Source: a virus (lineage: Duplodnaviria; Caudoviricetes). From it: a stretch of 64,000 nt of DNA. Every line of letters begins with the position of its first letter. The first letter of the stretch is position 1. The position numbers were made by a program, and so were the translations under genes. The stretch is from positions 299,532 through 363,531 of IMG/VR virus record IMGVR_UViG_3300021514_000002; one strand, 5' to 3'. Positions 1-64,000 of this stretch are shown here, in pieces. The notes below the pieces were generated by a model. The model did no database searches, was not told the DNA's origin, and saw only the letters and a list, made by a program, of their open reading frames with translations.

Positions 1-2
1 AC

Positions 3-377
3 CATAATCCAGATGAAGATATTAATCGCAATAGTGCCATTGGTAATTTTATTGAATCTGATAGACCTTCAATTTTAATTAGCCCTTCTTCTACAGAAGG
101 ACTAGATCTCAAAGATTCTCTTGCAAGATTTGCCATTACGGTAAAAGTACCATTTGGGTACCTTGGTGATCAATGGATTAAGCGTCGTATGGAAATGTCA
201 AATGAATGGTATCGCCGCCGAGCCATTACGGATATTATTCAGGGGGGTGGTCGTATTGTTCGTAGCGCAGAAGATGAAGGTACGGTATACATATTAGATG
301 GTAGTTTTGCATATTTGTACTCCCAATCAATGGCAATGGTACCACAGTGGTGGAAAGACTCATATAACGTATTGTAA
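3..377 (+). CDS. DinG/XPD-like ATP-dependent helicase, C-terminal part (gene truncated by window start)
   Basis: Frame is open from base 3, upstream of the ORF-track start at 189. It reads SPSSTEGLDLKDSLARFAITVKVPF...IIQGGGRIVRSAEDEGTVYILD, matching the C-terminal motifs of DinG-type helicases. Confidence 0.8.
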   Translation, partial: HNPDEDINRNSAIGNFIESDRPSILISPSSTEGLDLKDSLARFAITVKVPFGYLGDQWIKRRMEMSNEWYRRRAITDIIQGGGRIVRSAEDEGTVYILDGSFAYLYSQSMAMVPQWWKDSYNVL

Positions 378-416
378 GTTATTGATTATATTAGTTAAAT
401 ATTATAACCTAATTGC

Positions 417-445
417 TTGACTTTTGTAACCTAATTTGTTATAGT
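417..445 (+). promoter_or_regulatory. sigma70-type promoter
   Basis: TTGACT-N17-TATAGT with an extended -10 TG, upstream of ORF 477. Confidence 0.7.
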
Positions 446-476
446 AAGTTTAATATATTAATTAAGGATATACACG

Positions 477-896
477 ATGTTAACTAAAATCATGAACCTC
501 ATATCATATTGTATAGTTATTGGTTTTGGGTTTATATTACTTAGTCCCTCTATACCATTTTGGGAAACATTCATCGGCGCATTAAGATTTGTAGTTTGGG
601 GTTTGCCTTTTGAAATTATAGCAAATCCGTTCGCGATATGGATGGACACGCTTGGAAGTGCACAAAGCACCCTTGGTTTGTTTATTTCTTTTGCATTTCT
701 TGCTACATATTATCTTGGCTGTTTTGTTGCTTTCACATCGTGGGTACATGTCCCAGACGCACCACCATCAGACCCATTTTGGGATAATGAGTTTTATTGG
801 TTATTGGGACTTAAGAGCACGAAAGAATTACAAGATGTAGAAGTTCAAGCGAATGCAATAGTTCACGCAATGAACAAACAGAAACGAACACAATAA
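477..896 (+). CDS. Hypothetical membrane protein
   Basis: 139 aa with about 3 hydrophobic segments; promoter upstream and terminator downstream. Confidence 0.6.
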   Translation: MLTKIMNLISYCIVIGFGFILLSPSIPFWETFIGALRFVVWGLPFEIIANPFAIWMDTLGSAQSTLGLFISFAFLATYYLGCFVAFTSWVHVPDAPPSDPFWDNEFYWLLGLKSTKELQDVEVQANAIVHAMNKQKRTQ

Positions 897-922
897 AAAA
901 GGGGGCATTGCCCCCTTTTTTT
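895..922. terminator. Bidirectional rho-independent terminator
   Basis: A6-GGGGGC-ATT-GCCCCC-T7 between convergent genes. Confidence 0.9.
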
Positions 923-941
923 CACCTTATTATCATTAAAA

Positions 942-1151
942 TTAGTAGGTAGGATTTGGTGACTTACTTTCCAAGTCTAGTCTATTTTTTAAGAACTCTG
1001 AGACTAATTGACGTTCAGCATATGACATGGTTAAAAGGATACTTTCATACGACATCCCGCCTCGCATAAAATAAGTCATATCAATGATATTATTAATTAA
1101 CATTTTTGCTTCATCTTGTAATGTTAAAAACATATGTTGAATATCCTTCAC
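942..1151 (-). CDS. Small baseplate hub assembly protein (gp51-like)
   Basis: 69 aa directly downstream of the gp26-like gene; YFMRGGMSY...ERQLVSEFL pattern and position match the gp26-gp51 pair. Confidence 0.5.
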   Translation of the reverse strand: MKDIQHMFLTLQDEAKMLINNIIDMTYFMRGGMSYESILLTMSYAERQLVSEFLKNRLDLESKSPNPTY

Positions 1152-1168
1152 TGAACCTGATTTTAATG

Positions 1169-2029
1169 TTACATAAAATAAGATAAGGGATTTATCGGCG
1201 CGGTAACTTTCATCTTCTTACCACAATCTTTACACTTTGTTTCGTATACGAAATCAGGACCCCAGTCACTTGTTTTTTCTATAGCTTCTGACAATTTAGT
1301 CATCCAACCAGCAGAAATAGTAGTCAACCATTCTTTGATCATGTCCTTATTATCAATATTATCTACTGAACTAATTACACTCATTATTGTATCAACAATA
1401 CTCGCGGTTTCTTCTTCTGGGGTAAGATTAGCGCTTGGATCATAGCTTTGCATCATTTTAATAACATCTTTAAATCTTGGTGGATGCATTTTTATTACTT
1501 GATCGTTGGGGAGTTTGGTAGTATACATTTTTCCAATTGTTGTAGGATCTATACGTTTAGTGTTGTTGATAAAATAATCAATACTAATACTATATTCTTG
1601 TGATTTTGCATCCTTACAATCATGTGTATATATTAATTGAAAAGTATCCCCGTATGTTATTTTTCTCAAGCACACCATAAGAAAATCTATATCTTTACTA
1701 AACAACTCCTTCGGTTTCATAATTTGTGGAATACATCGCTTGAATATTTGCTCAACCGCTTCACCTGAGAATAATAGATCTGGGGTTTTAAGTAATACTT
1801 CATCAAATGCGGTCATCGGATGTATGTGTACTTCACCGTCAACCACTGAAGCATCTAACTCATTATCTGTATAAAAAATCCCACCAGATGGCAATTTGAA
1901 CGTAGAACCTGGCATGTGCACGCGCGCCAGAAGGGGATTAACTGTTTTTTGTGCCGTTTCAGGCAATATTGTTTTCTTTATTTCATCTACCCTATTGTTT
2001 TCAGGTGATGAATTATCCATATTATCCAT
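1169..2029 (-). CDS. gp26: Baseplate hub subunit (gp26-like)
   Basis: LPSGG.FY, HPMTAFDEVLLKTPDLL, DIDFLMVCLRKITYG and C-terminal CxxC motifs typical of the T4 gp26 family. Confidence 0.7.
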   Translation of the reverse strand: MDNMDNSSPENNRVDEIKKTILPETAQKTVNPLLARVHMPGSTFKLPSGGIFYTDNELDASVVDGEVHIHPMTAFDEVLLKTPDLLFSGEAVEQIFKRCIPQIMKPKELFSKDIDFLMVCLRKITYGDTFQLIYTHDCKDAKSQEYSISIDYFINNTKRIDPTTIGKMYTTKLPNDQVIKMHPPRFKDVIKMMQSYDPSANLTPEEETASIVDTIMSVISSVDNIDNKDMIKEWLTTISAGWMTKLSEAIEKTSDWGPDFVYETKCKDCGKKMKVTAPINPLSYFM

Positions 2030-2151
2030 TCTTTTCTCCTATGGTCGTATGTTTTTATATTTAGTTTATATGCATTATATTTATTATGGGGTTTTTCCGT
2101 ATGGTATATAGGATAAATATAGAATAATAAGTATCTATTTAGGTTAAAATA

Positions 2152-4233
2152 ATGGCATTTAGTTCTGAACAAAATGAAATTCTACAAGCATTAGCGGCTA
2201 TGATTAAGCAATCAGCAGGTGTACGTGAACCCATTGTGGGCGTTGAAGCGCGTGCGGAAAAAGAAAACGCAGAAGCGAATAAGAAATTACTCGAAGCAAA
2301 TAAACAATTAATCGCTGCCCTTAAGAAATATAAAAATGTAACAGAGTTATCCAATGATCAATTTGATGAAATTGCAAAGGCCGCAGATAAGGCAGGTGTT
2401 AAATTAGATGACTTAATTGACGCCACCACATTGACAGTTAAAAGTTTTGACGATTTGCAAGAAGAAACTGACGAACTTGCCGCTGCAATGGACAAGACAA
2501 CAGATAAAACTAAGAAACACACAAAAACAGTACAGACCGCAATCAACATATGGGATCAACATTCTCAGAAAATAAAAGATTCATTTGGATTATTTGTTGA
2601 AGAAAATCGCATAATGAAAGAACGTGCTGCAAACGACGCAACATATGCTGATGCTGTGATAGGGTTGGGAATATCAATGAAAGAATGGTCAACTATTCTT
2701 GCTGATAATCGTGGCGTGCAACAAGCAATGGCATCTAGTGGTAGGGATTTTACAGAAGAACTATCAGCAGGTTCTGAACGTATGAGAAGTTTTAGTAAGG
2801 ATAATGTTCAAGCCGCAAAAACTACGGCAGCACTTATGAAAGGTATTGCAGGATTCGGTGTATCGCAAAAAAATCTTGATGGCGCGCTTAATGAACAAAT
2901 AAACATGTATGAAAAAAATTATAGAGTATTTGGAATAACAGCTGAAGCTTTTGCTGAATCCACCGCCGCTCTCGTTACAGATACTGATATTCGCAACAAT
3001 CTTTCAATAATGGGCGAAAAGGAAAGAAAAGCATTTATTGTTGGTCTGCAAGCGCGCGAAGCCGAAAGACTTGCAATGGGTTATACCGCAGAACAAGCAC
3101 GTGAATTAACGAAAACTTTTGCGGCGTTGGCAGGCGAAACACCAAAAGAAAGAATGAAAAAGGCAGCTAAACAAAGAGCATTAGCAGGCGCATTGGGGAT
3201 GGGCGAAGAAGGTGCTCGTTTGCAACAATTAATGGTTAATATTAATCAGTTACAAGGCAAAGAGCGTACCGCAGCTTTAAAAGAAATTGAAGATATTCAA
3301 CGTGGAATGGCGAATGCGTTACAAGTCAAAAAAGGCCAAGGTATTGCTAGTGAAATGTTCGCAACCGCATTTGCAGATAAAGCAGGATTTCTCGAACTTG
3401 CCCGTACCCTTGAAACACGTTCAAAGGAAGGTCAAAAAATTGATAAAGCACAAATGGCAGCAACTGCGGCTGGTCGTGAAGTTCCATGGTTAATAGATAA
3501 AGGATTAACCGTTCTTAGTTGGATAGAAGGATATCAAGCAACATCGGTTGCCTTGCTTGGGACTATTGCCTTTGCACTTACAAAAGGCAAAATATTAAGT
3601 CTTATTTCCAATGTATTTAAAGGTGGCGGCGGTAAAGCAGCTGCTGCGGGAGCAGGCAAACTGGCATCAATGGCAGGTGGCGCGAAAAGCGTTCTTGGTA
3701 GTGTTGTAGCAAAGGTTGCAGCACCTCTTGCAGGTGTTATCGCGGGCTATGAAAAATATGCAGAATTGAAAGACAAAAAAGAATTAACCGCAGGACAAAA
3801 AACTGCTCAAATTGGCACGACAGCAGTCGGTGGAACAGGCGGCGCATTAGCGGGTGCTGCGGCGGGTGCTGCTATTGGAACACTTGCGGGACCAATTGGC
3901 ACAATTGTTGGTGGATTAATCGGCGGCGCTGTCGGGGCGTGGGGCGGCTCGGAAGCAGGTGCATCTATTGGGGAAGGTATTAGTGACTTAATGGCTAAAC
4001 CTGAAACACAGCAAGCAGCAAAAGAAAAGATCGCCGCTGAACCTGCTGTTACAACAGAAATTTCTAAAAAAACCACAGACAATGATTCACTAGTTGCAAC
4101 ATTAAAAGAACTTATGAAATATATTAAAACTATCAACGAACAAAATAGCGAACAAGCCGCTGCTATGAGAGCATTGGCAGAAGTAATAAAAGACAATAAA
4201 AGGTTCGCAGTTAATAATAGATCAAGAGTTTAA
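2152..4233 (+). CDS. Tape-measure / tail length-like protein
   Basis: 693 aa, Ala-rich and helical, with a C-terminal Gly-zipper (GGALAGAAAGAAIG...), divergent from the hub genes. Confidence 0.5.
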   Translation: MAFSSEQNEILQALAAMIKQSAGVREPIVGVEARAEKENAEANKKLLEANKQLIAALKKYKNVTELSNDQFDEIAKAADKAGVKLDDLIDATTLTVKSFDDLQEETDELAAAMDKTTDKTKKHTKTVQTAINIWDQHSQKIKDSFGLFVEENRIMKERAANDATYADAVIGLGISMKEWSTILADNRGVQQAMASSGRDFTEELSAGSERMRSFSKDNVQAAKTTAALMKGIAGFGVSQKNLDGALNEQINMYEKNYRVFGITAEAFAESTAALVTDTDIRNNLSIMGEKERKAFIVGLQAREAERLAMGYTAEQARELTKTFAALAGETPKERMKKAAKQRALAGALGMGEEGARLQQLMVNINQLQGKERTAALKEIEDIQRGMANALQVKKGQGIASEMFATAFADKAGFLELARTLETRSKEGQKIDKAQMAATAAGREVPWLIDKGLTVLSWIEGYQATSVALLGTIAFALTKGKILSLISNVFKGGGGKAAAAGAGKLASMAGGAKSVLGSVVAKVAAPLAGVIAGYEKYAELKDKKELTAGQKTAQIGTTAVGGTGGALAGAAAGAAIGTLAGPIGTIVGGLIGGAVGAWGGSEAGASIGEGISDLMAKPETQQAAKEKIAAEPAVTTEISKKTTDNDSLVATLKELMKYIKTINEQNSEQAAAMRALAEVIKDNKRFAVNNRSRV

Positions 4234-4312
4234 TTAAACGCAAGGTTTGCTAAAAAATAGTCCTCATAAATATAATTATAATAGTAAACATACACTAAGA
4301 AGAATTAATTTT

Positions 4313-5941
4313 ATGACAGCAAAATGGACGGGATATTTTAAGGTTGTTTCACCGCAACCCTCTACAACCAAAATGACAGATAGCCAGGAAATGGCTGACT
4401 CTGGCGCGTACAACAACTATACATGGTATCAACGATTAGTACAAGGTTCCGCATCACGTATGACGCGGTATCGTGAATATGATCTCATGGATAATGACAT
4501 TGAAGTCGCGCGTGCACTTGATACTATCGCAGAAGAAATGACAGGGAATAATCCTAAAACAAAAGAACCTCTTATTCTTGATATTATGACAGAAGATGAA
4601 GACAATGTTGAAGGCATTGCGGTTCTTACGTTGAAGGCAGCATTACGACGTTGGGCACATTTGCACAATTTTCCAAATCGTTTATATGCCATTGCACGCT
4701 TAACAATAAAATATGGCGATGTTTTTTTCCGCAAAGGAAAAAAACTAAATGATAAGTGGCAATTCATTCATCCTAAAAATATAATTGCAGCCGTTGTTGA
4801 TGAACATGATGCAACTAAAGTTTTGGCATGGCAGATGAAAAAAGATATAGAAAAACCAAGAACTGGTGGTTATGCTATGCCAATCGGCGCTAAAGAAGAT
4901 TCTGCACATGAAAGTGAAATTGTTTCAACTAATGAACTTATTCGCTTTTCGTTAAACGATGATATGTCAGATACCCAACCATTTGGTGAATCTGTTCTAC
5001 GTCCAGTTTATCGTTCACACAAACAAAAAGAATTATTGGAAGATGCTGTTATTATCTATCGTGTACAACGTGCACCTGAGCGTCGTGTATTCTATATTGA
5101 TGTTGGTAAGATGCCTCCACAGCGTGTTAAACAATACCTTGAAGGTATTAAGAATGAAATTAAACAAAAGAAAATCCCAACACAAAATGGTGGACAATCA
5201 GAAGTAGATTCCGTTTATAACCCACATTCAATGAGTGAAGATTTCTTTTTCGCGTCACGACCAGATGGTCGTGGTTCACGCGTTGAAACATTACCAGGTG
5301 GTCAAGGTCTTGGTGAATTATCCGATCTTGAATACTTCCAACGTAAAGTCTGGCGTGGTTTGAAAGTTCCAGTCTCTTATATGATAGAACAACAAGAAGG
5401 TGGCCAAGTCTGGAATGATGGTAAAGTCGGCATCGCATATATTCAGGAATTGCGTTTTTCATTATACGTAGAACGACTACAAGGTTATCTTGAAAGAACA
5501 TTAGATGCTGAATTTAAAGAATTCTTACGCAAGACGAATATCCGCATTGATGAATCAATGTATCGTATTATGCTTCCAGAACCTTCTAACTTTGGTAAGT
5601 ACAAACAACTTGAATTAGATAGTCAGTTACTTAGTGCATATACAACTCCAGATGGAATTAGTTATATGTCTAAACGATTTGCAATGAAACGCTATTTACA
5701 AATGTCTGATGAAGAAATGATTACCAATGAACGGTTAAAGCGCGAAGAATTAGGTATTGATGCTGATAGTACAGATCCTGCCGACTTACAAGCAATCTAT
5801 GGTGCACCAGAAGAAGGTGCCATGGGCGGCATGACAGGTGGCCTAGGTGGTGGATTTGGTGGTGCAGAATTAGGCATGAGCGGTGAACCCGCAACCCCAG
5901 AAAGTGGCACTCCACCCGCTGCTGCAACGCCAACAACATAA
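4313..5941 (+). CDS. gp20: Portal vertex protein
   Basis: RYREYDLM, DAVIIYRVQRAPERRVFYIDVGKMP, EDFFF..R.DGRGSRVETLPGGQ.LGEL.DLEYF; start placed at MTAKW. Confidence 0.95.
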   Translation: MTAKWTGYFKVVSPQPSTTKMTDSQEMADSGAYNNYTWYQRLVQGSASRMTRYREYDLMDNDIEVARALDTIAEEMTGNNPKTKEPLILDIMTEDEDNVEGIAVLTLKAALRRWAHLHNFPNRLYAIARLTIKYGDVFFRKGKKLNDKWQFIHPKNIIAAVVDEHDATKVLAWQMKKDIEKPRTGGYAMPIGAKEDSAHESEIVSTNELIRFSLNDDMSDTQPFGESVLRPVYRSHKQKELLEDAVIIYRVQRAPERRVFYIDVGKMPPQRVKQYLEGIKNEIKQKKIPTQNGGQSEVDSVYNPHSMSEDFFFASRPDGRGSRVETLPGGQGLGELSDLEYFQRKVWRGLKVPVSYMIEQQEGGQVWNDGKVGIAYIQELRFSLYVERLQGYLERTLDAEFKEFLRKTNIRIDESMYRIMLPEPSNFGKYKQLELDSQLLSAYTTPDGISYMSKRFAMKRYLQMSDEEMITNERLKREELGIDADSTDPADLQAIYGAPEEGAMGGMTGGLGGGFGGAELGMSGEPATPESGTPPAAATPTT

Positions 5942-5966
5942 AAGTTTACATAAATATAATGAACCG

Positions 5967-5974
5967 TATAAATA
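5967..5974 (+). promoter_or_regulatory. T4-type late promoter TATAAATA
   Basis: Exact consensus upstream of the prohead core genes. Confidence 0.75.
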
Positions 5975-5987
5975 AAAGGAGATAACA

Positions 5988-6152
5988 ATGGCTGATACTG
6001 AACAACTTAGTAAAATGCTTGATAATTTAATTAATAAAAAGGATGAACAGGCGCAAGTTCACTTCCATGATTATTTGCAAGGAAAAATGCAGGAAGTAAT
6101 TCATGGTGATGAAGAAGTAAGCGAAGAACCTGATAATTCTATTACCAAATAA
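5988..6152 (+). CDS. Small prohead core protein (54 aa, not in the ORF track)
   Basis: AGGAG SD; reads MADTEQLSKMLDNLINKKDEQAQVHFHDYLQGKMQEVIHGDEEVSEEPDNSITK; sits between portal and protease like T4 gp67. Confidence 0.75.
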   Translation: MADTEQLSKMLDNLINKKDEQAQVHFHDYLQGKMQEVIHGDEEVSEEPDNSITK

Positions 6153-6164
6153 GGGGAACACAAC

Positions 6165-6677
6165 ATGAGCAGCGGCACAAAAAAGGTATTATCTGCCACT
6201 AAAATAAAACAACAAGCTATCCAAAAGATGCTTGAATCTTTAATTACAGGTAATCCAGAAGAAGCAAGTGTGCAACTTCATGAATATCTTCAGTTAAAAA
6301 CACGCGAATTAATCATTGGTGAATCGTCTGAAAAGGATGAAGATGAAGATGATAAAGAATGTGATGACGACAAAGTCGATGACAAAGATGACAAAGATGA
6401 CGACAAAGATGGTAAGGAAGATGTAAAAGAAACAGTTACACATCATCCTGACGGCGCAATGTCGCGTACGATAAGTGGTCTTTTGAATTTTGAAAATGGT
6501 GGTAAGAAAACACTTAAGAAGCATGATAATTCTACCAAAGAACTTGATGGTACTAAAGTTGTAAAAACTAAATTCAAGTCTGGTGGTAAGCAACCTGCTA
6601 AAACACTTGAAAAAACCCCAAAACCTGAAAAGTTTAATGATGGTCGCTCTAAAGATTTAGGTACTACTAAATCTTAA
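6165..6677 (+). CDS. Acidic prohead core protein (gp67/68 position)
   Basis: D/E/K-rich; its N-terminus is paralogous to ORF 5988. Confidence 0.6.
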   Translation: MSSGTKKVLSATKIKQQAIQKMLESLITGNPEEASVQLHEYLQLKTRELIIGESSEKDEDEDDKECDDDKVDDKDDKDDDKDGKEDVKETVTHHPDGAMSRTISGLLNFENGGKKTLKKHDNSTKELDGTKVVKTKFKSGGKQPAKTLEKTPKPEKFNDGRSKDLGTTKS

Positions 6678-6799
6678 TGTGGTGGTTTAAGGCACTATCT
6701 GTAATCAAAACAACATATACATGGATTGGTACATTACAGATGGTAGCCAAAATGGTTAAATGGTTAAAGAGATTTAAAAAAGAAGCAAAGGAAAGCTAA
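6677..6799 (+). CDS. 40-aa basic, Trp-rich peptide (not in the ORF track)
   Basis: TAATG stop/start overlap; reads MWWFKALSVIKTTYTWIGTLQMVAKMVKWLKRFKKEAKES and fills the gap before the gp21 SD. Confidence 0.5.
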   Translation: MWWFKALSVIKTTYTWIGTLQMVAKMVKWLKRFKKEAKES

Positions 6800-6808
6800 G
6801 GAAAGATT

Positions 6809-7447
6809 ATGTCACAACAATTATTATTTGAAGAACTAACACCATCGCAGGCAGGTTTGATTAAAGAATCATCTCATGATGGTAAAGACACATGGTTAAA
6901 TGGTATTTTCATGCAAGGTGGTATAAAGAACCGTAATGGGCGTCTTTATCCTATGAATGAAATCCAAGCCGCAGTATCTTCTGCACAGATGCGAATTAAA
7001 GAATCAAATGGTATATTTGGTGAACTTGATCATCCGCAAACACTAACAATTAATCTTGATCGCATTTCGCATGTTATCACTGAATTAGCAGTTAATGGTA
7101 ATAATGCAGTCGGTAAGGCTAAATTACTTAATACCCCTATGGGCAATATTGCAAAAGAACTTGCTAACTCTGGTGTTGCGTTAGGTGTATCTTCGCGTGG
7201 TGCAGGTCAAGTGAATGAAAATGGTGGTGTTCAAGGATTCAACTTTGTTACTGTTGATATTGTTGCACAACCTTCTGCACCGAATGCTTATCCAACTACG
7301 GTCATTGAATCATTGGACATTGCAAAGAATGGTCATAATATTCTTGATCTTTCCGAAGCAGTTCGTTACGACCCAGCAGCACAAAAATATTTCAAAAAAG
7401 AAATTGAAAAGTGGTTAAATACTGGACTTTTTGCAAAATGCAAATAA
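6809..7447 (+). CDS. gp21: Prohead core protease
   Basis: GIFMQGGIKNRNGRLYP, FGELDHP, LGVSSRGAG, DIVAQPSAPNAY. Confidence 0.95.
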   Translation: MSQQLLFEELTPSQAGLIKESSHDGKDTWLNGIFMQGGIKNRNGRLYPMNEIQAAVSSAQMRIKESNGIFGELDHPQTLTINLDRISHVITELAVNGNNAVGKAKLLNTPMGNIAKELANSGVALGVSSRGAGQVNENGGVQGFNFVTVDIVAQPSAPNAYPTTVIESLDIAKNGHNILDLSEAVRYDPAAQKYFKKEIEKWLNTGLFAKCK

Positions 7448-7627
7448 ACAAAAATAAAAGTTCAATTATTTTAACTTTTTATTGCATCGTAAGTGCATGA
7501 AATTATTAAGGATTTTGTCTGTTAAAAGACAAGATCCTTTTTTTGTTGCGTCTTTAATAAATATTTAACATAGAAATATTACTAACTACTTGAAATACAA
7601 AACAGTTTTAAACATTAGGAGAAAAAA

Positions 7628-8608
7628 ATGGAAGAACTACTGCAAAAACTATTGGAAGCAGAAGTGCTATCTGAAGATACTAAGAAAGAATTAGAAAGCG
7701 CTTTCCAACAAAAGTTGGACGAAGCTATAACTGCTGCCAAAGATGATGCAGCTGCCGATGTCCGTGCCGAGCTTACTGAACAGTGGGTTGTAGAACGTGA
7801 TCAGCTTATAGAAGCCGTCGATTCCAAAGTAACAGAATTTCTTGGAAAAGAAGTTGAAGAATTAAAAGAAGATATCGAACGCTTTCGTGATCTCGAAGCT
7901 GAATATGCTGAAAAATTAGTTGAATCTAAAGCAGCTATGTCAGATGAGTTGAAAGATGATTTGATGGAACTTGTAGAAAAAGTTGATGCGTTCTTAGAAA
8001 TCCGCCTTGGTGCTGAAATCGAAGAATTACGTGAAGATCTTGAAAGCGTTCGTAAGAATGATTTTGGTCGTCGTGTATTTGAAGCATTTTCTGATGAGTT
8101 CATGGTTAACTACTCTGATGAAGAATCAGCAGAAGTATCATTACGTGAAACTCAAGAACGTCTTCGTGACGCAGAAGACGCATTAGTGGAATCTGAATCC
8201 AAGCGTGCTGAAACAGATCGTACTATCGCAATGGAAACAATTTTATCATCACTTGCTGGACGCCAGCGCGAAGTGATGGAAGCAATCCTCCGAAACGTTG
8301 ACACGGATCATTTGGAAGAAGGCTATAAGACCTTTATTGGTCGCGTAATCCGTGAAACAGATAACTCAGAGAAGGAAGGTTCAGTACTAGCTGAGAGTGA
8401 AGAAAAAGATGACGACAATGACGACAACGATGATAAGAAATCTAAGAAAGCTAAGTCTAAAGAAGGTAAAGACGAAGACGATAAGAAAGAAAAGATCGAA
8501 GAAGGCACAAAAGTCACAGGCAATACCGAAGAAATGATTATTGAGACTGCAGATCCTGCAAATAAAGCTCAACTTGATTATCTTCGTAAACTCGCAGGCA
8601 TTAACTAA
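7628..8608 (+). CDS. gp22: Prohead core scaffold protein
   Basis: Acidic coiled coil between protease and capsid genes. Confidence 0.85.
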   Translation: MEELLQKLLEAEVLSEDTKKELESAFQQKLDEAITAAKDDAAADVRAELTEQWVVERDQLIEAVDSKVTEFLGKEVEELKEDIERFRDLEAEYAEKLVESKAAMSDELKDDLMELVEKVDAFLEIRLGAEIEELREDLESVRKNDFGRRVFEAFSDEFMVNYSDEESAEVSLRETQERLRDAEDALVESESKRAETDRTIAMETILSSLAGRQREVMEAILRNVDTDHLEEGYKTFIGRVIRETDNSEKEGSVLAESEEKDDDNDDNDDKKSKKAKSKEGKDEDDKKEKIEEGTKVTGNTEEMIIETADPANKAQLDYLRKLAGIN

Positions 8609-8638
8609 AAATTATTTAAACTTCTAGGAGAAGAAAAA

Positions 8639-10120
8639 ATGAACGAATTATTCGAAAACTGGGCAGAAACTAAAGCAGCATTGCTTGAAGGTCTTGACGC
8701 TCAAAAACAAAAGGTCGTAGCACCGCTGTTAGAAAATCAGAAAAATCATTTGATTGCTGAATCTGCAGCCGCTGGTTCTACTGCCGCACACGATATCGCT
8801 GGTTTCAGAAAGATTTTAATCCCAATGATCCGACGTATCATTCCAGGTACAATTGCTACTGAGCTTGTTGGTGTTCAACCAATGACTGGTCCAGTTGGAC
8901 TTGTATACACTTTACGTTACCGTTATACTGAAAGCGTATCTGCTACTTCACATGCTAACCCATTTGGTCTTCCAGGTGCAATTACAGCTGGTGATGAAGT
9001 ATTTGGTAACAGTTCACCAATCCGTCAATGGTATTCTGGCGCAGCTGGTCAACCTGTAGGTTCACCGTTAGTTGCTTCTGATGCACAGCCACAAGCACCT
9101 GGTGCCGGCGCTATCGCAGGTACAGACGCAGATGGAACAGTTGGTGCTGAAGCAATTGATACTGCATTGGCTTCTGGTCAAGCATGGCCTTCAAGCTTAG
9201 GTGCTTCTGCTGGTAACATTGGTTACGTTGACGGTCTTGGCCGTACAGTAGCTGGTTCAGTTTGGGGTGGTTCTGGTAGCTTTATTGAAGGTTCTGGTGG
9301 TCGTAAGATGACTATGGACGTTGTTAGTCAATCAGTTGAAGCTGGTTCACGTAAGTTACAAGCTGGTTGGACTATTGAAGCTATGCAAGATCTTAATGCA
9401 CAGCACGGTTTAGATCTTGAATCTGAAATGACACAGGCATTGTCTGCTGAAATCGTTCAAGAAATTGATCAAGAAATCATTACTGATCTTCTTGCCCTTG
9501 CAGGTACAGTAGATACATTTGATGGCGCTGGCGCTGGACAGTACAGCTTTAACAGTACTTCTGGTAACTATGCACCTGCATATGTTGGTGATCGTCTTGC
9601 TAACCTTGGTGTTATCATCAATCGTGTTGCAAATGAAATCGCACGTAAGACTCGTCGTGGCGCTGGCAACTTTATCGTTGTTTCTCCACTTATCGTTTCT
9701 GTTCTTCAGTCTGCTGCTAAGTCAGTATTCGCACCAGCTGTTGAAGGTTCATTCAAAGGTCCTAACAACTCTATGTTAGTTGGTACTTTAAACGGGACTA
9801 TCAAAGTATATAGTTACCTTTGGAACCAAGCAGGTGCAAACCTTGATCTTGGTGGTGGTGCTTCACCGCTTGAAAGTGCAAATGATACAATCCTTGTTGG
9901 TTATAAAGGTGGAAACGGAGAAACTGATACTGGTTACTTCTACTGCCCTTACATTCCATTGATGTCTTCTGGTGTTGTTGTTAATCCAACTACATTCCAA
10001 CCAGTTGTTAGTTTAATGACTCGCTACGGTAAGTCTGTTTTCACTAACACTGAAACATCCTTGGGCAATTCTGCAGATTATTACGGGAAAATAAATGTTG
10101 CAAATCTTGACCTTGTATAA
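8639..10120 (+). CDS. gp23: Major capsid protein
   Basis: VGVQPMTGPVGL, VEAGSRKLQAGWTIEAMQDL, YCPYIPL, MTRYG; LIAE/S prodomain cleavage site. Confidence 0.97.
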   Translation: MNELFENWAETKAALLEGLDAQKQKVVAPLLENQKNHLIAESAAAGSTAAHDIAGFRKILIPMIRRIIPGTIATELVGVQPMTGPVGLVYTLRYRYTESVSATSHANPFGLPGAITAGDEVFGNSSPIRQWYSGAAGQPVGSPLVASDAQPQAPGAGAIAGTDADGTVGAEAIDTALASGQAWPSSLGASAGNIGYVDGLGRTVAGSVWGGSGSFIEGSGGRKMTMDVVSQSVEAGSRKLQAGWTIEAMQDLNAQHGLDLESEMTQALSAEIVQEIDQEIITDLLALAGTVDTFDGAGAGQYSFNSTSGNYAPAYVGDRLANLGVIINRVANEIARKTRRGAGNFIVVSPLIVSVLQSAAKSVFAPAVEGSFKGPNNSMLVGTLNGTIKVYSYLWNQAGANLDLGGGASPLESANDTILVGYKGGNGETDTGYFYCPYIPLMSSGVVVNPTTFQPVVSLMTRYGKSVFTNTETSLGNSADYYGKINVANLDLV

Positions 10121-10175
10121 GGTTCTTGATAAACTACATTAAGTTTATTCTATAATATCTACATGTACGTAGAAC

Positions 10176-10203
10176 AAAAAAGCCACCCAACGGTGGCTTT
10201 TTT
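10176..10203. terminator. Rho-independent terminator
   Basis: AAAAAAGCCACC-CAAC-GGTGGCTTTTTT. Confidence 0.9.
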
Positions 10204-10269
10204 GTTCCTAATTGTGGATTCGCACATACTATTATGGTTGTGATATATAATATCGATAAAGGAAATAAT

Positions 10270-11070
10270 ATGACATATAACTATCCAAAAACTAATGCAA
10301 ATCTTAATACAACATATCCTGACAAATTGAAAGATATTGGATTAACGTTATTAGAACAATATACTGGTTCTAAAAAACACCATTTAATGAAATGTAACAC
10401 ATGTGAACATGAATGGTCGGCAACACCAAAATCTAAGATTGCAAACTTCAAGAAATTTGGAAAGGGTGGATGTCCAGAATGTACTAAACGACTAAGAGAA
10501 GAAAATGATTATATTCCAAAACGCAAAGCATTCATCCAAAAAATTCTGAATAACGGATTTGAAATATTATCAGATTATGATGGTAGTCAAGAATTAAATA
10601 ATAAATTTACTGTTCGTAATATTAAATGTGGTCATGTTTTTGAAACAAGACCAAAGAATATTATATCAAGAAACGTAAATTGTCCTATCTGTAATACGCA
10701 ACGCAAACGCGAAGCTTTCCAACAATTCAACATAGAAAGACAAGAAGAATACCAAAAAACAGCATCTGACTGGAACATCTATCGTCATTGTGTATATCAA
10801 CTTACGCGTCAAACTTATAAAGAACACCAATCTACTATAAATCCCACAAACCTTCCACGAGGTAAAGCGGGAGTTGATGGTGCTTATCATCTTGATCATA
10901 TCGTACCCGTTCGTTATTGTTTTAACAACAATATACCATCCGATATCTGTGCTCATTCATCAAACCTTCAAATGCTTAATTGGAACGATAACGTAGGTTC
11001 GCGAGATAAATTAAAACTCGACTTACCAATCCCAACCATATTACAAGAATATGTAAATTCAACATCATAA
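10270..11070 (+). mobile_element. Free-standing HNH homing endonuclease with zinc-ribbon repeats
   Basis: CxxC repeats (CNTC, CPEC, CPIC) and C-terminal YHLDHIVPV...NLQML.WNDN HNH motif; follows the capsid terminator. Confidence 0.7.
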
Positions 11071-11124
11071 CGTTCATAAATATAAATATAATAAACAACA
11101 AAAACAATATATGGATTTTTTATA

Positions 11125-11463
11125 ATGGGAATCAATTTAACCTTTAAAGAATATCTTGAATCGAAAGAAAAGTTGCGCGAAGCGATTAAAATCACTCCTC
11201 AACAAACCGTCCAGTATACGGTTAATAAGTATTGTAAACTTATCGTCGGTGAATCTAAAGATGAAAAGCAACAGATAAACTTAAAACCAAATCAATCGAT
11301 TATAGTTGAATGGCTCTATAATGATATTGATAATCCAACTCCACTAAACATCACATTTGAAGGTGTTTGTCCTAATATAGATACACTTAAATATAGTAGT
11401 TATTGGCAACCACATAAACTACAAAAATGGTTATTAAATAATACCCGCGAACAAAGATCTTAA
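11125..11463 (+). CDS. Hypothetical late protein
   Basis: 112 aa; CATAAATA upstream; LTFKEYLE N-terminus. Confidence 0.65.
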   Translation: MGINLTFKEYLESKEKLREAIKITPQQTVQYTVNKYCKLIVGESKDEKQQINLKPNQSIIVEWLYNDIDNPTPLNITFEGVCPNIDTLKYSSYWQPHKLQKWLLNNTREQRS

Positions 11464-11514
11464 TTTTTAACACCTCACGTATAAATATAATAAAGCCACA
11501 AACGGGGATTGGTC

Positions 11515-11691
11515 ATGACTAAATTTAGTACTTTTAGAGAATTTTTACTTACAGAAAAAAAGAAGCCAGATGTAGATAGCGATGGTATTCCTGACTGGGC
11601 AGACAAAGACAGTAATGGTAAGGAAGAAGAGAAAGCATCAGATGATAATTCTAATAAATCTGATAAAGCTACGGAAAAGAAAAAAGACTAA
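11515..11691 (+). CDS. Small acidic protein with DxDxDG Ca-binding-like motif
   Basis: TATAAATA at 11480; sequence contains DVDSDGIPDWADKDSNG. Confidence 0.55.
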   Translation: MTKFSTFREFLLTEKKKPDVDSDGIPDWADKDSNGKEEEKASDDNSNKSDKATEKKKD

Positions 11692-11764
11692 TATCTTATT
11701 TTATTCTAAATCCTACAAAAGAACAAAAATGTCGTCTTCAAAACAAACTTTCACCTGCCAATAG

Positions 11765-11772
11765 TATAAATA
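11765..11772 (+). promoter_or_regulatory. T4-type late promoter TATAAATA
   Basis: Exact consensus upstream of the neck operon. Confidence 0.75.
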
Positions 11773-11799
11773 CTTTGTAGCATACTACAGGAGTATTAT

Positions 11800-14700
11800 A
11801 TGTCCGGATTTGACCCGATTGGCGATTCTGCAAATAGCCTACGAACAGAAGGCCAGGAAATAAAATTAAAATTCAAACAAGGCGTCCCTGCGACTAGTCA
11901 AGGGACGATTGAATGGAATATACCAGTACCCGCACATGGTTGTGTTTCTGGCGAAACAGGCGCATATGCAGGTATTATATTTCTTCTTAGCACTGAACCC
12001 CTTGATGCCACAAATATTCCACAAGATGGGACAGTTTATGTAGCAGATCCAACCGCAGATTTTGATTTAAGTACAGCAGATATGATTGGCAATGCCATTG
12101 TTGTTGGTGCGGTATACGAATGTGAACAGAAAGGCCGTGGTGAAACATTAACAACTTCTCTTGTTATAAGTAATTTACAACAAGGTATATCATACTACTT
12201 GGGCGGTTACGCAGTAGATTGTCAATATCGTTATCATTCCGATGGTATCCGCTCCTATTCTGATTCTTATGGTGAAAAGGATGGTACTAGTATACCATCT
12301 ACCCAAACTATTAGTCTTGGCAACGAGTCAACAGGCGTGTTGCCAACAGATGGCACAGGATTAGTTCCCAGTGTTAATTATGAGTTTGATTTGATCGTAG
12401 ATAATTCATTCCCTAATGGGTATGATTATAAGACGATACCGATTACAATTGATGGTATTAACGCAGGCACGTATCAAGATTTATTAGACACAATTAAAGC
12501 ACAGATAAAATTATCCGATAATCCACCACAATCGCCTGTTCCACCACATACTAATGATTTTTATTGGAACGCAACAGAAGAAGAATTATATCAATACGAT
12601 GGTACTAATTATAATTTAATAGACGTTATAAAAGAACTTACTGATCCTGCTAATGTAGTGGTAGGTACATATTGGTATAATCCTACTAGTAAAGTTTTAC
12701 AGAATTATGATAGTCTCGCAGGCTCACCAATACCAGCCGCCACGTGGAACGTTGTTAACTTTTTGGAAACTGAATCTGATCCAACAAATCCAGCATGTGA
12801 TTTATATTGGTACGATAGTACGCTCGCACGTAAATGGGATGGTTCTACTTGGTGCAATCAAGTAACATTAATATCATCAACAGACCCAAGCGATTACCCT
12901 ACATTAGATTGTGGTACATATTGGTACGATTCAACTAATACGACATTATTCGGATGGGACAATATATGGGTAGAAAAATCAGCTATTTATTGGCCAGAGG
13001 CTCCCACCGCGTTATCTAATGGTACTTATTGGTTCAACAATACGTCTTCTGAAATGTTCCGTAGGGTTTCATCTGCGTGGACTGACATTACAATAACCAC
13101 AAAGATTCAAGAAACCGAGCCAACTGTTCTATTGGATGGTATTGTATGGTATAAACCATCAACAGAAGAATTAAAAGTATATTCAACAGGCTCACCTTTT
13201 GGATGGATACTAACAGACGTATTAGTTTGGGCAGACGATCCAACAGATATAACATCATGTGATTTATGGTGGAACCAAACAACAAACGTTTTATCTGTCT
13301 GGGATGTTGTTAATAGTGAATGGGATGCGGTTGTCAGTTTTACTATTTCCGTATTAGATCCTGCTTTACCTGTAGTAATAGTAACTGATACTGTTTGGTA
13401 TGAACCTACTAATGGTGTTTTGACGCGCTGGGATGGTAGCGATTGGGTTTCTACTACACATGTAGAGAAAGCAACCGATCCAACACAACCTAGTGTTGGC
13501 GAAGGTTGGTATAAACCATCAACAAACACATGGAATATATGGAATACTCCAGTTGCAGGGTGGAATATAATAGATCCTATTGATGCCATTATTGATCCAA
13601 CTAGTATACCAAATGGAACTTACTGGTTTGATACCACCACCATTGCATTAAATGTTCGCAACGGCATTAGTTGGATTTCTGTAACATTTTCTACAGTGCC
13701 ATTCGTTCCAGCAAGAAAAAGTTTATGGTTTGATACTTCAACCTCGGTACTAAATGAATGGAATGGTACTATGTGGACTGAAGCCACTCCTACTGTAGAA
13801 GTATATTTTAATACGGCAGGTGGTATAACTTTCCGTACAGTAAAAAGAGGAAGTGATACTGCTATTTTAGTACCAGTACCTCCTGGTTCTCTTTCAGCAA
13901 CTGATACCGTTGTTAATGGTTTTGCAGATTTTTCTGAATTCGATATAGACCCCGTATCAGGATATACATTCGAGCGTGAGACATCTGGACGAATATACAC
14001 AGCACGAAATATTCCAGCTAATTCGTTTCTATGGAGTAATTTAAAATACGTAGGTAAAATTCAATTTCCAGGTGCTGGTAATGATGGTAAATCTGGCGTA
14101 CCTTCTTATGCTGAGCTTGGTGTTGGTGATGACGGAACTCCTGATGAACGTCGTGAATTAATGGATAGTATTCGCTCCCAACTTGGTTATCCCGTAGTCG
14201 ATGTTGAGTTAACCAATTATCAATTAGATACTGCAATCCAAGGTGCACTTGAATCATTCAGAAAACGTTCTGGCGCTGCTACGCATAGAGGGTTCTTTTT
14301 CTTAAATATTGAACCAGGAAAACAACAATATATATTAACAAACAAAGCGTTGGGATACAATAAAATTGTTACTATTATGGAAGCTAAACGCTTTACATCT
14401 GCATTCTTATCATCTGCGCATGGTTCAGGGGTTTATGGTCAAGTAGTATTGCAGCATTTATATAATATGGGTACTTTTGATTTAACTAGTTTTCATTTGG
14501 TGGCACAATATGTTGAACAATTGGAACACTTATTCTCGACTAGGTTAACGTTTACATTCCATGAAAGTGATCGTGTTTTTTCATTGTTTAATTCTTTTAC
14601 CCGCCCTGAAAAGATATTACTTGATTGTATGGTCGAGCGAACAGAACAAGATTTACTTAAAGATAGATATATTAAAACATGGATTGAGCGATATGCGTTA

Positions 14701-14901
14701 TCAGAAGCAATGATGATGTTAGCGCATATTCGTGGTAAATTTGCATCATTACCTGGTGCAGGCGGTGGTATTGCATTAAACGCAGGCGAATTAATTTCAA
14801 TTGCGCAATCTTATCGCGAAGAATTATTAAATCAGATAGATGAATTTATAGTTGATTTACCAGAAGAAGTTGGAATGTATAGTACGTTTATTTTAGGATA
14901 A
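11800..14901 (+). CDS. gp13: Neck protein gp13-like domain fused to a long Trp-rich repeat region
   Basis: C-terminal ~250 aa (IRSQLGYPVVDVELTNYQLDTAI..AL..F ... WIERYALSEA..MLAHIRGKF..LPGAGGGI.LN) matches gp13; N-terminal W(Y/F)xxxxxxLxxW repeats. Confidence 0.75.
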   Translation: MSGFDPIGDSANSLRTEGQEIKLKFKQGVPATSQGTIEWNIPVPAHGCVSGETGAYAGIIFLLSTEPLDATNIPQDGTVYVADPTADFDLSTADMIGNAIVVGAVYECEQKGRGETLTTSLVISNLQQGISYYLGGYAVDCQYRYHSDGIRSYSDSYGEKDGTSIPSTQTISLGNESTGVLPTDGTGLVPSVNYEFDLIVDNSFPNGYDYKTIPITIDGINAGTYQDLLDTIKAQIKLSDNPPQSPVPPHTNDFYWNATEEELYQYDGTNYNLIDVIKELTDPANVVVGTYWYNPTSKVLQNYDSLAGSPIPAATWNVVNFLETESDPTNPACDLYWYDSTLARKWDGSTWCNQVTLISSTDPSDYPTLDCGTYWYDSTNTTLFGWDNIWVEKSAIYWPEAPTALSNGTYWFNNTSSEMFRRVSSAWTDITITTKIQETEPTVLLDGIVWYKPSTEELKVYSTGSPFGWILTDVLVWADDPTDITSCDLWWNQTTNVLSVWDVVNSEWDAVVSFTISVLDPALPVVIVTDTVWYEPTNGVLTRWDGSDWVSTTHVEKATDPTQPSVGEGWYKPSTNTWNIWNTPVAGWNIIDPIDAIIDPTSIPNGTYWFDTTTIALNVRNGISWISVTFSTVPFVPARKSLWFDTSTSVLNEWNGTMWTEATPTVEVYFNTAGGITFRTVKRGSDTAILVPVPPGSLSATDTVVNGFADFSEFDIDPVSGYTFERETSGRIYTARNIPANSFLWSNLKYVGKIQFPGAGNDGKSGVPSYAELGVGDDGTPDERRELMDSIRSQLGYPVVDVELTNYQLDTAIQGALESFRKRSGAATHRGFFFLNIEPGKQQYILTNKALGYNKIVTIMEAKRFTSAFLSSAHGSGVYGQVVLQHLYNMGTFDLTSFHLVAQYVEQLEHLFSTRLTFTFHESDRVFSLFNSFTRPEKILLDCMVERTEQDLLKDRYIKTWIERYALSEAMMMLAHIRGKFASLPGAGGGIALNAGELISIAQSYREELLNQIDEFIVDLPEEVGMYSTFILG

Positions 14902-14953
14902 TACACGTAGTACAAAATTATTTTACAAAATATAGGTTAAGGAGAAAAACCAA

Positions 14954-15544
14954 ATGTCAAAACGGTTAGATAAAATTATTGAAGAAATGGGAAACTATTC
15001 AGATATGGGAATGCCCGATGGACAAGGTGCCATGGGAATGGGTAGCGCAGCATCAATGGGCGGTTTACGAGGTGGTTCATCAGATGGTCGCCCAAAATTA
15101 AAAGCATATAAGCTTAATGATCTTCTTCGTTCACGTAATCGTGCAGAAGAAGAAGAAGGTTTGGATGATAACGATAATGGTATGGAAGATACTGGTATGG
15201 AAGATACTGGTATGGAAGATATGGACATGGAAGACGAAGGAGGAACAGCAGAATTAACGCAATTCTTTACTGACAATCCTGAACCAGCTGATGACGAAAT
15301 CGCTGCATATGCAGAAGAGCATGGCATGGATCTACAAGAAATGCGTCTGGCTGTTTATCGTTTAATTCAATCGTTACTTCCTAGTGATGAAGAAAATATG
15401 GATGATGAAGACACTATGGGCGATGAAGACACTATGGGCGATGAAGACACTATGGATTTCTCTGTGTCAGGTGATACAGGTGAAAAACCAGCATCTAATG
15501 AATTAAACATGGGTTCACGTCGGACATCACGCGATAGAATGTAA
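14954..15544 (+). CDS. Acidic Met/Asp-rich low-complexity protein
   Basis: AGGAG SD; GMEDT and DEDTMG repeats. Confidence 0.6.
   Translation: MSKRLDKIIEEMGNYSDMGMPDGQGAMGMGSAASMGGLRGGSSDGRPKLKAYKLNDLLRSRNRAEEEEGLDDNDNGMEDTGMEDTGMEDMDMEDEGGTAELTQFFTDNPEPADDEIAAYAEEHGMDLQEMRLAVYRLIQSLLPSDEENMDDEDTMGDEDTMGDEDTMDFSVSGDTGEKPASNELNMGSRRTSRDRM
15179..15221 (+). repeat. 15-bp tandem repeat, about 2.9 copies
   Basis: GGTATGGAAGATACT units encoding GMEDT. Confidence 0.9.
15404..15455 (+). repeat. 18-bp tandem repeat, about 2.9 copies
   Basis: GATGAAGACACTATGGGC units encoding DEDTMG. Confidence 0.9.
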
Positions 15545-15552
15545 ATAGTAAC

Positions 15553-15972
15553 ATGAAGTTATTTGAAGTAATTGGATTCGAAGACAAAAAAACTGGTATG
15601 CCAACATACGATGATATGATGGCAGACCCAGATTATTTTGCACGTGCCAAGCGCAGAAAACATGGGATAGTGATGATGAGTCCTGATGAATATATTAATA
15701 AAGCCGTCAAAGGATTCAAGCAATCTGATCCAGATGCTACAGCTGAAAGCGTTATTAGAACAAGAGATCCTGACTTAATAAGTAAATATGCTAAGCAGAT
15801 GCAAACAGGAGCTAAATTTCCTACTATAATGTTAGATTATTCAATTGGTTTTAGTCAAGAAGGATTGCATCGTGCTCTTGCAGCTAAACAACTCGGATTA
15901 GATGAAATACCTGTTATGATAATTAGTATGACTAGACGTAGTGACAGAGGAACTAAAAGGGCATCGTATTAA
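15553..15972 (+). CDS. ParB/Srx-like domain protein
   Basis: QEGLHRALAAKQLGLDEIPV resembles the ParB-N DGxHRxxAxxxLG..IPV motif. Confidence 0.55.
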   Translation: MKLFEVIGFEDKKTGMPTYDDMMADPDYFARAKRRKHGIVMMSPDEYINKAVKGFKQSDPDATAESVIRTRDPDLISKYAKQMQTGAKFPTIMLDYSIGFSQEGLHRALAAKQLGLDEIPVMIISMTRRSDRGTKRASY

Positions 15973-17691
15973 ATGAATGATTATAAAAAAGTTAGTGACT
16001 CGTGTAATGGAACAATTGGTCCAGATTATAATTTAAACCCAGATGGTACTATTAATACTGCCGTGTCTGGAACACAAGCGTGCCCAACGATTCAAAACGA
16101 TAGTCGCCGTTTGCCTGATCAAAGCGACGACCTTAGATGTAGACCGTTCCAATTAGAAAATGGAAAAAGTAATCAATATGTTGATCGTTTAGTCAATGAA
16201 GCATTGAACATTGGTGGTGCTACTTTAAACATTTATAAATTATTAGGAGTACATGAACAAGGTAAACTTGTGGATTGTACTGGTAGAGGTGAACCAATAT
16301 CAAATGGTGATTTGCCTAATTTCCCTGCTAGTAATGCATTTGATAAGTACGTTACTGAATGGCGATCTATTCAACGTGGTACGGGTGTTCTTGTGTCTAC
16401 TTATATTGGTTATGATTTTGGTAATATTAAAACAACCAATGGCACAGAACGCGCCTATGGTATTAATACATCCATTTATAAACATGTCGCAACAATTGCA
16501 ATTAAGCAAAGCGCACAACAATTACGTCGTGTAACGCGCGCAAGAATCGAGCGTTCCGATGATGGTATAAAATGGTATGGTGTTAATATTGTATTATTTC
16601 CAGATGATGATTGTTTGAATATTATACAATTTAAACATTCAGTGCCATCACGTTATTGGCGCATTCGTCCAATGGATTTCAATGGCGTCGATACTAATGA
16701 TGTATGGGCAGTTCCTGCAATTCAAATGTTTCATAATTATACTGGCACAGACGAATATAATATTCAAGATAAGGTGTTGTTGGAAAATAGAGATCGTGAT
16801 TATTCTACCGATGTGATTTTATTAAAAGGATATTATGATTTAACCGATAACCTAAGCGAACTTACAGCACTAGGTTTAGAAGTACCATCTATGACAATAT
16901 ACATAACAGTAAGTTTTTCTGCATGTGTAGCAGTACTTGGTCGCCCTCTTGTCGTAGGCGATATTATGGAAATTCCAAGTGAAGCACAATATTCAGCAGA
17001 AATGAAAAGAATTTTAAAATGGATGGAAGTCACAGACGTTTCTTGGGCAACAGAAGGGTATACTCCTGGATGGCAACCAACGCTACTTCGTATAGTAGCA
17101 CAGCCAGCATTTGTTTCACAAGAAACTCAAGACATATTTGGTGACCTTGGCGAAACGTTACCAGATGGGGTTGGCACAGTATCTGGTGAAGATGGTAAAA
17201 ATCCTATCTACCAAGATTATTTTGATGTAAGTCAGACAATTGAAGCAGAAGCACGTGATGCTGTTCCTGAACGAGGAGCTGAAGGGTCAAGTACTATTAG
17301 GGCATGGGAAGAATCAGAGATAGAGGCCGCCACAGACAAAGGCGTAAACAATCTTCAAAAGATTGGACTAAATCCAACAGGATTATATGTTGAAGATGCG
17401 ATGCCACCAAACAATTCACCGTTTACGGAAGGTGACGAATATGAGGCAAATCCAACCCATGGTGATTATCATAGATTGACTTATTCTGGGTTAGCAGGCG
17501 ATATACCTGCAAGATTATATCGTTATTCTTCATCTAAAGGACGGTGGATTTATTTAGAAACTGATTTGCGTGCGCAATATGATCCCGCCAAACCAACAAT
17601 GAAAGAATTTATAGTAAGTCCTGATGCAGTACCAAATAACCAAATAACCAGAAACAGGGAAACTATCGACAAGGATTGTGAGGAAACTTAA
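15973..17691 (+). CDS. gp14: Neck protein gp14-like with an inserted discoidin-like domain
   Basis: Lies between gp13 and gp15; contains LLENRDRDY...ELTALG; inserted ASNAFD...W.S...YIGYDFG...RYWRI segment. Confidence 0.6.
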   Translation: MNDYKKVSDSCNGTIGPDYNLNPDGTINTAVSGTQACPTIQNDSRRLPDQSDDLRCRPFQLENGKSNQYVDRLVNEALNIGGATLNIYKLLGVHEQGKLVDCTGRGEPISNGDLPNFPASNAFDKYVTEWRSIQRGTGVLVSTYIGYDFGNIKTTNGTERAYGINTSIYKHVATIAIKQSAQQLRRVTRARIERSDDGIKWYGVNIVLFPDDDCLNIIQFKHSVPSRYWRIRPMDFNGVDTNDVWAVPAIQMFHNYTGTDEYNIQDKVLLENRDRDYSTDVILLKGYYDLTDNLSELTALGLEVPSMTIYITVSFSACVAVLGRPLVVGDIMEIPSEAQYSAEMKRILKWMEVTDVSWATEGYTPGWQPTLLRIVAQPAFVSQETQDIFGDLGETLPDGVGTVSGEDGKNPIYQDYFDVSQTIEAEARDAVPERGAEGSSTIRAWEESEIEAATDKGVNNLQKIGLNPTGLYVEDAMPPNNSPFTEGDEYEANPTHGDYHRLTYSGLAGDIPARLYRYSSSKGRWIYLETDLRAQYDPAKPTMKEFIVSPDAVPNNQITRNRETIDKDCEET

Positions 17692-18467
17692 TGGCCACAT
17701 CAGTATTAGATAATTATCATTACGACGCGCAATTGCGTAAGTACATTGTACAGTTTGCGGCAGTATTTGCTGGCATTCAAGTAGAAGTTGGAAAGCGTGA
17801 TGATATTGAACCGCATTTAATTAGCGTGCCTATTAAAAATGCCAGCGTGGATCGTGTCGTTGGTCATATTAAAAGCGAAAACACCCAAAATAAACCAATT
17901 AGATTGCCTATTATGTCATTCCAACTCGTAAATCCTGACCTCGCGCCAGACTTACGCAAAGGAATTGGTACGAAACGTCGATCCACATACATGCCCACTG
18001 GTGGATTATTTCCAGATGACATGAAAGTAGTAGAACAACGCCAGCCCGTGCCTTATCGTGCCTTATTTGAATTAACTATATGGGCAAGTAATCAAGATCA
18101 ACATTATCAGATTGTGGAGCAAATTCTTACACTTTTCGATCCGATACTTCAAATCCAAACCACCGATGATATATTTGATTGGTCTAAATTAACATCCATA
18201 GAACTGACTGATGTTAGGTTCGATGAGACTGTTCCACAAGGTTCAGATCGTCGAATCATCCAGAGTAGACTCGGTTTTTCAGTACCAATATATCTATCTA
18301 TTCCTGCGAAAGTACACAGTAATTATGTTAAGGATATTTACCTTAGAATTGGAGCGGCGGGCACAGATTCCGAATCTTCATATGACATAATTGCAGATCT
18401 TGATTCTCAAGGCGTTGAATATGAAAAAGTATTCTCTTTAGATGATATCGATATAGATAAAAAATAA
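17691..18467 (+). CDS. gp15: Tail sheath stabilizer / tail terminator
   Basis: YDAQLRKYIVQFAAVF, IRLPIMSF, PVPY...FELTIW...QIVEQIL.LFDP. Confidence 0.8.
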   Translation: MATSVLDNYHYDAQLRKYIVQFAAVFAGIQVEVGKRDDIEPHLISVPIKNASVDRVVGHIKSENTQNKPIRLPIMSFQLVNPDLAPDLRKGIGTKRRSTYMPTGGLFPDDMKVVEQRQPVPYRALFELTIWASNQDQHYQIVEQILTLFDPILQIQTTDDIFDWSKLTSIELTDVRFDETVPQGSDRRIIQSRLGFSVPIYLSIPAKVHSNYVKDIYLRIGAAGTDSESSYDIIADLDSQGVEYEKVFSLDDIDIDKK

Positions 18468-18495
18468 CATATTTTATCATTTTTCGGTACGTCCG

Positions 18496-18503
18496 TATAA
18501 ATA
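18496..18503 (+). promoter_or_regulatory. T4-type late promoter TATAAATA
   Basis: Exact consensus upstream of the sheath gene. Confidence 0.75.
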
Positions 18504-18559
18504 GTAATAGCCACGTTATGTTAGTGAAGAAATAACGTTTAGTTAAGGAGAATCCCGAT

Positions 18560-20392
18560 ATGGCAACTTTGGTAAGCCCAGGTGTAAGTGTAACAGTAAC
18601 AGATGAAAGTTTTTTCATCCCTGTATCAGCGCCTACAGTCCCTTTGTTTTTTATTGCGACAGCCGATGAAAAATTCCGCCCTGATGGTTTAACGCCAGCA
18701 GAAGGCACATACGAATATAATGTTGTTCGCACCGTTACATCTTTAAATCAAAGTACACAATTATATGGTGTTCCAAAGTTTCTTGAAGATGATACATCAG
18801 GCAAACCACATCATGGTGATGCCCGTAACGAATACGGATTATTTGCTTTAAACCAATACTTGGGATTAGGCAATCGCGCATATGTTGTACGCTCAAACGT
18901 TAACTTAAATGATAATATTACAGATATCCGCACTATGTGGGATACAAAAATTCTTGAAGCGCAAACAGTACTTCAAAACTTAATTCAGAATTTTTTAAAT
19001 GAAAAGGATGCAATTGGCACACCAGCGCAAGTACCTGATGGTTCACCTGTTGGTTCACCAATAGTATATGTAGACGGCTCACCGTTAGTATACGTTCCGA
19101 ATCTTCCAGGCACATCAACAACCGTAACCGCCGCCGAATTACAAGATCTTGCAAGAACTGCAACTGCAGAATTGTTTTCTTCATATTCGTTTAATATCGT
19201 AGATACTGATTTCTTTGGTGCCGTGGGCGTAGCCTCTGGGCTTCTTGTTTATGCTAATGGATATTCATTAGCATCAACGGGGGTCTTTGATGGATTTGAT
19301 TACATGACATCTAATATTGGCTCATATCCATCTTATCCTGGTGGTACAGGTTCACCTCCTGGTGAATTTACTGCAGTAGAGGGCGCGGCGTTCTTAGTTG
19401 CTGCTGCTGATGATATGAAATTCACGCTTGAATTTTTATCACAAACAAGTCTTGGTGCTAATGATGCCGCCCGTCGTACAGCGATTGTAACAGCACTTCA
19501 AGCATCTATTGTTTCAAATACAGATATTCGTGCTGAAAACTTTGATTATAATTTAATTACATGTCCTGGTTATCCAGAGGTTGCAGACGAGTTACTTAGT
19601 CTTGTTGCAGACATGCAGGATGAAGCATTAGTTATTGCTGATACTCCAATGAATTTAGATCCAGATGGTATTACCAATCCATCAACGGGTTGGGCTGGTA
19701 CTGTTGCTCGTCAACGTTCTACGCACATTGCATATTATTATCCATCAGCCCTTGCCTCAAATCTTGATGGTAAGAATGTTGTTTGTTCGGCAGCAGGTGT
19801 TGCTCTTCGCACATATACTTATAGTGATAATGTATCATTCTTATGGTTTGCACCAGCTGGTATCCGTCGTGGTCTTATCACAGGAATATCAAATCTTGGT
19901 TACGTAACAGGTGAATTAGGTACCCCAACAACATTTGTTGAGGTAAGTTTAAATCCTGGTCAACGCGATGCGTTGTATCAATACTTGGCATCTGGTGATA
20001 TTAATCCATTAGTATTCTTCCCAGGAAATGGCTTCCTTGTTTGGGGACAGAAAACTTCTGCACCTGCTGCAAGCGCAATGGATCGTGTTAGTGTTTCACG
20101 GCTTATGAAATACATTAAACGTCAACTTCGTAGAAATACGTTAAGTTTCGTATTTGAACCAAATGATCAATTAACACGTGATAATTTAAAAGCGGTTATA
20201 GATGGCTTCCTCGGTGACTTAATTGTTAAACGTGGATTATACGATTACGCTACTATTTGTGATGAAAGTAATAACACACCGGATAGAATTGATAGAAATG
20301 AATTATATGTTGATATTGCATTGAAACCCGTTAAAGCGGCAGAATTTATCTACATACCAATTCGTATAGTTGCAACTGGTGCAGAAATTTAA
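18560..20392 (+). CDS. gp18: Tail sheath protein
   Basis: LVSPGVSV, WFAPAGIRRG, INPLVFFPG.G..VWGQKT, DRVSVSRL, CDESNNTPDRIDRN, KPVKAAEFI. Confidence 0.95.
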   Translation: MATLVSPGVSVTVTDESFFIPVSAPTVPLFFIATADEKFRPDGLTPAEGTYEYNVVRTVTSLNQSTQLYGVPKFLEDDTSGKPHHGDARNEYGLFALNQYLGLGNRAYVVRSNVNLNDNITDIRTMWDTKILEAQTVLQNLIQNFLNEKDAIGTPAQVPDGSPVGSPIVYVDGSPLVYVPNLPGTSTTVTAAELQDLARTATAELFSSYSFNIVDTDFFGAVGVASGLLVYANGYSLASTGVFDGFDYMTSNIGSYPSYPGGTGSPPGEFTAVEGAAFLVAAADDMKFTLEFLSQTSLGANDAARRTAIVTALQASIVSNTDIRAENFDYNLITCPGYPEVADELLSLVADMQDEALVIADTPMNLDPDGITNPSTGWAGTVARQRSTHIAYYYPSALASNLDGKNVVCSAAGVALRTYTYSDNVSFLWFAPAGIRRGLITGISNLGYVTGELGTPTTFVEVSLNPGQRDALYQYLASGDINPLVFFPGNGFLVWGQKTSAPAASAMDRVSVSRLMKYIKRQLRRNTLSFVFEPNDQLTRDNLKAVIDGFLGDLIVKRGLYDYATICDESNNTPDRIDRNELYVDIALKPVKAAEFIYIPIRIVATGAEI

Positions 20393-20439
20393 AACTTTAT
20401 GTAAACACGTAAAGAAGACATAGAGAAGGAAAAAATAAA

Positions 20440-21030
20440 ATGGCTACAATTAATGATCAAGGTATCCCAGGCGTAGGAACGGGTATCCTCCATCCTAAAC
20501 AGAAGAATCGTTGGAGAATAACATTCGCTAACCTTGGCGGTGGTACAGACTCACAACCGCTTAGCTTACAAGCGATAACTGTTACTCGTCCCGTGTTATC
20601 CTTTGAAGAAGTTCAATTGGATCGTTATAATTCTCGTGCGTGGATTGCAGGTAAATATACATTTGAACCTATAACGCTTAGCTTTGAAGATGATGTTTCT
20701 GGTACAGCTACACAGGTTATTCAGGAACAATTACAGAAACAACAATGGTTAATTGGTGCAGAAGGTCAATTTCTTGCTGCGGCAGGAGAAGCATCAATTT
20801 ATAAATTCGTTACGTATCTGGATATGTTAGATGGTAATGATCAAGTAACGGAAAGATGGACAATTGAAGGGTGCTGGTTCCAACAGGTTGATTATACTGA
20901 TTTGGATTATGCTGCATCTGATGTTGTTATGTTAACTACTACAATTCGTTATGATCATGCACGTCAGAACATCGGCGGCTATAGCCAAGGCAACGGCGTA
21001 GCAACTGGTGGTGCTGGTAAGATAGGATAA
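20440..21030 (+). CDS. gp19: Tail tube protein
   Basis: Follows sheath; KNRWRITF, TRPVLSFEE, EPITLSFEDD, WTIEGCW, TIRYD. Confidence 0.85.
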   Translation: MATINDQGIPGVGTGILHPKQKNRWRITFANLGGGTDSQPLSLQAITVTRPVLSFEEVQLDRYNSRAWIAGKYTFEPITLSFEDDVSGTATQVIQEQLQKQQWLIGAEGQFLAAAGEASIYKFVTYLDMLDGNDQVTERWTIEGCWFQQVDYTDLDYAASDVVMLTTTIRYDHARQNIGGYSQGNGVATGGAGKIG

Positions 21031-21079
21031 CATTATAAGATATCATGGACGATAATTTCACAGGGATGTGAATATTTGT

Positions 21080-21104
21080 AAAGGGGGACTTGTCCCCCTT
21101 TTTT
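21080..21104 (+). terminator. Rho-independent terminator
   Basis: AAAGGGGGAC-TT-GTCCCCC-T6 hairpin after the tube gene. Confidence 0.85.
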
Positions 21105-21146
21105 GTCTGTGTGTTTTATATAAATATATTATTATAGGAGTTCAAT

Positions 21147-22520
21147 ATGGCACAAGATCCAAGAAGATTTACAGTTAAAAACTGTCAAGCTGCGAAAAAT
21201 AGCGTAGCTTCTGCTGATCAAAAAAGGAAAGATTTTTTTGGTAGTTTGGGAAAAATGGGCGATATTGAAATACTAAACAGATTCGGTGGAAGTAAGATAA
21301 CTGCTGGATTGCGTGCATTAGCAAAAACTTCTGATTCAATAAGAACAGGCGCAACGAATTCTGTCATAATTCCTAATGATAGGGGTTACGTTCTTGATGC
21401 AGTTGGGATAAATCCAACTGCCGCAGTAAAGGCTGGCGAATTCAACCCAGGTGTATTTAACAGAGGAGTTGCTCAAGCAGAATCAGTGCTTGACAGCGTT
21501 AAGGGTGGGGATTTTAAACTTAACGATATCCCCGGTGCATTAACAGATCTTCAAAATTTGGGATCATTAGTAGACGGAATATACACGGATGATTCAGGAC
21601 AAAGTAGTACGAAAAGTATTGAGGTTTGTGGTGCATCACCATATGCTGTCGATCTTGTTCAATATGCACCAAAATATAAATTTCTATTCATTGTACAAGT
21701 TACCGTTAAAGAACAATATTTAACAGCATTGTCGGAAAATGCAAGACAATTGGCTTTCGTAGTTAAAACGAGCACCCGACCAAATGTTAATATAGAACAT
21801 GAAGAAGTCAACGTATATAATTTCTGGACTCGGGTTCCAAAAAGAGTCGCATATGAACCAATAACTATGCGTTTTTATGATGACAATAAAGGATTAGCTC
21901 ATCAATTCTATACATCATATTTAAGATATATTAGTCCGATTAGTAGAATCGGTGGAAAAGAAAGCGGATATATGAGTACTAAATGGCTCGAAGAAAACGG
22001 CATGAATTTTAATAAATATAGTGAAAAAAGTTCCGCGTCATTGGGAGCGCTAGAAGGTGATATTACTACTGTCATAGATGAAATAAAACTTTTTCATATT
22101 TACGACTATGGTAAAAAAATGACCGCCTATCATTTTCATCATCCAAAAATTCTTACTATGAATCTTGATGATTTAGACATGGCCGATAATGGCAATGGTA
22201 GTGAAATAGAATTACAATTTGCCTATGATGCATTGCACATAACCCCTGCCATTTCTATTGTTGGAAACCCTAAAGGCGTTGCCGAATTAACAGGTGATAA
22301 ATTAGGCGCACTTTATCCTATTAGACCAAACATTAAAGCGGATGAACCTGATGCATATCCAGAAGGTAGTGATGACGAAGACGGAATACCAGAGCCAAAC
22401 GAAGAAAATATTCTTCAAACTGCAACTTCTGCTGTTTCGTCGGGAATTTCCTCTGCTACAGGATTAGTAAGTAGTGCCTTTAATAGCGTTTCTGATTATG
22501 CAGGATCATTATTCAAATAA
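21147..22520 (+). CDS. Tube-like baseplate/tail junction protein (gp48/gp54-like)
   Basis: Central tube-fold motifs PKYKFLF..., RPNV.IEHEE, YEPITMRFYDD; TATAAATA at 21119. Confidence 0.55.
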   Translation: MAQDPRRFTVKNCQAAKNSVASADQKRKDFFGSLGKMGDIEILNRFGGSKITAGLRALAKTSDSIRTGATNSVIIPNDRGYVLDAVGINPTAAVKAGEFNPGVFNRGVAQAESVLDSVKGGDFKLNDIPGALTDLQNLGSLVDGIYTDDSGQSSTKSIEVCGASPYAVDLVQYAPKYKFLFIVQVTVKEQYLTALSENARQLAFVVKTSTRPNVNIEHEEVNVYNFWTRVPKRVAYEPITMRFYDDNKGLAHQFYTSYLRYISPISRIGGKESGYMSTKWLEENGMNFNKYSEKSSASLGALEGDITTVIDEIKLFHIYDYGKKMTAYHFHHPKILTMNLDDLDMADNGNGSEIELQFAYDALHITPAISIVGNPKGVAELTGDKLGALYPIRPNIKADEPDAYPEGSDDEDGIPEPNEENILQTATSAVSSGISSATGLVSSAFNSVSDYAGSLFK

Positions 22521-22535
22521 TTAATGGATTAGAAC

Positions 22536-22982
22536 ATGGCAAGGAAAGGTATAAGAAAAGGATTATTCACTCCAAGGCATCCTGGAAAGTATGTTGGTAA
22601 TGTAAACAATATTGTTTACCGTTCTTCTTGGGAACTTTCCTTTATGAATTTTTTAGACAACAATACTAACATAGAAAAATGGGGCTCTGAAATTATTGCT
22701 ATTCCTTATCGCAAACCAACTACAGGCAGAATACACAAATACTATCCAGATTTTTGGATAAAATATAAAAGTAAGAACGGTAACGTAGTTCAAGAAGTTA
22801 TTGAAGTTAAACCAGAGAAAGAAACCCGCCAACCTACCACTGTAGGTAAAACTAAAAAAACACAATTATATGAAGCTATTACATGGTCAATAAATAAAGC
22901 AAAGTTTAAATCGGCGGCTCTTTTTTGTACTAAGTATGGGATGAAGTTTAGAGTGTTAACCGAAAAACATCTTTTTCATTAA
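22536..22982 (+). CDS. gp4: Head completion nuclease (TnsA-like)
   Basis: PRHPGKYVG, YRSSWEL.FM.FLD, WGSE.I.IPY, YYPDF, IEVKP.KET. Confidence 0.9.
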   Translation: MARKGIRKGLFTPRHPGKYVGNVNNIVYRSSWELSFMNFLDNNTNIEKWGSEIIAIPYRKPTTGRIHKYYPDFWIKYKSKNGNVVQEVIEVKPEKETRQPTTVGKTKKTQLYEAITWSINKAKFKSAALFCTKYGMKFRVLTEKHLFH

Positions 22983-23047
22983 CCGAAAGAACCATCCTAA
23001 TAATTATTGATAAATAGTTACATTGCCGTATTATAGGAATTATTTAA

Positions 23048-23488
23048 ATGACTACTGACACTACTGAAGTTGAAATGATTATTGAACATCCATTAGAAGA
23101 AATATTTGATATTGAATCAGGTACGACGCTAATACCTCGTACGGAGAAAACTACAGAATTAGTAGCGGGAGAAGAATATGATGATAAAGATAAAGAAATT
23201 GAAGATCAGTTTCAAGAAGTATATGACCATGCCCTTTCCGCATTCGAAGATCAAGTAGCAGAAGCAGAAGTTATTGAAGGAAAATATAAAGCACGCAACA
23301 TGGAAGTTGGTGTTCAGTTATTAAATACCGCCCTTGCCGCAGCAAAAGAAAAATCATCACTGAAACAACATAAAGATAAGACAGCACTCGCCAAAGGAAA
23401 ACTTACAGGGAAAACGGTCAACCACAATAACCTCATTATAGCTGACCGCAACGAGTTATTAAAAACGTTGATGAATAAAAAAGATTAA
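23048..23488 (+). CDS. Probable terminase small subunit
   Basis: 146 aa; R.MEV..QLL helix and C-terminal VNHNNLIIADRNELLK typical of gp16-like proteins; upstream of the large terminase. Confidence 0.6.
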   Translation: MTTDTTEVEMIIEHPLEEIFDIESGTTLIPRTEKTTELVAGEEYDDKDKEIEDQFQEVYDHALSAFEDQVAEAEVIEGKYKARNMEVGVQLLNTALAAAKEKSSLKQHKDKTALAKGKLTGKTVNHNNLIIADRNELLKTLMNKKD

Positions 23489-24606
23489 TCTAATATTTTC
23501 ATCGCAGATTCAAAAGCATCAGATATTAGTTCATCAACTTCAGTCATACTTTCAATATTATCCGATTCTTTTTTTTCTTCAATCTTAAATGTTATATCTT
23601 TTAGTTTCGGTAAGTTATCCAATGTTAATTCGTAATAATAGTTACATGGTTCTTTTGTGATTGTAGTTGTCGCACCATCTTCCGTAGTAATTGTTTCTGT
23701 CGGCTGATTAACGTATTTACCGTAGCGTGACATAAATGTTGCAAAAGGTGCAAAAGTATCAGGATCTACTACAATCTGAGCCATTGTTGGAATATATGGT
23801 GCGTAAATGTAACCAGTATCAGTTTCACCATTACCGCCTTTATATCCAATAATAGTTTTACCATGTTCAAGTCCGAAATCACAATATACTTTTATAGAAC
23901 CATACAATGTTCCAATGTATTCGATGTAGCCATAATCGTATTCATTAAGTGCTTGTGGTATAAAGTTGTTACTATTTTTTAGGATTTCTGCAACGGCTTC
24001 AGACGCGATTACAAAATTACCACAACCTCGACGTGATTTCCTTGCAATTGAATTTGCGCATGAACTTATAGATATCCCAATCTTCACAATTTTATTTTGA
24101 TCAATATCCTTACCATCCCCTACGATTTTTTCAACGTCAAGTGACGCTTTATGTGCAATCCCAGAAATATCATTTCTAATTTCTTCGTATATTTCTTTGG
24201 CGATTTCTGTACAAGGATTTACTTTATCATCAAATACCCCTGCGTTTATATCTTCTAAGGCTTCAAGTGATAAACGTGTTTCTAATTTTCGCGCCCCTGC
24301 TTCTACTGCTTGCGAATTTATAGTTAGACTAATTCTGGTACCTACGTTGTTTTCTTCGTCTATAGGTTCTTCGTCTGTTATTTCATATTCTAATGAAAAT
24401 ATTAATCCAACAGGCGCTGTCATTGGTTGCACCCCAACAAAATGTCTGACAGCTAGACTATCAATCACTTCTGATGTAATATTTCTAATCATGTCTGCGC
24501 TTGAACTTGCACCCATGCCCGCAACGCTTTCAAGATAATCGTCTGTATTTTTAAGCAATGTATCCTTAATTATGTCTTTTGTCTGCTCTGTATCTACTAC
24601 GTTCAT
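23485..24606 (-). CDS. Reduced major-capsid (gp23) paralog
   Basis: VGVQPMTAPVGL, VEAGARKL, IARKSRRGCGNF, GYKGGNGETDTGY, YAPYIP, FMSRYG; start at MNVVD (24606) after a GAGG SD. Confidence 0.85.
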   Translation of the reverse strand: MNVVDTEQTKDIIKDTLLKNTDDYLESVAGMGASSSADMIRNITSEVIDSLAVRHFVGVQPMTAPVGLIFSLEYEITDEEPIDEENNVGTRISLTINSQAVEAGARKLETRLSLEALEDINAGVFDDKVNPCTEIAKEIYEEIRNDISGIAHKASLDVEKIVGDGKDIDQNKIVKIGISISSCANSIARKSRRGCGNFVIASEAVAEILKNSNNFIPQALNEYDYGYIEYIGTLYGSIKVYCDFGLEHGKTIIGYKGGNGETDTGYIYAPYIPTMAQIVVDPDTFAPFATFMSRYGKYVNQPTETITTEDGATTTITKEPCNYYYELTLDNLPKLKDITFKIEEKKESDNIESMTEVDELISDAFESAMKILD

Positions 24607-24622
24607 AATTCTATCCTCTTTC

Positions 24623-24696
24623 TCTTTATTTACTACTTTAAAAATTAGACATCCCAATAGATTGGTAACCCAAAAATGTGTGGTAGTAAATAAAGA
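24623..24696. repeat. Perfect 14-bp inverted repeat GTAGTAAATAAAGA (divergent promoter-like)
   Basis: TCTTTATTTACTAC at 24623-24636 and GTAGTAAATAAAGA at 24683-24696. Confidence 0.8.
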
Positions 24697-24697
24697 T

Positions 24698-25486
24698 ATG
24701 AAAAAAGAAATATTAAACGAATTACATGAACGACAGAACTTGCTAAATCTTGTGATAAATTCTGCAAGAGATCCGTCTTATTTTATAGAACACTATGCGA
24801 AGATACAACATCCAACAAAAGGTGCTGTTCCTTTTAAACCATATAAAAAACAAGAACAGTTGTTATATTCGTATCAGGAAAATCGTTGGAATATAACATT
24901 GGGTTCTAGGCAGACAGGAATCACTATAACTAATGCACTATACGCCTTCTGGTTTGCTATGTTTAAATCAGATAAAACTATAATGATTGCGGGTGAAAAG
25001 TTGCGACATTCTAAAGATATTTTACATAGTATTAGATTTGCGTATGAAAATTTACCCAAGTGGCTACAAGCCCGCAATAAATTAGTGATCAATAATAAAT
25101 GTATGATGCAATTTGAAAATGGTACAAGGATTTTGGCGATAGCGCCGACTATATATGCAGTTAGAGGATTTTCGGTCGATCTTATGATATTAGATTGTTT
25201 TGCATATATGTCACCAAATAAACAAGAAGAATTTTATACGTCACTATATCCTGCAACAATGGGTTCAAAAAATAGTGTAATGATTATGAGTTCGACTGGC
25301 GGCGGATATGACGGGGTATTTACCTCCATTTGGGATGATGCTTTGGCGAAAAAGAATAAATTCGTGGCAAACTTTATTAAATGGAATGATGTACCTGAAC
25401 GGGATGATGGGTTCAAGGATTCAATGGTTTCCATGCTTGGAGAAACACGATGGAAAGTGGAGTATGAATGCTCTTTTGATAATTAA
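24698..25486 (+). CDS. Terminase large subunit ATPase-only paralog with degenerate Walker A/B
   Basis: Collinear with the N-terminal half of 25498; SRQTGIT vs ARQTGKS and ILDCFAY vs FLDEFAF; no nuclease domain. Confidence 0.85.
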   Translation: MKKEILNELHERQNLLNLVINSARDPSYFIEHYAKIQHPTKGAVPFKPYKKQEQLLYSYQENRWNITLGSRQTGITITNALYAFWFAMFKSDKTIMIAGEKLRHSKDILHSIRFAYENLPKWLQARNKLVINNKCMMQFENGTRILAIAPTIYAVRGFSVDLMILDCFAYMSPNKQEEFYTSLYPATMGSKNSVMIMSSTGGGYDGVFTSIWDDALAKKNKFVANFIKWNDVPERDDGFKDSMVSMLGETRWKVEYECSFDN

Positions 25487-25497
25487 GGAAGATTATA

Positions 25498-27054
25498 ATG
25501 GCGCGCGCAAAGAATGATAAGTTAAAAACCCCCGATCAGGAAGTTGAATTTACATATGAACAGGTACAAGAGCTAAAGCGTTGTGTTCAAGATCCTATTT
25601 ACTTTATAGAAAATTACGTTCAAATACAACATCCCGTTAAGGGTGCCGTTCCCTTTCGGTTATATCCATATCAAAAAAATATGATTCGTGCATATCAAGA
25701 TAACCGTTACACTGTAGTACTTTCTGCACGTCAAACTGGTAAATCTATAACATCCGCCGCCTACCTTCTTTGGTATGCAATGTTCCAGTTTGATAAAACC
25801 GTCCTGATTGCAGCCAATAAAAACGCAAATGCAATGGAAATGATTTTACGTATTCGTTTTGCATATGAAAATCTTCCAATGTGGTTGAAAGCTGGCGTTA
25901 AAGACGATGGTTGGAATAAACATGAAATTGGCTTTGATAATGGTTCCCGTATCGTGTCAACCGCAACATCGGAAGATTCTGGTCGTGGTATGGCTATTTC
26001 ACTTTTGTTCCTTGACGAATTTGCATTTGTAAAACCTAATATCCAAGATGAATTTTGGACATCAATAGCACCTACATTATCAACTGGTGGTTCGTGTATA
26101 ATGACATCAACGCCTAATGGTGACATGAATATTTATGCTCAGGTTTGGCGCGGTTCGCAAATGGGTACTAATGGATTTTTCCCTATACATGTTAAATGGG
26201 ACGAACCCCCAGGCAGAGATGGTAAGTTTAAAGAGGAGGAAACTGGAAGGATTGGTGTCCGTCGTTGGCAACAAGAATATGAATGTGTCTTTTTGTCATC
26301 AGATTCATTGCTTATTGATTCGTTATTTCTTACGAACCTAACGCCGTTAATTGAAGCAATCGTTCCTAAGCTTACTGTAAACGATGTTGTTTTGTTTGAT
26401 GAAATAAAACCAGCAAATACATATTTACTGGGTGTCGATCCTGCTACTGGCAGTGGTGAAGATTATAGTGTTATCACTATATTTGAATTTCCGTCAATGA
26501 CTCAGGTTGGTGAATATCGTAGTAATACAATGTCCACAAATGATTTATATGGTGTTATGAAAAATATATTAAAACATATAGAATCAAAAGGAGCGATGGT
26601 ATATTTCTCAATAGAAAATAACGGCGTTGGTCAGGGATTAATTGCATTATATGAAGCTGATGAAGAGCCATTAAAACTTGCTGAGTTTGTTTCAGAAGAC
26701 GGCAAGAATAAATTAGGATTCACAACAACAGCACGTAGTAAAATGCGCTCGTGTGTTAACCTGAAAGAAATGCTTGAAAAAGAAAATATGCATATTACTT
26801 CAAGAATCCTTTTATCTGAATTAAAGTCTTATGTTCGTTCACGTGGTGCATATGCAGCGCAAGCAGGTGCAACAGATGATTGTATAGCTGCAACGCTTAT
26901 TGTACTTAGATTAGTAGAAGAGATCGCGGCGTATGAGCAGGCGGCGTTTGATAAACTATATGCAGGCGATTATGATGAATGGAAGCAATCAGACTGGGAT
27001 GGATATGAAGAAGGATACGATGAAAACGACGAGGGATTGCCTAGTATATTTTAA
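25498..27054 (+). CDS. gp17: Terminase large subunit
   Basis: LYPYQ, ARQTGKS, FLDEFAF, TSTPNG, LGVDPATG.G.DYS nuclease motif, IENNGVG, DDCIAA. Confidence 0.95.
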   Translation: MARAKNDKLKTPDQEVEFTYEQVQELKRCVQDPIYFIENYVQIQHPVKGAVPFRLYPYQKNMIRAYQDNRYTVVLSARQTGKSITSAAYLLWYAMFQFDKTVLIAANKNANAMEMILRIRFAYENLPMWLKAGVKDDGWNKHEIGFDNGSRIVSTATSEDSGRGMAISLLFLDEFAFVKPNIQDEFWTSIAPTLSTGGSCIMTSTPNGDMNIYAQVWRGSQMGTNGFFPIHVKWDEPPGRDGKFKEEETGRIGVRRWQQEYECVFLSSDSLLIDSLFLTNLTPLIEAIVPKLTVNDVVLFDEIKPANTYLLGVDPATGSGEDYSVITIFEFPSMTQVGEYRSNTMSTNDLYGVMKNILKHIESKGAMVYFSIENNGVGQGLIALYEADEEPLKLAEFVSEDGKNKLGFTTTARSKMRSCVNLKEMLEKENMHITSRILLSELKSYVRSRGAYAAQAGATDDCIAATLIVLRLVEEIAAYEQAAFDKLYAGDYDEWKQSDWDGYEEGYDENDEGLPSIF

Positions 27055-27063
27055 ACAACATTA

Positions 27064-27702
27064 TCATGAATAATGTTGTTTAATAATCTCAGTGCTTGCC
27101 CCAACATCAATAATAACGGGTTGGTTTTTATATATGCCCCAATTTGCTAATCGCGTAAAATCGGCTGGCTCGATATCATAATTACCAACTAGATCTACAA
27201 GACTATTAAGAGTTTCGTTTTCTTCATAGATCTCTTCATATCTTGCTTGGGTTTCTTCATCAACACGAATATTCCATTTACCTGTCATAAATTTTACAAG
27301 GTGAATTGCTTCATCTGGCGTTAAACCATTAAAAAATTGTTTGAACTGCGTTGGTTTCATTTTTTCAGCTTTTTCAACATGAATCCATGTAGGTGGATTG
27401 TTTTCTTCATCGAAATCAATCATAGGAATTGTAATACCCATATCAGTAAGATAGTAATCGCCAAACATTTGGGATTCGTATTCATTCTGGGCAATACCTT
27501 TTTTATTTTTGGCAATTTTTAATATCGTTGCACGTCCTTCGTATTCAATTTCAAAGGCGATTCGGGATGAACCTGTTCCAATTTTTGCCGCCCGTTCTTG
27601 AGCGTAACGAACGCGTTGTGCAAACGGAACATTCTGTTTGTATTTTGATTTATCCCAATCATCGGGTAATGGCGCTTCTTTTAATAATTCTTTGATTTTC
27701 AT
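27064..27702 (-). CDS. Protein-kinase-like fold protein
   Basis: IGTGSSRIAF (Gly loop), ILKIAK, QNEYE, DFTRLANWG (catalytic loop), IIDVG (DFG-like). Confidence 0.6.
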   Translation of the reverse strand: MKIKELLKEAPLPDDWDKSKYKQNVPFAQRVRYAQERAAKIGTGSSRIAFEIEYEGRATILKIAKNKKGIAQNEYESQMFGDYYLTDMGITIPMIDFDEENNPPTWIHVEKAEKMKPTQFKQFFNGLTPDEAIHLVKFMTGKWNIRVDEETQARYEEIYEENETLNSLVDLVGNYDIEPADFTRLANWGIYKNQPVIIDVGASTEIIKQHYS

Positions 27703-27718
27703 GATATAGTATTTATCC

Positions 27719-27747
27719 TTGACATTTAAAAATAGTCATGATAAGCT
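27719..27747 (+). promoter_or_regulatory. sigma70-type promoter
   Basis: TTGACA-N17-TAAGCT with extended TG; the ORF-track TTG start at 27719 is this -35 box. Confidence 0.7.
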
Positions 27748-27775
27748 ATATAAAATTATTATGACTGGTAGAAAG

Positions 27776-28942
27776 ATGAGAGATTTAAAAACATTATTTA
27801 TTAGATGGTATTTCAACGAATTCGCAGATCTTGATCCGCTACACGTTGAAATGTCTAAATTATCCGAAGATTCTCCATGGCACAGGGAACGAACTATTGC
27901 TGTCCATACCAACATGGTAGTTGGGGAGTATTTGTCCCGTGTGTGTGCTAAATATGGCGAAAATGAATGGTCTGCTGCTGATCTTTATGGGGCTTTTGCC
28001 TGCGCTTTTCACGATGTTGGGAAGCCCGCAGCACGAACAGAAGCATATACACCAGCGCGCGGCACATACTACCGCTACGGTGGACATGAACTGATTTCTG
28101 CACGCTTGTGGGAAGATTGGGCTGTTCGTAACTGGAAATTCTTGGAAGAAGAATTTGGCCTGACATCACATGGAATTTATGCGACAGGTTGGTTAATTGA
28201 AAACCATCTTCCTTGGGATGTGAAGAAGCCAGAAAAGCGCCGTCAATTAGCACTTGGTGTGAAGCACGCTGTGCGCGATCCTGAACGTTTCATTAATGTG
28301 GTGCAAGCGGATACTTGGGGTCGTATTTCTGATGATGCCACGGAAAAGCGACAAAAAACCGAGGATTGGTGCAATGATTTCCTCCGCCTTTTTAAAGAGG
28401 TTAAGGAAGAATATAAAACACGATACGTGAATCCAGATGCGCCTATTATGTATATGCCAATCGCCGCTTCGGGTTCAGGGAAATCTACGTTGCTTAATAG
28501 TGAAAGTATGGATTGTGTGCTGGACTGTGATAATGTTGAAGGTGAATTATTGCACTTCTCATTAGATACGTTACGCCATGATTGGTATGATCCTGACGAT
28601 TACCGAAATGCATTCGCCTTGGCGTGTGATGATAAAGATTTTGCAAACAAAGCTAATAAAGTTTTTGCAGACATGGTGAAGACAGGTAATAGTATTTATC
28701 TTGATAATATCAACATTTCCAAGAAGCGTCGTGCTAACTATATACGTGAAGCACGTAAGTATGGGTACGTGGTTTATGCTATTTTGCTTCCTATCGAATT
28801 GCAGACAGTCATGGATAGACAGGCTACGCGTAGTGATAAAATGGTACCAATTGATGTGGTGAAGAACCATTATATGGGACTTAGCTTGCCTTCCTTGGGT
28901 GAAGTTGATCGGATTATTGTATATAGCGGTAATCTACCTTAA
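27776..28942 (+). CDS. HD phosphohydrolase fused to a P-loop (polynucleotide kinase-like) domain
   Basis: HRERTIAVHT..., AFHDVGKP, GGHELISA (HD domain); MPIAASGSGKSTL and YLDNINISKKRR (AAA_33-like kinase). Confidence 0.75.
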   Translation: MRDLKTLFIRWYFNEFADLDPLHVEMSKLSEDSPWHRERTIAVHTNMVVGEYLSRVCAKYGENEWSAADLYGAFACAFHDVGKPAARTEAYTPARGTYYRYGGHELISARLWEDWAVRNWKFLEEEFGLTSHGIYATGWLIENHLPWDVKKPEKRRQLALGVKHAVRDPERFINVVQADTWGRISDDATEKRQKTEDWCNDFLRLFKEVKEEYKTRYVNPDAPIMYMPIAASGSGKSTLLNSESMDCVLDCDNVEGELLHFSLDTLRHDWYDPDDYRNAFALACDDKDFANKANKVFADMVKTGNSIYLDNINISKKRRANYIREARKYGYVVYAILLPIELQTVMDRQATRSDKMVPIDVVKNHYMGLSLPSLGEVDRIIVYSGNLP

Positions 28943-28970
28943 AAAATCCCCGCTTCGGCGGGGATTTTTT
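28941..28970. terminator. Rho-independent terminator with UUCG tetraloop
   Basis: AAAAAATCCCCGC-TTCG-GCGGGGATTTTTT. Confidence 0.92.
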
Positions 28971-28990
28971 CATCTACGATAAATAGATAC

Positions 28991-29560
28991 ATGGAAAATA
29001 AATATGAAATTATTCGCGGAAAACGCATTGAAGATCAATTAGATGGCTATGAATTATTTGAACAATCTACATACAATGATTTAGAACGGAATGTACTAAA
29101 TTTCACTCCTGTTTCTACTAAGCGCCAAAATGCGGTCGATCCTGTTAGGGTAACTAGTATGGCATTGCTTCCCTTTATCGGTACAAAAAATCTTAATGTT
29201 GATACTATCGCGAGTAGTGATGGTACAAATTATAGTCCTAAAATTATCTTTAATAATGTTGAATTTGAAGAAGAAGACTTGCCAGAGAATGTGACGTTTA
29301 AAGGTAAAGATGGTAATGATTATCATATTAAACCAATTAACTTGGCTCAGAATACATTACGCGTTAGATGCGATTGTCTTGATTTTTATTGGAGATTTGC
29401 CGCGTTTAATGCAAAAGATAAAAGCTTAATCGGAGCACCGCCTAGAGCATATCAACGTAAAACCAATCGTGGTCCAGTAAACCCACAAGAAGTTCCGGGT
29501 GTATGTAAACATCTTATTGCCGCAATGAAAGCATTAAAACATTCAGGCATTGTGCGTTAA
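28991..29560 (+). CDS. SWIM-type zinc-finger protein
   Basis: RVRCDCLDF...VCKHLIA (CxC...CxH); GATAAATA late-type motif upstream. Confidence 0.6.
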   Translation: MENKYEIIRGKRIEDQLDGYELFEQSTYNDLERNVLNFTPVSTKRQNAVDPVRVTSMALLPFIGTKNLNVDTIASSDGTNYSPKIIFNNVEFEEEDLPENVTFKGKDGNDYHIKPINLAQNTLRVRCDCLDFYWRFAAFNAKDKSLIGAPPRAYQRKTNRGPVNPQEVPGVCKHLIAAMKALKHSGIVR

Positions 29561-30558
29561 TCAGATTCTGGATCTTTCCAAAAAGTTTTCAAGATATCTT
29601 TTATATTTTGTTCTTTTGACTCGTCAAAGGATATAATTTTTTTATCATTTGTAATTTTCTTAATCGCGCCAGCTTCTTTAATTTCAGCCTTTTTATATGG
29701 TGTATTGTTTCTTGCCGCAATAGTTTCTTCCTTGATAATATCTTTAATCTTATCATCGTTAGACTTTTCTTTAATCACGTCAACTTCTTTATTACCACCT
29801 AAACCAGTAACTGTTTCAATGATTTTTTCCGCTATACTCTTTGTGGCTGTTTTTTTATCTTCTGTTTTTTCTTTGGCTTTTTTAACAGGTTCACTTTTCT
29901 TAGATTCCTTCTTAGGTTTCTTGATTTCATTTTTCGCTTCTTTTTTCGGTTCTTCCTTCGCAGCATTAGTTACTGCCACTTTATCTTCTTTGGCCTTTTT
30001 CATAATGTTTAAGATTTGATCATCCAACTTATCGTTGGTTTTTCTTTCAACCTTTGGTACACTCATTAAATCATTGAATAGTTCTTTACCGTCTTTAACT
30101 TTAACTGGTTGCATCTTAAACGTACTCTCAGGTTTATTAAGTGGAATTTTCTCAGGTTTAATAGTTTCTGTTTTCGGTGGTATTTCTTTCCCCTTAGTAG
30201 TTTTAATAATATCTTCAAGTTTTGGTTTACCAGGTGATAGTGTAATATTTTCAGGTTTTGATGCATAAACAGTATGTTCACCGACAACATTTACTGAACC
30301 ACACAATGGTTCAAAATAGTATCCATCAACGATTATGTCAATATGAAAAGGATATGATGTTTTTTCAAGAATAGCAAGCGCAGGTATTTCAACAGACCAT
30401 TTAGTCTTATCGCCTTTTTTAGAATCAAATCCCAATTCCATGCTACTAGCTTCAATTATGAAACGCACAGCCATATCAGCCGTATCAACACCATTGATTT
30501 CAACATCGAATTCTAATATATTCGCTTTTGTATTTGATATTGTTATTAAATTATCCAT
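29557..30558 (-). CDS. Hypothetical protein with a beta-rich N-terminus and Lys/Glu-rich tail
   Basis: 333 aa; TATAAATA on the minus strand at 30580-30587. Confidence 0.6.
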   Translation of the reverse strand: MDNLITISNTKANILEFDVEINGVDTADMAVRFIIEASSMELGFDSKKGDKTKWSVEIPALAILEKTSYPFHIDIIVDGYYFEPLCGSVNVVGEHTVYASKPENITLSPGKPKLEDIIKTTKGKEIPPKTETIKPEKIPLNKPESTFKMQPVKVKDGKELFNDLMSVPKVERKTNDKLDDQILNIMKKAKEDKVAVTNAAKEEPKKEAKNEIKKPKKESKKSEPVKKAKEKTEDKKTATKSIAEKIIETVTGLGGNKEVDVIKEKSNDDKIKDIIKEETIAARNNTPYKKAEIKEAGAIKKITNDKKIISFDESKEQNIKDILKTFWKDPESD

Positions 30559-30587
30559 TTAAAATCCCTAAGTATCTTGTATTTATA

Positions 30588-31025
30588 TTATTTCTTTCTT
30601 TTTAAATTACGGACAGAAACTTTGATATTGTGTAAAACTCTACGTAGATTATTCACGCTAACATTGATTTTTTCTTTCGCCGCTTCTACGATATTTAATA
30701 CGGATACAATCGTGTCTGCCCGTTGTATTGGAACCAAGTAGACTTTCTCAACATGTATATCACCAATATCAATCTTAACTGTAACCTGTTTTTTAACCTT
30801 GAATGTTTTCGTTGGATCATAGAAATCTTGAACCGGTTGGAAAAAGTTCTGAATATCATTAATTTTATTCCATGCTGGTCCAGGATACGGACCGCCACCG
30901 CCACCAGCGGGTGGCTTAACTTCTTCAACTTCAACGGTAACAAACCCGAGTTGATATTGCGCTATTAGGAATTGATTAGCCGATCCAGTTAGGCCGTTAA
31001 CAAGTATTGTTGGAATACCAGACAT
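30588..31025 (-). CDS. Hypothetical virion-associated protein
   Basis: 145 aa at the end of the fibre operon. Confidence 0.5.
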   Translation of the reverse strand: MSGIPTILVNGLTGSANQFLIAQYQLGFVTVEVEEVKPPAGGGGGPYPGPAWNKINDIQNFFQPVQDFYDPTKTFKVKKQVTVKIDIGDIHVEKVYLVPIQRADTIVSVLNIVEAAKEKINVSVNNLRRVLHNIKVSVRNLKRKK

Positions 31026-31042
31026 AATGGCTCCTTATCCAA

Positions 31043-31891
31043 TTAAGGAGAACCAGAAACAGGAACTTTATCGAATATTTCAAGAATACTTGCGACGTTA
31101 TCTCTATTTTTCAAATTATAGCGTTGTAATTCAGTTACGCCGTCATTTTCGTAAATAATCATTTGATAGTTTACAGGATCAATGCGTGATCTATTTTTCC
31201 CATATTTTAGAACTTCTTCTGTTATAGATAATATATTATTAATTGTGACATCAATTGTATCAACTTTACCGTCAATGCTCGTAACTGTAGTGTCTACGTT
31301 GTTAACTACAAGTGTAAGTGTATCGGTCTTACCATCTATCGTAGTAACATCTGTTTGAATATCGTCGACAGAAGTCTGTGTTGCACGTGAAGATATTGAG
31401 GTATCTACGAGTGTTAATTCTGGAGTTAATTCTGTTCTGACAGCCGTAGCGTTATCACCAGCAGATGGTATCAATAAGCCTGATAATGACGGCTGTACAG
31501 CCAATACTAAATTCGATGCTTCCGCAGGATATACGGGTAAGGTTGTATTTAAAAAATATAACCAAGCAGTATCATAGTCATCTGAATATATAACACCCGT
31601 TACTTTAACATGTGTTGGATCATATACAATACGATAACCATTAATCATAAAGTAAATATCGCCAGCAAATTTATCACCGGGCGTCGGATCGCCGCCGATT
31701 GTTCGTATGGGAAAAGCATATCGTGAATTATCTAATATTGAATACCAAGTTTTCAATCCTTTATAGATATCCGCTTTAATATCTAATGTTGTAACATCAG
31801 GATCAATAATAATATATCTATTTGCAGTATCGACAGTGAATTTTAAATCCGCTGTCATATAATCCCACATTGTTTCAGCGTAGAAATTCAT
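31043..31891 (-). CDS. Putative fibre/virion structural protein
   Basis: Thr/Asp/Val heptad-like stalk (VDDIQTDVTTIDGK...) within a coupled structural operon. Confidence 0.5.
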   Translation of the reverse strand: MNFYAETMWDYMTADLKFTVDTANRYIIIDPDVTTLDIKADIYKGLKTWYSILDNSRYAFPIRTIGGDPTPGDKFAGDIYFMINGYRIVYDPTHVKVTGVIYSDDYDTAWLYFLNTTLPVYPAEASNLVLAVQPSLSGLLIPSAGDNATAVRTELTPELTLVDTSISSRATQTSVDDIQTDVTTIDGKTDTLTLVVNNVDTTVTSIDGKVDTIDVTINNILSITEEVLKYGKNRSRIDPVNYQMIIYENDGVTELQRYNLKNRDNVASILEIFDKVPVSGSP

Positions 31892-33828
31892 TACCAGATT
31901 TCTTCTATATTTAAACTACCAAAGAAATTACTTTTAGTTCCGGCTTGCAATGTCACTACGTCACTTGTTGAACCAGTAAAAGTTGTTATTGATCCATCAA
32001 TATTCTTTACGGTAATAGTTGCAGCAGTTACTGCCACTATAATGTAATAACCATCATCAGAATCTGAATTGCGAATTTTCAACATCATGCCAGCGGCAAA
32101 TGCTACACCTTCAGGGGAATTAGGATTTACAGCATTAAAATCCCCATTACCTCCTGTTTTAGTAATCGTTGCTATCAAAGGACTACCAACATTACTAAAG
32201 TTACAAGTATACGTACCTGCATCCTCACCCCCTGCAATAGGTGACATATTCCAACAAGTAAACGTGTACTTGAAGGTGTCTTGGTTATCATCTGCGGTGA
32301 GTAATATCTTTTCCTTACGATAATCAAATACATCTTTTAAATCTATATTCTCAGTCGAATTGGGTGGTATTGCCCACATGCCAACTTGTACACCCCCATT
32401 ATCTTGATCAATATCAACATCTTCACAATATTCCATAGCAGATGCAGGATGAAAAGCTACCCATGTAGGAGTACCTAATAAATCAGCACCACGTCTTACC
32501 TGAATCCACATACTTTCAAAACCAGTATTAGTTACTGATAAGCGAACGGGATACGCCACTGTACGATTTGATAAGCCATTGATAGTTAATGCTGGACGAA
32601 TACTAAATAGAGCTTTACCAGGATGCCAATTAGTGATGGCCGCCATATAAGCACCACCATTTTGTTTTTCTTGTGCTTCAATGTGACGATGATGTTCAAT
32701 AAGATTAGGGTTGAACTCACCATGTGTTTTGATTGTAGTACCCCATATGCGCATCTCTGAGCTTGATCCTGCTGTCGCTAAATTATCCATACTAATATGA
32801 ACAGGCAAAGAACCCGTACGTATATAAGGCTGAGTATATAAATTAGCATGGTACATTTCATGACAGACGATACGAACACCTTCAAGCATAACACCAAATC
32901 TAACGCGCCCGGCTCCTAGCCATTGGAAATCGAGCCAGTAAATATTATCTTTTGATACATCTAAAGTTCGTCCAGAAGGATTAAATACGTCTCCGCTTCC
33001 GTCTAGTCTATCTTTGTTCCATGTTGCTTGTGGCACAGTATGGTCGCCTATAGTAGAGCTGCGAATATAGGTTTGAAGAACAAGTTCTTCCATACGGAAA
33101 AATAATCCATCAGCATCGTCTCCATAGCCCCATATTCGTCGAACATCAGCCTTACCTGTATCGCCTAATGCTACTGTCATTTCAAGTGATTGTCCAACTC
33201 CCAGTTGATAATTGTGATACAAATGTGTAGTTGCAGCAGCTTTCGCACCAGATGTTAAAGGGATTGTAAATAAAGTACCTTGATTACCAGTAATATGAGT
33301 TACTGTACCAGATAATAATTCTTCATACCACCAATCTTTTTCATTACGTTCATAAGTATTAATATACTTGCCTAAAACCTCACCCGAAGAAACTTCCAAT
33401 TTACCAAATGCGTCAAATTGATGCGATCCTTCATCAAAACGCATTTTAACAGCGCCTTTCTTATCAATATCCGCATGGTTAACCATATCCTTGCCAACCA
33501 TAACATTTTGTTGAAAATAATATAGTCCACCAGCAAGGTCGGCTACTTCGGCATATTTAATCGCATTAACATGTATTTCTTCGGTTGCTGTCATTAACAA
33601 GAACGGTGAAGGAATAGGTTCCTCAACCCTTACGTGAAGTTCACCTGATGTGGTTGTACCCCCAACTGCAATAACAGTTCCAGTCCATGTAGATGTACTA
33701 AATGTAATAACGTCGTCTTCTTTAAAATCAATCGTACCATTATTATAATTAATTTCTTGCATTACGGATTGCGGTATCTGTTCACCTGTTGGTAATTTAA
33801 TTGCGCCGTGCGTTCCTGTTATAGCCAT
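31891..33828 (-). CDS. Putative fibre protein with a lectin/beta-sandwich-like domain
   Basis: 645 aa, beta-rich; contains YWLDFQWLGAGRVRFG and WGYGDDADGLFF. Confidence 0.5.
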   Translation of the reverse strand: MAITGTHGAIKLPTGEQIPQSVMQEINYNNGTIDFKEDDVITFSTSTWTGTVIAVGGTTTSGELHVRVEEPIPSPFLLMTATEEIHVNAIKYAEVADLAGGLYYFQQNVMVGKDMVNHADIDKKGAVKMRFDEGSHQFDAFGKLEVSSGEVLGKYINTYERNEKDWWYEELLSGTVTHITGNQGTLFTIPLTSGAKAAATTHLYHNYQLGVGQSLEMTVALGDTGKADVRRIWGYGDDADGLFFRMEELVLQTYIRSSTIGDHTVPQATWNKDRLDGSGDVFNPSGRTLDVSKDNIYWLDFQWLGAGRVRFGVMLEGVRIVCHEMYHANLYTQPYIRTGSLPVHISMDNLATAGSSSEMRIWGTTIKTHGEFNPNLIEHHRHIEAQEKQNGGAYMAAITNWHPGKALFSIRPALTINGLSNRTVAYPVRLSVTNTGFESMWIQVRRGADLLGTPTWVAFHPASAMEYCEDVDIDQDNGGVQVGMWAIPPNSTENIDLKDVFDYRKEKILLTADDNQDTFKYTFTCWNMSPIAGGEDAGTYTCNFSNVGSPLIATITKTGGNGDFNAVNPNSPEGVAFAAGMMLKIRNSDSDDGYYIIVAVTAATITVKNIDGSITTFTGSTSDVVTLQAGTKSNFFGSLNIEEIW

Positions 33829-33841
33829 TATTTGTTATTCC

Positions 33842-35467
33842 TTAATAATTCAAATCATATTGTTGTTGGATATCAATTGATGTATCTGTTGCAGGTACTT
33901 CATATCCTTCTACTCGTAGAATCTTATACTGTTTATTTATTAATTGATAATCCACGAGAGTTGTAGCTGGTTGTGCCCAACTAAAGCTACGATTGTCTAA
34001 TGTTCCTGCGGTAGCATCTTCAATCCCTGCTATTTCGGTCGTCGTGCCTGCAAGAAATATACGAACTTCTGTATTTTCTTTTAGTTTATTAAAGGTAATT
34101 GTAACATCAGCTGAAACTGTTATTACGCAACCAGCCGTTCTTACATGACTTGCCGCCGTTACGCCAGTTCCACCTGATATGTTAATAGTCATTGACCCTG
34201 TTGCAATGTTTACGAATATTGCTTTATCGGCATCAACTGTTAAAGAATACCCAGTAAAGTCATCTCCAGATAATGTGATATCTGCTGCTGTTCCAGTAAT
34301 TTCTAGCCCATTACCAGTTCCTCCAGATATTAACTGGGTATCACTTATCTTTGCTGCGTTGGCTGGACTTGATGTAGTAACGGCAATAGCATTAACTGAA
34401 TCATCAATTGTACATCCTGATAATGTTGCTCCACCTGTTGTTATTTTATCGCAACGTCTAAATGTGGTACCAGTAAGAGTATTAGGATTAGTACCATCAT
34501 TAAAAATGAATGTGCCCATATCAGTAAAACTGCATGTAATAAAAACTACTGTAGCATTATCAACTACTTCAAAATTGCCACGACTTGCTGTTGCTGCTAC
34601 AACATTTTCAACACCATCTTGTGCTGATATACTAATTGAAGTCCATTCAACATTAGAATCAACATGGTTAATTTCTATTCTATTGAAATTAGTACTAACT
34701 TGAGGTGTATTATCAACAAAAATATTTGCATTAGAATTTCTAAAATCTACTGCTGTTGCAGTAATACCCAAAGACATCAAACCTTTCCATTTATATCCAC
34801 CAAATATCTTTTGAAATAATGCATATCTTTGATCTGTGCTGGTATCAAAAGTACCCATACCAGTAAATGTGCCGTAATCTCCTGCCTGTCCGTCTATGAC
34901 TTCTAATGAGCATCGACCAACTCGAATAACATCAACAGCAAATGGATTACCACGAGACTGTGCTGTTGCATTTATAGCAATACCTACAATACTCCAAGTA
35001 TTATCAGGAGTACCTACTGTTGCATCTGATATAGCTGTATTTGGGTCAATAGCGTAATTAGCCCAACCACCAATTGGATTGGGGTCAAAATCACTACCCG
35101 ATGCTAAAAATGTATAAAAGTCGCCAGTCGTATTGCCAACTATTGTTCTAATACCACCATTAGCATATGTTGTTAAAGATGTAGGTGATGCCCAAAAAGC
35201 CCATATTAAAATAGCTCCATCAGTATCAACAGTAAAAGCACCAGCAAATTGATTAACATCATTGAGAAGTGTACCAACACCAGTTTTTGTAAACTGTGCT
35301 GATATACAATCTGAACCTTGAATATAGAAGTTACTTTCCGCTACTTCTGTACCACCATCAGCCCAAGCAGATACAGAAGATTCATCCCAATTATCTAAAG
35401 TAAGGGCTTCGTCCACTAAACCATTATTGGCAGAAGTTAAATCACTGTCATATGCTGCTATTGCCAT
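33842..35467 (-). CDS. Putative tail fibre/spike protein with a beta-helix-like segment
   Basis: Repetitive T/G/S/I beta-strand pattern (FITCSFTDMGTF...LTGTTFRRC...LSGCTIDDS). Confidence 0.55.
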   Translation of the reverse strand: MAIAAYDSDLTSANNGLVDEALTLDNWDESSVSAWADGGTEVAESNFYIQGSDCISAQFTKTGVGTLLNDVNQFAGAFTVDTDGAILIWAFWASPTSLTTYANGGIRTIVGNTTGDFYTFLASGSDFDPNPIGGWANYAIDPNTAISDATVGTPDNTWSIVGIAINATAQSRGNPFAVDVIRVGRCSLEVIDGQAGDYGTFTGMGTFDTSTDQRYALFQKIFGGYKWKGLMSLGITATAVDFRNSNANIFVDNTPQVSTNFNRIEINHVDSNVEWTSISISAQDGVENVVAATASRGNFEVVDNATVVFITCSFTDMGTFIFNDGTNPNTLTGTTFRRCDKITTGGATLSGCTIDDSVNAIAVTTSSPANAAKISDTQLISGGTGNGLEITGTAADITLSGDDFTGYSLTVDADKAIFVNIATGSMTINISGGTGVTAASHVRTAGCVITVSADVTITFNKLKENTEVRIFLAGTTTEIAGIEDATAGTLDNRSFSWAQPATTLVDYQLINKQYKILRVEGYEVPATDTSIDIQQQYDLNY

Positions 35468-35877
35468 TATCTACTCGCTATCTTATGAACACGTTTTAAT
35501 AAAGATTCTGGGGTTACGTTATTAGTATGAAATACAACTGGTATACCACTTTTAGATAAGACGGTATTAATACCTTCTTCTAAAAATGCGTTTATTTGTC
35601 CATTCATATACTTAAAATCTTTATGTTTTGGGTTGACTGTACCAAACATCAAATCATCATTTAACTTTTCAAATATCACCCCAAAATTATCAGGGCGCAT
35701 TTGCTCAGAAACATTACTCATTTGTGTATAGGCACAATCAAACTCTCTACATCTATCATCTTTAGTATCTTGTATAATACAACCTTTGTCACAGTACTTA
35801 CATGTATCCCCAGCTTGACTATTCATCCATGGGATATTAAGTAATGTGCAACAAAGAGTGCATGAACCACATTCCAT
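35467..35877 (-). CDS. CxxCxxCC (YkgJ-like) zinc/iron-chelating protein
   Basis: CGSCTLCC...CKYC..GC...CREFDCAY. Confidence 0.75.
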   Translation of the reverse strand: MECGSCTLCCTLLNIPWMNSQAGDTCKYCDKGCIIQDTKDDRCREFDCAYTQMSNVSEQMRPDNFGVIFEKLNDDLMFGTVNPKHKDFKYMNGQINAFLEEGINTVLSKSGIPVVFHTNNVTPESLLKRVHKIASR

Positions 35878-38111
35878 TATGCAGGTACGTTAAGTTCGTT
35901 AGAAGCAGTTAACACGATAGTTAATGGTGTACCAGTCACGATTGATTGTACAGAAGACTGAACAAACTGTGCTGTGGTAATACCTAATGCACGTGCAACA
36001 ACAAAAGTTGTTGTTGATACAACTCTACCACCTTGGATATTTCCGTCAAAATCGTATGAGAAGGCATAATCGCCAGCGGATGTTAATCCAGATACTGCTG
36101 CTGGGCTACCATTACTATCTACAATAATCGCATCAGGTGTATCAATTGCATGTTCATCAATAGGGAAACTGCCTGTTGTGGTTGTAACGATTGTTGTATT
36201 ATCCCACCGACGGACAGCCCATTGTGAAGTAGAAGTAAGAGCAGTCACTTGATAAACACCATTCATTGCACCATCCACTCCTGTCATACCAGAGACACGA
36301 ACGTAAGCGCCAACGCCTGCATCTAAAGCCGCAGGGAAATTAGCACCAACCGAATCAAATGTACCAACAGCACCTGTGCCCGCTGTGATAATTAAATCAC
36401 CAATCGTATTACGAATTGTTCTATCGTAATATAAGTCATAAGTTGCTACTGAGTCACCAATTAATGCAGTATTGAAATCCAATGTTACGGCAATTGTTTC
36501 TGGAAATGCTCTTTGTGTTGCTGTGTTATCAAAGTTTTTAACATTGTTGGCGTCAACAGCATTAATGCCTGTAATATAAACACCAGAACCACCACCATCA
36601 GGATTTGTTGGAATACCTTTACCAGAGATAAGGGTGTCGCCTTCGAATACTAACAAGTCATCCATTGCACGACCGATTGCAATATCTGCATCAGAATCAA
36701 TATCACCTGTGCCGTTACCACCGGTTGAACAAAGCGACCATTGAACAAATTCGTAAACTTGTTGAGCAGTACCATCATTTGCTGTAATCTGGATACCGAA
36801 GTTATATGAACCACCTACATAACCAGGAACTGATTGTGGAGTTGCGTAATAAGTTATTGACATACCATTATAGGGTGCAATATCAGCAGCACCATCGGAG
36901 TTAGCGTCTATTTCAATATCTGCTACTGAAATTTTAAGATCGATAACATTAGATAATGGAAATTTGAATAAACGGTTACCAAGTGTGGTTTCACCAGCCG
37001 CCGCTAAGTTAGACGAGTTAAATGTTCTTGCAGCAGTTTCGCCTGATGTAGAACGAATACGAATAGCCGTGCTAAATGCTGTTCTGTTATCAACTGCAAC
37101 TTGGGCTAATGGATCAGCTCCAGCAGTATCAAACGCACCACCCGCAAATGTCATCGTTAATGCAGATACGGATAAAATTAGATATGTTGCATCATTTGCA
37201 GAGGTTGTCGATGCACGCGTTGCCATTGAACCACCAACTTTAAATCCATCATCAATAAATGAACCAGTATCACGGGTAACAGAATCAATGAGCGGAGAAC
37301 CACCAATTACATATGTAAATGTTGAAGGATTGCCAATTTCTTCATAGCAAAGTATAGCTTCATTAACCGGTCCTGTGAAATCAAAATCGACTGTATCATC
37401 AACCGTTGTATCAGTACCAAAACGATAATATGCTTTATCGCCCGTTACTGCCGTTTGGTCAACGAATGTTCCCAACGTAACAATACCAGCCCACTGAGAC
37501 AGCACGATGCCATTTGCATCTTGTTCTTCCCAACCAGCTGAACGAATCAACTTACGGGTATTGATTGCAGGAGAAGTAACATCTCTCCAAGTCCAACCAT
37601 TTTTATTCTGACCGTCAGTACCAATCTGGTACTTACCAGCATCCGAGTCGATGTCGAACATTGGGAATGGGAAGGCGTTAAGATAATTATCATCTTTCCA
37701 CTCTTCTTTTGCGAATTTGTATTTAGCACTAAGTAATGCACCATCGTCAGATAATGCACCTTGTTTGATAAGATAAATGTCACGCGCTGCGGTATCATAC
37801 ATGACATTTTTAGCTGCGGTATTTGAATCACCAAGCCATGTTACTGCTTCTGATGCTTGGTTACTTGGATTCGCACCACTAATTTTAGTTGCAGTTACGC
37901 TTGTAGTTAATGGTGTTCCACCTGTTTCATAATATAAGCCATTATTTTCAGCTTGCGAATGATCGCGGATTTCAAAGTATTCGCCCGCTGCGATTGCAGG
38001 AAGTCCAGTACCCGTTAAAGTTGTTACTGCACCTGCTGATGCTGTCCATGCTAACGTTTCGGCACTAGGTGTACCTTGGTTAAGCTCTGATGATAGGGTT
38101 ACTAATGCCAT
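35877..38111 (-). CDS. Virion structural / fibre protein
   Basis: 744 aa rich in T/G/A/D; first gene of the minus-strand structural operon, with GAGG SD. Confidence 0.55.
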   Translation of the reverse strand: MALVTLSSELNQGTPSAETLAWTASAGAVTTLTGTGLPAIAAGEYFEIRDHSQAENNGLYYETGGTPLTTSVTATKISGANPSNQASEAVTWLGDSNTAAKNVMYDTAARDIYLIKQGALSDDGALLSAKYKFAKEEWKDDNYLNAFPFPMFDIDSDAGKYQIGTDGQNKNGWTWRDVTSPAINTRKLIRSAGWEEQDANGIVLSQWAGIVTLGTFVDQTAVTGDKAYYRFGTDTTVDDTVDFDFTGPVNEAILCYEEIGNPSTFTYVIGGSPLIDSVTRDTGSFIDDGFKVGGSMATRASTTSANDATYLILSVSALTMTFAGGAFDTAGADPLAQVAVDNRTAFSTAIRIRSTSGETAARTFNSSNLAAAGETTLGNRLFKFPLSNVIDLKISVADIEIDANSDGAADIAPYNGMSITYYATPQSVPGYVGGSYNFGIQITANDGTAQQVYEFVQWSLCSTGGNGTGDIDSDADIAIGRAMDDLLVFEGDTLISGKGIPTNPDGGGSGVYITGINAVDANNVKNFDNTATQRAFPETIAVTLDFNTALIGDSVATYDLYYDRTIRNTIGDLIITAGTGAVGTFDSVGANFPAALDAGVGAYVRVSGMTGVDGAMNGVYQVTALTSTSQWAVRRWDNTTIVTTTTGSFPIDEHAIDTPDAIIVDSNGSPAAVSGLTSAGDYAFSYDFDGNIQGGRVVSTTTFVVARALGITTAQFVQSSVQSIVTGTPLTIVLTASNELNVPA

Positions 38112-38236
38112 TTGTTTAATTCCTCATTATTGTTTTAATTTTTAACTTATTTATGGGTTTGTCCGCAATATGCACGATATCCATTTAATACTGTATTTAT
38201 CATAATAAATATCCAACAAGACTAAATATAAAAGAT

Positions 38237-38509
38237 ATGTTAAGAGGTTATCGCGATATGAAAGATTTTTCACTAATACAACGATTGAATAAAAAAGATG
38301 ATGTCAAATCTTCGCCGTTGGCGGAAGGCGTTTCTTACCAAAAATACGAATTGGAAGTGGACGGGAAGGTTCAAGTTGTTAATATTCCTGTAAGGGAAAC
38401 AGACGCATTTGAAAATACGATAGTTGAAGTAAAAGAACCATTAACACGTAAAACACTAAAACAGATTCTTAGAGAACATCGCGGCATCCGCGATTATGGA
38501 GAAAAATAA
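38237..38509 (+). CDS. Hypothetical protein
   Basis: About 90 aa, coupled to the endolysin gene. Confidence 0.55.
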   Translation: MLRGYRDMKDFSLIQRLNKKDDVKSSPLAEGVSYQKYELEVDGKVQVVNIPVRETDAFENTIVEVKEPLTRKTLKQILREHRGIRDYGEK

Positions 38510-38904
38510 TGCCATCATTTGGAAAATCAAGTACAGCGCGCTTAGCAACCTGCCACCCAGACTTACAAAGACTTTTTAACGAAGTTGTAAAAAACTATGA
38601 TTGTTCTATTTTACAAGGAATCCGCTCAAAAGAAGAACAAGATGAATATTTCTTTGGTACGCCACAACGAAGCAAAGTACAATATCCAAACAGTAAACAC
38701 AATAAAACACCGTCAATGGCAGTGGATGTAGCGCCATACCCTATTGATTGGGACAATACTAATCGTTTTTATCATTTTGCGGGTTACGTTTTAGCAACCG
38801 CCGATCAAATGGGTATTAAAATAAGATTTGGTGGTGATTGGGATTCGGACAAAGATTTTAGCGATCAGACGTTTAACGATCTCCCTCATTTTGAATTGGT
38901 CTAA
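38509..38904 (+). CDS. Endolysin, M15-family L-Ala-D-Glu peptidase
   Basis: GIRSKEEQ, SKHN....AVDV, IRFGGDW, D.PHFE. Confidence 0.9.
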   Translation: MPSFGKSSTARLATCHPDLQRLFNEVVKNYDCSILQGIRSKEEQDEYFFGTPQRSKVQYPNSKHNKTPSMAVDVAPYPIDWDNTNRFYHFAGYVLATADQMGIKIRFGGDWDSDKDFSDQTFNDLPHFELV

Positions 38905-38984
38905 CATAATATAATAATAAATCCTTTTCGTAAAACAGCCCCCCTAATAAATACAATAAATCTATTATTTGTTAGGGGTATTAA

Positions 38985-41792
38985 ATGAGAATCAACTTCC
39001 GTCAAGGTGTGGCAAGTCATCAAGTAGGTGGCTTTTTACAGGTATCTGGCTCAGACGTAAATATTTTAGCAGCAGACCGTCCAGTTACTGTCACTCTCGC
39101 ACACAAAACTACTAATTATACGCATTCGGAAGATAGTTCTGTTACTTCTGCATGGGTTGGTCCATTCACGGAAACTAATTATTGGTTATATTGGGATTTT
39201 AACTCCCTTACATTTGTTAGAACCTTCGCACATACTATAATTGAACCGATTGCCCAATCAGTAGAACCAGGTAATGGCAATGCTGCTATAGTGGGTGTTA
39301 TTCCTGGTGATGCTGGAATTGGAGGATTTACTGTAGATGGATATTTTACGCGACCACAGTATAAACCTTTTGCTATTGTAGGTTCAACAGGAAACGATGG
39401 TAACTATACCGTAAAGAGTATCTCTTACAATCCTTCATTAGGTGAAACTACCATCTACGTATACGAAGAAGTAACCGATGACACAGTAGATGGTACTGCA
39501 ACATTAGATATTGATTCATATGGTGTAGCTCTCTATACTGAAGGTCGCCATTGGTTTAATACTACAACAAATGTACATTCTGTTTTACAAAGTGGTGTGT
39601 GGGTGCCTATTATACGTGTATTTGCAGCACAATTAATAAATGCGACAACACTAATTAGCGTAAGCAATGATAGTCACGTAGGAATCTTCACAGGTACCCA
39701 AATTGGCAATAATGAAAGTGCTGTCTCTGGTCGCGTTTTAATTGACGAATCGACTAATCCTATTCGTAAAGACGATGGTATATTTTTTACCACAGAAGAT
39801 CAATTTTTCTCCAATCAATCAAGAGTTGATGCCCTTCGTTTAGAATCTAATGTTACGAAAGCACAATGTTTAGTAGCTTCACTTTCAGCATTTAGTGTAG
39901 TAGCATGGACAGATGATGGTATAGTAGATGCAGCACAATATAGTGACGTAGGAAGTACTGTTATCGGATTGCTTGTAGAAAATTTAACCTACCTTGATGT
40001 AGGTGCTATTATCGTACAAGGAACAATTACCAATCCACTTTGGGATTGGATAACTGGTGCTACACCAACGCCAGTCGGTTCAGCGTTATGGGTTGATAAT
40101 GGTCTATTAGTTACCATAGATCCGCACAAAAGTGATCCTGTTACGTATCCAATAAAACACGTTCCTGTGGCTCGTGTTTTAGACAAAGATACTATCATAT
40201 TTGAACAGGGGCTTGGCGGCGTTGGCCCACAAGGACCAATTGGTAGCCTTTCCAATTTTCCAGTAGCAGACACGACAGATATTGGTGGTGTTACACTTCT
40301 TACCCCTTCTTCTGATCCATTGCGTGGTTTTGTTATTAGTGATACAGACTCAAGATTGACAAACGCACGGACACCATTATCACATACGCATAATGCGACA
40401 GATATTACTGTACAACCAGGCGGAGGTGTAGTATCAAACAACGTACAAAGTGCCATCGTTGAACTTGGAAGTGGTAAACTATCGTTAAGTGGTGGTATTA
40501 TGACAGGTGGTTTAACATTAAGTGGTGCACCAACAGCACAAGGCCATGCAACAACAAAATCATATGTAGATAATCTTGTTAATGGTCTTTTATGGTTAGA
40601 AGCCATTCATATAGTTAATTTGATTTCCGATACCGTTACGACACCACCCGTATCACCAATAAAAGGCGATGCTTATATTATACCAGCTGGTGCAACAGGT
40701 GCATGGGCTGGAATAACTGAAGGAAATCTCGTACATTGGATTGAAGGTTCACCTGAATGGATTGATTTAGGACCAATATCAGCAATTCATCAAACAGAAG
40801 AATCTGTTCGGCTTGGTATTGCAATGCGCTCAACAACAACACCAAGTGGTTCCTTTTTAGGAAAGAAAAATCAAATAGCAGAATTTGATGGCGATACTGG
40901 AGCGTTTATTGGTTTTGAAATTCCTATTGAAAATAATGCAGTTTACGTTGAATCACATGCGTCGGTGTTCTCATTTGATCAATATGCCTTTGATGGTACA
41001 AATTGGATCAGATTCGGTGGTTCTAACCAACCAATCGTTGGTGATGGTACAACTATTGATGTTATAGGTGGATTGATTGGTGTTATTCCTACAACGTCGG
41101 GTGGTCAAACTGACGCATTATATTTAAGCGGAAATGATTTAACCGCATTAGATTTACGATGGTCAGCTATTACTCATGCCCATACTGCTTCAGCAATCAT
41201 CAATGTTCCAGCAGGAACAATCTCAGCCACAAACGTACAAGCTGCAATTAACGAATTAGCTACAGAACATGGTGTTGGTATTACAGATAATGCTACTGGT
41301 TCTGTTTTAACATTAAGTGATACAACGTCAACGTTTAGTACGTCATTAATAGTTTCCAGTGGTTCACCTATATTAGCAGACTTGGGTCCTGGTACAATCA
41401 GCGCAGAAGGAATTTATGTAAATGGTGTTGTTGAAGCTATAGTGTTTACTGAAACCCAATTATCAGCCTCACCAACAACATCTTATGTAGCAGATTTTGC
41501 AGCAGGCGCAGTGTTCGAACTTACGATGGGTGGCGACACAACAATAACATTTACGAACGTACCAACAACAACTAAAACGTTAACTGCTACCTTCATACTT
41601 AAACAAGATGCAATCGCAAGCCCGCTTACGGGTGGTAATCGTGTACCAAGTTTCCCTGCATCTGTAAAATGGGATAACGGCACTCTTCCAACATGGGGTA
41701 CTGCTGCAGGTGATGAAGATATTGTTACTATGTTTACGTACGATGGTGGCACGACTTGGCGCGCAAACTTAGCAGGACAAAATTATGCTTAA
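38985..41792 (+). CDS. Tail fibre protein
   Basis: 935 aa; ASNVQSAIVEL / ATNVQAAINEL repeats, GGIMTGGLTLSGAPT...ATTKSYVD motif, C-terminal VKW..GT.P...D.....T.DGGTTW domain. Confidence 0.8.
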   Translation: MRINFRQGVASHQVGGFLQVSGSDVNILAADRPVTVTLAHKTTNYTHSEDSSVTSAWVGPFTETNYWLYWDFNSLTFVRTFAHTIIEPIAQSVEPGNGNAAIVGVIPGDAGIGGFTVDGYFTRPQYKPFAIVGSTGNDGNYTVKSISYNPSLGETTIYVYEEVTDDTVDGTATLDIDSYGVALYTEGRHWFNTTTNVHSVLQSGVWVPIIRVFAAQLINATTLISVSNDSHVGIFTGTQIGNNESAVSGRVLIDESTNPIRKDDGIFFTTEDQFFSNQSRVDALRLESNVTKAQCLVASLSAFSVVAWTDDGIVDAAQYSDVGSTVIGLLVENLTYLDVGAIIVQGTITNPLWDWITGATPTPVGSALWVDNGLLVTIDPHKSDPVTYPIKHVPVARVLDKDTIIFEQGLGGVGPQGPIGSLSNFPVADTTDIGGVTLLTPSSDPLRGFVISDTDSRLTNARTPLSHTHNATDITVQPGGGVVSNNVQSAIVELGSGKLSLSGGIMTGGLTLSGAPTAQGHATTKSYVDNLVNGLLWLEAIHIVNLISDTVTTPPVSPIKGDAYIIPAGATGAWAGITEGNLVHWIEGSPEWIDLGPISAIHQTEESVRLGIAMRSTTTPSGSFLGKKNQIAEFDGDTGAFIGFEIPIENNAVYVESHASVFSFDQYAFDGTNWIRFGGSNQPIVGDGTTIDVIGGLIGVIPTTSGGQTDALYLSGNDLTALDLRWSAITHAHTASAIINVPAGTISATNVQAAINELATEHGVGITDNATGSVLTLSDTTSTFSTSLIVSSGSPILADLGPGTISAEGIYVNGVVEAIVFTETQLSASPTTSYVADFAAGAVFELTMGGDTTITFTNVPTTTKTLTATFILKQDAIASPLTGGNRVPSFPASVKWDNGTLPTWGTAAGDEDIVTMFTYDGGTTWRANLAGQNYA

Positions 41793-42918
41793 TATTTTAC
41801 GGTTTGTAGCAGGACATAGAAGAATACAGGGTGCTGAAGTATACGGATTGTGGTTATGGGGGTTAAATAATTATGGTCAACTTGGCGATGAAACAATAGT
41901 TGATAAAACAACTCCGGTAGAAACAGTCGCAGGCGGAACAGATTGGTCTCAGATTGCTTGTGGATATTACCACTCTGGAGCTACTAAGGACGATGGAACG
42001 TTATGGGTGTGGGGTCGAGATACACATGGCCAACTTGGTGATAATACTGTCGTATCTAAATCATCACCGATTCAAACTGTAGCAGGTGGAACAGATTGGA
42101 GTTCTATTTCATGTGGCCAGTTCCATACGGGAGCAATCAAGTCCGATGGTACATTGTGGATGTGGGGAGATAATAATGCTGGGATACTTGGTGTGTCGGG
42201 TGATGATAGATCATCACCGATTCAAACTGTAGCAGGTGGAACAGATTGGGTACAAGTATCTGCAGGAACAGGGCATACTGCCGCAATTAAAACTGATGGA
42301 ACATTGTGGTCATGGGGACAAAACGGAAAAGGTCAGCTTGGTACAGGTACAACTGGACCTGGTAGTTCATCCCCAGTTCAAACAATATCAGGTGGAACAG
42401 ATTGGGTACATGTATCTTGTGGATCATTTACCACAGGGGCAATCAAAACTGATGGTACATTGTGGTTATGGGGCGATGCCTCCGACGGACAATTAGGTGA
42501 CAACTCAACAGCATCTAAGTCATCCCCAGTTCAAACTGTAGCAGGTGGAACTAATTGGTCTCAAATTGTTTGCGGATATTACCACACACTCGCAATTAAA
42601 ACTGATGGAACATTGTGGTCATGGGGAGCAGATTGGTATGGCGCACTTGGTGACAACTCAACAGTATCTAAGTCATCCCCAGTCCAAACAATATCAGGTG
42701 GAACAGATTGGGCAAAGGCTGCGTGTGGATATTCTATTACCGCAGCAATTAAAACCGATGGAACATTATGGACATGGGGAGCAGATTGGTACGGACAATT
42801 AGGCGATGGTGGCGAAATGGTACATAAATCATCCCCAGTTCAAACTGTAGCAGGTGGAACTAATTGGTTAGAAGTCGCAGCTGGTGGACAACGGGTTAAG
42901 GCAATTGCTGGTATATAG
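41785..42918 (+). CDS. RCC1-repeat (7-blade) beta-propeller, probable fibre-tip adhesin
   Basis: Seven ~52-aa repeats of DGTLW.WG....GQLGD.....SSP.QT..GGT.W....CG..H...IK; start overlaps the fibre stop. Confidence 0.85.
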   Translation: MLNILRFVAGHRRIQGAEVYGLWLWGLNNYGQLGDETIVDKTTPVETVAGGTDWSQIACGYYHSGATKDDGTLWVWGRDTHGQLGDNTVVSKSSPIQTVAGGTDWSSISCGQFHTGAIKSDGTLWMWGDNNAGILGVSGDDRSSPIQTVAGGTDWVQVSAGTGHTAAIKTDGTLWSWGQNGKGQLGTGTTGPGSSSPVQTISGGTDWVHVSCGSFTTGAIKTDGTLWLWGDASDGQLGDNSTASKSSPVQTVAGGTNWSQIVCGYYHTLAIKTDGTLWSWGADWYGALGDNSTVSKSSPVQTISGGTDWAKAACGYSITAAIKTDGTLWTWGADWYGQLGDGGEMVHKSSPVQTVAGGTNWLEVAAGGQRVKAIAGI

Positions 42919-43082
42919 ATGGAAATATTTAATGGCATATTGTGGACTGGAATAACGTAGGTACATTAGGCGGCGAAACAACAATTAATAAATCTGCGCC
43001 TGTTCACACAGTAGCTGATGGAACAAATAGGACACAAATCAAATGCGGTCAATATTCCCATATGTCCACTATTAAATCATAG
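42919..43082 (+). pseudogene. Frameshifted relic RCC1 repeat
   Basis: NGILWT, then after a -1 shift GTLGGETTINKSAPVHTVADGTNRTQIKCGQYSHMSTIKS*. Confidence 0.65.
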
Positions 43083-43159
43083 ATTTGTTGATATATTAAC
43101 AAACCATTTCATATTTTACGATAATAAATACTCTCATACTATAAACATATGAGGATATT

Positions 43160-43933
43160 ATGAAACAATATTATTTTATTTCAGGCTTACCACGTTCTGG
43201 TACCACTCTTCTTTCAACAATACTAAACCAAAACCCAAAATTCCAAGCATCTATATCTGGACCGCTTGCAAGATTTTCACGTGCGATTATTGATCAATCA
43301 TCTGCTATGTCAGGTTATCGCCACCAATGCCCCGCAGAAAAACGGGAAAATATAATCAAAGGAATATTTGATAATTACTATGATGACCCTAAAAAGGAAG
43401 TATTCTTTGATACAAACAGAGGATGGGGGTTACTTCTTCCATTATTAAAACAATTATATCCTTATACGAAAATTATAATGTGCGTACGAGATATTAATTG
43501 GGTACTTGATTCGTTTGAAAACTTATACAGAAAAAATCCACTTGATAAAAATTTAATGATACCAGACGAGTATGCGACATCTGTTTATTCCCGTTGCGAT
43601 TATTTAATGGGCGAGGATAAGACTATTGGGTTTGCTTACCTTGCGTTAAAACAAGCGATTACTTCTAAAGAGAAGAATATGATCATGCTTGTTGAATATG
43701 AGCAGCTTTGTAAAAATCCAGAAGGAATGATGTCAGCAATTTACAATTTTATTGATCAACCACAATATGAGCACGATTTCAACAACGTGGAATCATCTTA
43801 TGATGAGTTTGATGCCGATGTTAATGTTAAAGGATTGCATACTACAAGAAAGAAAGTAGAATGGATTGAACGAGAAATGATCTTACCACCTGATATCCAG
43901 AACAAGTTTGCGAATATGGAAGTATGGCGGTAA
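43160..43933 (+). CDS. Sulfotransferase-family protein
   Basis: FISGLPRSGTTLL (PAPS-binding loop), CVRD...LDSF, VEYEQLCKNP. Confidence 0.85.
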   Translation: MKQYYFISGLPRSGTTLLSTILNQNPKFQASISGPLARFSRAIIDQSSAMSGYRHQCPAEKRENIIKGIFDNYYDDPKKEVFFDTNRGWGLLLPLLKQLYPYTKIIMCVRDINWVLDSFENLYRKNPLDKNLMIPDEYATSVYSRCDYLMGEDKTIGFAYLALKQAITSKEKNMIMLVEYEQLCKNPEGMMSAIYNFIDQPQYEHDFNNVESSYDEFDADVNVKGLHTTRKKVEWIEREMILPPDIQNKFANMEVWR

Positions 43934-44292
43934 CATTTAAACCCTGTGGTGAATGTACGGCTTGTTGTACAGGAATATTAGCTGGCAATATATATGGCAA
44001 TATTTTTAATAAAAATAAACAATGCGTATTTTTAGTTGAACAGGAATGTGCAATATACGAAACAAGGCCAGATACTTGTAGAAACTATCAATGTGCTTGG
44101 TCACAGGGATTATTCCCAGACTGGATGAAGCCAACAGAATGCAATGTAATCATATCTGTTGAAAATAAAAATAAAAAACAATACTTAAAAGCTGTATCTC
44201 TAACAAACGAAAAAATTAGTACAGAAATTACAACATTCTTAGATGAATGGACAAAAGAAAATAATACATATTATACGGTGGTAGAAAAATGA
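43924..44292 (+). CDS. CxxCxxCC (YkgJ-like) protein
   Basis: CGECTACC...CVFL...CAIYETRP.TC..YQCAW. Confidence 0.8.
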   Translation: MAVTFKPCGECTACCTGILAGNIYGNIFNKNKQCVFLVEQECAIYETRPDTCRNYQCAWSQGLFPDWMKPTECNVIISVENKNKKQYLKAVSLTNEKISTEITTFLDEWTKENNTYYTVVEK

Positions 44293-44315
44293 AAATTAAT
44301 ATTGGTGGCGGTTAA
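44289..44315 (+). pseudogene. 8-codon relic of the methyltransferase N-terminus (MKINIGGG*)
   Basis: Matches KLNIGSG of ORF 45019; overlaps the upstream stop (ATGA) and downstream start (TAATG). Confidence 0.6.
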
Positions 44316-45022
44316 TGATTGCTTCATATGTATATAAGATTATTAATAATCACACAGGCGAATTTTATATTGGATCAAGGTACCAAAACGTAAAATTTAA
44401 CAGATCTCCTGAAGAGGATCTTCTTGTACATTATTGTACATCTGGTAAATTATCTAAAAATATAAAAGAAAACGTGTCTGATTATATTGGACTTGTATTA
44501 TTTAACATGAATGACAATGATGTAGTGTTTTGGTATGAACAACTTTTAATTAAAGAGAATATTAAAAATCCTCTTTGTAAAAACGAAAATTACATAGATC
44601 CAGATAAAAATATCAAAGTGTTTTCATCGACAGGAGTAAAAAGATCTGAAAGCACAAAACAAAAAATGAGAAAACCCAAATCCGAAGCGCATAAAAGAAA
44701 TATGTCTGCTGCTAGGACAGGAACTACTAGAACCCAAGAAACAAAAGATAAATTATCTAAATTCCATATGGGGTTAAAAGCTAGTGCTGAAACAAGAAAG
44801 AAAATGTCCGATACACGAAAAGGTATACCACAACACCCCAATACAAGAATAGCTCTAGCAAAAGTTCACAACGGGCGAAAAAATACAGAATCATCTAAAG
44901 AACGAATGTCGTTGGCAGCAAAAAATAAACCAAAAGTAATGTGTCCATACTGCGTGAAAATGGGAAATATTAGTATAATGAAGAGATGGCATTTTGATAA
45001 TTGTAAGAGGAAAAATAAATGA
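44315..45022 (+). mobile_element. GIY-YIG homing endonuclease with NUMOD3 repeats
   Basis: SYVYKIIN..TGEFYIGSR; repeated SE.TK.KMS basic motifs. Confidence 0.85.
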
Positions 45023-45570
45023 GTAAATTAAAATTAAACATTGGGTCTGGGTATAAACGATATGAAGGGTTTTTAAATGTAGATTTTGATACAATGACAA
45101 ACCCCGATTATGTGGTTGAATTGGGAGTTGACAAATTTCCTTTTGAAGATTCAACCGTTAGCGAGGTTCGTGCCTATCATATTTTAGAACACATCGGGGA
45201 ACCATTTTTTGCATTGATGCAAGAGTTATATCGTATATGTGATAATGGAGCAATTCTTGATATTCAAGTTCCTCATCATCGTCATGAAATATTCTTTGGC
45301 GATGCTTCTCATATTAGACCAATTACTGTTGAAATGATGAGACAGTTCAGCAAGAAGTATAATGAGTATCACATTGAGCAGTTCAATTCAAGTTCTGGAT
45401 TTGGGTTGCGATTAGAGGTTGATTTTGAAATTATTGAATTTAATTTTATACCAGATGATATTTGGAAAAAGAGATTTGAAACTATGTCACAAGAAGAGAT
45501 TCAAGAAGTATCAATGAATTTTAATAATGTATATGGTGAAACCCATATTAAATTAGCAGCTATTAAATGA
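45019..45570 (+). CDS. Class I SAM-dependent methyltransferase
   Basis: LNIGSG...GFLNVD, FPFEDSTV.EV...HILEH, LYRI...GA.L.I.VP. Confidence 0.85.
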   Translation: MSKLKLNIGSGYKRYEGFLNVDFDTMTNPDYVVELGVDKFPFEDSTVSEVRAYHILEHIGEPFFALMQELYRICDNGAILDIQVPHHRHEIFFGDASHIRPITVEMMRQFSKKYNEYHIEQFNSSSGFGLRLEVDFEIIEFNFIPDDIWKKRFETMSQEEIQEVSMNFNNVYGETHIKLAAIK

Positions 45571-46910
45571 ATAGTGCATTAGAACATATAACCAAATTTC
45601 TTCATGGGCATGAAGAAGATGACCAAGTAGTTAGTTTACTACATACGTTTGCTAAGTATGCTTGGCAATTTGAAGAGTATGATGATATTGCAAAATGCTT
45701 TTTTAAGATTAAAGATTATAAAGAAGCGATGAAGTTTGGTGAACTAACTTTAACTACTGCATATACGAACGAGAAAATGTGGACATCAAGAACAAATTTA
45801 ATTAATATATTCAACCATGCTAATTATCCAGAAAAGGCAATGGATTTAATTAAAATTCAGGAACGACTCATTCCTGATGACCAAGATACAAGACTTGAAA
45901 AAGCATTTTCTTATTTCTTAATGAATGATAGGGATAGTGCAGAAGCTATTTTATTAAAAGAATTAGAACGCGATGATTTAAAAGAAGAGACAAAAACTAA
46001 ACTTGAATTCAATCTTGGGACATATAATTTATGGCGGGATGAATTTCAAAAAGGATTAAGACGGTTCTTACTTGAAGGCGAGAAGTTAGATTACTGGCGC
46101 AAAACAAAATTACCATTCAAGTTTTGGGATGGTGGAATAATGCCAGGTAGGAATATTATTCTTTATGCGGAAGCAGGTATCGGCGATGAGATAATTAATG
46201 TTCGTTTTATGAAACATTTTGAAGATGTTGGTATGAAGCCCATCTGGTTTTCGGATAGGAAAGACTTGGTTGAAATTTTCAATGCGTGTGGATTTAATGC
46301 AACTTCTGATAAGAGTAAAATTATGGGATTGGAAAATCCTGTCTGGACATATCCAATGTCTGTACCAATCTATCTTGGATTAGAATATAAAGATTTGTGG
46401 AATGGACAATATATTAAATCATTACCAGAATATGATGAAAAGTGGGATTGGTTGAAAAGCGACAAGTTAAAGATCGGCATCAGATGGGAAGGAAACCCAG
46501 ATTATGATCAAGACTTACACAGGTCAGTTCCACTTGATGGAATAATGAATGCACTTGATGGTGTAGATGCAGAATTTATTTCTTTACAACGCGATACAGG
46601 ATTAGAACAATTAGAACAATTCCCTGACATTCTTAATCTTTCGGAACGGTTGGAAACATTCAAAGATACATTATCCGTAATACATAATCTTGATGTTGTG
46701 ATAACATCTTGTACATCTATCGTTCATGCTGCCGCCGCTATGGGCAAAAAGACAATTTTATTAACACCAATATCAGCGTATTATACTTGGTCACATTCAA
46801 CGGAATTTAGTCCTTGGTATAATGATAATGTAACAATATTAAGACAACAAAGTCCAAGAGTATGGGATGAGCCATTGGAACAATTAAAACAACTTAGTGT
46901 GGATTTATAA
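45567..46910 (+). CDS. TPR-containing GT-B glycosyltransferase
   Basis: N-terminal helical repeats; AEAGIGDEI..VRF, IGIRWEGNP, FISLQ, LDVVITSCTSIVHAAAAMGK. Confidence 0.8.
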   Translation: MNSALEHITKFLHGHEEDDQVVSLLHTFAKYAWQFEEYDDIAKCFFKIKDYKEAMKFGELTLTTAYTNEKMWTSRTNLINIFNHANYPEKAMDLIKIQERLIPDDQDTRLEKAFSYFLMNDRDSAEAILLKELERDDLKEETKTKLEFNLGTYNLWRDEFQKGLRRFLLEGEKLDYWRKTKLPFKFWDGGIMPGRNIILYAEAGIGDEIINVRFMKHFEDVGMKPIWFSDRKDLVEIFNACGFNATSDKSKIMGLENPVWTYPMSVPIYLGLEYKDLWNGQYIKSLPEYDEKWDWLKSDKLKIGIRWEGNPDYDQDLHRSVPLDGIMNALDGVDAEFISLQRDTGLEQLEQFPDILNLSERLETFKDTLSVIHNLDVVITSCTSIVHAAAAMGKKTILLTPISAYYTWSHSTEFSPWYNDNVTILRQQSPRVWDEPLEQLKQLSVDL

Positions 46911-46951
46911 CCTATTTTAATAGCAACTTAATATTTAATCGTAATAAATAA

Positions 46952-46980
46952 TTGACAAGGGGTTTACAATAGTGTAAGCT
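46952..46980 (+). promoter_or_regulatory. sigma70-type promoter of gene 32
   Basis: TTGACA-N17-TAAGCT. Confidence 0.7.
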
Positions 46981-46984
46981 TCTT

Positions 46985-47017
46985 TCCATTGATGGGCAAT
47001 GGATAAAAATAACCCAT
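46985..47017 (+). promoter_or_regulatory. Candidate H-type pseudoknot in the gp32 leader
   Basis: Stem 1 is TCCATTG/CAATGGA; loop ATGGG is complementary to CCCAT at 47013-47017. Confidence 0.55.
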
Positions 47018-47079
47018 TTATATAACCATTAGAAGCGAAAGCATAATAATAATAATAAGAAATGAAGGAGATGCGAATA

Positions 47080-47949
47080 ATGGCATTATCATTAGAGCAG
47101 CTAACGGCTGCATTCAAAAAACAAGATACAACAGAAAGTCGACCAAACAACTATTACCGTTTTTGGGATATGAAAACGGACGAACGCGCAGTTGTAAGAT
47201 TCCTACCAGATACAAACAAAGACAACCCACTTGGTTTTATGGTTGAAAAACTAATGCACACATTGGAAATCAATGGTGAAACCAAATCAATACCTTGCTT
47301 AAAAATGTTCGGCGAAGAATGTCCGATTTGTAAAGTTTCGTCTGCGTATTACAAAGATGAAGGTAAAGGTAGTGTTAACGGTAAGAAGTACTGGAGAAAT
47401 AAGCAACATATTGTTCAGGTACTTATCGTAGAAGATCCACTTGCACCCGATCCAGAAACTGGTGAAAATAATGAAGGTAAAGTTAAGTTTCTTAACATGG
47501 GCTACCAATTATATAGCGTAATCAAAGAAGCATTTGAAAGTGGCGAATTAGATAACATTCCATACCTTTATGAAGGTGGTTGTGATTTCATTATCAAGAA
47601 ATCTGATCTTGGTGGTCGCGCAAAATATGACGTTGGTTCTAAATTTGCACGTCGTAGTTCCGATCTTACGGAAGATGAAGTAGCAGCAGCAGAAGATGAA
47701 ATGGTAGATTTATCTACACTTCTTCCTGCAAGTCCAGGTTTAGAAAAAGTAGAATCTATGCTTGAAGCGGCATTAACAGGTGCTTCATATGAAGACGATT
47801 CTGCTGGTGAATCTACACCTGCAACACCTGCTGCTGAGTCAAAGGCCACCCCTGTACCTGAGTCAAAAGCAGCTTCTGCTGAATATGATGAAGATTCGGA
47901 TGATATTCTTGCAATAATCCGCAATCGTAAAAATAAAGCCGCTGAATAA
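47080..47949 (+). CDS. gp32: Single-stranded DNA-binding protein
   Basis: AVVRFLPD, CLKMFGEECPIC, KKYWR, FIIK, YD.GSKF, acidic C-terminal tail; GGAG SD before 47080. Confidence 0.85.
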   Translation: MALSLEQLTAAFKKQDTTESRPNNYYRFWDMKTDERAVVRFLPDTNKDNPLGFMVEKLMHTLEINGETKSIPCLKMFGEECPICKVSSAYYKDEGKGSVNGKKYWRNKQHIVQVLIVEDPLAPDPETGENNEGKVKFLNMGYQLYSVIKEAFESGELDNIPYLYEGGCDFIIKKSDLGGRAKYDVGSKFARRSSDLTEDEVAAAEDEMVDLSTLLPASPGLEKVESMLEAALTGASYEDDSAGESTPATPAAESKATPVPESKAASAEYDEDSDDILAIIRNRKNKAAE

Positions 47950-47954
47950 GACTG

Positions 47955-48881
47955 ATGAGCAAGAAAATCAGCCACGCTGATTTTGTTAAAAGAGCCAAGG
48001 TGGAACATGGAAGTAGATATAATTATAATGAATCATATCATTCTATGTCCACCAAACTTTCTATTATATGCAAACATCATGGTGTCTTTAAACAAACGCC
48101 GAATAATCATCTACGTGGACAAGGATGTCCGGTATGTGGCGGCTCGATAAAAAGAACTATATCTGATTTTATTCGTCGCGCTATTGATGTACATGGGGAC
48201 AGATATGATTATTCACATTCAAGATACACAAATTCGCATTCAAAAATCAATATTAATTGTAATGTGCACGGTATTTTTAGTCAAAACGTATTTGATCATT
48301 TGAACGGTTCTGGTTGCCCAAAATGTGCAAACAAGCATAAATATACCACAGCAGAATTTATAGAAAAATCTAATAATATCCATAGATGTAAATATGATTA
48401 CTTAAAAACAGTTTATAAAAATTGGAATACAAAGATATCTATTAAATGTCCTATACATGGTTACTTTATGCAAGTCCCAAATAATCATTTGCGTGGCCAT
48501 GGTTGTCCTCGTTGTGCTATAGTAAAATCAAAGAATTATTCATTGAAAGCGATTAAATGGTTAGATTCGCTTGCGACCGATTCTGATATCAATATTCGTC
48601 ACGCTCTCAATGGTGGTGAATATATAATACCCCATACTAATCTTAAAGTTGACGGATTTTATGAAAAATCTAACACTGTATATGAATTTTATGGCGATGC
48701 GTTTCATGGGAATTTGAATATATTTGGCGGTAATTATAAATGTCATCCATATGATAAAAATATTACGGCCAAAGAACTTTTTGAAAAAACACAATGCCGC
48801 GAACTAAAAATTAAAGATATGGGCTACAATATAGTAACCATTTGGGAAAATGAATGGGATAAAATAAAAGGTAATATATGA
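47955..48881 (+). mobile_element. Putative homing endonuclease with 3 zinc-finger repeats and a PD-(D/E)xK/Vsr-like C-terminus
   Basis: Three C..HG.F.Q....HL.G.GCP.C units; VDGF.....VYEFYGDAFHGN ... GYNIVTIWENEW; sits between gp32 and uvsX. Confidence 0.7.
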
Positions 48882-49969
48882 TGGAATTTTTAAAAAATAT
48901 AACAAAAGATTTAAAAAAATCTGGTTTTGATGTAGGTGCTTCTGAGCCTCCTAGATATTGGTTCAGTACGGGCAACTACGTAGTTAACAAAACCCTTGGT
49001 GGTAGTTACATGCGCGGTATTCCACAAGGTCGAGTATTGGGATTCGTTGGTGCATCTGGCTCTGGTAAGTCTTTCATGGTTTGTAATGCAATCCGTGAAG
49101 TACAGGAAGAAGGTGCAATTGTTGTAGTATTAGATTCTGAACATGCATTAGATGATGACTTCGTTAGAAGCGTCGGAGCTAATCCAGATGCAGAAGATTA
49201 TATCTATATTGATATTGACACCATTCCACAGTGTAAAAAAGTTGTCAGTAAATTTACCACAGATTATAAAAAACAATATGGGTGTTCACATGATGCTCCT
49301 AAAATTGTCATTTTTATTGATAGTCTTGGTATGTTGATGACTGAAACAGAAACCGTTAATTATGACAAGGGTGTTTCAAAAGGCGATCAAGGTCAACGTA
49401 GTAAACAAACCAAACAAATGTTACGTGAATTCGTACAAGCCATTAAACATTTGAATATCTCAATTGTTGTAACCAGCGACGTTTACAAGAACCAAGATGT
49501 TATGAATGGTGAAGGTGTTTGGATTGTGAATGATGCTACTAAGTATTCCTTGTCACATATTGCCTTGTTAAGTAAACTGAAACTGAAAGACAAAGATGAC
49601 AAGAAACACGTTCTTGGAATTAACATGAAAGTTGAGGGATATAAGACGAGATTTACGCAACCCTACCAAACCGTAACAATTGAAGTTCCATATTTAACAG
49701 GAATGGACCCGTATAACGGATTAATAGACGTTGCTAAAAACTTGAATATTTTGACACAAAGAGGCGCGTATTATTACCTTGAAGGCCATGAAACAGGTTG
49801 GATGAAAAAAGATGGTTGGGACATTCATAAGGTTGCAATCTTGGCACTTTGCGAAGCCCAATGTGATAAGTTCTTGGATGCGGAAGTGGATGATGCGGAT
49901 ATTAATACCAGTGATGTTAAGTCGGCTAAATCTAAGCGCGTAGCAAAAGGAATGCCAGACGAAGAGTAA
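48878..49969 (+). CDS. uvsX: RecA-like recombinase
   Basis: STGNYVVN..LGG...GIPQGR, GASGSGKS, LDSEHALD, IFIDSLG. Confidence 0.92.
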   Translation: MMEFLKNITKDLKKSGFDVGASEPPRYWFSTGNYVVNKTLGGSYMRGIPQGRVLGFVGASGSGKSFMVCNAIREVQEEGAIVVVLDSEHALDDDFVRSVGANPDAEDYIYIDIDTIPQCKKVVSKFTTDYKKQYGCSHDAPKIVIFIDSLGMLMTETETVNYDKGVSKGDQGQRSKQTKQMLREFVQAIKHLNISIVVTSDVYKNQDVMNGEGVWIVNDATKYSLSHIALLSKLKLKDKDDKKHVLGINMKVEGYKTRFTQPYQTVTIEVPYLTGMDPYNGLIDVAKNLNILTQRGAYYYLEGHETGWMKKDGWDIHKVAILALCEAQCDKFLDAEVDDADINTSDVKSAKSKRVAKGMPDEE

Positions 49970-49985
49970 CCTCCGAATTAGGGTA

Positions 49986-50014
49986 TTGACTTTAGTAGCC
50001 ATATATCGTATAAT
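49986..50014 (+). promoter_or_regulatory. sigma70-type promoter
   Basis: TTGACT-N17-TATAAT, near consensus. Confidence 0.85.
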
Positions 50015-50046
50015 GTGATATATGGCTATTTTTTTATGGAAATCAA

Positions 50047-51123
50047 ATGTTTACACATCAAATTAAAACTTTAAGAACAGCACAAGAGCTGATGTCCGAC
50101 AACATGTTGGTTAAACACTATGCGGGTTCTATTTCATATGGAACAAATTTACCTACATCTGATGTGGATTTTCGTGGTGTATTCTGTGCCGATCCTGTTA
50201 ATATTCGTACACCGTTTTACACTGTGCGTGAATGTGAAGACGTGGCTGAAGAAGATACTAAACTGTATGAACTTTCCCACTTTATGAAATTATGTTTAGA
50301 ATGCAATCCTAATATTATAGAAACCCTTTGGGTTGATGATGAAGATATTGTATTCAGAACACCCGCATATGATTTGCTTCGCGAACATCGTCATAAATTA
50401 TTATCTTCTAAAATTGCCTTCACCACATCAGGATATGCAATCTCACAGTTGAAGCGTATTAAGGGGCATAATAAATGGATCAATAGTCCACAGCCTTTTG
50501 ATGCACCAAAACCTAAAGATTATGTTTCGTTGATTCAATATTTTGGCGAAGACAAGATGTTGAAACTTAATATTGTTGATTGGAATGAAAATCATCGGTT
50601 GATCCCATATGGTGGCGATGTTTTTGGTGTGTATGCTGAACAAGGTCGTCAGATTTTTGATCATGTTGGTAAATTAAATACCAATTATGAAGGTGACCGT
50701 TCTGAATATGAAAAGAAAGTACCGATGATGATTATTAAATTCAATAAAGATGTTTATAAGGAATTTAAAGTTAAACATGAGATGTATTGGAGTTGGAAAA
50801 ACAATCGCAATGAATCACGTGCGGAGTTGGAAGAGTCCCATGGATTTGATACGAAACACGCTATGCACCTTGTAAGATTGTTGCGTATGGGCGTTGAAGC
50901 ACTTCGTGACGAAGAAATTATTGTTAAGCGTCCCGATGCGGAAGAATTGCTTTCTATTCGTAATGGCGCATGGACATATGAAGAAATTGTCGCGTATGCA
51001 GAAAAGATGGACAAAGAAGTCCGTGATGTTTGGTATAAGAAAACTAATCTTCCAAAGCGTCCCGATCTTAAATTTGCTGCTGCATTGTTGATGGACGTAC
51101 AGGATTCAATTTGGAATGGTTAG
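50047..51123 (+). CDS. Pol-beta superfamily nucleotidyltransferase (RlaP/Nuc-transf-like)
   Basis: AGSISYGTNLPTSDVDFRG (GS...DxD), NPNIIETLW, DTKHAMHLVRLL. Confidence 0.8.
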   Translation: MFTHQIKTLRTAQELMSDNMLVKHYAGSISYGTNLPTSDVDFRGVFCADPVNIRTPFYTVRECEDVAEEDTKLYELSHFMKLCLECNPNIIETLWVDDEDIVFRTPAYDLLREHRHKLLSSKIAFTTSGYAISQLKRIKGHNKWINSPQPFDAPKPKDYVSLIQYFGEDKMLKLNIVDWNENHRLIPYGGDVFGVYAEQGRQIFDHVGKLNTNYEGDRSEYEKKVPMMIIKFNKDVYKEFKVKHEMYWSWKNNRNESRAELEESHGFDTKHAMHLVRLLRMGVEALRDEEIIVKRPDAEELLSIRNGAWTYEEIVAYAEKMDKEVRDVWYKKTNLPKRPDLKFAAALLMDVQDSIWNG

Positions 51124-51529
51124 AAAAAAATCAAACGATGGTCTTTTAACATTTGATGAAGATTCGCCACTTTACGCTAAAAAGAAATTTAAGCGTAAAG
51201 TAAAACCAAAGTCAATAGACATTGTTACGATGAGTGATGAACTTTTACCAAGAAGAACATCTACAATAAAAAAATCTGTGAATCTTAAAGCGCCAAAATA
51301 CGCGATTAATTCACCTGCTGATTGTAAACATATATTGCCTGCGTTTAATAAAATGCTTAACAATAAATGGAAGATACTTGAAACGGGTAATAGTATGAAA
51401 TCTGCAGAGGTGCCTAATTATATTAGAGGAGCGGCTGTGATCGCAAAAGCAAAACATCCACTTGAATATGAAGAACTTATGGTTCTAGTGGCAGTAGCCA
51501 AACGACGAATAGTTGAAAAAGTAAATTAA
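51116..51529 (+). CDS. Hypothetical basic protein
   Basis: 137 aa, coupled within the operon. Confidence 0.55.
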   Translation: MVRKKSNDGLLTFDEDSPLYAKKKFKRKVKPKSIDIVTMSDELLPRRTSTIKKSVNLKAPKYAINSPADCKHILPAFNKMLNNKWKILETGNSMKSAEVPNYIRGAAVIAKAKHPLEYEELMVLVAVAKRRIVEKVN

Positions 51530-51531
51530 AA

Positions 51532-52251
51532 ATGATCAATGAGCAAAAAAATACAGAATTAAAATGGTTGCGCCAATTATATATTGAAGACCTTAGTAAG
51601 ATTGTTACTTACAACAAGAACCCTCGTCCGCGTGTTACTCATCCAGGAAAATGGGCAAAGCTTGAAAGCGTCGTGGCATTGAATGAAAGTGTTAACGAAC
51701 CATTAATGGTTCCGCCAACAGATACAGATAGGAAAGTTTGGATCTGGAGCGATCAACATTTCTTCCATAAAAATATTATTGAATTTAGTGAACGTCCATA
51801 CGATAATGTGGAACAAATGAATGAACATCTAATCGCCAACCATAATGATTATGTCGGTGAAAATGATATTAGTATTTGGGTTGGCGATGTCGGGTTTAAA
51901 GGTAATACTATCATTAATGAAATGTTAGACCGTTGTAATGGATATAAAATTCTTATTATTGGTAATCATGATTTTAATGGCAAAAAATTGCGTGCATTAG
52001 CTTTTGATGAAACACATTTGATTTACACTGTTGATTATCCAGACGTAAGTTTGGTACTTACACATTATCCGATGTATAATGTTCCTAGTCCATGGGTAAA
52101 CATCCATGGACATCTACATGCATACCCTAATCCAGATTCAGGCCATGCTTTACATATTAATGTGAATTGTGAAGTGCAAGGATATAAACCAAGGCTATTA
52201 GATGATGTTGTTGAACAAGCAAAAATGCGCCTTATTTCATCAAATATATAA
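51532..52251 (+). CDS. Calcineurin-like metallophosphoesterase
   Basis: SDQHFFH, GDV, GNHD, THYP, HGHLH. Confidence 0.88.
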   Translation: MINEQKNTELKWLRQLYIEDLSKIVTYNKNPRPRVTHPGKWAKLESVVALNESVNEPLMVPPTDTDRKVWIWSDQHFFHKNIIEFSERPYDNVEQMNEHLIANHNDYVGENDISIWVGDVGFKGNTIINEMLDRCNGYKILIIGNHDFNGKKLRALAFDETHLIYTVDYPDVSLVLTHYPMYNVPSPWVNIHGHLHAYPNPDSGHALHINVNCEVQGYKPRLLDDVVEQAKMRLISSNI

Positions 52252-52267
52252 AATATGAGGGGGGATT

Positions 52268-52819
52268 GTGCAATCAAATGAAAATGTTAATAATGTAAAG
52301 TATAAAGTGTATCTGGATCTTGATGGGGTCTTTGCAGATTTTGTTAAAGGTGTTAAAAAGTTAATACCCGACTACGATGATACCAAATACCAAAAAGATC
52401 CCCAATATCGTAAAAAGATGTGGGATGTTATTGGGGATTATACTACAAGTGGTGGTAAACATTGGACAGAACTTGACTTAATGCCAGATGCTATGGTATT
52501 ATGGGATTATATTAGTCGCCATGATGATATTGAAATTCTAAGCGCCACAGGTGATACAAAAACGAACGAGTACGAGTACGGTAAAGCGAAATTCGCAGCT
52601 GAAGATCAAAAACGTGAATGGGTTAAAAATCAGTTCGGCGACGTAAAAACTAATATTGTTCAGCGTTCGCCAGACAAAGCGAAATTCGCAGCTCCAAACC
52701 ATATATTAATCGATGATATGTTGAAATCAATTGAGCCATGGGAAGCTGCAGGCGGTATCGGTATATTACATACTAGCGCAAAAGATACCATTAAAAAATT
52801 AAAAAAATTAGGTTTATAA
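52268..52819 (+). CDS. HAD-family 5'(3')-deoxyribonucleotidase-like protein
   Basis: YLDLDGVFADF, ILSA, ILIDD. Confidence 0.8.
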   Translation: MQSNENVNNVKYKVYLDLDGVFADFVKGVKKLIPDYDDTKYQKDPQYRKKMWDVIGDYTTSGGKHWTELDLMPDAMVLWDYISRHDDIEILSATGDTKTNEYEYGKAKFAAEDQKREWVKNQFGDVKTNIVQRSPDKAKFAAPNHILIDDMLKSIEPWEAAGGIGILHTSAKDTIKKLKKLGL

Positions 52820-52836
52820 TAGGAGTTATATTAAAG

Positions 52837-53208
52837 ATGTATACTGCATATGTTCTTACTGATGAATCACGTAGTCAGTTAGAAGAAAAATTTCCACCAA
52901 AATATTCAAAATTTATTGGGCATCACGTTACTATTGATTTTGGGGTGGCTGCTGACACTGAAATACCAGAAGCAGCCGAAATCAAAGTCCTTGGTAAACG
53001 GGATAGTGCAGACGGAATAGAAGCCCTAGTAGTATCAGTAAATGGCAAAACAACCCGTTCCGATGGCAGTATTTACCATATTACATGGTCATTGGAATCT
53101 GATAAGTATTCGCCTAAAGATTCTAATTTGTTATTAAACTCTGCATTTTTTAAGTATAAAATGGTGCTGCCAGTTTTGATTGAAACGCAACCGCAATTGT
53201 TGAAATAA
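52837..53208 (+). CDS. 2H phosphoesterase-like protein
   Basis: Two HxT motifs (HHVTI and YHITW) about 50 aa apart. Confidence 0.65.
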   Translation: MYTAYVLTDESRSQLEEKFPPKYSKFIGHHVTIDFGVAADTEIPEAAEIKVLGKRDSADGIEALVVSVNGKTTRSDGSIYHITWSLESDKYSPKDSNLLLNSAFFKYKMVLPVLIETQPQLLK

Positions 53209-53262
53209 TGAAATAATGTAAAAATATTAAGGTATAATAAATATATTAAAAAGGAATTTAAT

Positions 53263-53832
53263 ATGAAAGTTATTGAAATATTTGAAGCAGATGGTGATGT
53301 AGGTATTGGTAAAAATGATTATCATCCTGAAAATTATTTTGCCCCTATAGTCGCCGAATTTGTAAATGATGAAGGTGTGGCGTATTGGGAAGATATATAT
53401 GCCTATGTTGAACTTAATACCAAACTAACAAGTGCAGATCGTACATTAGTATCCAATAGACGTATTCCTAGATGGCAAAAAAATATACAAAACTTACACG
53501 CCCATCGAACATTAGAAGGTGGTAGATTTGGCAACCTTGTTAGAATTCAAGGCGGTTTTGCCACAAGAAAAGCAGCTCAAGCCCAAAAAATTGATATCTT
53601 AGCAGACAATAGCCAAGTTGCAAGAAATCCAGGAAAACGTTCACCACAATATATTAAGAAGAAGACAGGATTCATTGCAAATGCAGCTTATACCGAGTTA
53701 GGATCGCCAGTATTAAAGGATAAGAAGCGCGCTCGCGAAGATATTGAACATATGGTAGGTTTACAACCATGGGAGTCTGATGAGGAACTTATTATAAAAG
53801 CCAAAGATATTATTTCTAAAAACATAAAATAA
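53263..53832 (+). CDS. Late protein with an Mrr-N-like winged-helix domain
   Basis: IYAYVE....LTSAD......PRWQKNI resembles Mrr N-terminal HTH; MKVIEIFEA N-terminus. Confidence 0.45.
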   Translation: MKVIEIFEADGDVGIGKNDYHPENYFAPIVAEFVNDEGVAYWEDIYAYVELNTKLTSADRTLVSNRRIPRWQKNIQNLHAHRTLEGGRFGNLVRIQGGFATRKAAQAQKIDILADNSQVARNPGKRSPQYIKKKTGFIANAAYTELGSPVLKDKKRAREDIEHMVGLQPWESDEELIIKAKDIISKNIK

Positions 53833-53851
53833 AAAGGATATTGCATCCTTT

Positions 53852-54088
53852 TTATTTTATAAAATCTCTATCTAATAACGATTCAAGGTATTGTTGATCT
53901 TTTGTTGTTAATTCGTCCCGCCCAATATCCAATATTTCTTGTGGTGATAAACAACAATCAGTATTTTGTGGTTCATTGAAAATAAAAGATATTTGTGCAC
54001 ACCAACAATTTAAGCCAGGGTTACATTTTAACTCTGGCTTTTTTAATTGTTCCTTGAGGACACTTAATGTTTCCATTCGTTTACTCAT
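53852..54088 (-). CDS. Cysteine-rich CWC-family small protein
   Basis: CNPG.NCWCA ... CCLSP motif. Confidence 0.6.
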   Translation of the reverse strand: MSKRMETLSVLKEQLKKPELKCNPGLNCWCAQISFIFNEPQNTDCCLSPQEILDIGRDELTTKDQQYLESLLDRDFIK

Positions 54089-54362
54089 TGGAATACCATA
54101 TTTTTGGCTTTACTAACCATTTTTGTACTACTTCCCAACCCTTCTTACCGTGTGTGACAGTACATTCGGAACAATCTTTACGTTTAACACCTACAGGTGA
54201 TTCAATTATAGTGTATTTACCAGGACATTTTAACCATGCCAAAGGACAGTAACAAAATAAGCAGTTGATTGGTTCTTTTTGATGACACGGAAAGAATTCA
54301 CATTCTCTGTGTTCGAAATGTTTGAAATGTGTTGTACTTACTGTATCTTTTGGTTCCGCCAT
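54081..54362 (-). CDS. Cysteine-rich small-domain (zf-like) protein
   Basis: CEFFPCH.....NCLFCYCPL...C.G.......G.KDCSEC..H. Confidence 0.75.
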   Translation of the reverse strand: MAEPKDTVSTTHFKHFEHRECEFFPCHQKEPINCLFCYCPLAWLKCPGKYTIIESPVGVKRKDCSECTVTHGKKGWEVVQKWLVKPKIWYSNE

Positions 54363-54436
54363 TTGACCGCCCTATTATAAAAGAAAATAACACAATAAAC
54401 ATGCCATAGTATAAATACTATAGGAGATTAAAAACT

Positions 54437-55144
54437 ATGATACATGATGATTTCGTTATTAATAAATATTATAACATATATATGCGCATTATTCAACAAG
54501 CGGGGGTAAGAAAAGAAATAATCCAGGGTGAAAATCACCATATTATTCCAAGATCTATGGGTGGTACGAATACCCAGTCAAATATTATTTTGTTAACATA
54601 TAGAGAGCATTTTTTGTGTCATGTATTATTGACAAAATTTACTAAAGGTGATTCATTGCGTTCAATGATAAAAGCCAGATGGGGAATGTCTAACCAGAAA
54701 AGAGATCTTAGGGATATTAAAATGAATTCTACGCTATACGAACAGTCCAGAAAATTATTTTGTGAAAGCCAAAGTATGTATATGAAACAAAATAATCCAA
54801 TGAAAAATCCAAAGACTAGGGCAAAATTAAGTGCATCTAAACTTGGGAAGAAATCTAATTGTGTGTTTACTGATGAAATAAGAAAGAAATTTTCCGATGT
54901 AAAGAAAGGTAAAAATAATCCTATGAATAAGGGAAAGTGGCTCACACCATGGGGGGAGTTTACTACCTCTACCGAAGCAGCAAATATGTCCCCTTTGCGA
55001 ATCCCCCAATGTACCATTTATAAGTGGTGTATTAATTCATCTTCTATAATAACAATAGGTTCAATTAGACAATCAAAATTATTATTAAAAGAACACGAAG
55101 GTTGCACATTTAAAGATATTGGATATGATTTTATATTATATTAA
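54437..55144 (+). mobile_element. HNH homing endonuclease with NUMOD3 repeats
   Basis: ENHHIIPRSMGG...N...LTYREHFLCHVLL; K.K.NPM repeats; TATAAATA at 54410. Confidence 0.85.
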
Positions 55145-57732
55145 CCACATTTTGAACTTCCACAAGATATACAGCGCTTACAGCCCTCACTAAACACAAT
55201 TGAAATGCTTCCACATTCTTGACATATTTCGTCTTCGACTTTTTCTCCGTCTTTGATATACACTGAAAGGAATTTCTTTATCTGGAATACAAAAGTACCA
55301 ACATATGCACTTTCGACTTTGTCTAATACTGCAACGATATTTTTTATTAAAACGCCATGTCGCAATAAGAAACTAATCAATCTCGCTACTTTGCTTGAAT
55401 TAGTATCTGAGCCAAGTTTATTATGTACTTCATCAATATGTCGCTTTGGAATTTTCTTCTTGCGAGCGAGTTTAAATAAAAGATCTACTGCATCATCAGC
55501 GGTAACACCTTTTTCGATTGCGTTTGTTTTTACAAATAAAGCAAATGGACGATTTTGGTTATCTTCATGATATACAACAGTTAAATACCATTTGCGGTTT
55601 TCCGCACGAATAGTTTTCATTGTTGCATTGGCTGAATCTGGAAGCTTTACATCTTCCTTAATAATTTCTTCATCGTCAGCTGTTGCATTTTTTTCATCTT
55701 TAGCAGATAAAACAGTTGTCATTATACCAGCCCTATACGTGGTTACCCCTTTAACATAACCACTACGATAAGAATCTAAATAAATATTCTGAAATTTTTC
55801 AAAAGGATAATTTTGTGGAACATTTACTGTTTTAGACATTGCGCTATCTACCCATCGAGCAAAACCTTTTAGGTCTTCAACATGATCTTCAACGGAAAGA
55901 TTGGTGGTAGTTACCGCCCAGTCAGCATTTTCGTCCCATTCACCAAGACGTTTAAGATAACGAACACCATAGTCTTCACATAATACTTCTTTTGTTAATC
56001 CACGGTTTTTGTCTATCTTATATACAGTTCCATCAGGAGCGGTTCCCTTAAGAATATCTTCATCCCCTTCTTTTCTAAACTTAAACATTGAGGTTTCATG
56101 CCATTCACCTTCATACCATACGGGTGTGACATCAGCAATTTCATCGGGCATTGTATTTACAATAACAGTTCTAATATATTCAGGCATGAAAATAGGTTCA
56201 AGACCACCTGATACTACATTGGCTTGAATTGATGTATTTCCTGTAGGTTGAATTGATAGTAAAGAACTATTACGTATCCCACTCGTTGAGAGTTTTTCCA
56301 TATATTCTTTTGGTAATTTTAAGCTTTTGACAAAATGACCATCAGCATGTTTTTCTGGAATACATTCTTTGAACATGCCTTTTTCTATTGCTAGATCGAT
56401 AGAAGATATATATGCTTCTCGTGCGATTGTACTCATTATTTTATCACGCAATTCTGCGGCAGCTTCTGAACCAAAACGCGTTTTAAGCATAAATAATGCT
56501 GAACCCCAACCAAGAATACCAATACCAATACGTCGTTTTTCGCGCATAGATTTAATATATTCAGGAAGCGGTGCTTCTGATAGTTCACTAATATTATCAA
56601 GGAAACGTACCATAATATTGACATATTTTTTAATGCTTGAAAGGTTGAATCCTGTTCTTGTTTTGTTTATAAACTGTGTTAAATTTAGTGATGCAAGATT
56701 ACAAACACCACCAGGAGCCAACATTTGCTCACCGCATGGATTGGTCGCACTGATGGTTTCCTTGTATGATAGCGGTCCAAAGTGGTTTGCACGATCTAAA
56801 AATAATATACCAGGCTCGGCTCGATTATATGTAGATTCCATAATGAGATTCCACAAGAATGATGCTGAAACTGTTTGCGCTACAATCACAGGATATCCTT
56901 TTTCTTCCCATTTATATATGTTGCCATCCCATTCTGCTTTATATTTTTTAAATGTAGTATCGGGAAATTTTAAATCCCAAGCATCTACTTTTTCAATTTC
57001 TTCTTCTGACGCGTTTTCATTTGTCATATCAATAACTTTAAGTATTTTTTCCATAAACGGATCAGTACAGTTTACAGACATATTAAATTTAGTTAACCGA
57101 CCAGGTTGTTGTTTTGCAGATATAAATTCAACAATATCTGGATGCCAACAATCAAGAACTCCCATCATAGCCCCTTTGCGAATTTTACCTTTTGCTTTTT
57201 TGTTCTGTGCTTTTTTGCCAGCGCCTGCTGTTATAATTTCAGATGTTTTGTCAAACACTTCCATATATTTCACAGCACCAGGAGTTTCTACACCAATGCC
57301 ATGAATAAAAAAGCCACGTGGACGTATATATGAAAAGTTTTCACCCCAACCACCCTCCGATTTTAATGTAAAAGACTGATTACGAACATTTTCAAGAATT
57401 CCATCCAAGGAATCAATATCATGTTTACGTCTGGGGGATACAAAACAATTCATGAGTGTGGTGCCTTTCCATTCAGTACCTGCATTAGAATAAATTCGTC
57501 CGCCGGATGTGGCTTTGAAATCGCTTAATAAATCATAGAATTTTAATGTCCATTCTTCTCGTGATGCTGCCGTGGTTTCAATACCTGCTGCTGCTTTAGC
57601 AACACGAAACAATGTATCGTTTATTGAATTATCGTTATGATCTTTGTATGTTGTTCTCCATACCTCTTCCGAAAATGAATCTTCAAATTCAGTAGTAAAT
57701 ATATTGCGTGGGTTGGTTTTAGCGTTTCCCAT
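55141..57732 (-). CDS. nrdJ: Ribonucleotide reductase, probably class II (adenosylcobalamin-dependent)
   Basis: GGRIYSNAG, NCFV, TNPCGEQ, CNLASLNL, SIQPTGNTS, GVTTYR, C-terminal CxxC...EGC..CxxCG..KC; no ATP cone; no nrdB in the window. Confidence 0.75.
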   Translation of the reverse strand: MGNAKTNPRNIFTTEFEDSFSEEVWRTTYKDHNDNSINDTLFRVAKAAAGIETTAASREEWTLKFYDLLSDFKATSGGRIYSNAGTEWKGTTLMNCFVSPRRKHDIDSLDGILENVRNQSFTLKSEGGWGENFSYIRPRGFFIHGIGVETPGAVKYMEVFDKTSEIITAGAGKKAQNKKAKGKIRKGAMMGVLDCWHPDIVEFISAKQQPGRLTKFNMSVNCTDPFMEKILKVIDMTNENASEEEIEKVDAWDLKFPDTTFKKYKAEWDGNIYKWEEKGYPVIVAQTVSASFLWNLIMESTYNRAEPGILFLDRANHFGPLSYKETISATNPCGEQMLAPGGVCNLASLNLTQFINKTRTGFNLSSIKKYVNIMVRFLDNISELSEAPLPEYIKSMREKRRIGIGILGWGSALFMLKTRFGSEAAAELRDKIMSTIAREAYISSIDLAIEKGMFKECIPEKHADGHFVKSLKLPKEYMEKLSTSGIRNSSLLSIQPTGNTSIQANVVSGGLEPIFMPEYIRTVIVNTMPDEIADVTPVWYEGEWHETSMFKFRKEGDEDILKGTAPDGTVYKIDKNRGLTKEVLCEDYGVRYLKRLGEWDENADWAVTTTNLSVEDHVEDLKGFARWVDSAMSKTVNVPQNYPFEKFQNIYLDSYRSGYVKGVTTYRAGIMTTVLSAKDEKNATADDEEIIKEDVKLPDSANATMKTIRAENRKWYLTVVYHEDNQNRPFALFVKTNAIEKGVTADDAVDLLFKLARKKKIPKRHIDEVHNKLGSDTNSSKVARLISFLLRHGVLIKNIVAVLDKVESAYVGTFVFQIKKFLSVYIKDGEKVEDEICQECGSISIVFSEGCKRCISCGSSKCG

Positions 57733-57746
57733 TTATATCTCCGTTT

Positions 57747-58178
57747 TTAGTTATTATTATTATTGTTTTCAACGTGAATGTGTTGTACTTCTATTCCACG
57801 ATCTTTTAAATAGTCCAGCCCTTCAGTGTTTTTATATATTTCATCATAATATACAGTGCTAACCCCAGCGGCTGCCAATCTTCGCGCACAACCTACGCAG
57901 GGGCAAGTTGTGACAAATACTGTACTATCTGTAGCATTACTTGGACTACGGATTAATTTACGAAGAGCATTGTCTTCAGCATGTACAACATTTGGTTTTG
58001 AATTGCCACCATCATCTTCGCATATATTTTCTTCGCCAGGATTTGTGCCATTGTATCCAATGGCAATAATAGTATCGTCTTTAACTATGACACAACCAAC
58101 TTGTCTGCGTTTGCAATAAGAAAGGGTCGCGTATACGTATGCGGCTCGCATGTGAGCCAGTGCGTGTTTCTGTTTCAT
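57747..58178 (-). CDS. cd: dCMP deaminase
   Basis: QVGCVIV, GYNG, HAEDNAL, PCVGCA. Confidence 0.9.
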   Translation of the reverse strand: MKQKHALAHMRAAYVYATLSYCKRRQVGCVIVKDDTIIAIGYNGTNPGEENICEDDGGNSKPNVVHAEDNALRKLIRSPSNATDSTVFVTTCPCVGCARRLAAAGVSTVYYDEIYKNTEGLDYLKDRGIEVQHIHVENNNNNN

Positions 58179-58220
58179 GGTGAAGAGTATGTTTATTTAT
58201 AGTTGTTATTATTTTTAGCG

Positions 58221-58249
58221 ATAATATCAGAAAATCCTAATATAGTCAA
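58221..58249 (-). promoter_or_regulatory. sigma70-type promoter for the dCMP deaminase / RNR operon
   Basis: Minus strand TTGACT-N17-TATTAT with extended TG; a TATAAATA also lies at 58194-58201 (minus strand). Confidence 0.7.
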
Positions 58250-58298
58250 CACCTTCTGCGTGGAAAATATTTGATATTTTATTTGACTAAATATTTTC

Positions 58299-58496
58299 AT
58301 GACAAACAACGAGAAAAATGCCTTACTATTATACATGGAATATCGTTTATTTGATTTTTGTACACAAATTGAACAAAAAGAAAAAGCTGGCGAAATTGGT
58401 TGCATTTACGATGAAATGTATGCTATCTTGTCTGACATGGACGAAACGTTAGAAGTTTACATGGATTTGACAGAAAACGGTAAAAAAGGCACTTGA
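58299..58496 (+). CDS. Hypothetical small acidic protein
   Basis: 65-aa ORF filling the intergenic gap; no motif recognised. Confidence 0.35.
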   Translation: MTNNEKNALLLYMEYRLFDFCTQIEQKEKAGEIGCIYDEMYAILSDMDETLEVYMDLTENGKKGT

Positions 58497-58521
58497 CAGC
58501 AAAGTGCCAATGTAGTATAGT
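58493..58521 (+). promoter_or_regulatory. sigma70-type promoter with an overlapping palindrome
   Basis: TTGACA-N17-TATAGT; GGCACTT-N7-AAGTGCC at 58488-58508. Confidence 0.7.
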
Positions 58522-58593
58522 AACAATGTGCCACTGTGCATGGGTGTATTGGGGCAACCTGATATTTTGTATAACATTTTCGAGGAGTAATCC

Positions 58594-58875
58594 ATGGAAA
58601 AAGATTTTAATAGAGAAATCAATATTGATGAAGTCGTCAAATATCTTTCTCGAACCTTTTCCAAAGCTACCGCAAAAGCTGCTAGTAGAATCGGCAATAA
58701 AGCGATCCGTTCGAAGGAACATGGAAATGTATGGATAACCACATTATTATATGACTATCAGGTAGAATTTTGTTACCTAGTCGATAATATTCAACGTGGT
58801 CCGAAGTATATTGCAACGAAAAGCATTCAGCGCGCAAATGAGTTGATTGCGGAAATCGAAGCACAACACGGGTAA
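58594..58875 (+). CDS. Hypothetical protein
   Basis: GAGGAG SD, downstream of the promoter. Confidence 0.65.
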   Translation: MEKDFNREINIDEVVKYLSRTFSKATAKAASRIGNKAIRSKEHGNVWITTLLYDYQVEFCYLVDNIQRGPKYIATKSIQRANELIAEIEAQHG

Positions 58876-58932
58876 TACATGTGCCATTAGGAAGTGGGAA
58901 ACTTCCCACTTCCAGAACGCATAAATAGATAT

Positions 58933-59508
58933 ATGCGTGTAAAAGACTTAATTTATGATTATAAAATTGGTGCTCTGGAACCAATTAAACAACAATGTGC
59001 CCAGTTCTTTGAAGAATCGGCTGGGCTTCCTATGGTTAAAAGTTTACCACAAATCTATGAAGATTTTAAGAAAGTTAAAGTACGCAAAAGAAAGCATACT
59101 AACACATTTTCTAACATGTTCAATGGTGCGTTTAAGAATGAAATAAATAACTTACGGGAACGTTCAATATTTGCCAATGGTTTGGCGGCAATTGAACACA
59201 ATATCATGGAATCCACCGAACCGTTCTACATTTTCCCCATAGATGGATACAAATTTCTATATAGTAAGGAAGTAGAGGATTCGAATAAAAATTATAAACA
59301 AGTATTTGAATCAATCCTTGACCAATTAGGAGAACAGTCTGGTAAGGATGTAGTGACAGATCTTCTTAGGTTTACATATATATCTGAAAATCTGGTAGCT
59401 GGAATTGAATCTGGTGCAGAAATTATATTATACGGCGTTCCATATTATTATGCGGTTCGTGAATCGTGTATAGATAATTATGATGAGCTCTTGACAGTAC
59501 TCACATAA
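58933..59508 (+). CDS. Hypothetical late protein, possible ADP-ribosyltransferase-like fold
   Basis: CATAAATA upstream; VRKRK...RSIFA...YIFP.DG.KF.YS...SGAEIIL pattern. Confidence 0.4.
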   Translation: MRVKDLIYDYKIGALEPIKQQCAQFFEESAGLPMVKSLPQIYEDFKKVKVRKRKHTNTFSNMFNGAFKNEINNLRERSIFANGLAAIEHNIMESTEPFYIFPIDGYKFLYSKEVEDSNKNYKQVFESILDQLGEQSGKDVVTDLLRFTYISENLVAGIESGAEIILYGVPYYYAVRESCIDNYDELLTVLT

Positions 59509-59551
59509 GTGTAGTATTATAGACAAATACCAATAAAATAATAAAAAGGGT

Positions 59552-59842
59552 ATGAAAATGGATTCATTTATTTTTTCCGTGCAACACGTATGGTTGCTCA
59601 TTAACTACAATAAGAAAGCACAAGAAATTGCCAAATGGTGCGCTAACGCATTCATGTACGTCAGTGCTATACTTCTGTCGGTTTCCGTAGCAGCCTCACT
59701 AATACCAGTAACCTATATAGGTTTTCTAATAGCACATATCATTTGGGCATTTTTCGCGTGGAAGATTAAAGACATTCCTCTTTTCACGCAATTTATCTTC
59801 TTCATACCCATCGACCTATATGCAATGTATATTAGGTTATAA
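59552..59842 (+). CDS. Small membrane protein
   Basis: About 3 hydrophobic helices; TTGACA-N18-TATTAT at 59491-59520. Confidence 0.6.
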   Translation: MKMDSFIFSVQHVWLLINYNKKAQEIAKWCANAFMYVSAILLSVSVAASLIPVTYIGFLIAHIIWAFFAWKIKDIPLFTQFIFFIPIDLYAMYIRL

Positions 59843-59869
59843 AATAATAACAATAAATAGGAGTACGCC

Positions 59870-60175
59870 GTGAAAAAAGGTGACGTAATAGCAATAAAAA
59901 CAGTAAGTAACGAAGAAGTAGTAGCACAACTTAAGAGTGTACAAAATGATCATTTTGTTCTTGGGAAAGCAAGGGCATTGGTAATGCAGCAACTGCCAGA
60001 TGGCAGCGTGACACTAGGTATGTTGCCATTTATGGCAAGCGCACATAATCCAGAATTTGATACTGAATCGAATGTTAAGTTGTATAAAAAAGATATAATG
60101 GGTGAAGTAGTATCAGTTCCAGAAGCACTAGTAAAAACATATTTACAACAAGTTTCTGGTATAAAGTTAGTATAG
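59870..60175 (+). CDS. Small beta-barrel (Sm/SH3-like) hypothetical protein
   Basis: GDVIAIKTVSNEEVVAQL pattern; GGAG SD with GTG start. Confidence 0.45.
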   Translation: MKKGDVIAIKTVSNEEVVAQLKSVQNDHFVLGKARALVMQQLPDGSVTLGMLPFMASAHNPEFDTESNVKLYKKDIMGEVVSVPEALVKTYLQQVSGIKLV

Positions 60176-60187
60176 TAAGGACACACC

Positions 60188-61198
60188 ATGTCAATTGTAG
60201 TGTATAAATGTGATATATGTAAACGGGAAAAGGAATTTCGGCGTAACATTGAAGGGCTTGAAAAAGTTCAACGTTGTACGATTACGCATGGTTGTCGTGG
60301 TAAATTGTTTCAAACTGGGGTCTTCCCCGACTATATTCGCGCCAGCGCACCAGACCGTGTAAATGGTTTAGATGAATGGCGTCAACGCAAAGTTTTGCAT
60401 AATCATACGCAGTCTATTGCTAGAACTGAATGGTTAATTGAGCATAATCTTGGAACTTTCCCAGCTATTTCTGTTTTTGTCAATATTCCAATCGAGGGCA
60501 ATCCAGACAATACTGAGGAAATTACCCCTACTGATACGATTGTAATAGACAATAATAATATTACATTGCGATTTGATCGTTCGTGGTCTGGTATTGCGCA
60601 ATTAGTTGCCCGTCAATCAGACCCAGATCTTTTACGACCATATACACGTACAACGTTAGTTACTACAGCACTTCAACAAATTTCTAATCTTGGTGAAATT
60701 GCGATAGCTACAAGAGTCTCGACCGTTGGCGAAAGTCCAGAAGTTTCATTGATTGCGGCATACACCACAACACAAAATACTATTATCAATAAAACATATT
60801 CTGTAAGTGATAATTTATTAAGCACCGTTTCGCCATGGAACGATTATGATAAGGTAGTAATAAAAGGAAAAATATATACTATCCGTAGTTTCCAAGGCGT
60901 CGGGCAAGAAATGCATGATGAAACAATTTCCTCGGGCTCTACATTTAGATTCACTAACATAATTGACAACTTAGGTTCGCCGCCAACATCTAGAACTATT
61001 TTACAAGATGAAGTGTATATTTTATTTGCAAGTGCACCGTTTGCTATTATTGATAAAGCAGCTGACCGATATATTGATGTATATGATGTTACGGAAACAG
61101 AAAATATATTCGCACTTTTATATGATTCAGGTGAATTTTATGCAAAAACAGATATCATACAAGATACTTATCCTGCAATACGTTTAGTAAATCAATAA
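60188..61198 (+). CDS. Hypothetical protein, possibly structural, with an N-terminal Cys cluster
   Basis: CDIC...RC....GC; contains HNLGTFP, a fibre-type motif. Confidence 0.45.
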   Translation: MSIVVYKCDICKREKEFRRNIEGLEKVQRCTITHGCRGKLFQTGVFPDYIRASAPDRVNGLDEWRQRKVLHNHTQSIARTEWLIEHNLGTFPAISVFVNIPIEGNPDNTEEITPTDTIVIDNNNITLRFDRSWSGIAQLVARQSDPDLLRPYTRTTLVTTALQQISNLGEIAIATRVSTVGESPEVSLIAAYTTTQNTIINKTYSVSDNLLSTVSPWNDYDKVVIKGKIYTIRSFQGVGQEMHDETISSGSTFRFTNIIDNLGSPPTSRTILQDEVYILFASAPFAIIDKAADRYIDVYDVTETENIFALLYDSGEFYAKTDIIQDTYPAIRLVNQ

Positions 61199-61230
61199 AA
61201 AATAAAAATAATAAAAAATAAAGAGAATAA

Positions 61231-62556
61231 ATGGATAACAAAAAACAAAAACTATTAATAGAATTATTAATATCTTCTTCTGATACGTTTGCATTATGTC
61301 AAAATATCGTTGAATCTATTTACTTTGATCCTGAGTATCGCAATTCTGTAGAGTTTATTAAGAACTACTACGATGATTATAGTACTACCCCAAATGTACT
61401 TCAATTAGAAGCAGAATGTAATCAAGTTTTTAAGATTCACGATGTTGCCCCCGATGAAGTAAAGTACTGTGCTACGGAGATAGAAAAATTTTGTAAACAC
61501 GGCGCAATGAAAAAAGCATCATTGGCATTACCAGGGCTCATTAAAGAAGAAAAATATGCAGAAGCCGAAACGATGGTTAAAGAAGCTGTTCTGGTTTCAT
61601 TAACTAAAGAGTTAGGACTCCGTTATTTTGAAACGGTGGAAGACCGTTTGGAAAGAATGCTTAAAGAAGATCCAACGTTTCCTACGGGTTGGACAGGTAT
61701 AGACATCGCATTATTTGGTGGTATTTCTAGAAAAGAATTATTATTGTTGTCGGCAAACTCAGGTGGTGGTAAATCAATTACATTGGCAAATTTAGCGTTT
61801 AATTTCGCAAATGCTGGCATGAATGTATTGTACATTTCATTAGAATTATCCGAAGACATTGTAGCCCAACGATTTGATACGATGTTTTCAGGCGTTAGCC
61901 GCAGGGATTGGAAAGATAACACTGATACGATAACAAAACGGGTTCAAGCAGCAGCCAATGACGCGGGTATTATTGATATAATCCAAATGCCAACAGGCAC
62001 TACTGCTAATCAAATTCGTGCTTATTTAAAAGAATTTTATCTACATTACAATATGTCACCCGATTTATTGATTCTTGATTATCTTGACAATATGTCACCA
62101 AATGAGCATGTTTCGGCTGATAATGTATTTGAAAAAGATAAGCGCAGCTCTGAACAGTTACGCCAAATTGCAGTAGATTATAATATGTTTGCTGCAACTG
62201 CCTCCCAACTAAACAGAAGCGCTATTGGTGCAACTGATCATAACCATAGTCAAATTGCAGGTGGTATTAGTAAGATCAACGTTGCTGATGTCTATTGGTC
62301 AATTATAATGACAGAAGAGATGCGTGCCATGGGAAAAATTATATTCATCCTTCAGAAGACGCGTAATAGTGATGGATTGGGCGTACAAGTCCACCTTAAA
62401 TGGGATGGAAAGTATCTAAGAATTGTTGATGAAGAAGGCGATACACCAAAACCATTAACATTTAATAAAAAAGAATCTAACAATTCATCTGATTTTGTGG
62501 ATTCAGATAAACCAACCGGCGATAAATTAACCGCGTTGCTTAGTAGTTTTACATAG
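61231..62556 (+). CDS. gp41: Replicative DnaB-like helicase
   Basis: PTGWTGID...GG, ANSGGGKS, YISLELSE, ILDYLD, TASQLNR, KTRN. Confidence 0.9.
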   Translation: MDNKKQKLLIELLISSSDTFALCQNIVESIYFDPEYRNSVEFIKNYYDDYSTTPNVLQLEAECNQVFKIHDVAPDEVKYCATEIEKFCKHGAMKKASLALPGLIKEEKYAEAETMVKEAVLVSLTKELGLRYFETVEDRLERMLKEDPTFPTGWTGIDIALFGGISRKELLLLSANSGGGKSITLANLAFNFANAGMNVLYISLELSEDIVAQRFDTMFSGVSRRDWKDNTDTITKRVQAAANDAGIIDIIQMPTGTTANQIRAYLKEFYLHYNMSPDLLILDYLDNMSPNEHVSADNVFEKDKRSSEQLRQIAVDYNMFAATASQLNRSAIGATDHNHSQIAGGISKINVADVYWSIIMTEEMRAMGKIIFILQKTRNSDGLGVQVHLKWDGKYLRIVDEEGDTPKPLTFNKKESNNSSDFVDSDKPTGDKLTALLSSFT

Positions 62557-62617
62557 CAATAAATAACGATAAGTATCAAAATGTATGTATAACATAATAA
62601 TATAGGAGAATATACAA

Positions 62618-62917
62618 ATGCCAAAAGTAACAGATATAACAGTATTGAATATCGATGAGACCCCTTATGCGGTTGAGTCGTTGTCAGCGGAAGTGCAAGC
62701 CTTAGTTGAAGTTTACAATGAATGGAATCGTAAAGAAGCTGACGTGCGCGATGAATTGACACGTTTTCAAGCCGCAAAAGAAACTCTTTCGCGTCAAATT
62801 ATCAGTAAAGTACGCGAGGGTATTGAGGAAGAAGCTGAAGTTGAAGCGACTGCACCAGAAGTTACCAAAGTTGCAGTCGAAGAAACCACGGCTGATGAAA
62901 CCGTAGCGGCTGAGTAA
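62618..62917 (+). CDS. Small acidic coiled-coil protein
   Basis: GGAG SD; LNIDETPY.VESLS.E pattern followed by a coiled coil. Confidence 0.6.
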   Translation: MPKVTDITVLNIDETPYAVESLSAEVQALVEVYNEWNRKEADVRDELTRFQAAKETLSRQIISKVREGIEEEAEVEATAPEVTKVAVEETTADETVAAE

Positions 62918-62936
62918 TAGTCTTATTATTTGCGAT

Positions 62937-62963
62937 AAAAATCCCCACTAAGTGGGGATTTTT
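62937..62963. terminator. Rho-independent terminator
   Basis: AAAAATCCCCACT-A-AGTGGGGATTTTT. Confidence 0.85.
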
Positions 62964-63038
62964 ACTCACATCAAATAAAACGTATCTTCATAGTCCAAAC
63001 GTATAAATACATTAAATATTTAAATATGGGAAACTTTT

Positions 63039-64000
63039 ATGTCATTATTACATGATTTGATACAAGAAATGGACGCAGCTGCGCCAGCAGCTGCAACAGG
63101 CGCAGGTGCAGTAGCCGCAACCCCAGGATCATTATTCGCGGGCGGTATTGTTGATTCTAAGAAAGAAAAACGAAAGAAAGCAAAAATGATGCGTCGTATC
63201 ATGAACATGAAGGAAAGTCTTGGTGTCGATCTTGGTGGTGTAGATTTTGATGCATCTGATGTAGTTTCCAGAATTGATGCTGCAGTAAAGAAGACCGAAC
63301 AGAATGATGATACGACCGCTTTTGGTTTAGAAGATGAAGATGGTAACATGGTAAAAGTATACGTCAGAGATGACCAGGCGAAGGATTTTGAAAATCAATT
63401 AGCTACTATGTTGGCAGGTGAAGACGATGATGAAAATCAAGAAACCACATCTTTAGAAATCGCCGAAGTGTTATTTAAGTTGAAAGATAAATTTGATATT
63501 GTTGATGTAGAATGGCCTGGCATTGCAGGTGATGAAGAAGAACAAGAAGTGGACAGCTCTGGCGGCGGTTTAGGTGCCGAAGGTGGAGCAGGTGCCGAAG
63601 CAGGAGCCGAAGGCGGTTTAGGTGCAGAAGGTGATGTAGAAGGTGGTGATTTGTCTGGTATTGAAGGTGATGAAGCTGGTCTTGATGCAGAAGGCGACAT
63701 GACTGCGGATGAAGAAGGTGCGGAAAGTGCATTGAAGCAAGTTATAGACATGATGAAATCTGATGCAGAAGCTAAAAAAGCAGAAGCTGATGCAAGAACG
63801 GCAGAAGCAAAAGCAAAAGAAGCGGAATTTACTGCACAATCGTCTGCGAACAAAGTGCGTAAAGACGAACAGATTTATGACATGGAAGCAGCGGAAAAAG
63901 AAAAATCGGAACAAGAAAAAGAAACGCAACAATTAGCGAAGCTTGCAAGATTCCAACATCAAAAAGCACAAGATGCTGAAGTAAAATTATCAATGAAGGC
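63039..64000 (+). CDS. Acidic late protein, truncated by window end (not in the ORF track)
   Basis: TATAAATA at 63002; open frame MSLLHDLIQEMDAAAPAAATG... to the end of the window, with a GAEG-rich linker and a C-terminal coiled coil. Confidence 0.8.
   Translation, partial: MSLLHDLIQEMDAAAPAAATGAGAVAATPGSLFAGGIVDSKKEKRKKAKMMRRIMNMKESLGVDLGGVDFDASDVVSRIDAAVKKTEQNDDTTAFGLEDEDGNMVKVYVRDDQAKDFENQLATMLAGEDDDENQETTSLEIAEVLFKLKDKFDIVDVEWPGIAGDEEEQEVDSSGGGLGAEGGAGAEAGAEGGLGAEGDVEGGDLSGIEGDEAGLDAEGDMTADEEGAESALKQVIDMMKSDAEAKKAEADARTAEAKAKEAEFTAQSSANKVRKDEQIYDMEAAEKEKSEQEKETQQLAKLARFQHQKAQDAEVKLSMK

Follow-up and report, generated by a model that had tools for sequence, protein, structure and literature searches.

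Background

In the textbook view, tailed phages package their DNA with a motor of five identical copies of the large terminase subunit, TerL, assisted by the small subunit, TerS. In T4, the gp24-type vertex protein occupies the 11 non-portal vertices of the head as pentamers. T4 late promoters consist of the 8-bp box TATAAATA, centred near -10, depend on gp55, gp33 and gp45, and need no upstream element; their transcripts begin 6 nt past the box. These late boxes span positions -13 to -6, and the base at -12 differs among phages, the box of Aeh1 reading CTAAATA (PMC1524935). Our literature search for inactive, second or truncated terminase paralogs found no functional study.

Here we analyse a locus of a 364-kb hydrothermal-vent jumbo phage in which a capsid paralog (gp23') and a paralog of the TerL ATPase domain (TerL-N') are encoded side by side. 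Coordinates refer to the window, the whole 64,000-nucleotide stretch of DNA that was analysed, unless marked "genome". Relatives were retrieved by a viral contig search with a gp23' alignment; a contig search with TerL-N' alone found nothing. Pieces from a second hydrothermal-vent study carry identical letters and therefore supplied no variants for a population test.

Organization of the terminase locus

The small terminase gene terS (23048-23488, plus strand) encodes a protein of 146 aa that matches phrog_445, terminase small subunit (E 1.4e-7), and is preceded by its own box, GATAAATA, which starts 39 nt before the ATG. It converges on gp23' (23485-24606, minus strand; ATG at 24606, stop at 23485), and the stop codons of the two genes overlap. 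On the far side of a 91-bp gap (24607-24697), TerL-N' (24698-25486, plus strand, 262 aa) points away from gp23', with 11 nt between it and terL, which is on the same strand. The terL gene (25498-27054, plus strand) encodes 518 aa matching Pfam Terminase_6N and Terminase_6C, with Walker A GKS and Walker B DE unaltered and both the ATPase and the nuclease domain intact. The real major capsid protein (MCP) of the phage is encoded elsewhere, at 8639-10120.

These results bear out the outline given in a first-pass annotation of this DNA. The divergence of a capsid and a terminase paralog across 91 bp agrees with the open reading frame ends at 24606 (minus) and 24698 (plus); the paralogy itself is evident from 35% identity of gp23' to the phage's own MCP and 43% identity of TerL-N' to the ATPase half of TerL; and the pair does separate terS from terL, since terS lies on the gp23' flank and terL on the TerL-N' flank. 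The architecture of the locus is real, and partly new.

A catalytically inactive terminase paralog upstream of terL

The 43% identity of TerL-N' is to residues 31-265 of the adjacent TerL, its N-terminal ATPase half. TerL-N' also aligns to residues 116-322 of T4 gp17 (E 2e-17), and its sole Pfam match, to Terminase_6N, falls below the cut-off. Walker A has changed from GKS to GIT and Walker B from DE to DC. The Walker Lys and Glu are lost in all seven aligned orthologs, whereas every TerL retains both. With these catalytic residues replaced, and with the nuclease domain absent because the protein ends at the ATPase domain boundary, TerL-N' is not an active terminase. It nevertheless keeps the P-loop Arg, the adenine-binding Gln, the Walker B Asp and the Arg-Gly 'finger'; at the Arg-Gly site before Walker B, the first residue is basic in 26 of 32 family members and the Gly is present in all 32.

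TerL-N' belongs to a family that is large, widespread and barely described. Its members have about 227-290 aa, consist of the ATPase fold only, have lost the Lys and Glu, and are encoded immediately 5' of terL on the same strand; 28 short cluster representatives lacking both residues were found among the best 150 matches. The family forms dozens of 50%-identity clusters in which the R-Q-x-G, Asp and Arg-Gly positions are conserved. Its gene invariably stands just ahead of terL, in many jumbo phages, whether or not a gp23 paralog accompanies it. The member in the cultured phage Xoo-sp13 is Xoosp13_242, annotated 'terminase small subunit', and that in 121Q is gp3, annotated hypothetical. In Xoo-sp13 the trio of gp23', dead TerL-N' and terL recurs, the gp23 paralog again being without the insertion domain.

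Eight of 11 relatives of the present phage carry TerL-N'. Since three do without it, the protein is dispensable for packaging as such. Among relatives its identity is 43-60%, and its tree paths are about 7-15 times longer than those of TerL. For gp23', identity is 51-53% against 66-91% for neighbour genes (78-83% for terS, 87-91% for terL). Values of dN/dS lie between 0.25 and 0.35 for the two genes (0.25 for gp23'), below 1 in both cases. By these measures gp23' and TerL-N' evolve much faster than their neighbours, yet under purifying selection.

These values also bear on whether the pair is functional at all. Were TerL-N' a decaying relic of a partial tandem terL duplication and gp23' a redundant capsid copy, the motif they share would be a neutral by-product. 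The loss of the catalytic residues fits such decay, as does the deletion of TerL-N' in some relatives, one of which (L011) has behind the box just an ATG, three codons and a stop. However, the reading frame is open in all eight carriers despite identities of only 43-60%, the family retains its conserved positions across dozens of clusters, dN/dS is below 1 for both genes, and the gp23' orthologs make up an old, monophyletic group in which about 75 alignment columns are invariant. We consider decay highly improbable, and the conservation data largely refute it. A recent in-situ duplication of terL is one possible origin of TerL-N', which is monophyletic on a long, unplaced stem; the homologues in Xoo-sp13 and 121Q suggest an older origin followed by later losses.

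Most likely TerL-N' would act by binding, to assist or regulate the TerL/TerS packaging enzyme without catalysis of its own. A complex prediction for TerL with TerL-N' scored 0.00 and carries no weight either way.

An old capsid paralog without the insertion domain

The 373-aa gp23' protein matches Pfam Gp23 (E 2e-53) over profile positions 126-371. Relative to the phage's own MCP it is missing residues 100-216, an insertion domain of about 117 aa, and it possesses a conserved C-terminal extension that ends in the helix DAFExAMxLLD. An AF2 model (pLDDT 81) has the full HK97 fold, with N-arm, E-loop, P and A domains all kept, and its top PDB matches are T4 gp23 and gp24 (E about 1e-14 to 1e-13). 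The 14 orthologs form a single clade (support 99/97) placed outside the MCPs of its phage group, as an independent old paralog, and in all 11 relatives gp23' lies antisense between terS and terL. It is not a gp24 ortholog: phmmer places it nearer gp23 (E 8e-16) than gp24 (E 5e-4), and the insertion domain is absent. gp23' is most likely a low-copy capsid component, for example a pentameric vertex protein serving as the functional analogue of T4 gp24. Its identity of about 51% is unusually low for a structural protein.

Two proteins of other phages were considered as counterparts and set aside, as neither has any similarity to gp23': PA5oct gp281, a virion protein encoded just before terL and hence a positional analogue, and XacN1 ORF257. 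XacN1 retains only a remnant Gp23-like piece, in ORF261.

The rapid evolution of both proteins raises the prospect of a conflict function, in which gp23' and TerL-N' would be co-expressed as decoys or shields that bind host sensors of the capsid and terminase folds (Avs, CapRel, Lit-type) or as packaging poisons against competing phages or satellites. The two genes evolve faster than any other of the locus (51-53% and 43-60% identity against 66-91% for their neighbours), the long TerL-N' tree paths and the relatively relaxed dN/dS point the same way, and TerL-N' is dispensable, being missing from three of 11 relatives. Both proteins are intact, one of them is catalytically dead, and Xoo-sp13 repeats the trio. 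Fast evolution is compatible with a decoy role but does not demonstrate one, and no defence or anti-defence family was among the hits of either protein. Avs proteins recognize phage proteins by fold-sensing. A mimic of the fold would thus be expected to trigger Avs rather than block it. Furthermore, gp23' retains all capsid-lattice elements, each gene is found without the other, and late expression from a structural-gene promoter in an operon with terL would fit a packaging role better. We regard a conflict function as unlikely.

A conserved palindrome flanked by two boxes

As first reported, the gap holds a perfect 14-bp inverted repeat: TCTTTATTTACTAC (24623-24636) is the exact reverse complement of GTAGTAAATAAAGA (24683-24696). 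Only 0.15 perfect inverted repeats of at least 14 bp with a loop of at most 80 nt are expected per Markov-shuffled genome, and the element is conserved in relatives; its origin by chance is therefore unlikely. The full 14-bp identity of the arms is peculiar to the present phage, the common core in relatives measuring 9-10 bp or less.

The repeat is part of a larger element that comprises a central palindrome and one xxTAAATA box on each side. The palindrome CCAAT-AG-ATTGG, extended to ATTGGTAAC (24654-24670, no strand assigned), is flanked by the box AGTAAATA at 24627-24634 (minus strand, within the left arm) and again at 24685-24692 (plus strand, within the right arm). Between the left box and gp23' lies the gp23' 5' leader (24607-24626, minus strand) with the Shine-Dalgarno sequence AGAGGA.

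The control region was compared in eight related genomes with readable DNA, five of which were aligned. In the five-genome alignment AATAGATTGGTAACC is invariant, as is the leader block whose complement reads TCCTCTTTT, and the core CCAAT-AG-ATTGGTAAC is recognisable in all eight. This palindrome block is the best-conserved non-coding block, and the genome contains it a single time. On each side the ATTGG half-site lies 19 nt upstream of the box; this spacing is invariant while the spacer letters vary, and in L012, which has a 1-nt insertion at the palindrome centre, both 19-nt spacings are kept. In these eight genomes gp23' identity is only 35-53%, yet palindrome and spacings are present in every one. 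The TAAATA core is found on the left in seven of the eight and on the right in all eight; the left box reads AGTAAATA in five, and ACTAAATA, AATAAATA and GATATATA in one each. The comparison thereby points to a functional unit larger than the AGTAAATA arms, made up of the palindrome and two boxes.

An inverted repeat might instead serve as nucleic-acid structure, here as an RNA hairpin in terS read-through (a terminator, an attenuator or a mask of the TerL-N' start), as a cruciform or as a pac-type terminase site. The 91-nt gap folds at -18.8 kcal/mol (z = -3.5); read-through into it is plausible because terS converges on gp23' without a terminator; and the central block is single-copy and inside the terminase locus. 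Against this, the arms mismatch each other in four of the eight genomes (L013, L018, L019, L020) without compensating change, and what is conserved is the distance of each arm to its gene start and to the palindrome half-site, not the pairing of arm with arm. The stem is not followed by a T-run and matches no Rfam family, the only match in an Rfam scan being sub-threshold, at chance level and inside gp23'. A structural role seems to us very unlikely: the independent, uncompensated variation of the arms argues for boxes read by a protein, not a hairpin. The 14-bp inverted repeat would then be two facing promoter boxes with similar flanks.

The boxes stand at late-promoter distances

The late motif of this genome is [T/G/C]ATAAATA; of all its copies, 59-67% are found in the 100 nt ahead of an ATG, the background figure being 7%. 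Late genes fall into two classes. In the first, the box starts 22-50 nt before the ATG and a Shine-Dalgarno sequence is present; in the second, the ATG comes exactly 5 nt after the box and a Shine-Dalgarno sequence is lacking, an arrangement conserved between genomes for a gene of 189 aa. The left box, starting 28 nt from the gp23' ATG, falls within the range of the first class. The right box belongs to the second, with exactly 5 nt before the TerL-N' ATG (13 nt from box start to ATG), and the pattern RGTAAATA-N5-ATG has been kept in each of the five TerL-N' genomes whose DNA is readable. Both boxes thus stand at the spacings of canonical late boxes, as a gp55-type late promoter should.

The letters of the boxes are less typical. 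The base at -12 is G here and A in the enriched form, and about two of the 25 copies of AGTAAATA lie upstream of genes, which is no enrichment. Of the proposal that both genes share an upstream motif derived from the late promoter, the presence of the same late-promoter-like box before each gene stands; that AGTAAATA is a general promoter variant does not. Recognition of the boxes by gp55 accordingly remains putative. The phage does encode a gp55-like protein, a 187-aa frame (genome 291826-292128) that is 31% identical to T4 gp55 residues 4-116 (E 7e-5), a weak but specific match. It also encodes an extra Sigma70_r2 protein (genome 106288-106491), and the boxes could be read by a factor other than gp55. 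A scan for sigma-70-like promoters and terminators found none in the gap, and their number across the region did not differ from that in shuffled sequence.

Relatives without TerL-N' (L011, L013, L019) identify the gene that the right box is likely to serve. These genomes keep the box in front of terL, followed by a leader of about 30-50 nt (38 nt in L011) with a Shine-Dalgarno sequence, and we infer that the right box is terL's own promoter. The idea of a self-contained two-gene cassette must consequently be abandoned, because the right arm is the terL promoter and three relatives keep arm and gp23' without TerL-N'. Linkage of the pair is real in that the trio recurs in Xoo-sp13 and both genes occur in eight of 11 relatives, but each is also found without the other. 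Co-regulation fits the conservation of the whole control region.

A third copy of the arrangement, ATTGGTAAC-N15-GGTAAATA, lies ahead of another gene (163 aa), with a rough chance estimate of 0.003. A fourth ATTGGTAAC site was rejected because its box reads TCAAAATA; it precedes a radical-SAM-like gene (genome 49825, minus strand).

A model for expression and function

Taken together, our findings somewhat favor a bidirectional, activator-assisted late promoter that would serve a vertex-like capsid protein in one direction and a leaderless TerL-N'-terL operon in the other. In this T4-like jumbo phage the 91-bp gap would act as a promoter region in both directions, with a late-type -10 box xxTAAATA (here AGTAAATA) on each side. 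Each box would be the T4 gp55 motif TATAAATA with a non-consensus -12 and is accompanied, exactly 19 bp upstream, by an ATTGG half-site. The palindrome CCAAT-AG-ATTGG is probably the binding site of a phage factor, either dimeric or of an alternative sigma type, that helps these weak boxes; the extra Sigma70_r2 protein and the gp55-like protein are candidates. Leftward transcription would yield a Shine-Dalgarno-led mRNA for gp23', an ancient, fast-evolving MCP paralog without the insertion domain. Rightward, the spacing predicts a start on the A of the TerL-N' ATG and thus a leaderless mRNA continuing into terL. TerL-N', unable to hydrolyse ATP or cut DNA but with its fold and arginine-finger region kept, would have a binding role.

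It is tempting to extend this promoter to a dedicated 'packaging regulon', in which a phage factor would control gp23', TerL-N'-terL and the 163-aa gene, and gp23' and TerL-N' would act jointly at a special vertex or as a paired shield against capsid and terminase sensors. gp23' might then form a pentamer or, near the portal, a ring, with its C-terminal helices docking a mixed motor of TerL and TerL-N'. We consider this extension distinctly unlikely. If true, the docked assembly would be without precedent among packaging motors in having a non-catalytic subunit built in.

A widespread and conserved dead TerL-ATPase gene before terL suggests a third packaging component or regulator. The locus indicates how TerL-N' may be expressed, with the promoter of terL driving it and TerL-N' probably being a first cistron that is leaderless, and it ties TerL-N' repeatedly to a stripped-down capsid paralog. 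The promoter type, a T4-style late box at a fixed distance from a palindromic upstream site, would, if true, make late transcription in jumbo T4-like phages less element-poor than in T4.

Comparison with known systems

TerL-N' shares a homologous fold with the N-terminal ATPase domain of T4 gp17 and TerL (Terminase_6N; PDB 2O0H, 3CPE, 3EZK) across the whole domain. In common with gp17 it has the Gln that binds adenine, Arg-Gln-x-Gly in the P-loop, the Asp of Walker B and the Arg-Gly that precedes this last motif; it differs in the coupling motif, which has changed from TSTPNG to SSTGGG. The dead TerL-ATPase genes of Xoo-sp13 and 121Q are of the same size class, likewise precede terL and have also lost the Lys and Glu codons. 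Unlike those loci, the present one has its gp23 paralog inverted and shares a palindrome-centred two-way promoter between that gene and the TerL-N'-terL operon, and in the present clade a separate terS lies upstream.

Like T4 gp24 (a gp23 paralog; PDB 1YUE), gp23' is a second gp23-family HK97-fold protein beside the main MCP. Both are shorter and faster-evolving than the MCP, and the predicted gp23' fold matches gp24 and gp23 equally. In sequence gp23' is nearer gp23; unlike gp24 it has no insertion domain, its C terminus bears a conserved helix, and its gene runs antisense within the terminase locus, not beside gene 23.

With T4-type late promoters the boxes have the TAAATA core in common, and their distances to gene starts match those of this genome's canonical late boxes. 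The -12 base is G (or C) here, a form otherwise unused before genes in this genome. T4 late promoters are without an upstream element, whereas here ATTGG(TAAC) is conserved exactly 19 bp upstream of the box, which argues for a requirement beyond the T4-type box; and, unlike in T4, two promoters are mirrored around one palindrome.

Two probable promoter boxes facing each other between gp23' and TerL-N'

Two divergent genes, the capsid paralog gp23' and the terminase paralog TerL-N', separate terS from terL, as the first-pass annotation described. Their 91-bp gap (24607-24697) contains the perfect 14-bp inverted repeat reported there, the arms TCTTTATTTACTAC (24623-24636) and GTAGTAAATAAAGA (24683-24696) being perfect reverse complements; perfect inverted repeats this long, with a loop of at most 80 nt, are expected 0.15 times per shuffled genome. 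Scans of the gap found no sigma-70-type promoter, terminator or Rfam family. What has to be replaced is the notion of a symmetric 14-bp element as such: the repeat is real and probably functional, as two promoter boxes that face each other, the right one being the promoter of terL.

This reading draws on the late promoters of the genome, which encodes a gp55-like protein. The late motif is [T/G/C]ATAAATA, and 59-67% of all its copies lie in the right orientation within 100 nt upstream of an ATG, against a background of 7%. Late genes fall into two classes. Genes of the first carry a Shine-Dalgarno sequence (SD), and their box begins 22-50 nt ahead of the ATG. The second is sharply defined and comprises ten genes or more: exactly 5 nt separate box and ATG, an SD is absent, and this layout is conserved between genomes. 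Sites of the second class occur at 28978-28993 and 58920-58935 of the window, with about ten more in the genome outside it; a 189-aa gene shows a terminator hairpin, box, GATAC and ATG in succession, kept in the relatives L011 and L012. Because the T4 late box spans -13 to -6 (PMC1524935), transcripts of this class would begin at the A of the ATG and be leaderless.

Both arms of the repeat carry AGTAAATA, with the box starting 28 nt from the ATG of gp23' and in a box-N5-ATG arrangement for TerL-N', which are exactly the spacings of the two late-gene classes. TerL-N' is thus probably a leaderless first cistron, a feature not described before. Elsewhere AGTAAATA is not enriched upstream of genes, and it would therefore be a poor late box alone.

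The boxes, the palindrome between them and their spacing are kept in relatives. Among eight genomes, the right TAAATA core is found in all (AGTAAATA in four, GGTAAATA in three, and GCTAAATA) and the left core in seven (AGTAAATA in five, ACTAAATA and AATAAATA), L018 having GATATATA. No other non-coding sequence is as well conserved across these genomes as the central block, CCAAT-AG-ATTGGTAAC, which is unique in the phage genome. From the ATTGG half-site to the box there are exactly 19 nt on both sides in 8/8 genomes, with varying spacer letters. The sole indels are a +1 at the centre of the palindrome in L012 and those within the left half-site of L011 and L013; both spacings stay intact. The arms differ without compensation in four genomes, which argues against selection for base pairing. 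The element would thus represent a new two-way promoter, centred on a palindrome and with a fixed spacing of 19 nt, whose two weak late-type boxes use a common palindromic upstream site. This site may be read by an activator that binds as a dimer or by a second factor of sigma type; the genome encodes an extra Sigma70_r2 protein.

A third copy of ATTGGTAAC-N15-GGTAAATA lies 32.6 kb upstream of the window, before a 163-aa ORF (genome 266950-267517) with no Pfam or PHROG match. Its chance probability is about 0.003 by rough calculation, and the ORF is possibly a third member of the same promoter class.

Genomic setting and source

The window is the terminal 64 kb of a 363,531-bp IMG/VR virus record, and its DNA is present in metagenomes that two studies took from hydrothermal vents. 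Contig pieces from another study's 2018 vent run match window 23000-27100 with zero differing letters, so that the two studies, seven years apart, sampled essentially one phage genotype. TerL and the major capsid protein (MCP) are of T4 type, and the closest cultured relatives are the jumbo myoviruses Xoo-sp13, XacN1, RsoM2USA, PA5oct, Atu_ph07 and Phosso.

Local gene order parallels the neck, tail and packaging genes of T4: gp13-like, gp15-like, sheath, tube, a 457-aa tube-like gene, gp4-like head-closure nuclease, terS, gp23' (antisense), TerL-N' and terL. The 457-aa protein (21147-22520), whose gene directly follows that of the 196-aa tail tube, resembles the tube protein weakly, and its residues 173-370 match tail-tube PHROGs; it would be a second, enlarged tube paralog, as the PA5oct annotation has it. 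In L011 alone among the relatives, a 312-aa DUF723-domain gene (9748-10686), possibly a mobile-endonuclease insertion, sits between terS and the gp4-like gene. The convergent terS and gp23' overlap by their stop codons within the palindrome GATTAATC (23483-23490). This 4-nt overlap is found in every relative, with no terminator, so terS transcripts are expected to continue antisense across gp23' toward terL.

gp23' is an old capsid paralog

The minus-strand gene, gp23' (23485-24606), encodes 373 aa and is a capsid paralog, as first annotated: it matches Pfam Gp23 (E-value 2e-53) at profile positions 126-371 and in a short stretch at the N terminus, and is 35% identical to the real MCP of the phage (8639-10120). 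The insertion domain of the MCP (residues 100-216) is reduced to a few residues, and a C-terminal extension of about 40-70 aa ends in a conserved helix, DAFExAMxLLD. An AF2 model (pLDDT 81) presents a complete HK97 fold with N-arm, E-loop and P and A domains, and fits T4 gp23 and gp24 equally well; the sequence is closer to gp23. In the tree, the gp23' clade (14 members, support 99/97) falls outside the tightly conserved MCPs of the entire phage group, and gp23' is therefore an old paralog and no recent copy. A third gp23-family ORF, of 298 aa (genome 24225-25121, minus strand, outside the window; Pfam Gp23 E-value 7e-10), has a very long branch and a AATAAATA box upstream.

Given its full lattice-forming fold, late promoter, purifying selection and great age, gp23' most likely plays the part of gp24, as a capsid protein present in few copies.

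TerL-N' is a catalytically dead and dispensable TerL paralog

The plus-strand gene, TerL-N' (24698-25486), encodes 262 aa; the database gene call begins 18 nt earlier at a GTG, and relatives conserve only the ATG. Its assignment as a terminase paralog likewise stands, with 43% identity to TerL residues 31-265 and alignment to T4 gp17 residues 116-322. Comparison with TerL by Pfam and motifs found no nuclease domain. Walker A reads GIT in place of the GKS of TerL, Walker B reads DC for DE, and the coupling motif reads SSTGGG for TSTPNG.

Protein and DNA searches recovered eleven related loci besides the window, and in all of them gp23' is antisense, with terS on one flank and the terL side on the other. 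TerL-N' has eight carriers (the P0006 and P0008 contigs, L009, L012, L018, L020, L055 and the window) and is missing from L011, L013 and L019. In all seven aligned TerL-N' sequences the Walker A Lys is replaced (by I, I, I, L, T, I and L), as is the Walker B Glu (by C, C, D, N, N, N and D); every TerL compared keeps both residues. The TerL-N' sequences form a single clade (100/100) at the end of a long stem, and its internal tree paths are about 7-15 times longer than those of TerL in the same genomes.

In the three genomes that lack TerL-N', a leader with an SD, about 30-50 nt long (38 nt in L011), lies between the right box and terL. We thus propose that the right half of the element is the ancestral terL promoter, which is also new. 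In L011 (7877-8000, reverse strand), the right box precedes ATG GAA ATA GGA TAA, that is, an ATG, three codons and a stop, ahead of the terL leader, as if a clean deletion of TerL-N' had left a scar. Since gp23' is constant while TerL-N' comes and goes, the pair is no autonomous inserted cassette. Co-regulation of gp23' with TerL-N' and terL, the other part of the original proposal, is plausible and the control region is conserved.

Both paralogs diverge quickly: neighbouring proteins of relatives are 66-91% identical to those of the window, gp23' only 51-53% and TerL-N' 43-60%. Selection is still purifying on both, with dN/dS of 0.25 for gp23' (dS 0.22) and of 0.35 for partial TerL-N', the latter based on only 12 changes. 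Between the close relatives L055 and L012, dS is 0.22 in gp23' and 0.06 in the adjoining TerL-N' fragment, a difference that may point to recombination, with its breakpoint within the shared control region or close to it. Fast evolution and dispensability are the only support for the possibility, raised originally, that the two proteins act as decoys against defence systems. TerL-N' most likely serves the terminase as a partner or regulator without catalytic activity, given that it is linked to terL in an operon, retains the finger region and belongs to a broad family.

A wider family of dead TerL ATPases

An exhaustive profile-free search extended this family beyond the clade. Among the best 150 cluster representatives, 45 proteins are shorter than 330 aa, and 28 of these miss both the Walker A Lys and the Walker B Glu; nearly all long matches keep both. 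Across 32 family members, the P-loop retains its Arg (32/32), Gln (31/32) and Gly (31/32), and the Walker B Asp (30/32) and adenine-binding Gln (31/32) are likewise kept. Ten residues before Walker B, an Arg-Gly pair is preserved (basic in 26/32, Gly in 32/32); according to the P74-26 TerL work, this Arg reportedly corresponds to the trans-acting arginine finger. The short gene lies directly 5' of terL on the same strand in 3/3 sampled contexts, and no Gp23-family match is on record among the neighbour genes there.

A literature search on inactive, second or truncated terminase paralogs found no paper on this family, which public records carry under misleading or empty names. Gp3 of 121Q (L049 1570-2253), annotated 'hypothetical', matches the family profile (hhalign 77%, E 2e-5) and has R-IGTT and IDM. 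Xoosp13_242 of Xoo-sp13 (L001 6920-7615) is TerL-ATPase-like, with RESGTS and LDV replacing the Walker motifs and neither the Walker A Lys nor the Walker B Glu present, and its public annotation as 'terminase small subunit' is misleading.

The two paralogs do not always travel together, gp23' standing without TerL-N' in L011, L013 and L019. In Xoo-sp13, a gp23 paralog, likewise without the insertion domain, the dead ATPase and terL follow one another, all on one strand. A lineage with a TerL of only 50% identity therefore has the trio too, and this recurrent link of TerL-N' with an insertion-domain-less capsid paralog is new.

Follow-up and report, generated by a model that had tools for sequence, protein, structure and literature searches.

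Terminase motors are homomeric ring ATPases built from TerL and TerS, and the isolated ATPase domain of T4 gp17 is a stable unit that interacts with gp16. The closest described counterparts of the gene analysed here are found in T4-related jumbo myoviruses of the Rak2-like group (CBB_274, 121Q gp3, PBECO4 and RaK2), in which a second, shorter gene encoding only the gp17-type ATPase domain lies just upstream of full-length terL. In CBB, this 'truncated large terminase' gene was reported in 2017 by Buttimer et al., who called it 'unusual' and found it to be common to other Rak2-like phages, phiM12 and phiN3 (PMC5259590). The report deals with the incompleteness of the domain only and contains nothing on catalytic-residue loss, selection or spread, and the status of CBB_274 as a family member is taken here from its description (PMC5259590). 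No functional study of the family was found in the literature, where neither a pseudo-ATPase terminase nor 'truncated large terminase' as a phrase gave any match, and a comparative review of jumbo phages makes no mention of it (PMC7824862).

The stretch of DNA that we have analysed (the window, 64,000 nucleotides) forms the final 64 kb of a virus record of 363,531 bp from a hydrothermal-vent metagenome, and it has likewise a shorter, ATPase-only gene just upstream of a full-length terL. As judged from its homologues of gp13, gp15, sheath, tube, a gp4-type head-completion nuclease, gp23 and gp17, the source is a T4-related jumbo myovirus. The locus is present in two hydrothermal-vent DNA metagenomes, the second run consisting of identical fragments outside the paralogue, and no RNA dataset is listed as holding it; near-identical DNA was not found among cultured phages, and a scan of IMG/VR returned distant TerLs only. 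The original prediction had implied that the gene is unique, which does not hold, since a large family of such genes sits beside terL in many T4-like jumbo phages and was in print in 2017 (PMC5259590). On sequence grounds, the paralogue belongs to this already noted, uncharacterised family of truncated large terminases.

Compared with the window protein, the Rak2-type proteins are shorter (~227 aa) and far more diverged; they are assigned to PHROG 27915 'unknown function' and are tied to the family by profile comparison only. 121Q gp3 matches the family profile with an HHalign probability of 88% (E 3e-6), weaker than the Xoo-sp13 protein discussed below, has R-x-G-T-T at Walker A and RG...D-M at Walker B, overlaps the start of terL and has homologues in 47 cultured-phage (Rak2-type) records. 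While the CBB domain is described as incomplete (PMC5259590), in the window protein the ATPase domain is complete as far as the hinge. Its fold and domain boundaries are common to it and the N-terminal ATPase domain of T4 gp17 (N360; PDB 2O0H/2O0J), but the latter belongs to an active enzyme in which K166, E256 and TTT are present, whereas the window protein is a separate product in which these sites are replaced.

The terminase locus of the vent phage

The paralogue (P0001) is encoded on the plus strand at 24698..25486 by an open frame of 262 codons followed by TAA, giving a protein of 262 aa and not of 263 aa as initially stated. A GTG at 24680 would extend it to 268 aa; the orthologues P0005 and P0006 start at the residue that matches the ATG at 24698. 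After a gap of 11 bp comes the full-length TerL (P0002; 518 aa; 25498..27054, plus strand), which has both an ATPase and an RNase H-like nuclease domain (Pfam Terminase_6N 6e-12 and Terminase_6C 6e-6) and in which K82, E174 and STP (S204-T205-P206) are all intact. BLASTP confirmed that the upstream protein is a collinear paralogue of the real TerL, aligning it with TerL residues 31-265 at 43% identity over 237 aa (E 8e-70), and it is closer to its own TerL than to other TerLs (37-39% identity). It matches PHROG 5989 'terminase large subunit' (1e-37), and a profile comparison links it to T4 gp17 (E 3e-33); its Pfam Terminase_6N score of 20.4 bits falls below the gathering cut-off of 22. The nuclease domain (Terminase_6C) finds no match in the paralogue, whose reading frame stops 4 residues past EYEC: it ends in EYECSFDN, where TerL has EYECVFLS and runs on into the nuclease domain. 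The predicted stop at the ATPase/nuclease boundary, in an open frame and without a nuclease, is thus correct.

In the conserved gene order of this locus (gp4-like, TerS, gp23-like on the opposite strand, paralogue and TerL), the small terminase is a gp16-type TerS of 146 aa at 23048..23488 on the plus strand (phrog_445 'terminase small subunit', 1.4e-7). It is the sole phrog_445 match in the 363.5 kb genome and is 77-81% identical in two related contexts (L001 and L006). The gp23-like gene (23485..24606, minus strand; Pfam Gp23 2e-53), which is divergent from the terminase paralogue across a common intergenic region, encodes a capsid paralogue that shares 35% identity with the main gp23, itself encoded at another place of the genome, and that could be a vertex protein of the gp24 type. 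This neighbour recurs in the P0004, L001, P0006, L006 and L024 contexts and is missing in L013, L014 and L017.

The intergenic region between the two divergent genes is 91 bp long and is strikingly conserved in four lineages. Abutting the ATG of the paralogue is a conserved element, GTAGTAAATAAAGAT (24683..24700, plus strand), of which AGTAAATA.AGATATG has 15/16 bases unchanged across four lineages with saturated synonymous sites. An exact inverted copy of the element lies at 24623-24636, ahead of the capsid-paralogue gene, and the centre of the region is occupied by a palindrome, CCAATAGATTGG (24654..24665), within a block, CATTCCAATAGATTGGTAACCCAAA, that is conserved in the window, L001, L006 and partly L024. 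We infer that GTAGTAAATAAAGAT is a T4-late-promoter-like element, its TAAATA resembling the T4 late core. If the spacing is that of a usual late promoter, the transcript would begin with the AUG or right beside it and would have no leader or a very short one. The start of the paralogue has no clear Shine-Dalgarno sequence, and its mRNA may indeed be leaderless. The Shine-Dalgarno sequence of TerL (AAGGAAG) spans the stop codon of the paralogue, and this arrangement suggests that the two genes are co-transcribed late, with the paralogue possibly made in smaller amounts. A scan of 23000-27800 for sigma-70 promoters and terminators gave nothing above shuffled background.

Sites lost and kept in the paralogue

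Re-translation and alignment bear out all three replacements that had been predicted, each of them on the plus strand. At the position of the Walker A Lys (TerL K82), the paralogue has Ile75 (ATC, 24920..24922; SRQTGIT vs ARQTGKS in TerL and SRQLGKT in T4 gp17); at the position of the catalytic Glu after the Walker B Asp (TerL E174), it has Cys167 (TGT, 25196..25198; ILDCFAY vs FLDEFAF); and its coupling (C) motif, Ser199-Thr200-Gly201 (25292..25300), is degenerate, reading SSTGGG where TerL has TSTPNG. An Arg-Gly pair, Arg156-Gly157 (25163..25168, plus strand), is kept and is invariant in five orthologues. Arg156 lies 10 residues ahead of the Walker B Asp, between helix 2 and strand 3, and it is this region that corresponds to the trans-acting arginine finger R139 of P74-26 TerL, T4 having an arginine at the same place (PMC5727402).

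This pattern extends to the family, as seen when 34 short Lys-less members are compared with 76 full-length TerLs, both sets having come from a single exhaustive profile search. The Walker A Lys is found in 76/76 of the full-length TerLs, but its absence was the selection criterion for the paralogue set, so that the Lys column is not independent evidence, whereas the Glu column is. The catalytic Glu is present in 100% of the TerLs and 9% of the paralogues, and losses extend to the coupling motif, in which Thr drops from 100% to 59% and both Pro and Gly from 93% to 21%, and to a Thr six residues ahead of the Arg-Gly pair (86% vs 3%). Other sites are kept, including the P-loop Arg (100% of both sets), the P-loop Gln (99% of TerLs and 97% of paralogues), the adenine-motif Gln (100% and 97%), the Walker B Asp (99% and 88%) and, in the pair before Walker B, the Gly (96% and 100%) and the Arg (99% of TerLs and 71% of paralogues, plus 15% with Lys). 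Some full-length TerL-like proteins (P0127 and P0136) are without the Walker A Lys yet have the Glu.

The substitutes in the paralogues vary freely, the Lys position being taken by T, I, L, V, S, M or N, among others, and the Glu position by N, D, S, C, Q or G, which points to relaxed sites rather than to a new active site. In T4 gp17, every substitution of K166 and E256 reportedly abolishes function, according to genetic work of the Rao laboratory, and this intolerance argues strongly for a loss of ATP hydrolysis in the paralogue. With the Walker A Lys, the catalytic Glu and most of the coupling motif lost, it is almost certainly unable to hydrolyse ATP or to translocate DNA.

The fold itself, the ASCE ATPase fold of gp17 with N-subdomains I and II, is predicted to be retained. 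AlphaFold2 run with a 34-sequence alignment gave a pLDDT of 94.5 and the entire ATPase domain, including the lid, predicted as folded, which supersedes a run with a 5-sequence alignment (pLDDT 74.6, disordered C-terminus). Foldseek matches the model to the T4 gp17 ATPase domain (2o0j/2o0h) with a TM of 0.84, an rmsd of 2.2 Å, an E of 3e-20 and 27% identity, and the Avs3-TerL complex 8dgc is also among the matches. Two ways in which the paralogue could be part of a larger protein were rejected. A fusion or frameshift product with TerL is contradicted by the different frames of the two genes, by the stop between them and by the absence of any double-ATPase protein among the 150 best relatives; and the paralogue is not one half of a split gene awaiting trans-splicing because the downstream TerL is complete.

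Selection, distribution and origin of the family

Orthologues were collected by a word-index search limited to short proteins, which yielded P0004-P0006 (87%, 59% and 50% identity), and by a metagenome scan, which yielded L006 (45%). Down to 45% identity, the five lineages have an approximately equal length and no stop or frameshift; the four complete orthologues end alike, in EYECxFxD/N followed by the stop, and L006 leaves its contig right after EYECSK. The five lineages read I/I/I/L/L at the Walker A Lys position and C/C/D/N/S at the catalytic Glu position. Nei-Gojobori dN/dS for the paralogue is 0.22-0.36 with a dS of >1.2, and these values are upper estimates since dS is saturated; uncorrected pN/pS between the window and L001 is 0.38 (bootstrap 95% interval 0.30-0.46). 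The original prediction, that a copy without the hydrolysis residues is being preserved, is therefore upheld by the homologue comparison it had called for: the gene is intact in five lineages, in all of which the loss of Lys and Glu is fixed, and is under purifying selection (dN/dS ~0.2-0.36).

Constraint is nevertheless weaker than on TerL. The dN of the paralogue is 0.27 vs 0.057 for TerL in the comparison with L001, and 0.49 vs 0.07-0.10 in that with L006/L007, and the paralogue is 45-60% identical where TerL is 86-91% identical, which amounts to a rate ~5 times faster than that of its TerL. It is very probable that the gene is a duplicate of the TerL ATPase domain held by purifying selection and not a decaying copy.

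Among the best 150 cluster representatives (50% identity), ~35 are short proteins (228-314 aa) that have no Walker A Lys. The C-terminus of family members comes 1-9 residues past the motif equivalent to EYEC. In a quick maximum-likelihood tree in which several nodes are open, 29/35 of the short Lys-less proteins fall in one group beside the TerLs of this lineage, with moderate support (89 SH-aLRT), so that a single origin of the family is tentative. The gene lies beside terL in the window and in nine other metagenomic contexts, which is nearly all of those where neighbours are readable. It is directly upstream of terL in the window, on the P0004 and P0006 contigs and in L001, L024, L014/L015 (a single 368-kb contig), L016, L017 and L022, with two tandem paralogues each in L016 and L017, and directly downstream of terL in L013.

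Cultured phages with a paralogue upstream of terL are the Xanthomonas phage Xoo-sp13, the 121Q/RaK2-type phages and phiM12. Xoo-sp13 gp242 (QDJ96428.1; HHalign probability 98.4%, E 7e-15; PHROG 5989 4e-28) lies directly upstream of terL and is a stand-alone ATPase-domain paralogue without Lys and Glu (YRESGTS / LLDVNG) that ends at the same boundary as the window protein. The Sinorhizobium phage Phosso has a comparable protein (XYS97501.1; tblastn E 2e-14), again without Lys and Glu (GRSMGIT / FADNAS) and with the same end boundary, but its gene differs in place, being 52 kb from terL and beside the major capsid gene. The two proteins are 22-26% identical to the window protein, and both are annotated 'terminase small subunit', labels that appear to be positional guesses. 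In phiM12, also a Sinorhizobium phage, a 196-aa paralogue of the TerL N-domain (E 2e-43 to the family profile) is encoded between terS and terL; unlike the window protein, it keeps GKT and DE (ERATGKT, YIDEIEY), stops earlier, right after the coupling motif, and may still bind or hydrolyse ATP. Several short, distant family clusters keep GKT and DE as phiM12 does, and the catalytic loss would thus be derived within the family rather than be its defining feature. XacN1 has no family member directly upstream of terL, the product of the gene found there (ORF256) having been rejected with an HHalign probability of 0.3%, which suggests that the gene is dispensable in at least some related phages.

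The paralogue very probably arose long ago, when the 5' half of terL was duplicated in tandem. Inteins or homing endonucleases have often invaded terL in this group of phages, in some cases exactly at the EYEC boundary (P0007, P0009, L007 and L022), which may hint that invasion at this boundary gave rise to such N-terminal fragments.

Possible roles of the paralogue

A hydrolysis-dead copy of the motor domain that is kept by selection in the terminase operon of jumbo phages suggests an unstudied form of motor regulation, assembly control or immune evasion. The roles put forward in the original prediction, a brake on the motor, a poison for a competitor's motor or a sponge for Avs receptors, are candidates that gained no support from the present results. 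We know of no described precedent for a pseudoenzyme regulator of a viral packaging motor. In clamp-loader delta/delta-prime, Rad51 paralogues and FtsHi, a duplicated, hydrolysis-dead ATPase fold likewise persists, its presumed role being that of a structural or regulatory partner able to present an arginine to a neighbour, but these ring and clamp ATPase paralogues have no homology to the window protein beyond the ASCE fold, and the partnership proposed here is putative.

The reading that we tentatively prefer, with a probability of roughly 0.4, is that the paralogue is a non-catalytic, terminase-binding regulatory or assembly subunit. It would be expressed late from the promoter-like element upstream of its gene, sharing an mRNA with TerL, and would dock on the ATPase domain of TerL, and possibly on TerS, via oligomerisation surfaces that the fold retains, among them the kept P-loop Arg and, at the place of the trans-acting arginine finger, the Arg-Gly pair. 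With its arginine face kept and its nucleotide face dead, it could bind TerL away from the portal, as a cap or as a pairing partner. In this way it could regulate or chaperone the assembly of TerL (with TerS), or its ATPase or nuclease activity, either prior to portal docking or while docking takes place. In keeping with such a scheme, the isolated ATPase domain of TerL oligomerises readily and the trans arginine acts at the subunit interface (PMC5727402). A working place in the portal-bound pentamer is unlikely because the paralogue has no C-terminal domain. T4 motors do accept ATPase-dead gp17 subunits, but at a lower packaging efficiency (PMC8589836), so that a simple 'dead ring subunit' would be costly.

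Some observations speak against a partner role: evolution ~5 times faster than that of TerL is more than expected for the obligate partner of a very conserved enzyme, the Phosso gene is far removed from terL, and XacN1 is without a member directly upstream of terL. A complex prediction for TerL and the paralogue gave a score of 0.00, which was counted neither for nor against binding. The presence of a separate gp16-type TerS in the window phage, Xoo-sp13 and phiM12 makes the paralogue a third gene of the terminase module. A more far-reaching version of the regulatory-subunit reading is that T4-like jumbo phages, namely the vent phage, the Xoo-sp13 and Phosso lineages and the Rak2/121Q-type coliphages, have a three-component terminase in which the dead paralogue is an integral subunit, for example one that would donate its kept arginine in trans and so activate the ATPase of TerL or, away from the portal, keep it inactive. 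This is possible but doubtful.

A TerL fold kept while catalysis is lost would also suit an anti-defence decoy or shield, which would mimic TerL to STAND sensors of the Avs1-3 type, or cover TerL, and so blunt abortive infection. TerL is a known Avs trigger (bioRxiv 10.1101/2025.07.08.663546). The recovery of the Avs3-TerL complex 8dgc among the fold matches points the same way, as does the patchy distribution among related jumbo phages, and fast evolution relative to TerL would fit an arms race. However, a look-alike that binds the sensor is expected to trigger rather than to silence it, and recognition in the Avs3-TerL structure reportedly involves both the active site of the ATPase and the nuclease domain, exactly the parts that the paralogue is without; moreover, the tight linkage to the terL operon, kept across very deep divergence, resembles that of a morphogenetic partner more than that of an accessory anti-defence gene, which makes a decoy unlikely. 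That the paralogue occupies the slot just upstream of terL, as gene 16 does in T4, raises the alternative of a TerS-like role in DNA recognition or packaging initiation, replacing or assisting gp16. The annotation 'terminase small subunit' that GenBank gives for the Xoo-sp13 and Phosso proteins would agree with it, no phrog_445 TerS was found in 121Q or Phosso, and gene 16 is one of the T4 core genes that the authors of the RaK2 genome report as missing (PMC3622015), so that such a role is conceivable in the 121Q and Phosso lineages. Yet a genuine TerS of the gp16 type is also present in the window phage, in Xoo-sp13 and in phiM12, so that the paralogue does not replace TerS in the window phage (23048-23488), and a protein with the ATPase fold of TerL and no similarity to any TerS family in Pfam and PHROG profile searches seems quite unlikely to act as one.

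The impairment of T4 motors by dead subunits (PMC8589836) and the fast sequence evolution are what would be expected of an inter-phage weapon, an ATPase domain that acts as a dominant negative on the terminases of co-infecting relatives but leaves that of its own phage unharmed. Such a weapon is improbable, since the paralogue is closest to its own TerL lineage (43% vs 37-39%), which makes self-poisoning the first problem, since the cognate TerL gives no evidence of a matching immunity feature, and since a gene kept beside terL over deep time is unlike a conflict gene. Residual activity, as a non-canonical NTPase or a nucleotide-binding switch relying on the P-loop Arg/Gln and the Walker B Asp, could be argued from the retention of R71, Q72, G74 and D166, from the existence of the full-length TerL-like proteins without Lys (P0127 and P0136) and from the fact that nucleotide binding without hydrolysis is conceivable; but the free variation at the Lys and Glu positions is that of relaxed sites, and the reported intolerance of gp17 to all K166 and E256 substitutions also counts against it, leaving it highly improbable. 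The selection data effectively refute the reading of the gene as a leftover without function, open by chance, from a duplication or from a terL rearrangement mediated by an intein or homing endonuclease. Although the terL genes of the group are often invaded, in some cases at the EYEC boundary, frame and length are intact across saturated synonymous divergence with the same end in 4/5 lineages, pN/pS is 0.38 with an upper bound of 0.46, and a fold predicted with high confidence, >30 divergent clusters and a conserved upstream element all argue the other way.

The existence of carriers among cultured phages of E. coli, Klebsiella, Xanthomonas and Sinorhizobium makes the family directly testable. 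Its members are repeatedly mis-annotated, either as 'terminase small subunit' or as 'large terminase subunit', and such labels can lead phylogenies and the annotation of genomes astray.

Neighbouring genes and the shared intergenic region

Upstream of the terminase paralog, with a tail-tube-like protein of 457 aa encoded on one side and TerS on the other, lies a 148-aa protein with a TnsA-like nuclease fold (22536-22982, plus strand; PF08722, 8e-20). It matches phrog_218, annotated 'head closure' (1.5e-50), and is the homologue of the T4 head-completion protein gp4; such a gp4-type gene is ordinary in this phage group. The minus-strand gene that follows TerS (23485-24606; Pfam Gp23, 2e-53) is a second member of the gp23 family, and its product shares only 35% identity with that of the main capsid gene found elsewhere in the genome (at approximately 8705-10057 of the window). 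It is fast-evolving, with 41-51% identity between lineages, and the C-terminus of its product is an acidic tail that is conserved (...AMKILD). This product may be a gp24-type vertex protein.

The divergent intergenic region that separates this capsid paralog gene from the terminase paralog gene (24607-24697) shows DNA-level conservation across four lineages whose synonymous sites are saturated. It contains two mutually inverted AGTAAATA(A)AGA elements and, at its centre, the palindrome CCAATAGATTGG (24654-24665), an arrangement in which it is possible to see a late promoter and operator common to both genes.

Terminase paralogs, and TerL-like proteins without the Walker A Lys, in relatives

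In two cultured phages, the TerL-ATPase paralog is labelled 'terminase small subunit' in GenBank: QDJ96428.1 of Xoo-sp13 (locus L003, 5196-5888) and XYS97501.1 of Phosso (L011, 1312-2154). The real gp16-type TerS of Xoo-sp13 is an unlabelled 168-aa frame at record positions 160621-161031. Some uncultured relatives (L017, 514-2529, and L016, 534-2132) carry two degenerate terminase-ATPase paralogs in tandem in front of terL, with sizes of ~220 aa and ~265 aa, and erosion is much greater in the first copy than in the second.

The Walker A Lys is also absent from three full-length TerL-like proteins that possess a nuclease domain, P0127 (548 aa), P0136 (571 aa) and P0024 (612 aa), whose P-loops read LGLT, LGMT and TGIS, respectively. 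The catalytic DE is retained in P0127 and P0136 and is replaced by ED in P0024. These proteins would be pseudo-terminases of full length or, alternatively, TerLs whose P-loop is deviant.

Intein-like insertions in terL

The relative whose paralog is found on contig L006 has an interrupted terL (L007, 120-3353; VAPL010901695.1), with an intein-like insertion exactly 3' of the Walker A GK that is split into three ORFs. The first consists of the N-extein and ~37 aa beginning CFFYST, the second is free-standing and endonuclease-like (380 aa), and the third (...ILSHN/SVTSAAY, the slash marking the junction) runs on into the remainder of TerL. This organization has the appearance of a naturally split intein whose parts are separated by a homing-endonuclease gene. 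Short intein N-fragments, similar to the atypical split inteins that have been reported in terL genes, are also found in other terL genes of the same phage group (L022, 1060-2828; P0007; P0009). One lies just 5' of Walker B (SLLY/CLSPSTD...) and is followed by a stop and then a large ORF, while others (CAPDADVTIR..., CVGFDELVKV...) directly follow EYEC, the motif at the ATPase/nuclease boundary, which is the same point at which the paralog ends.
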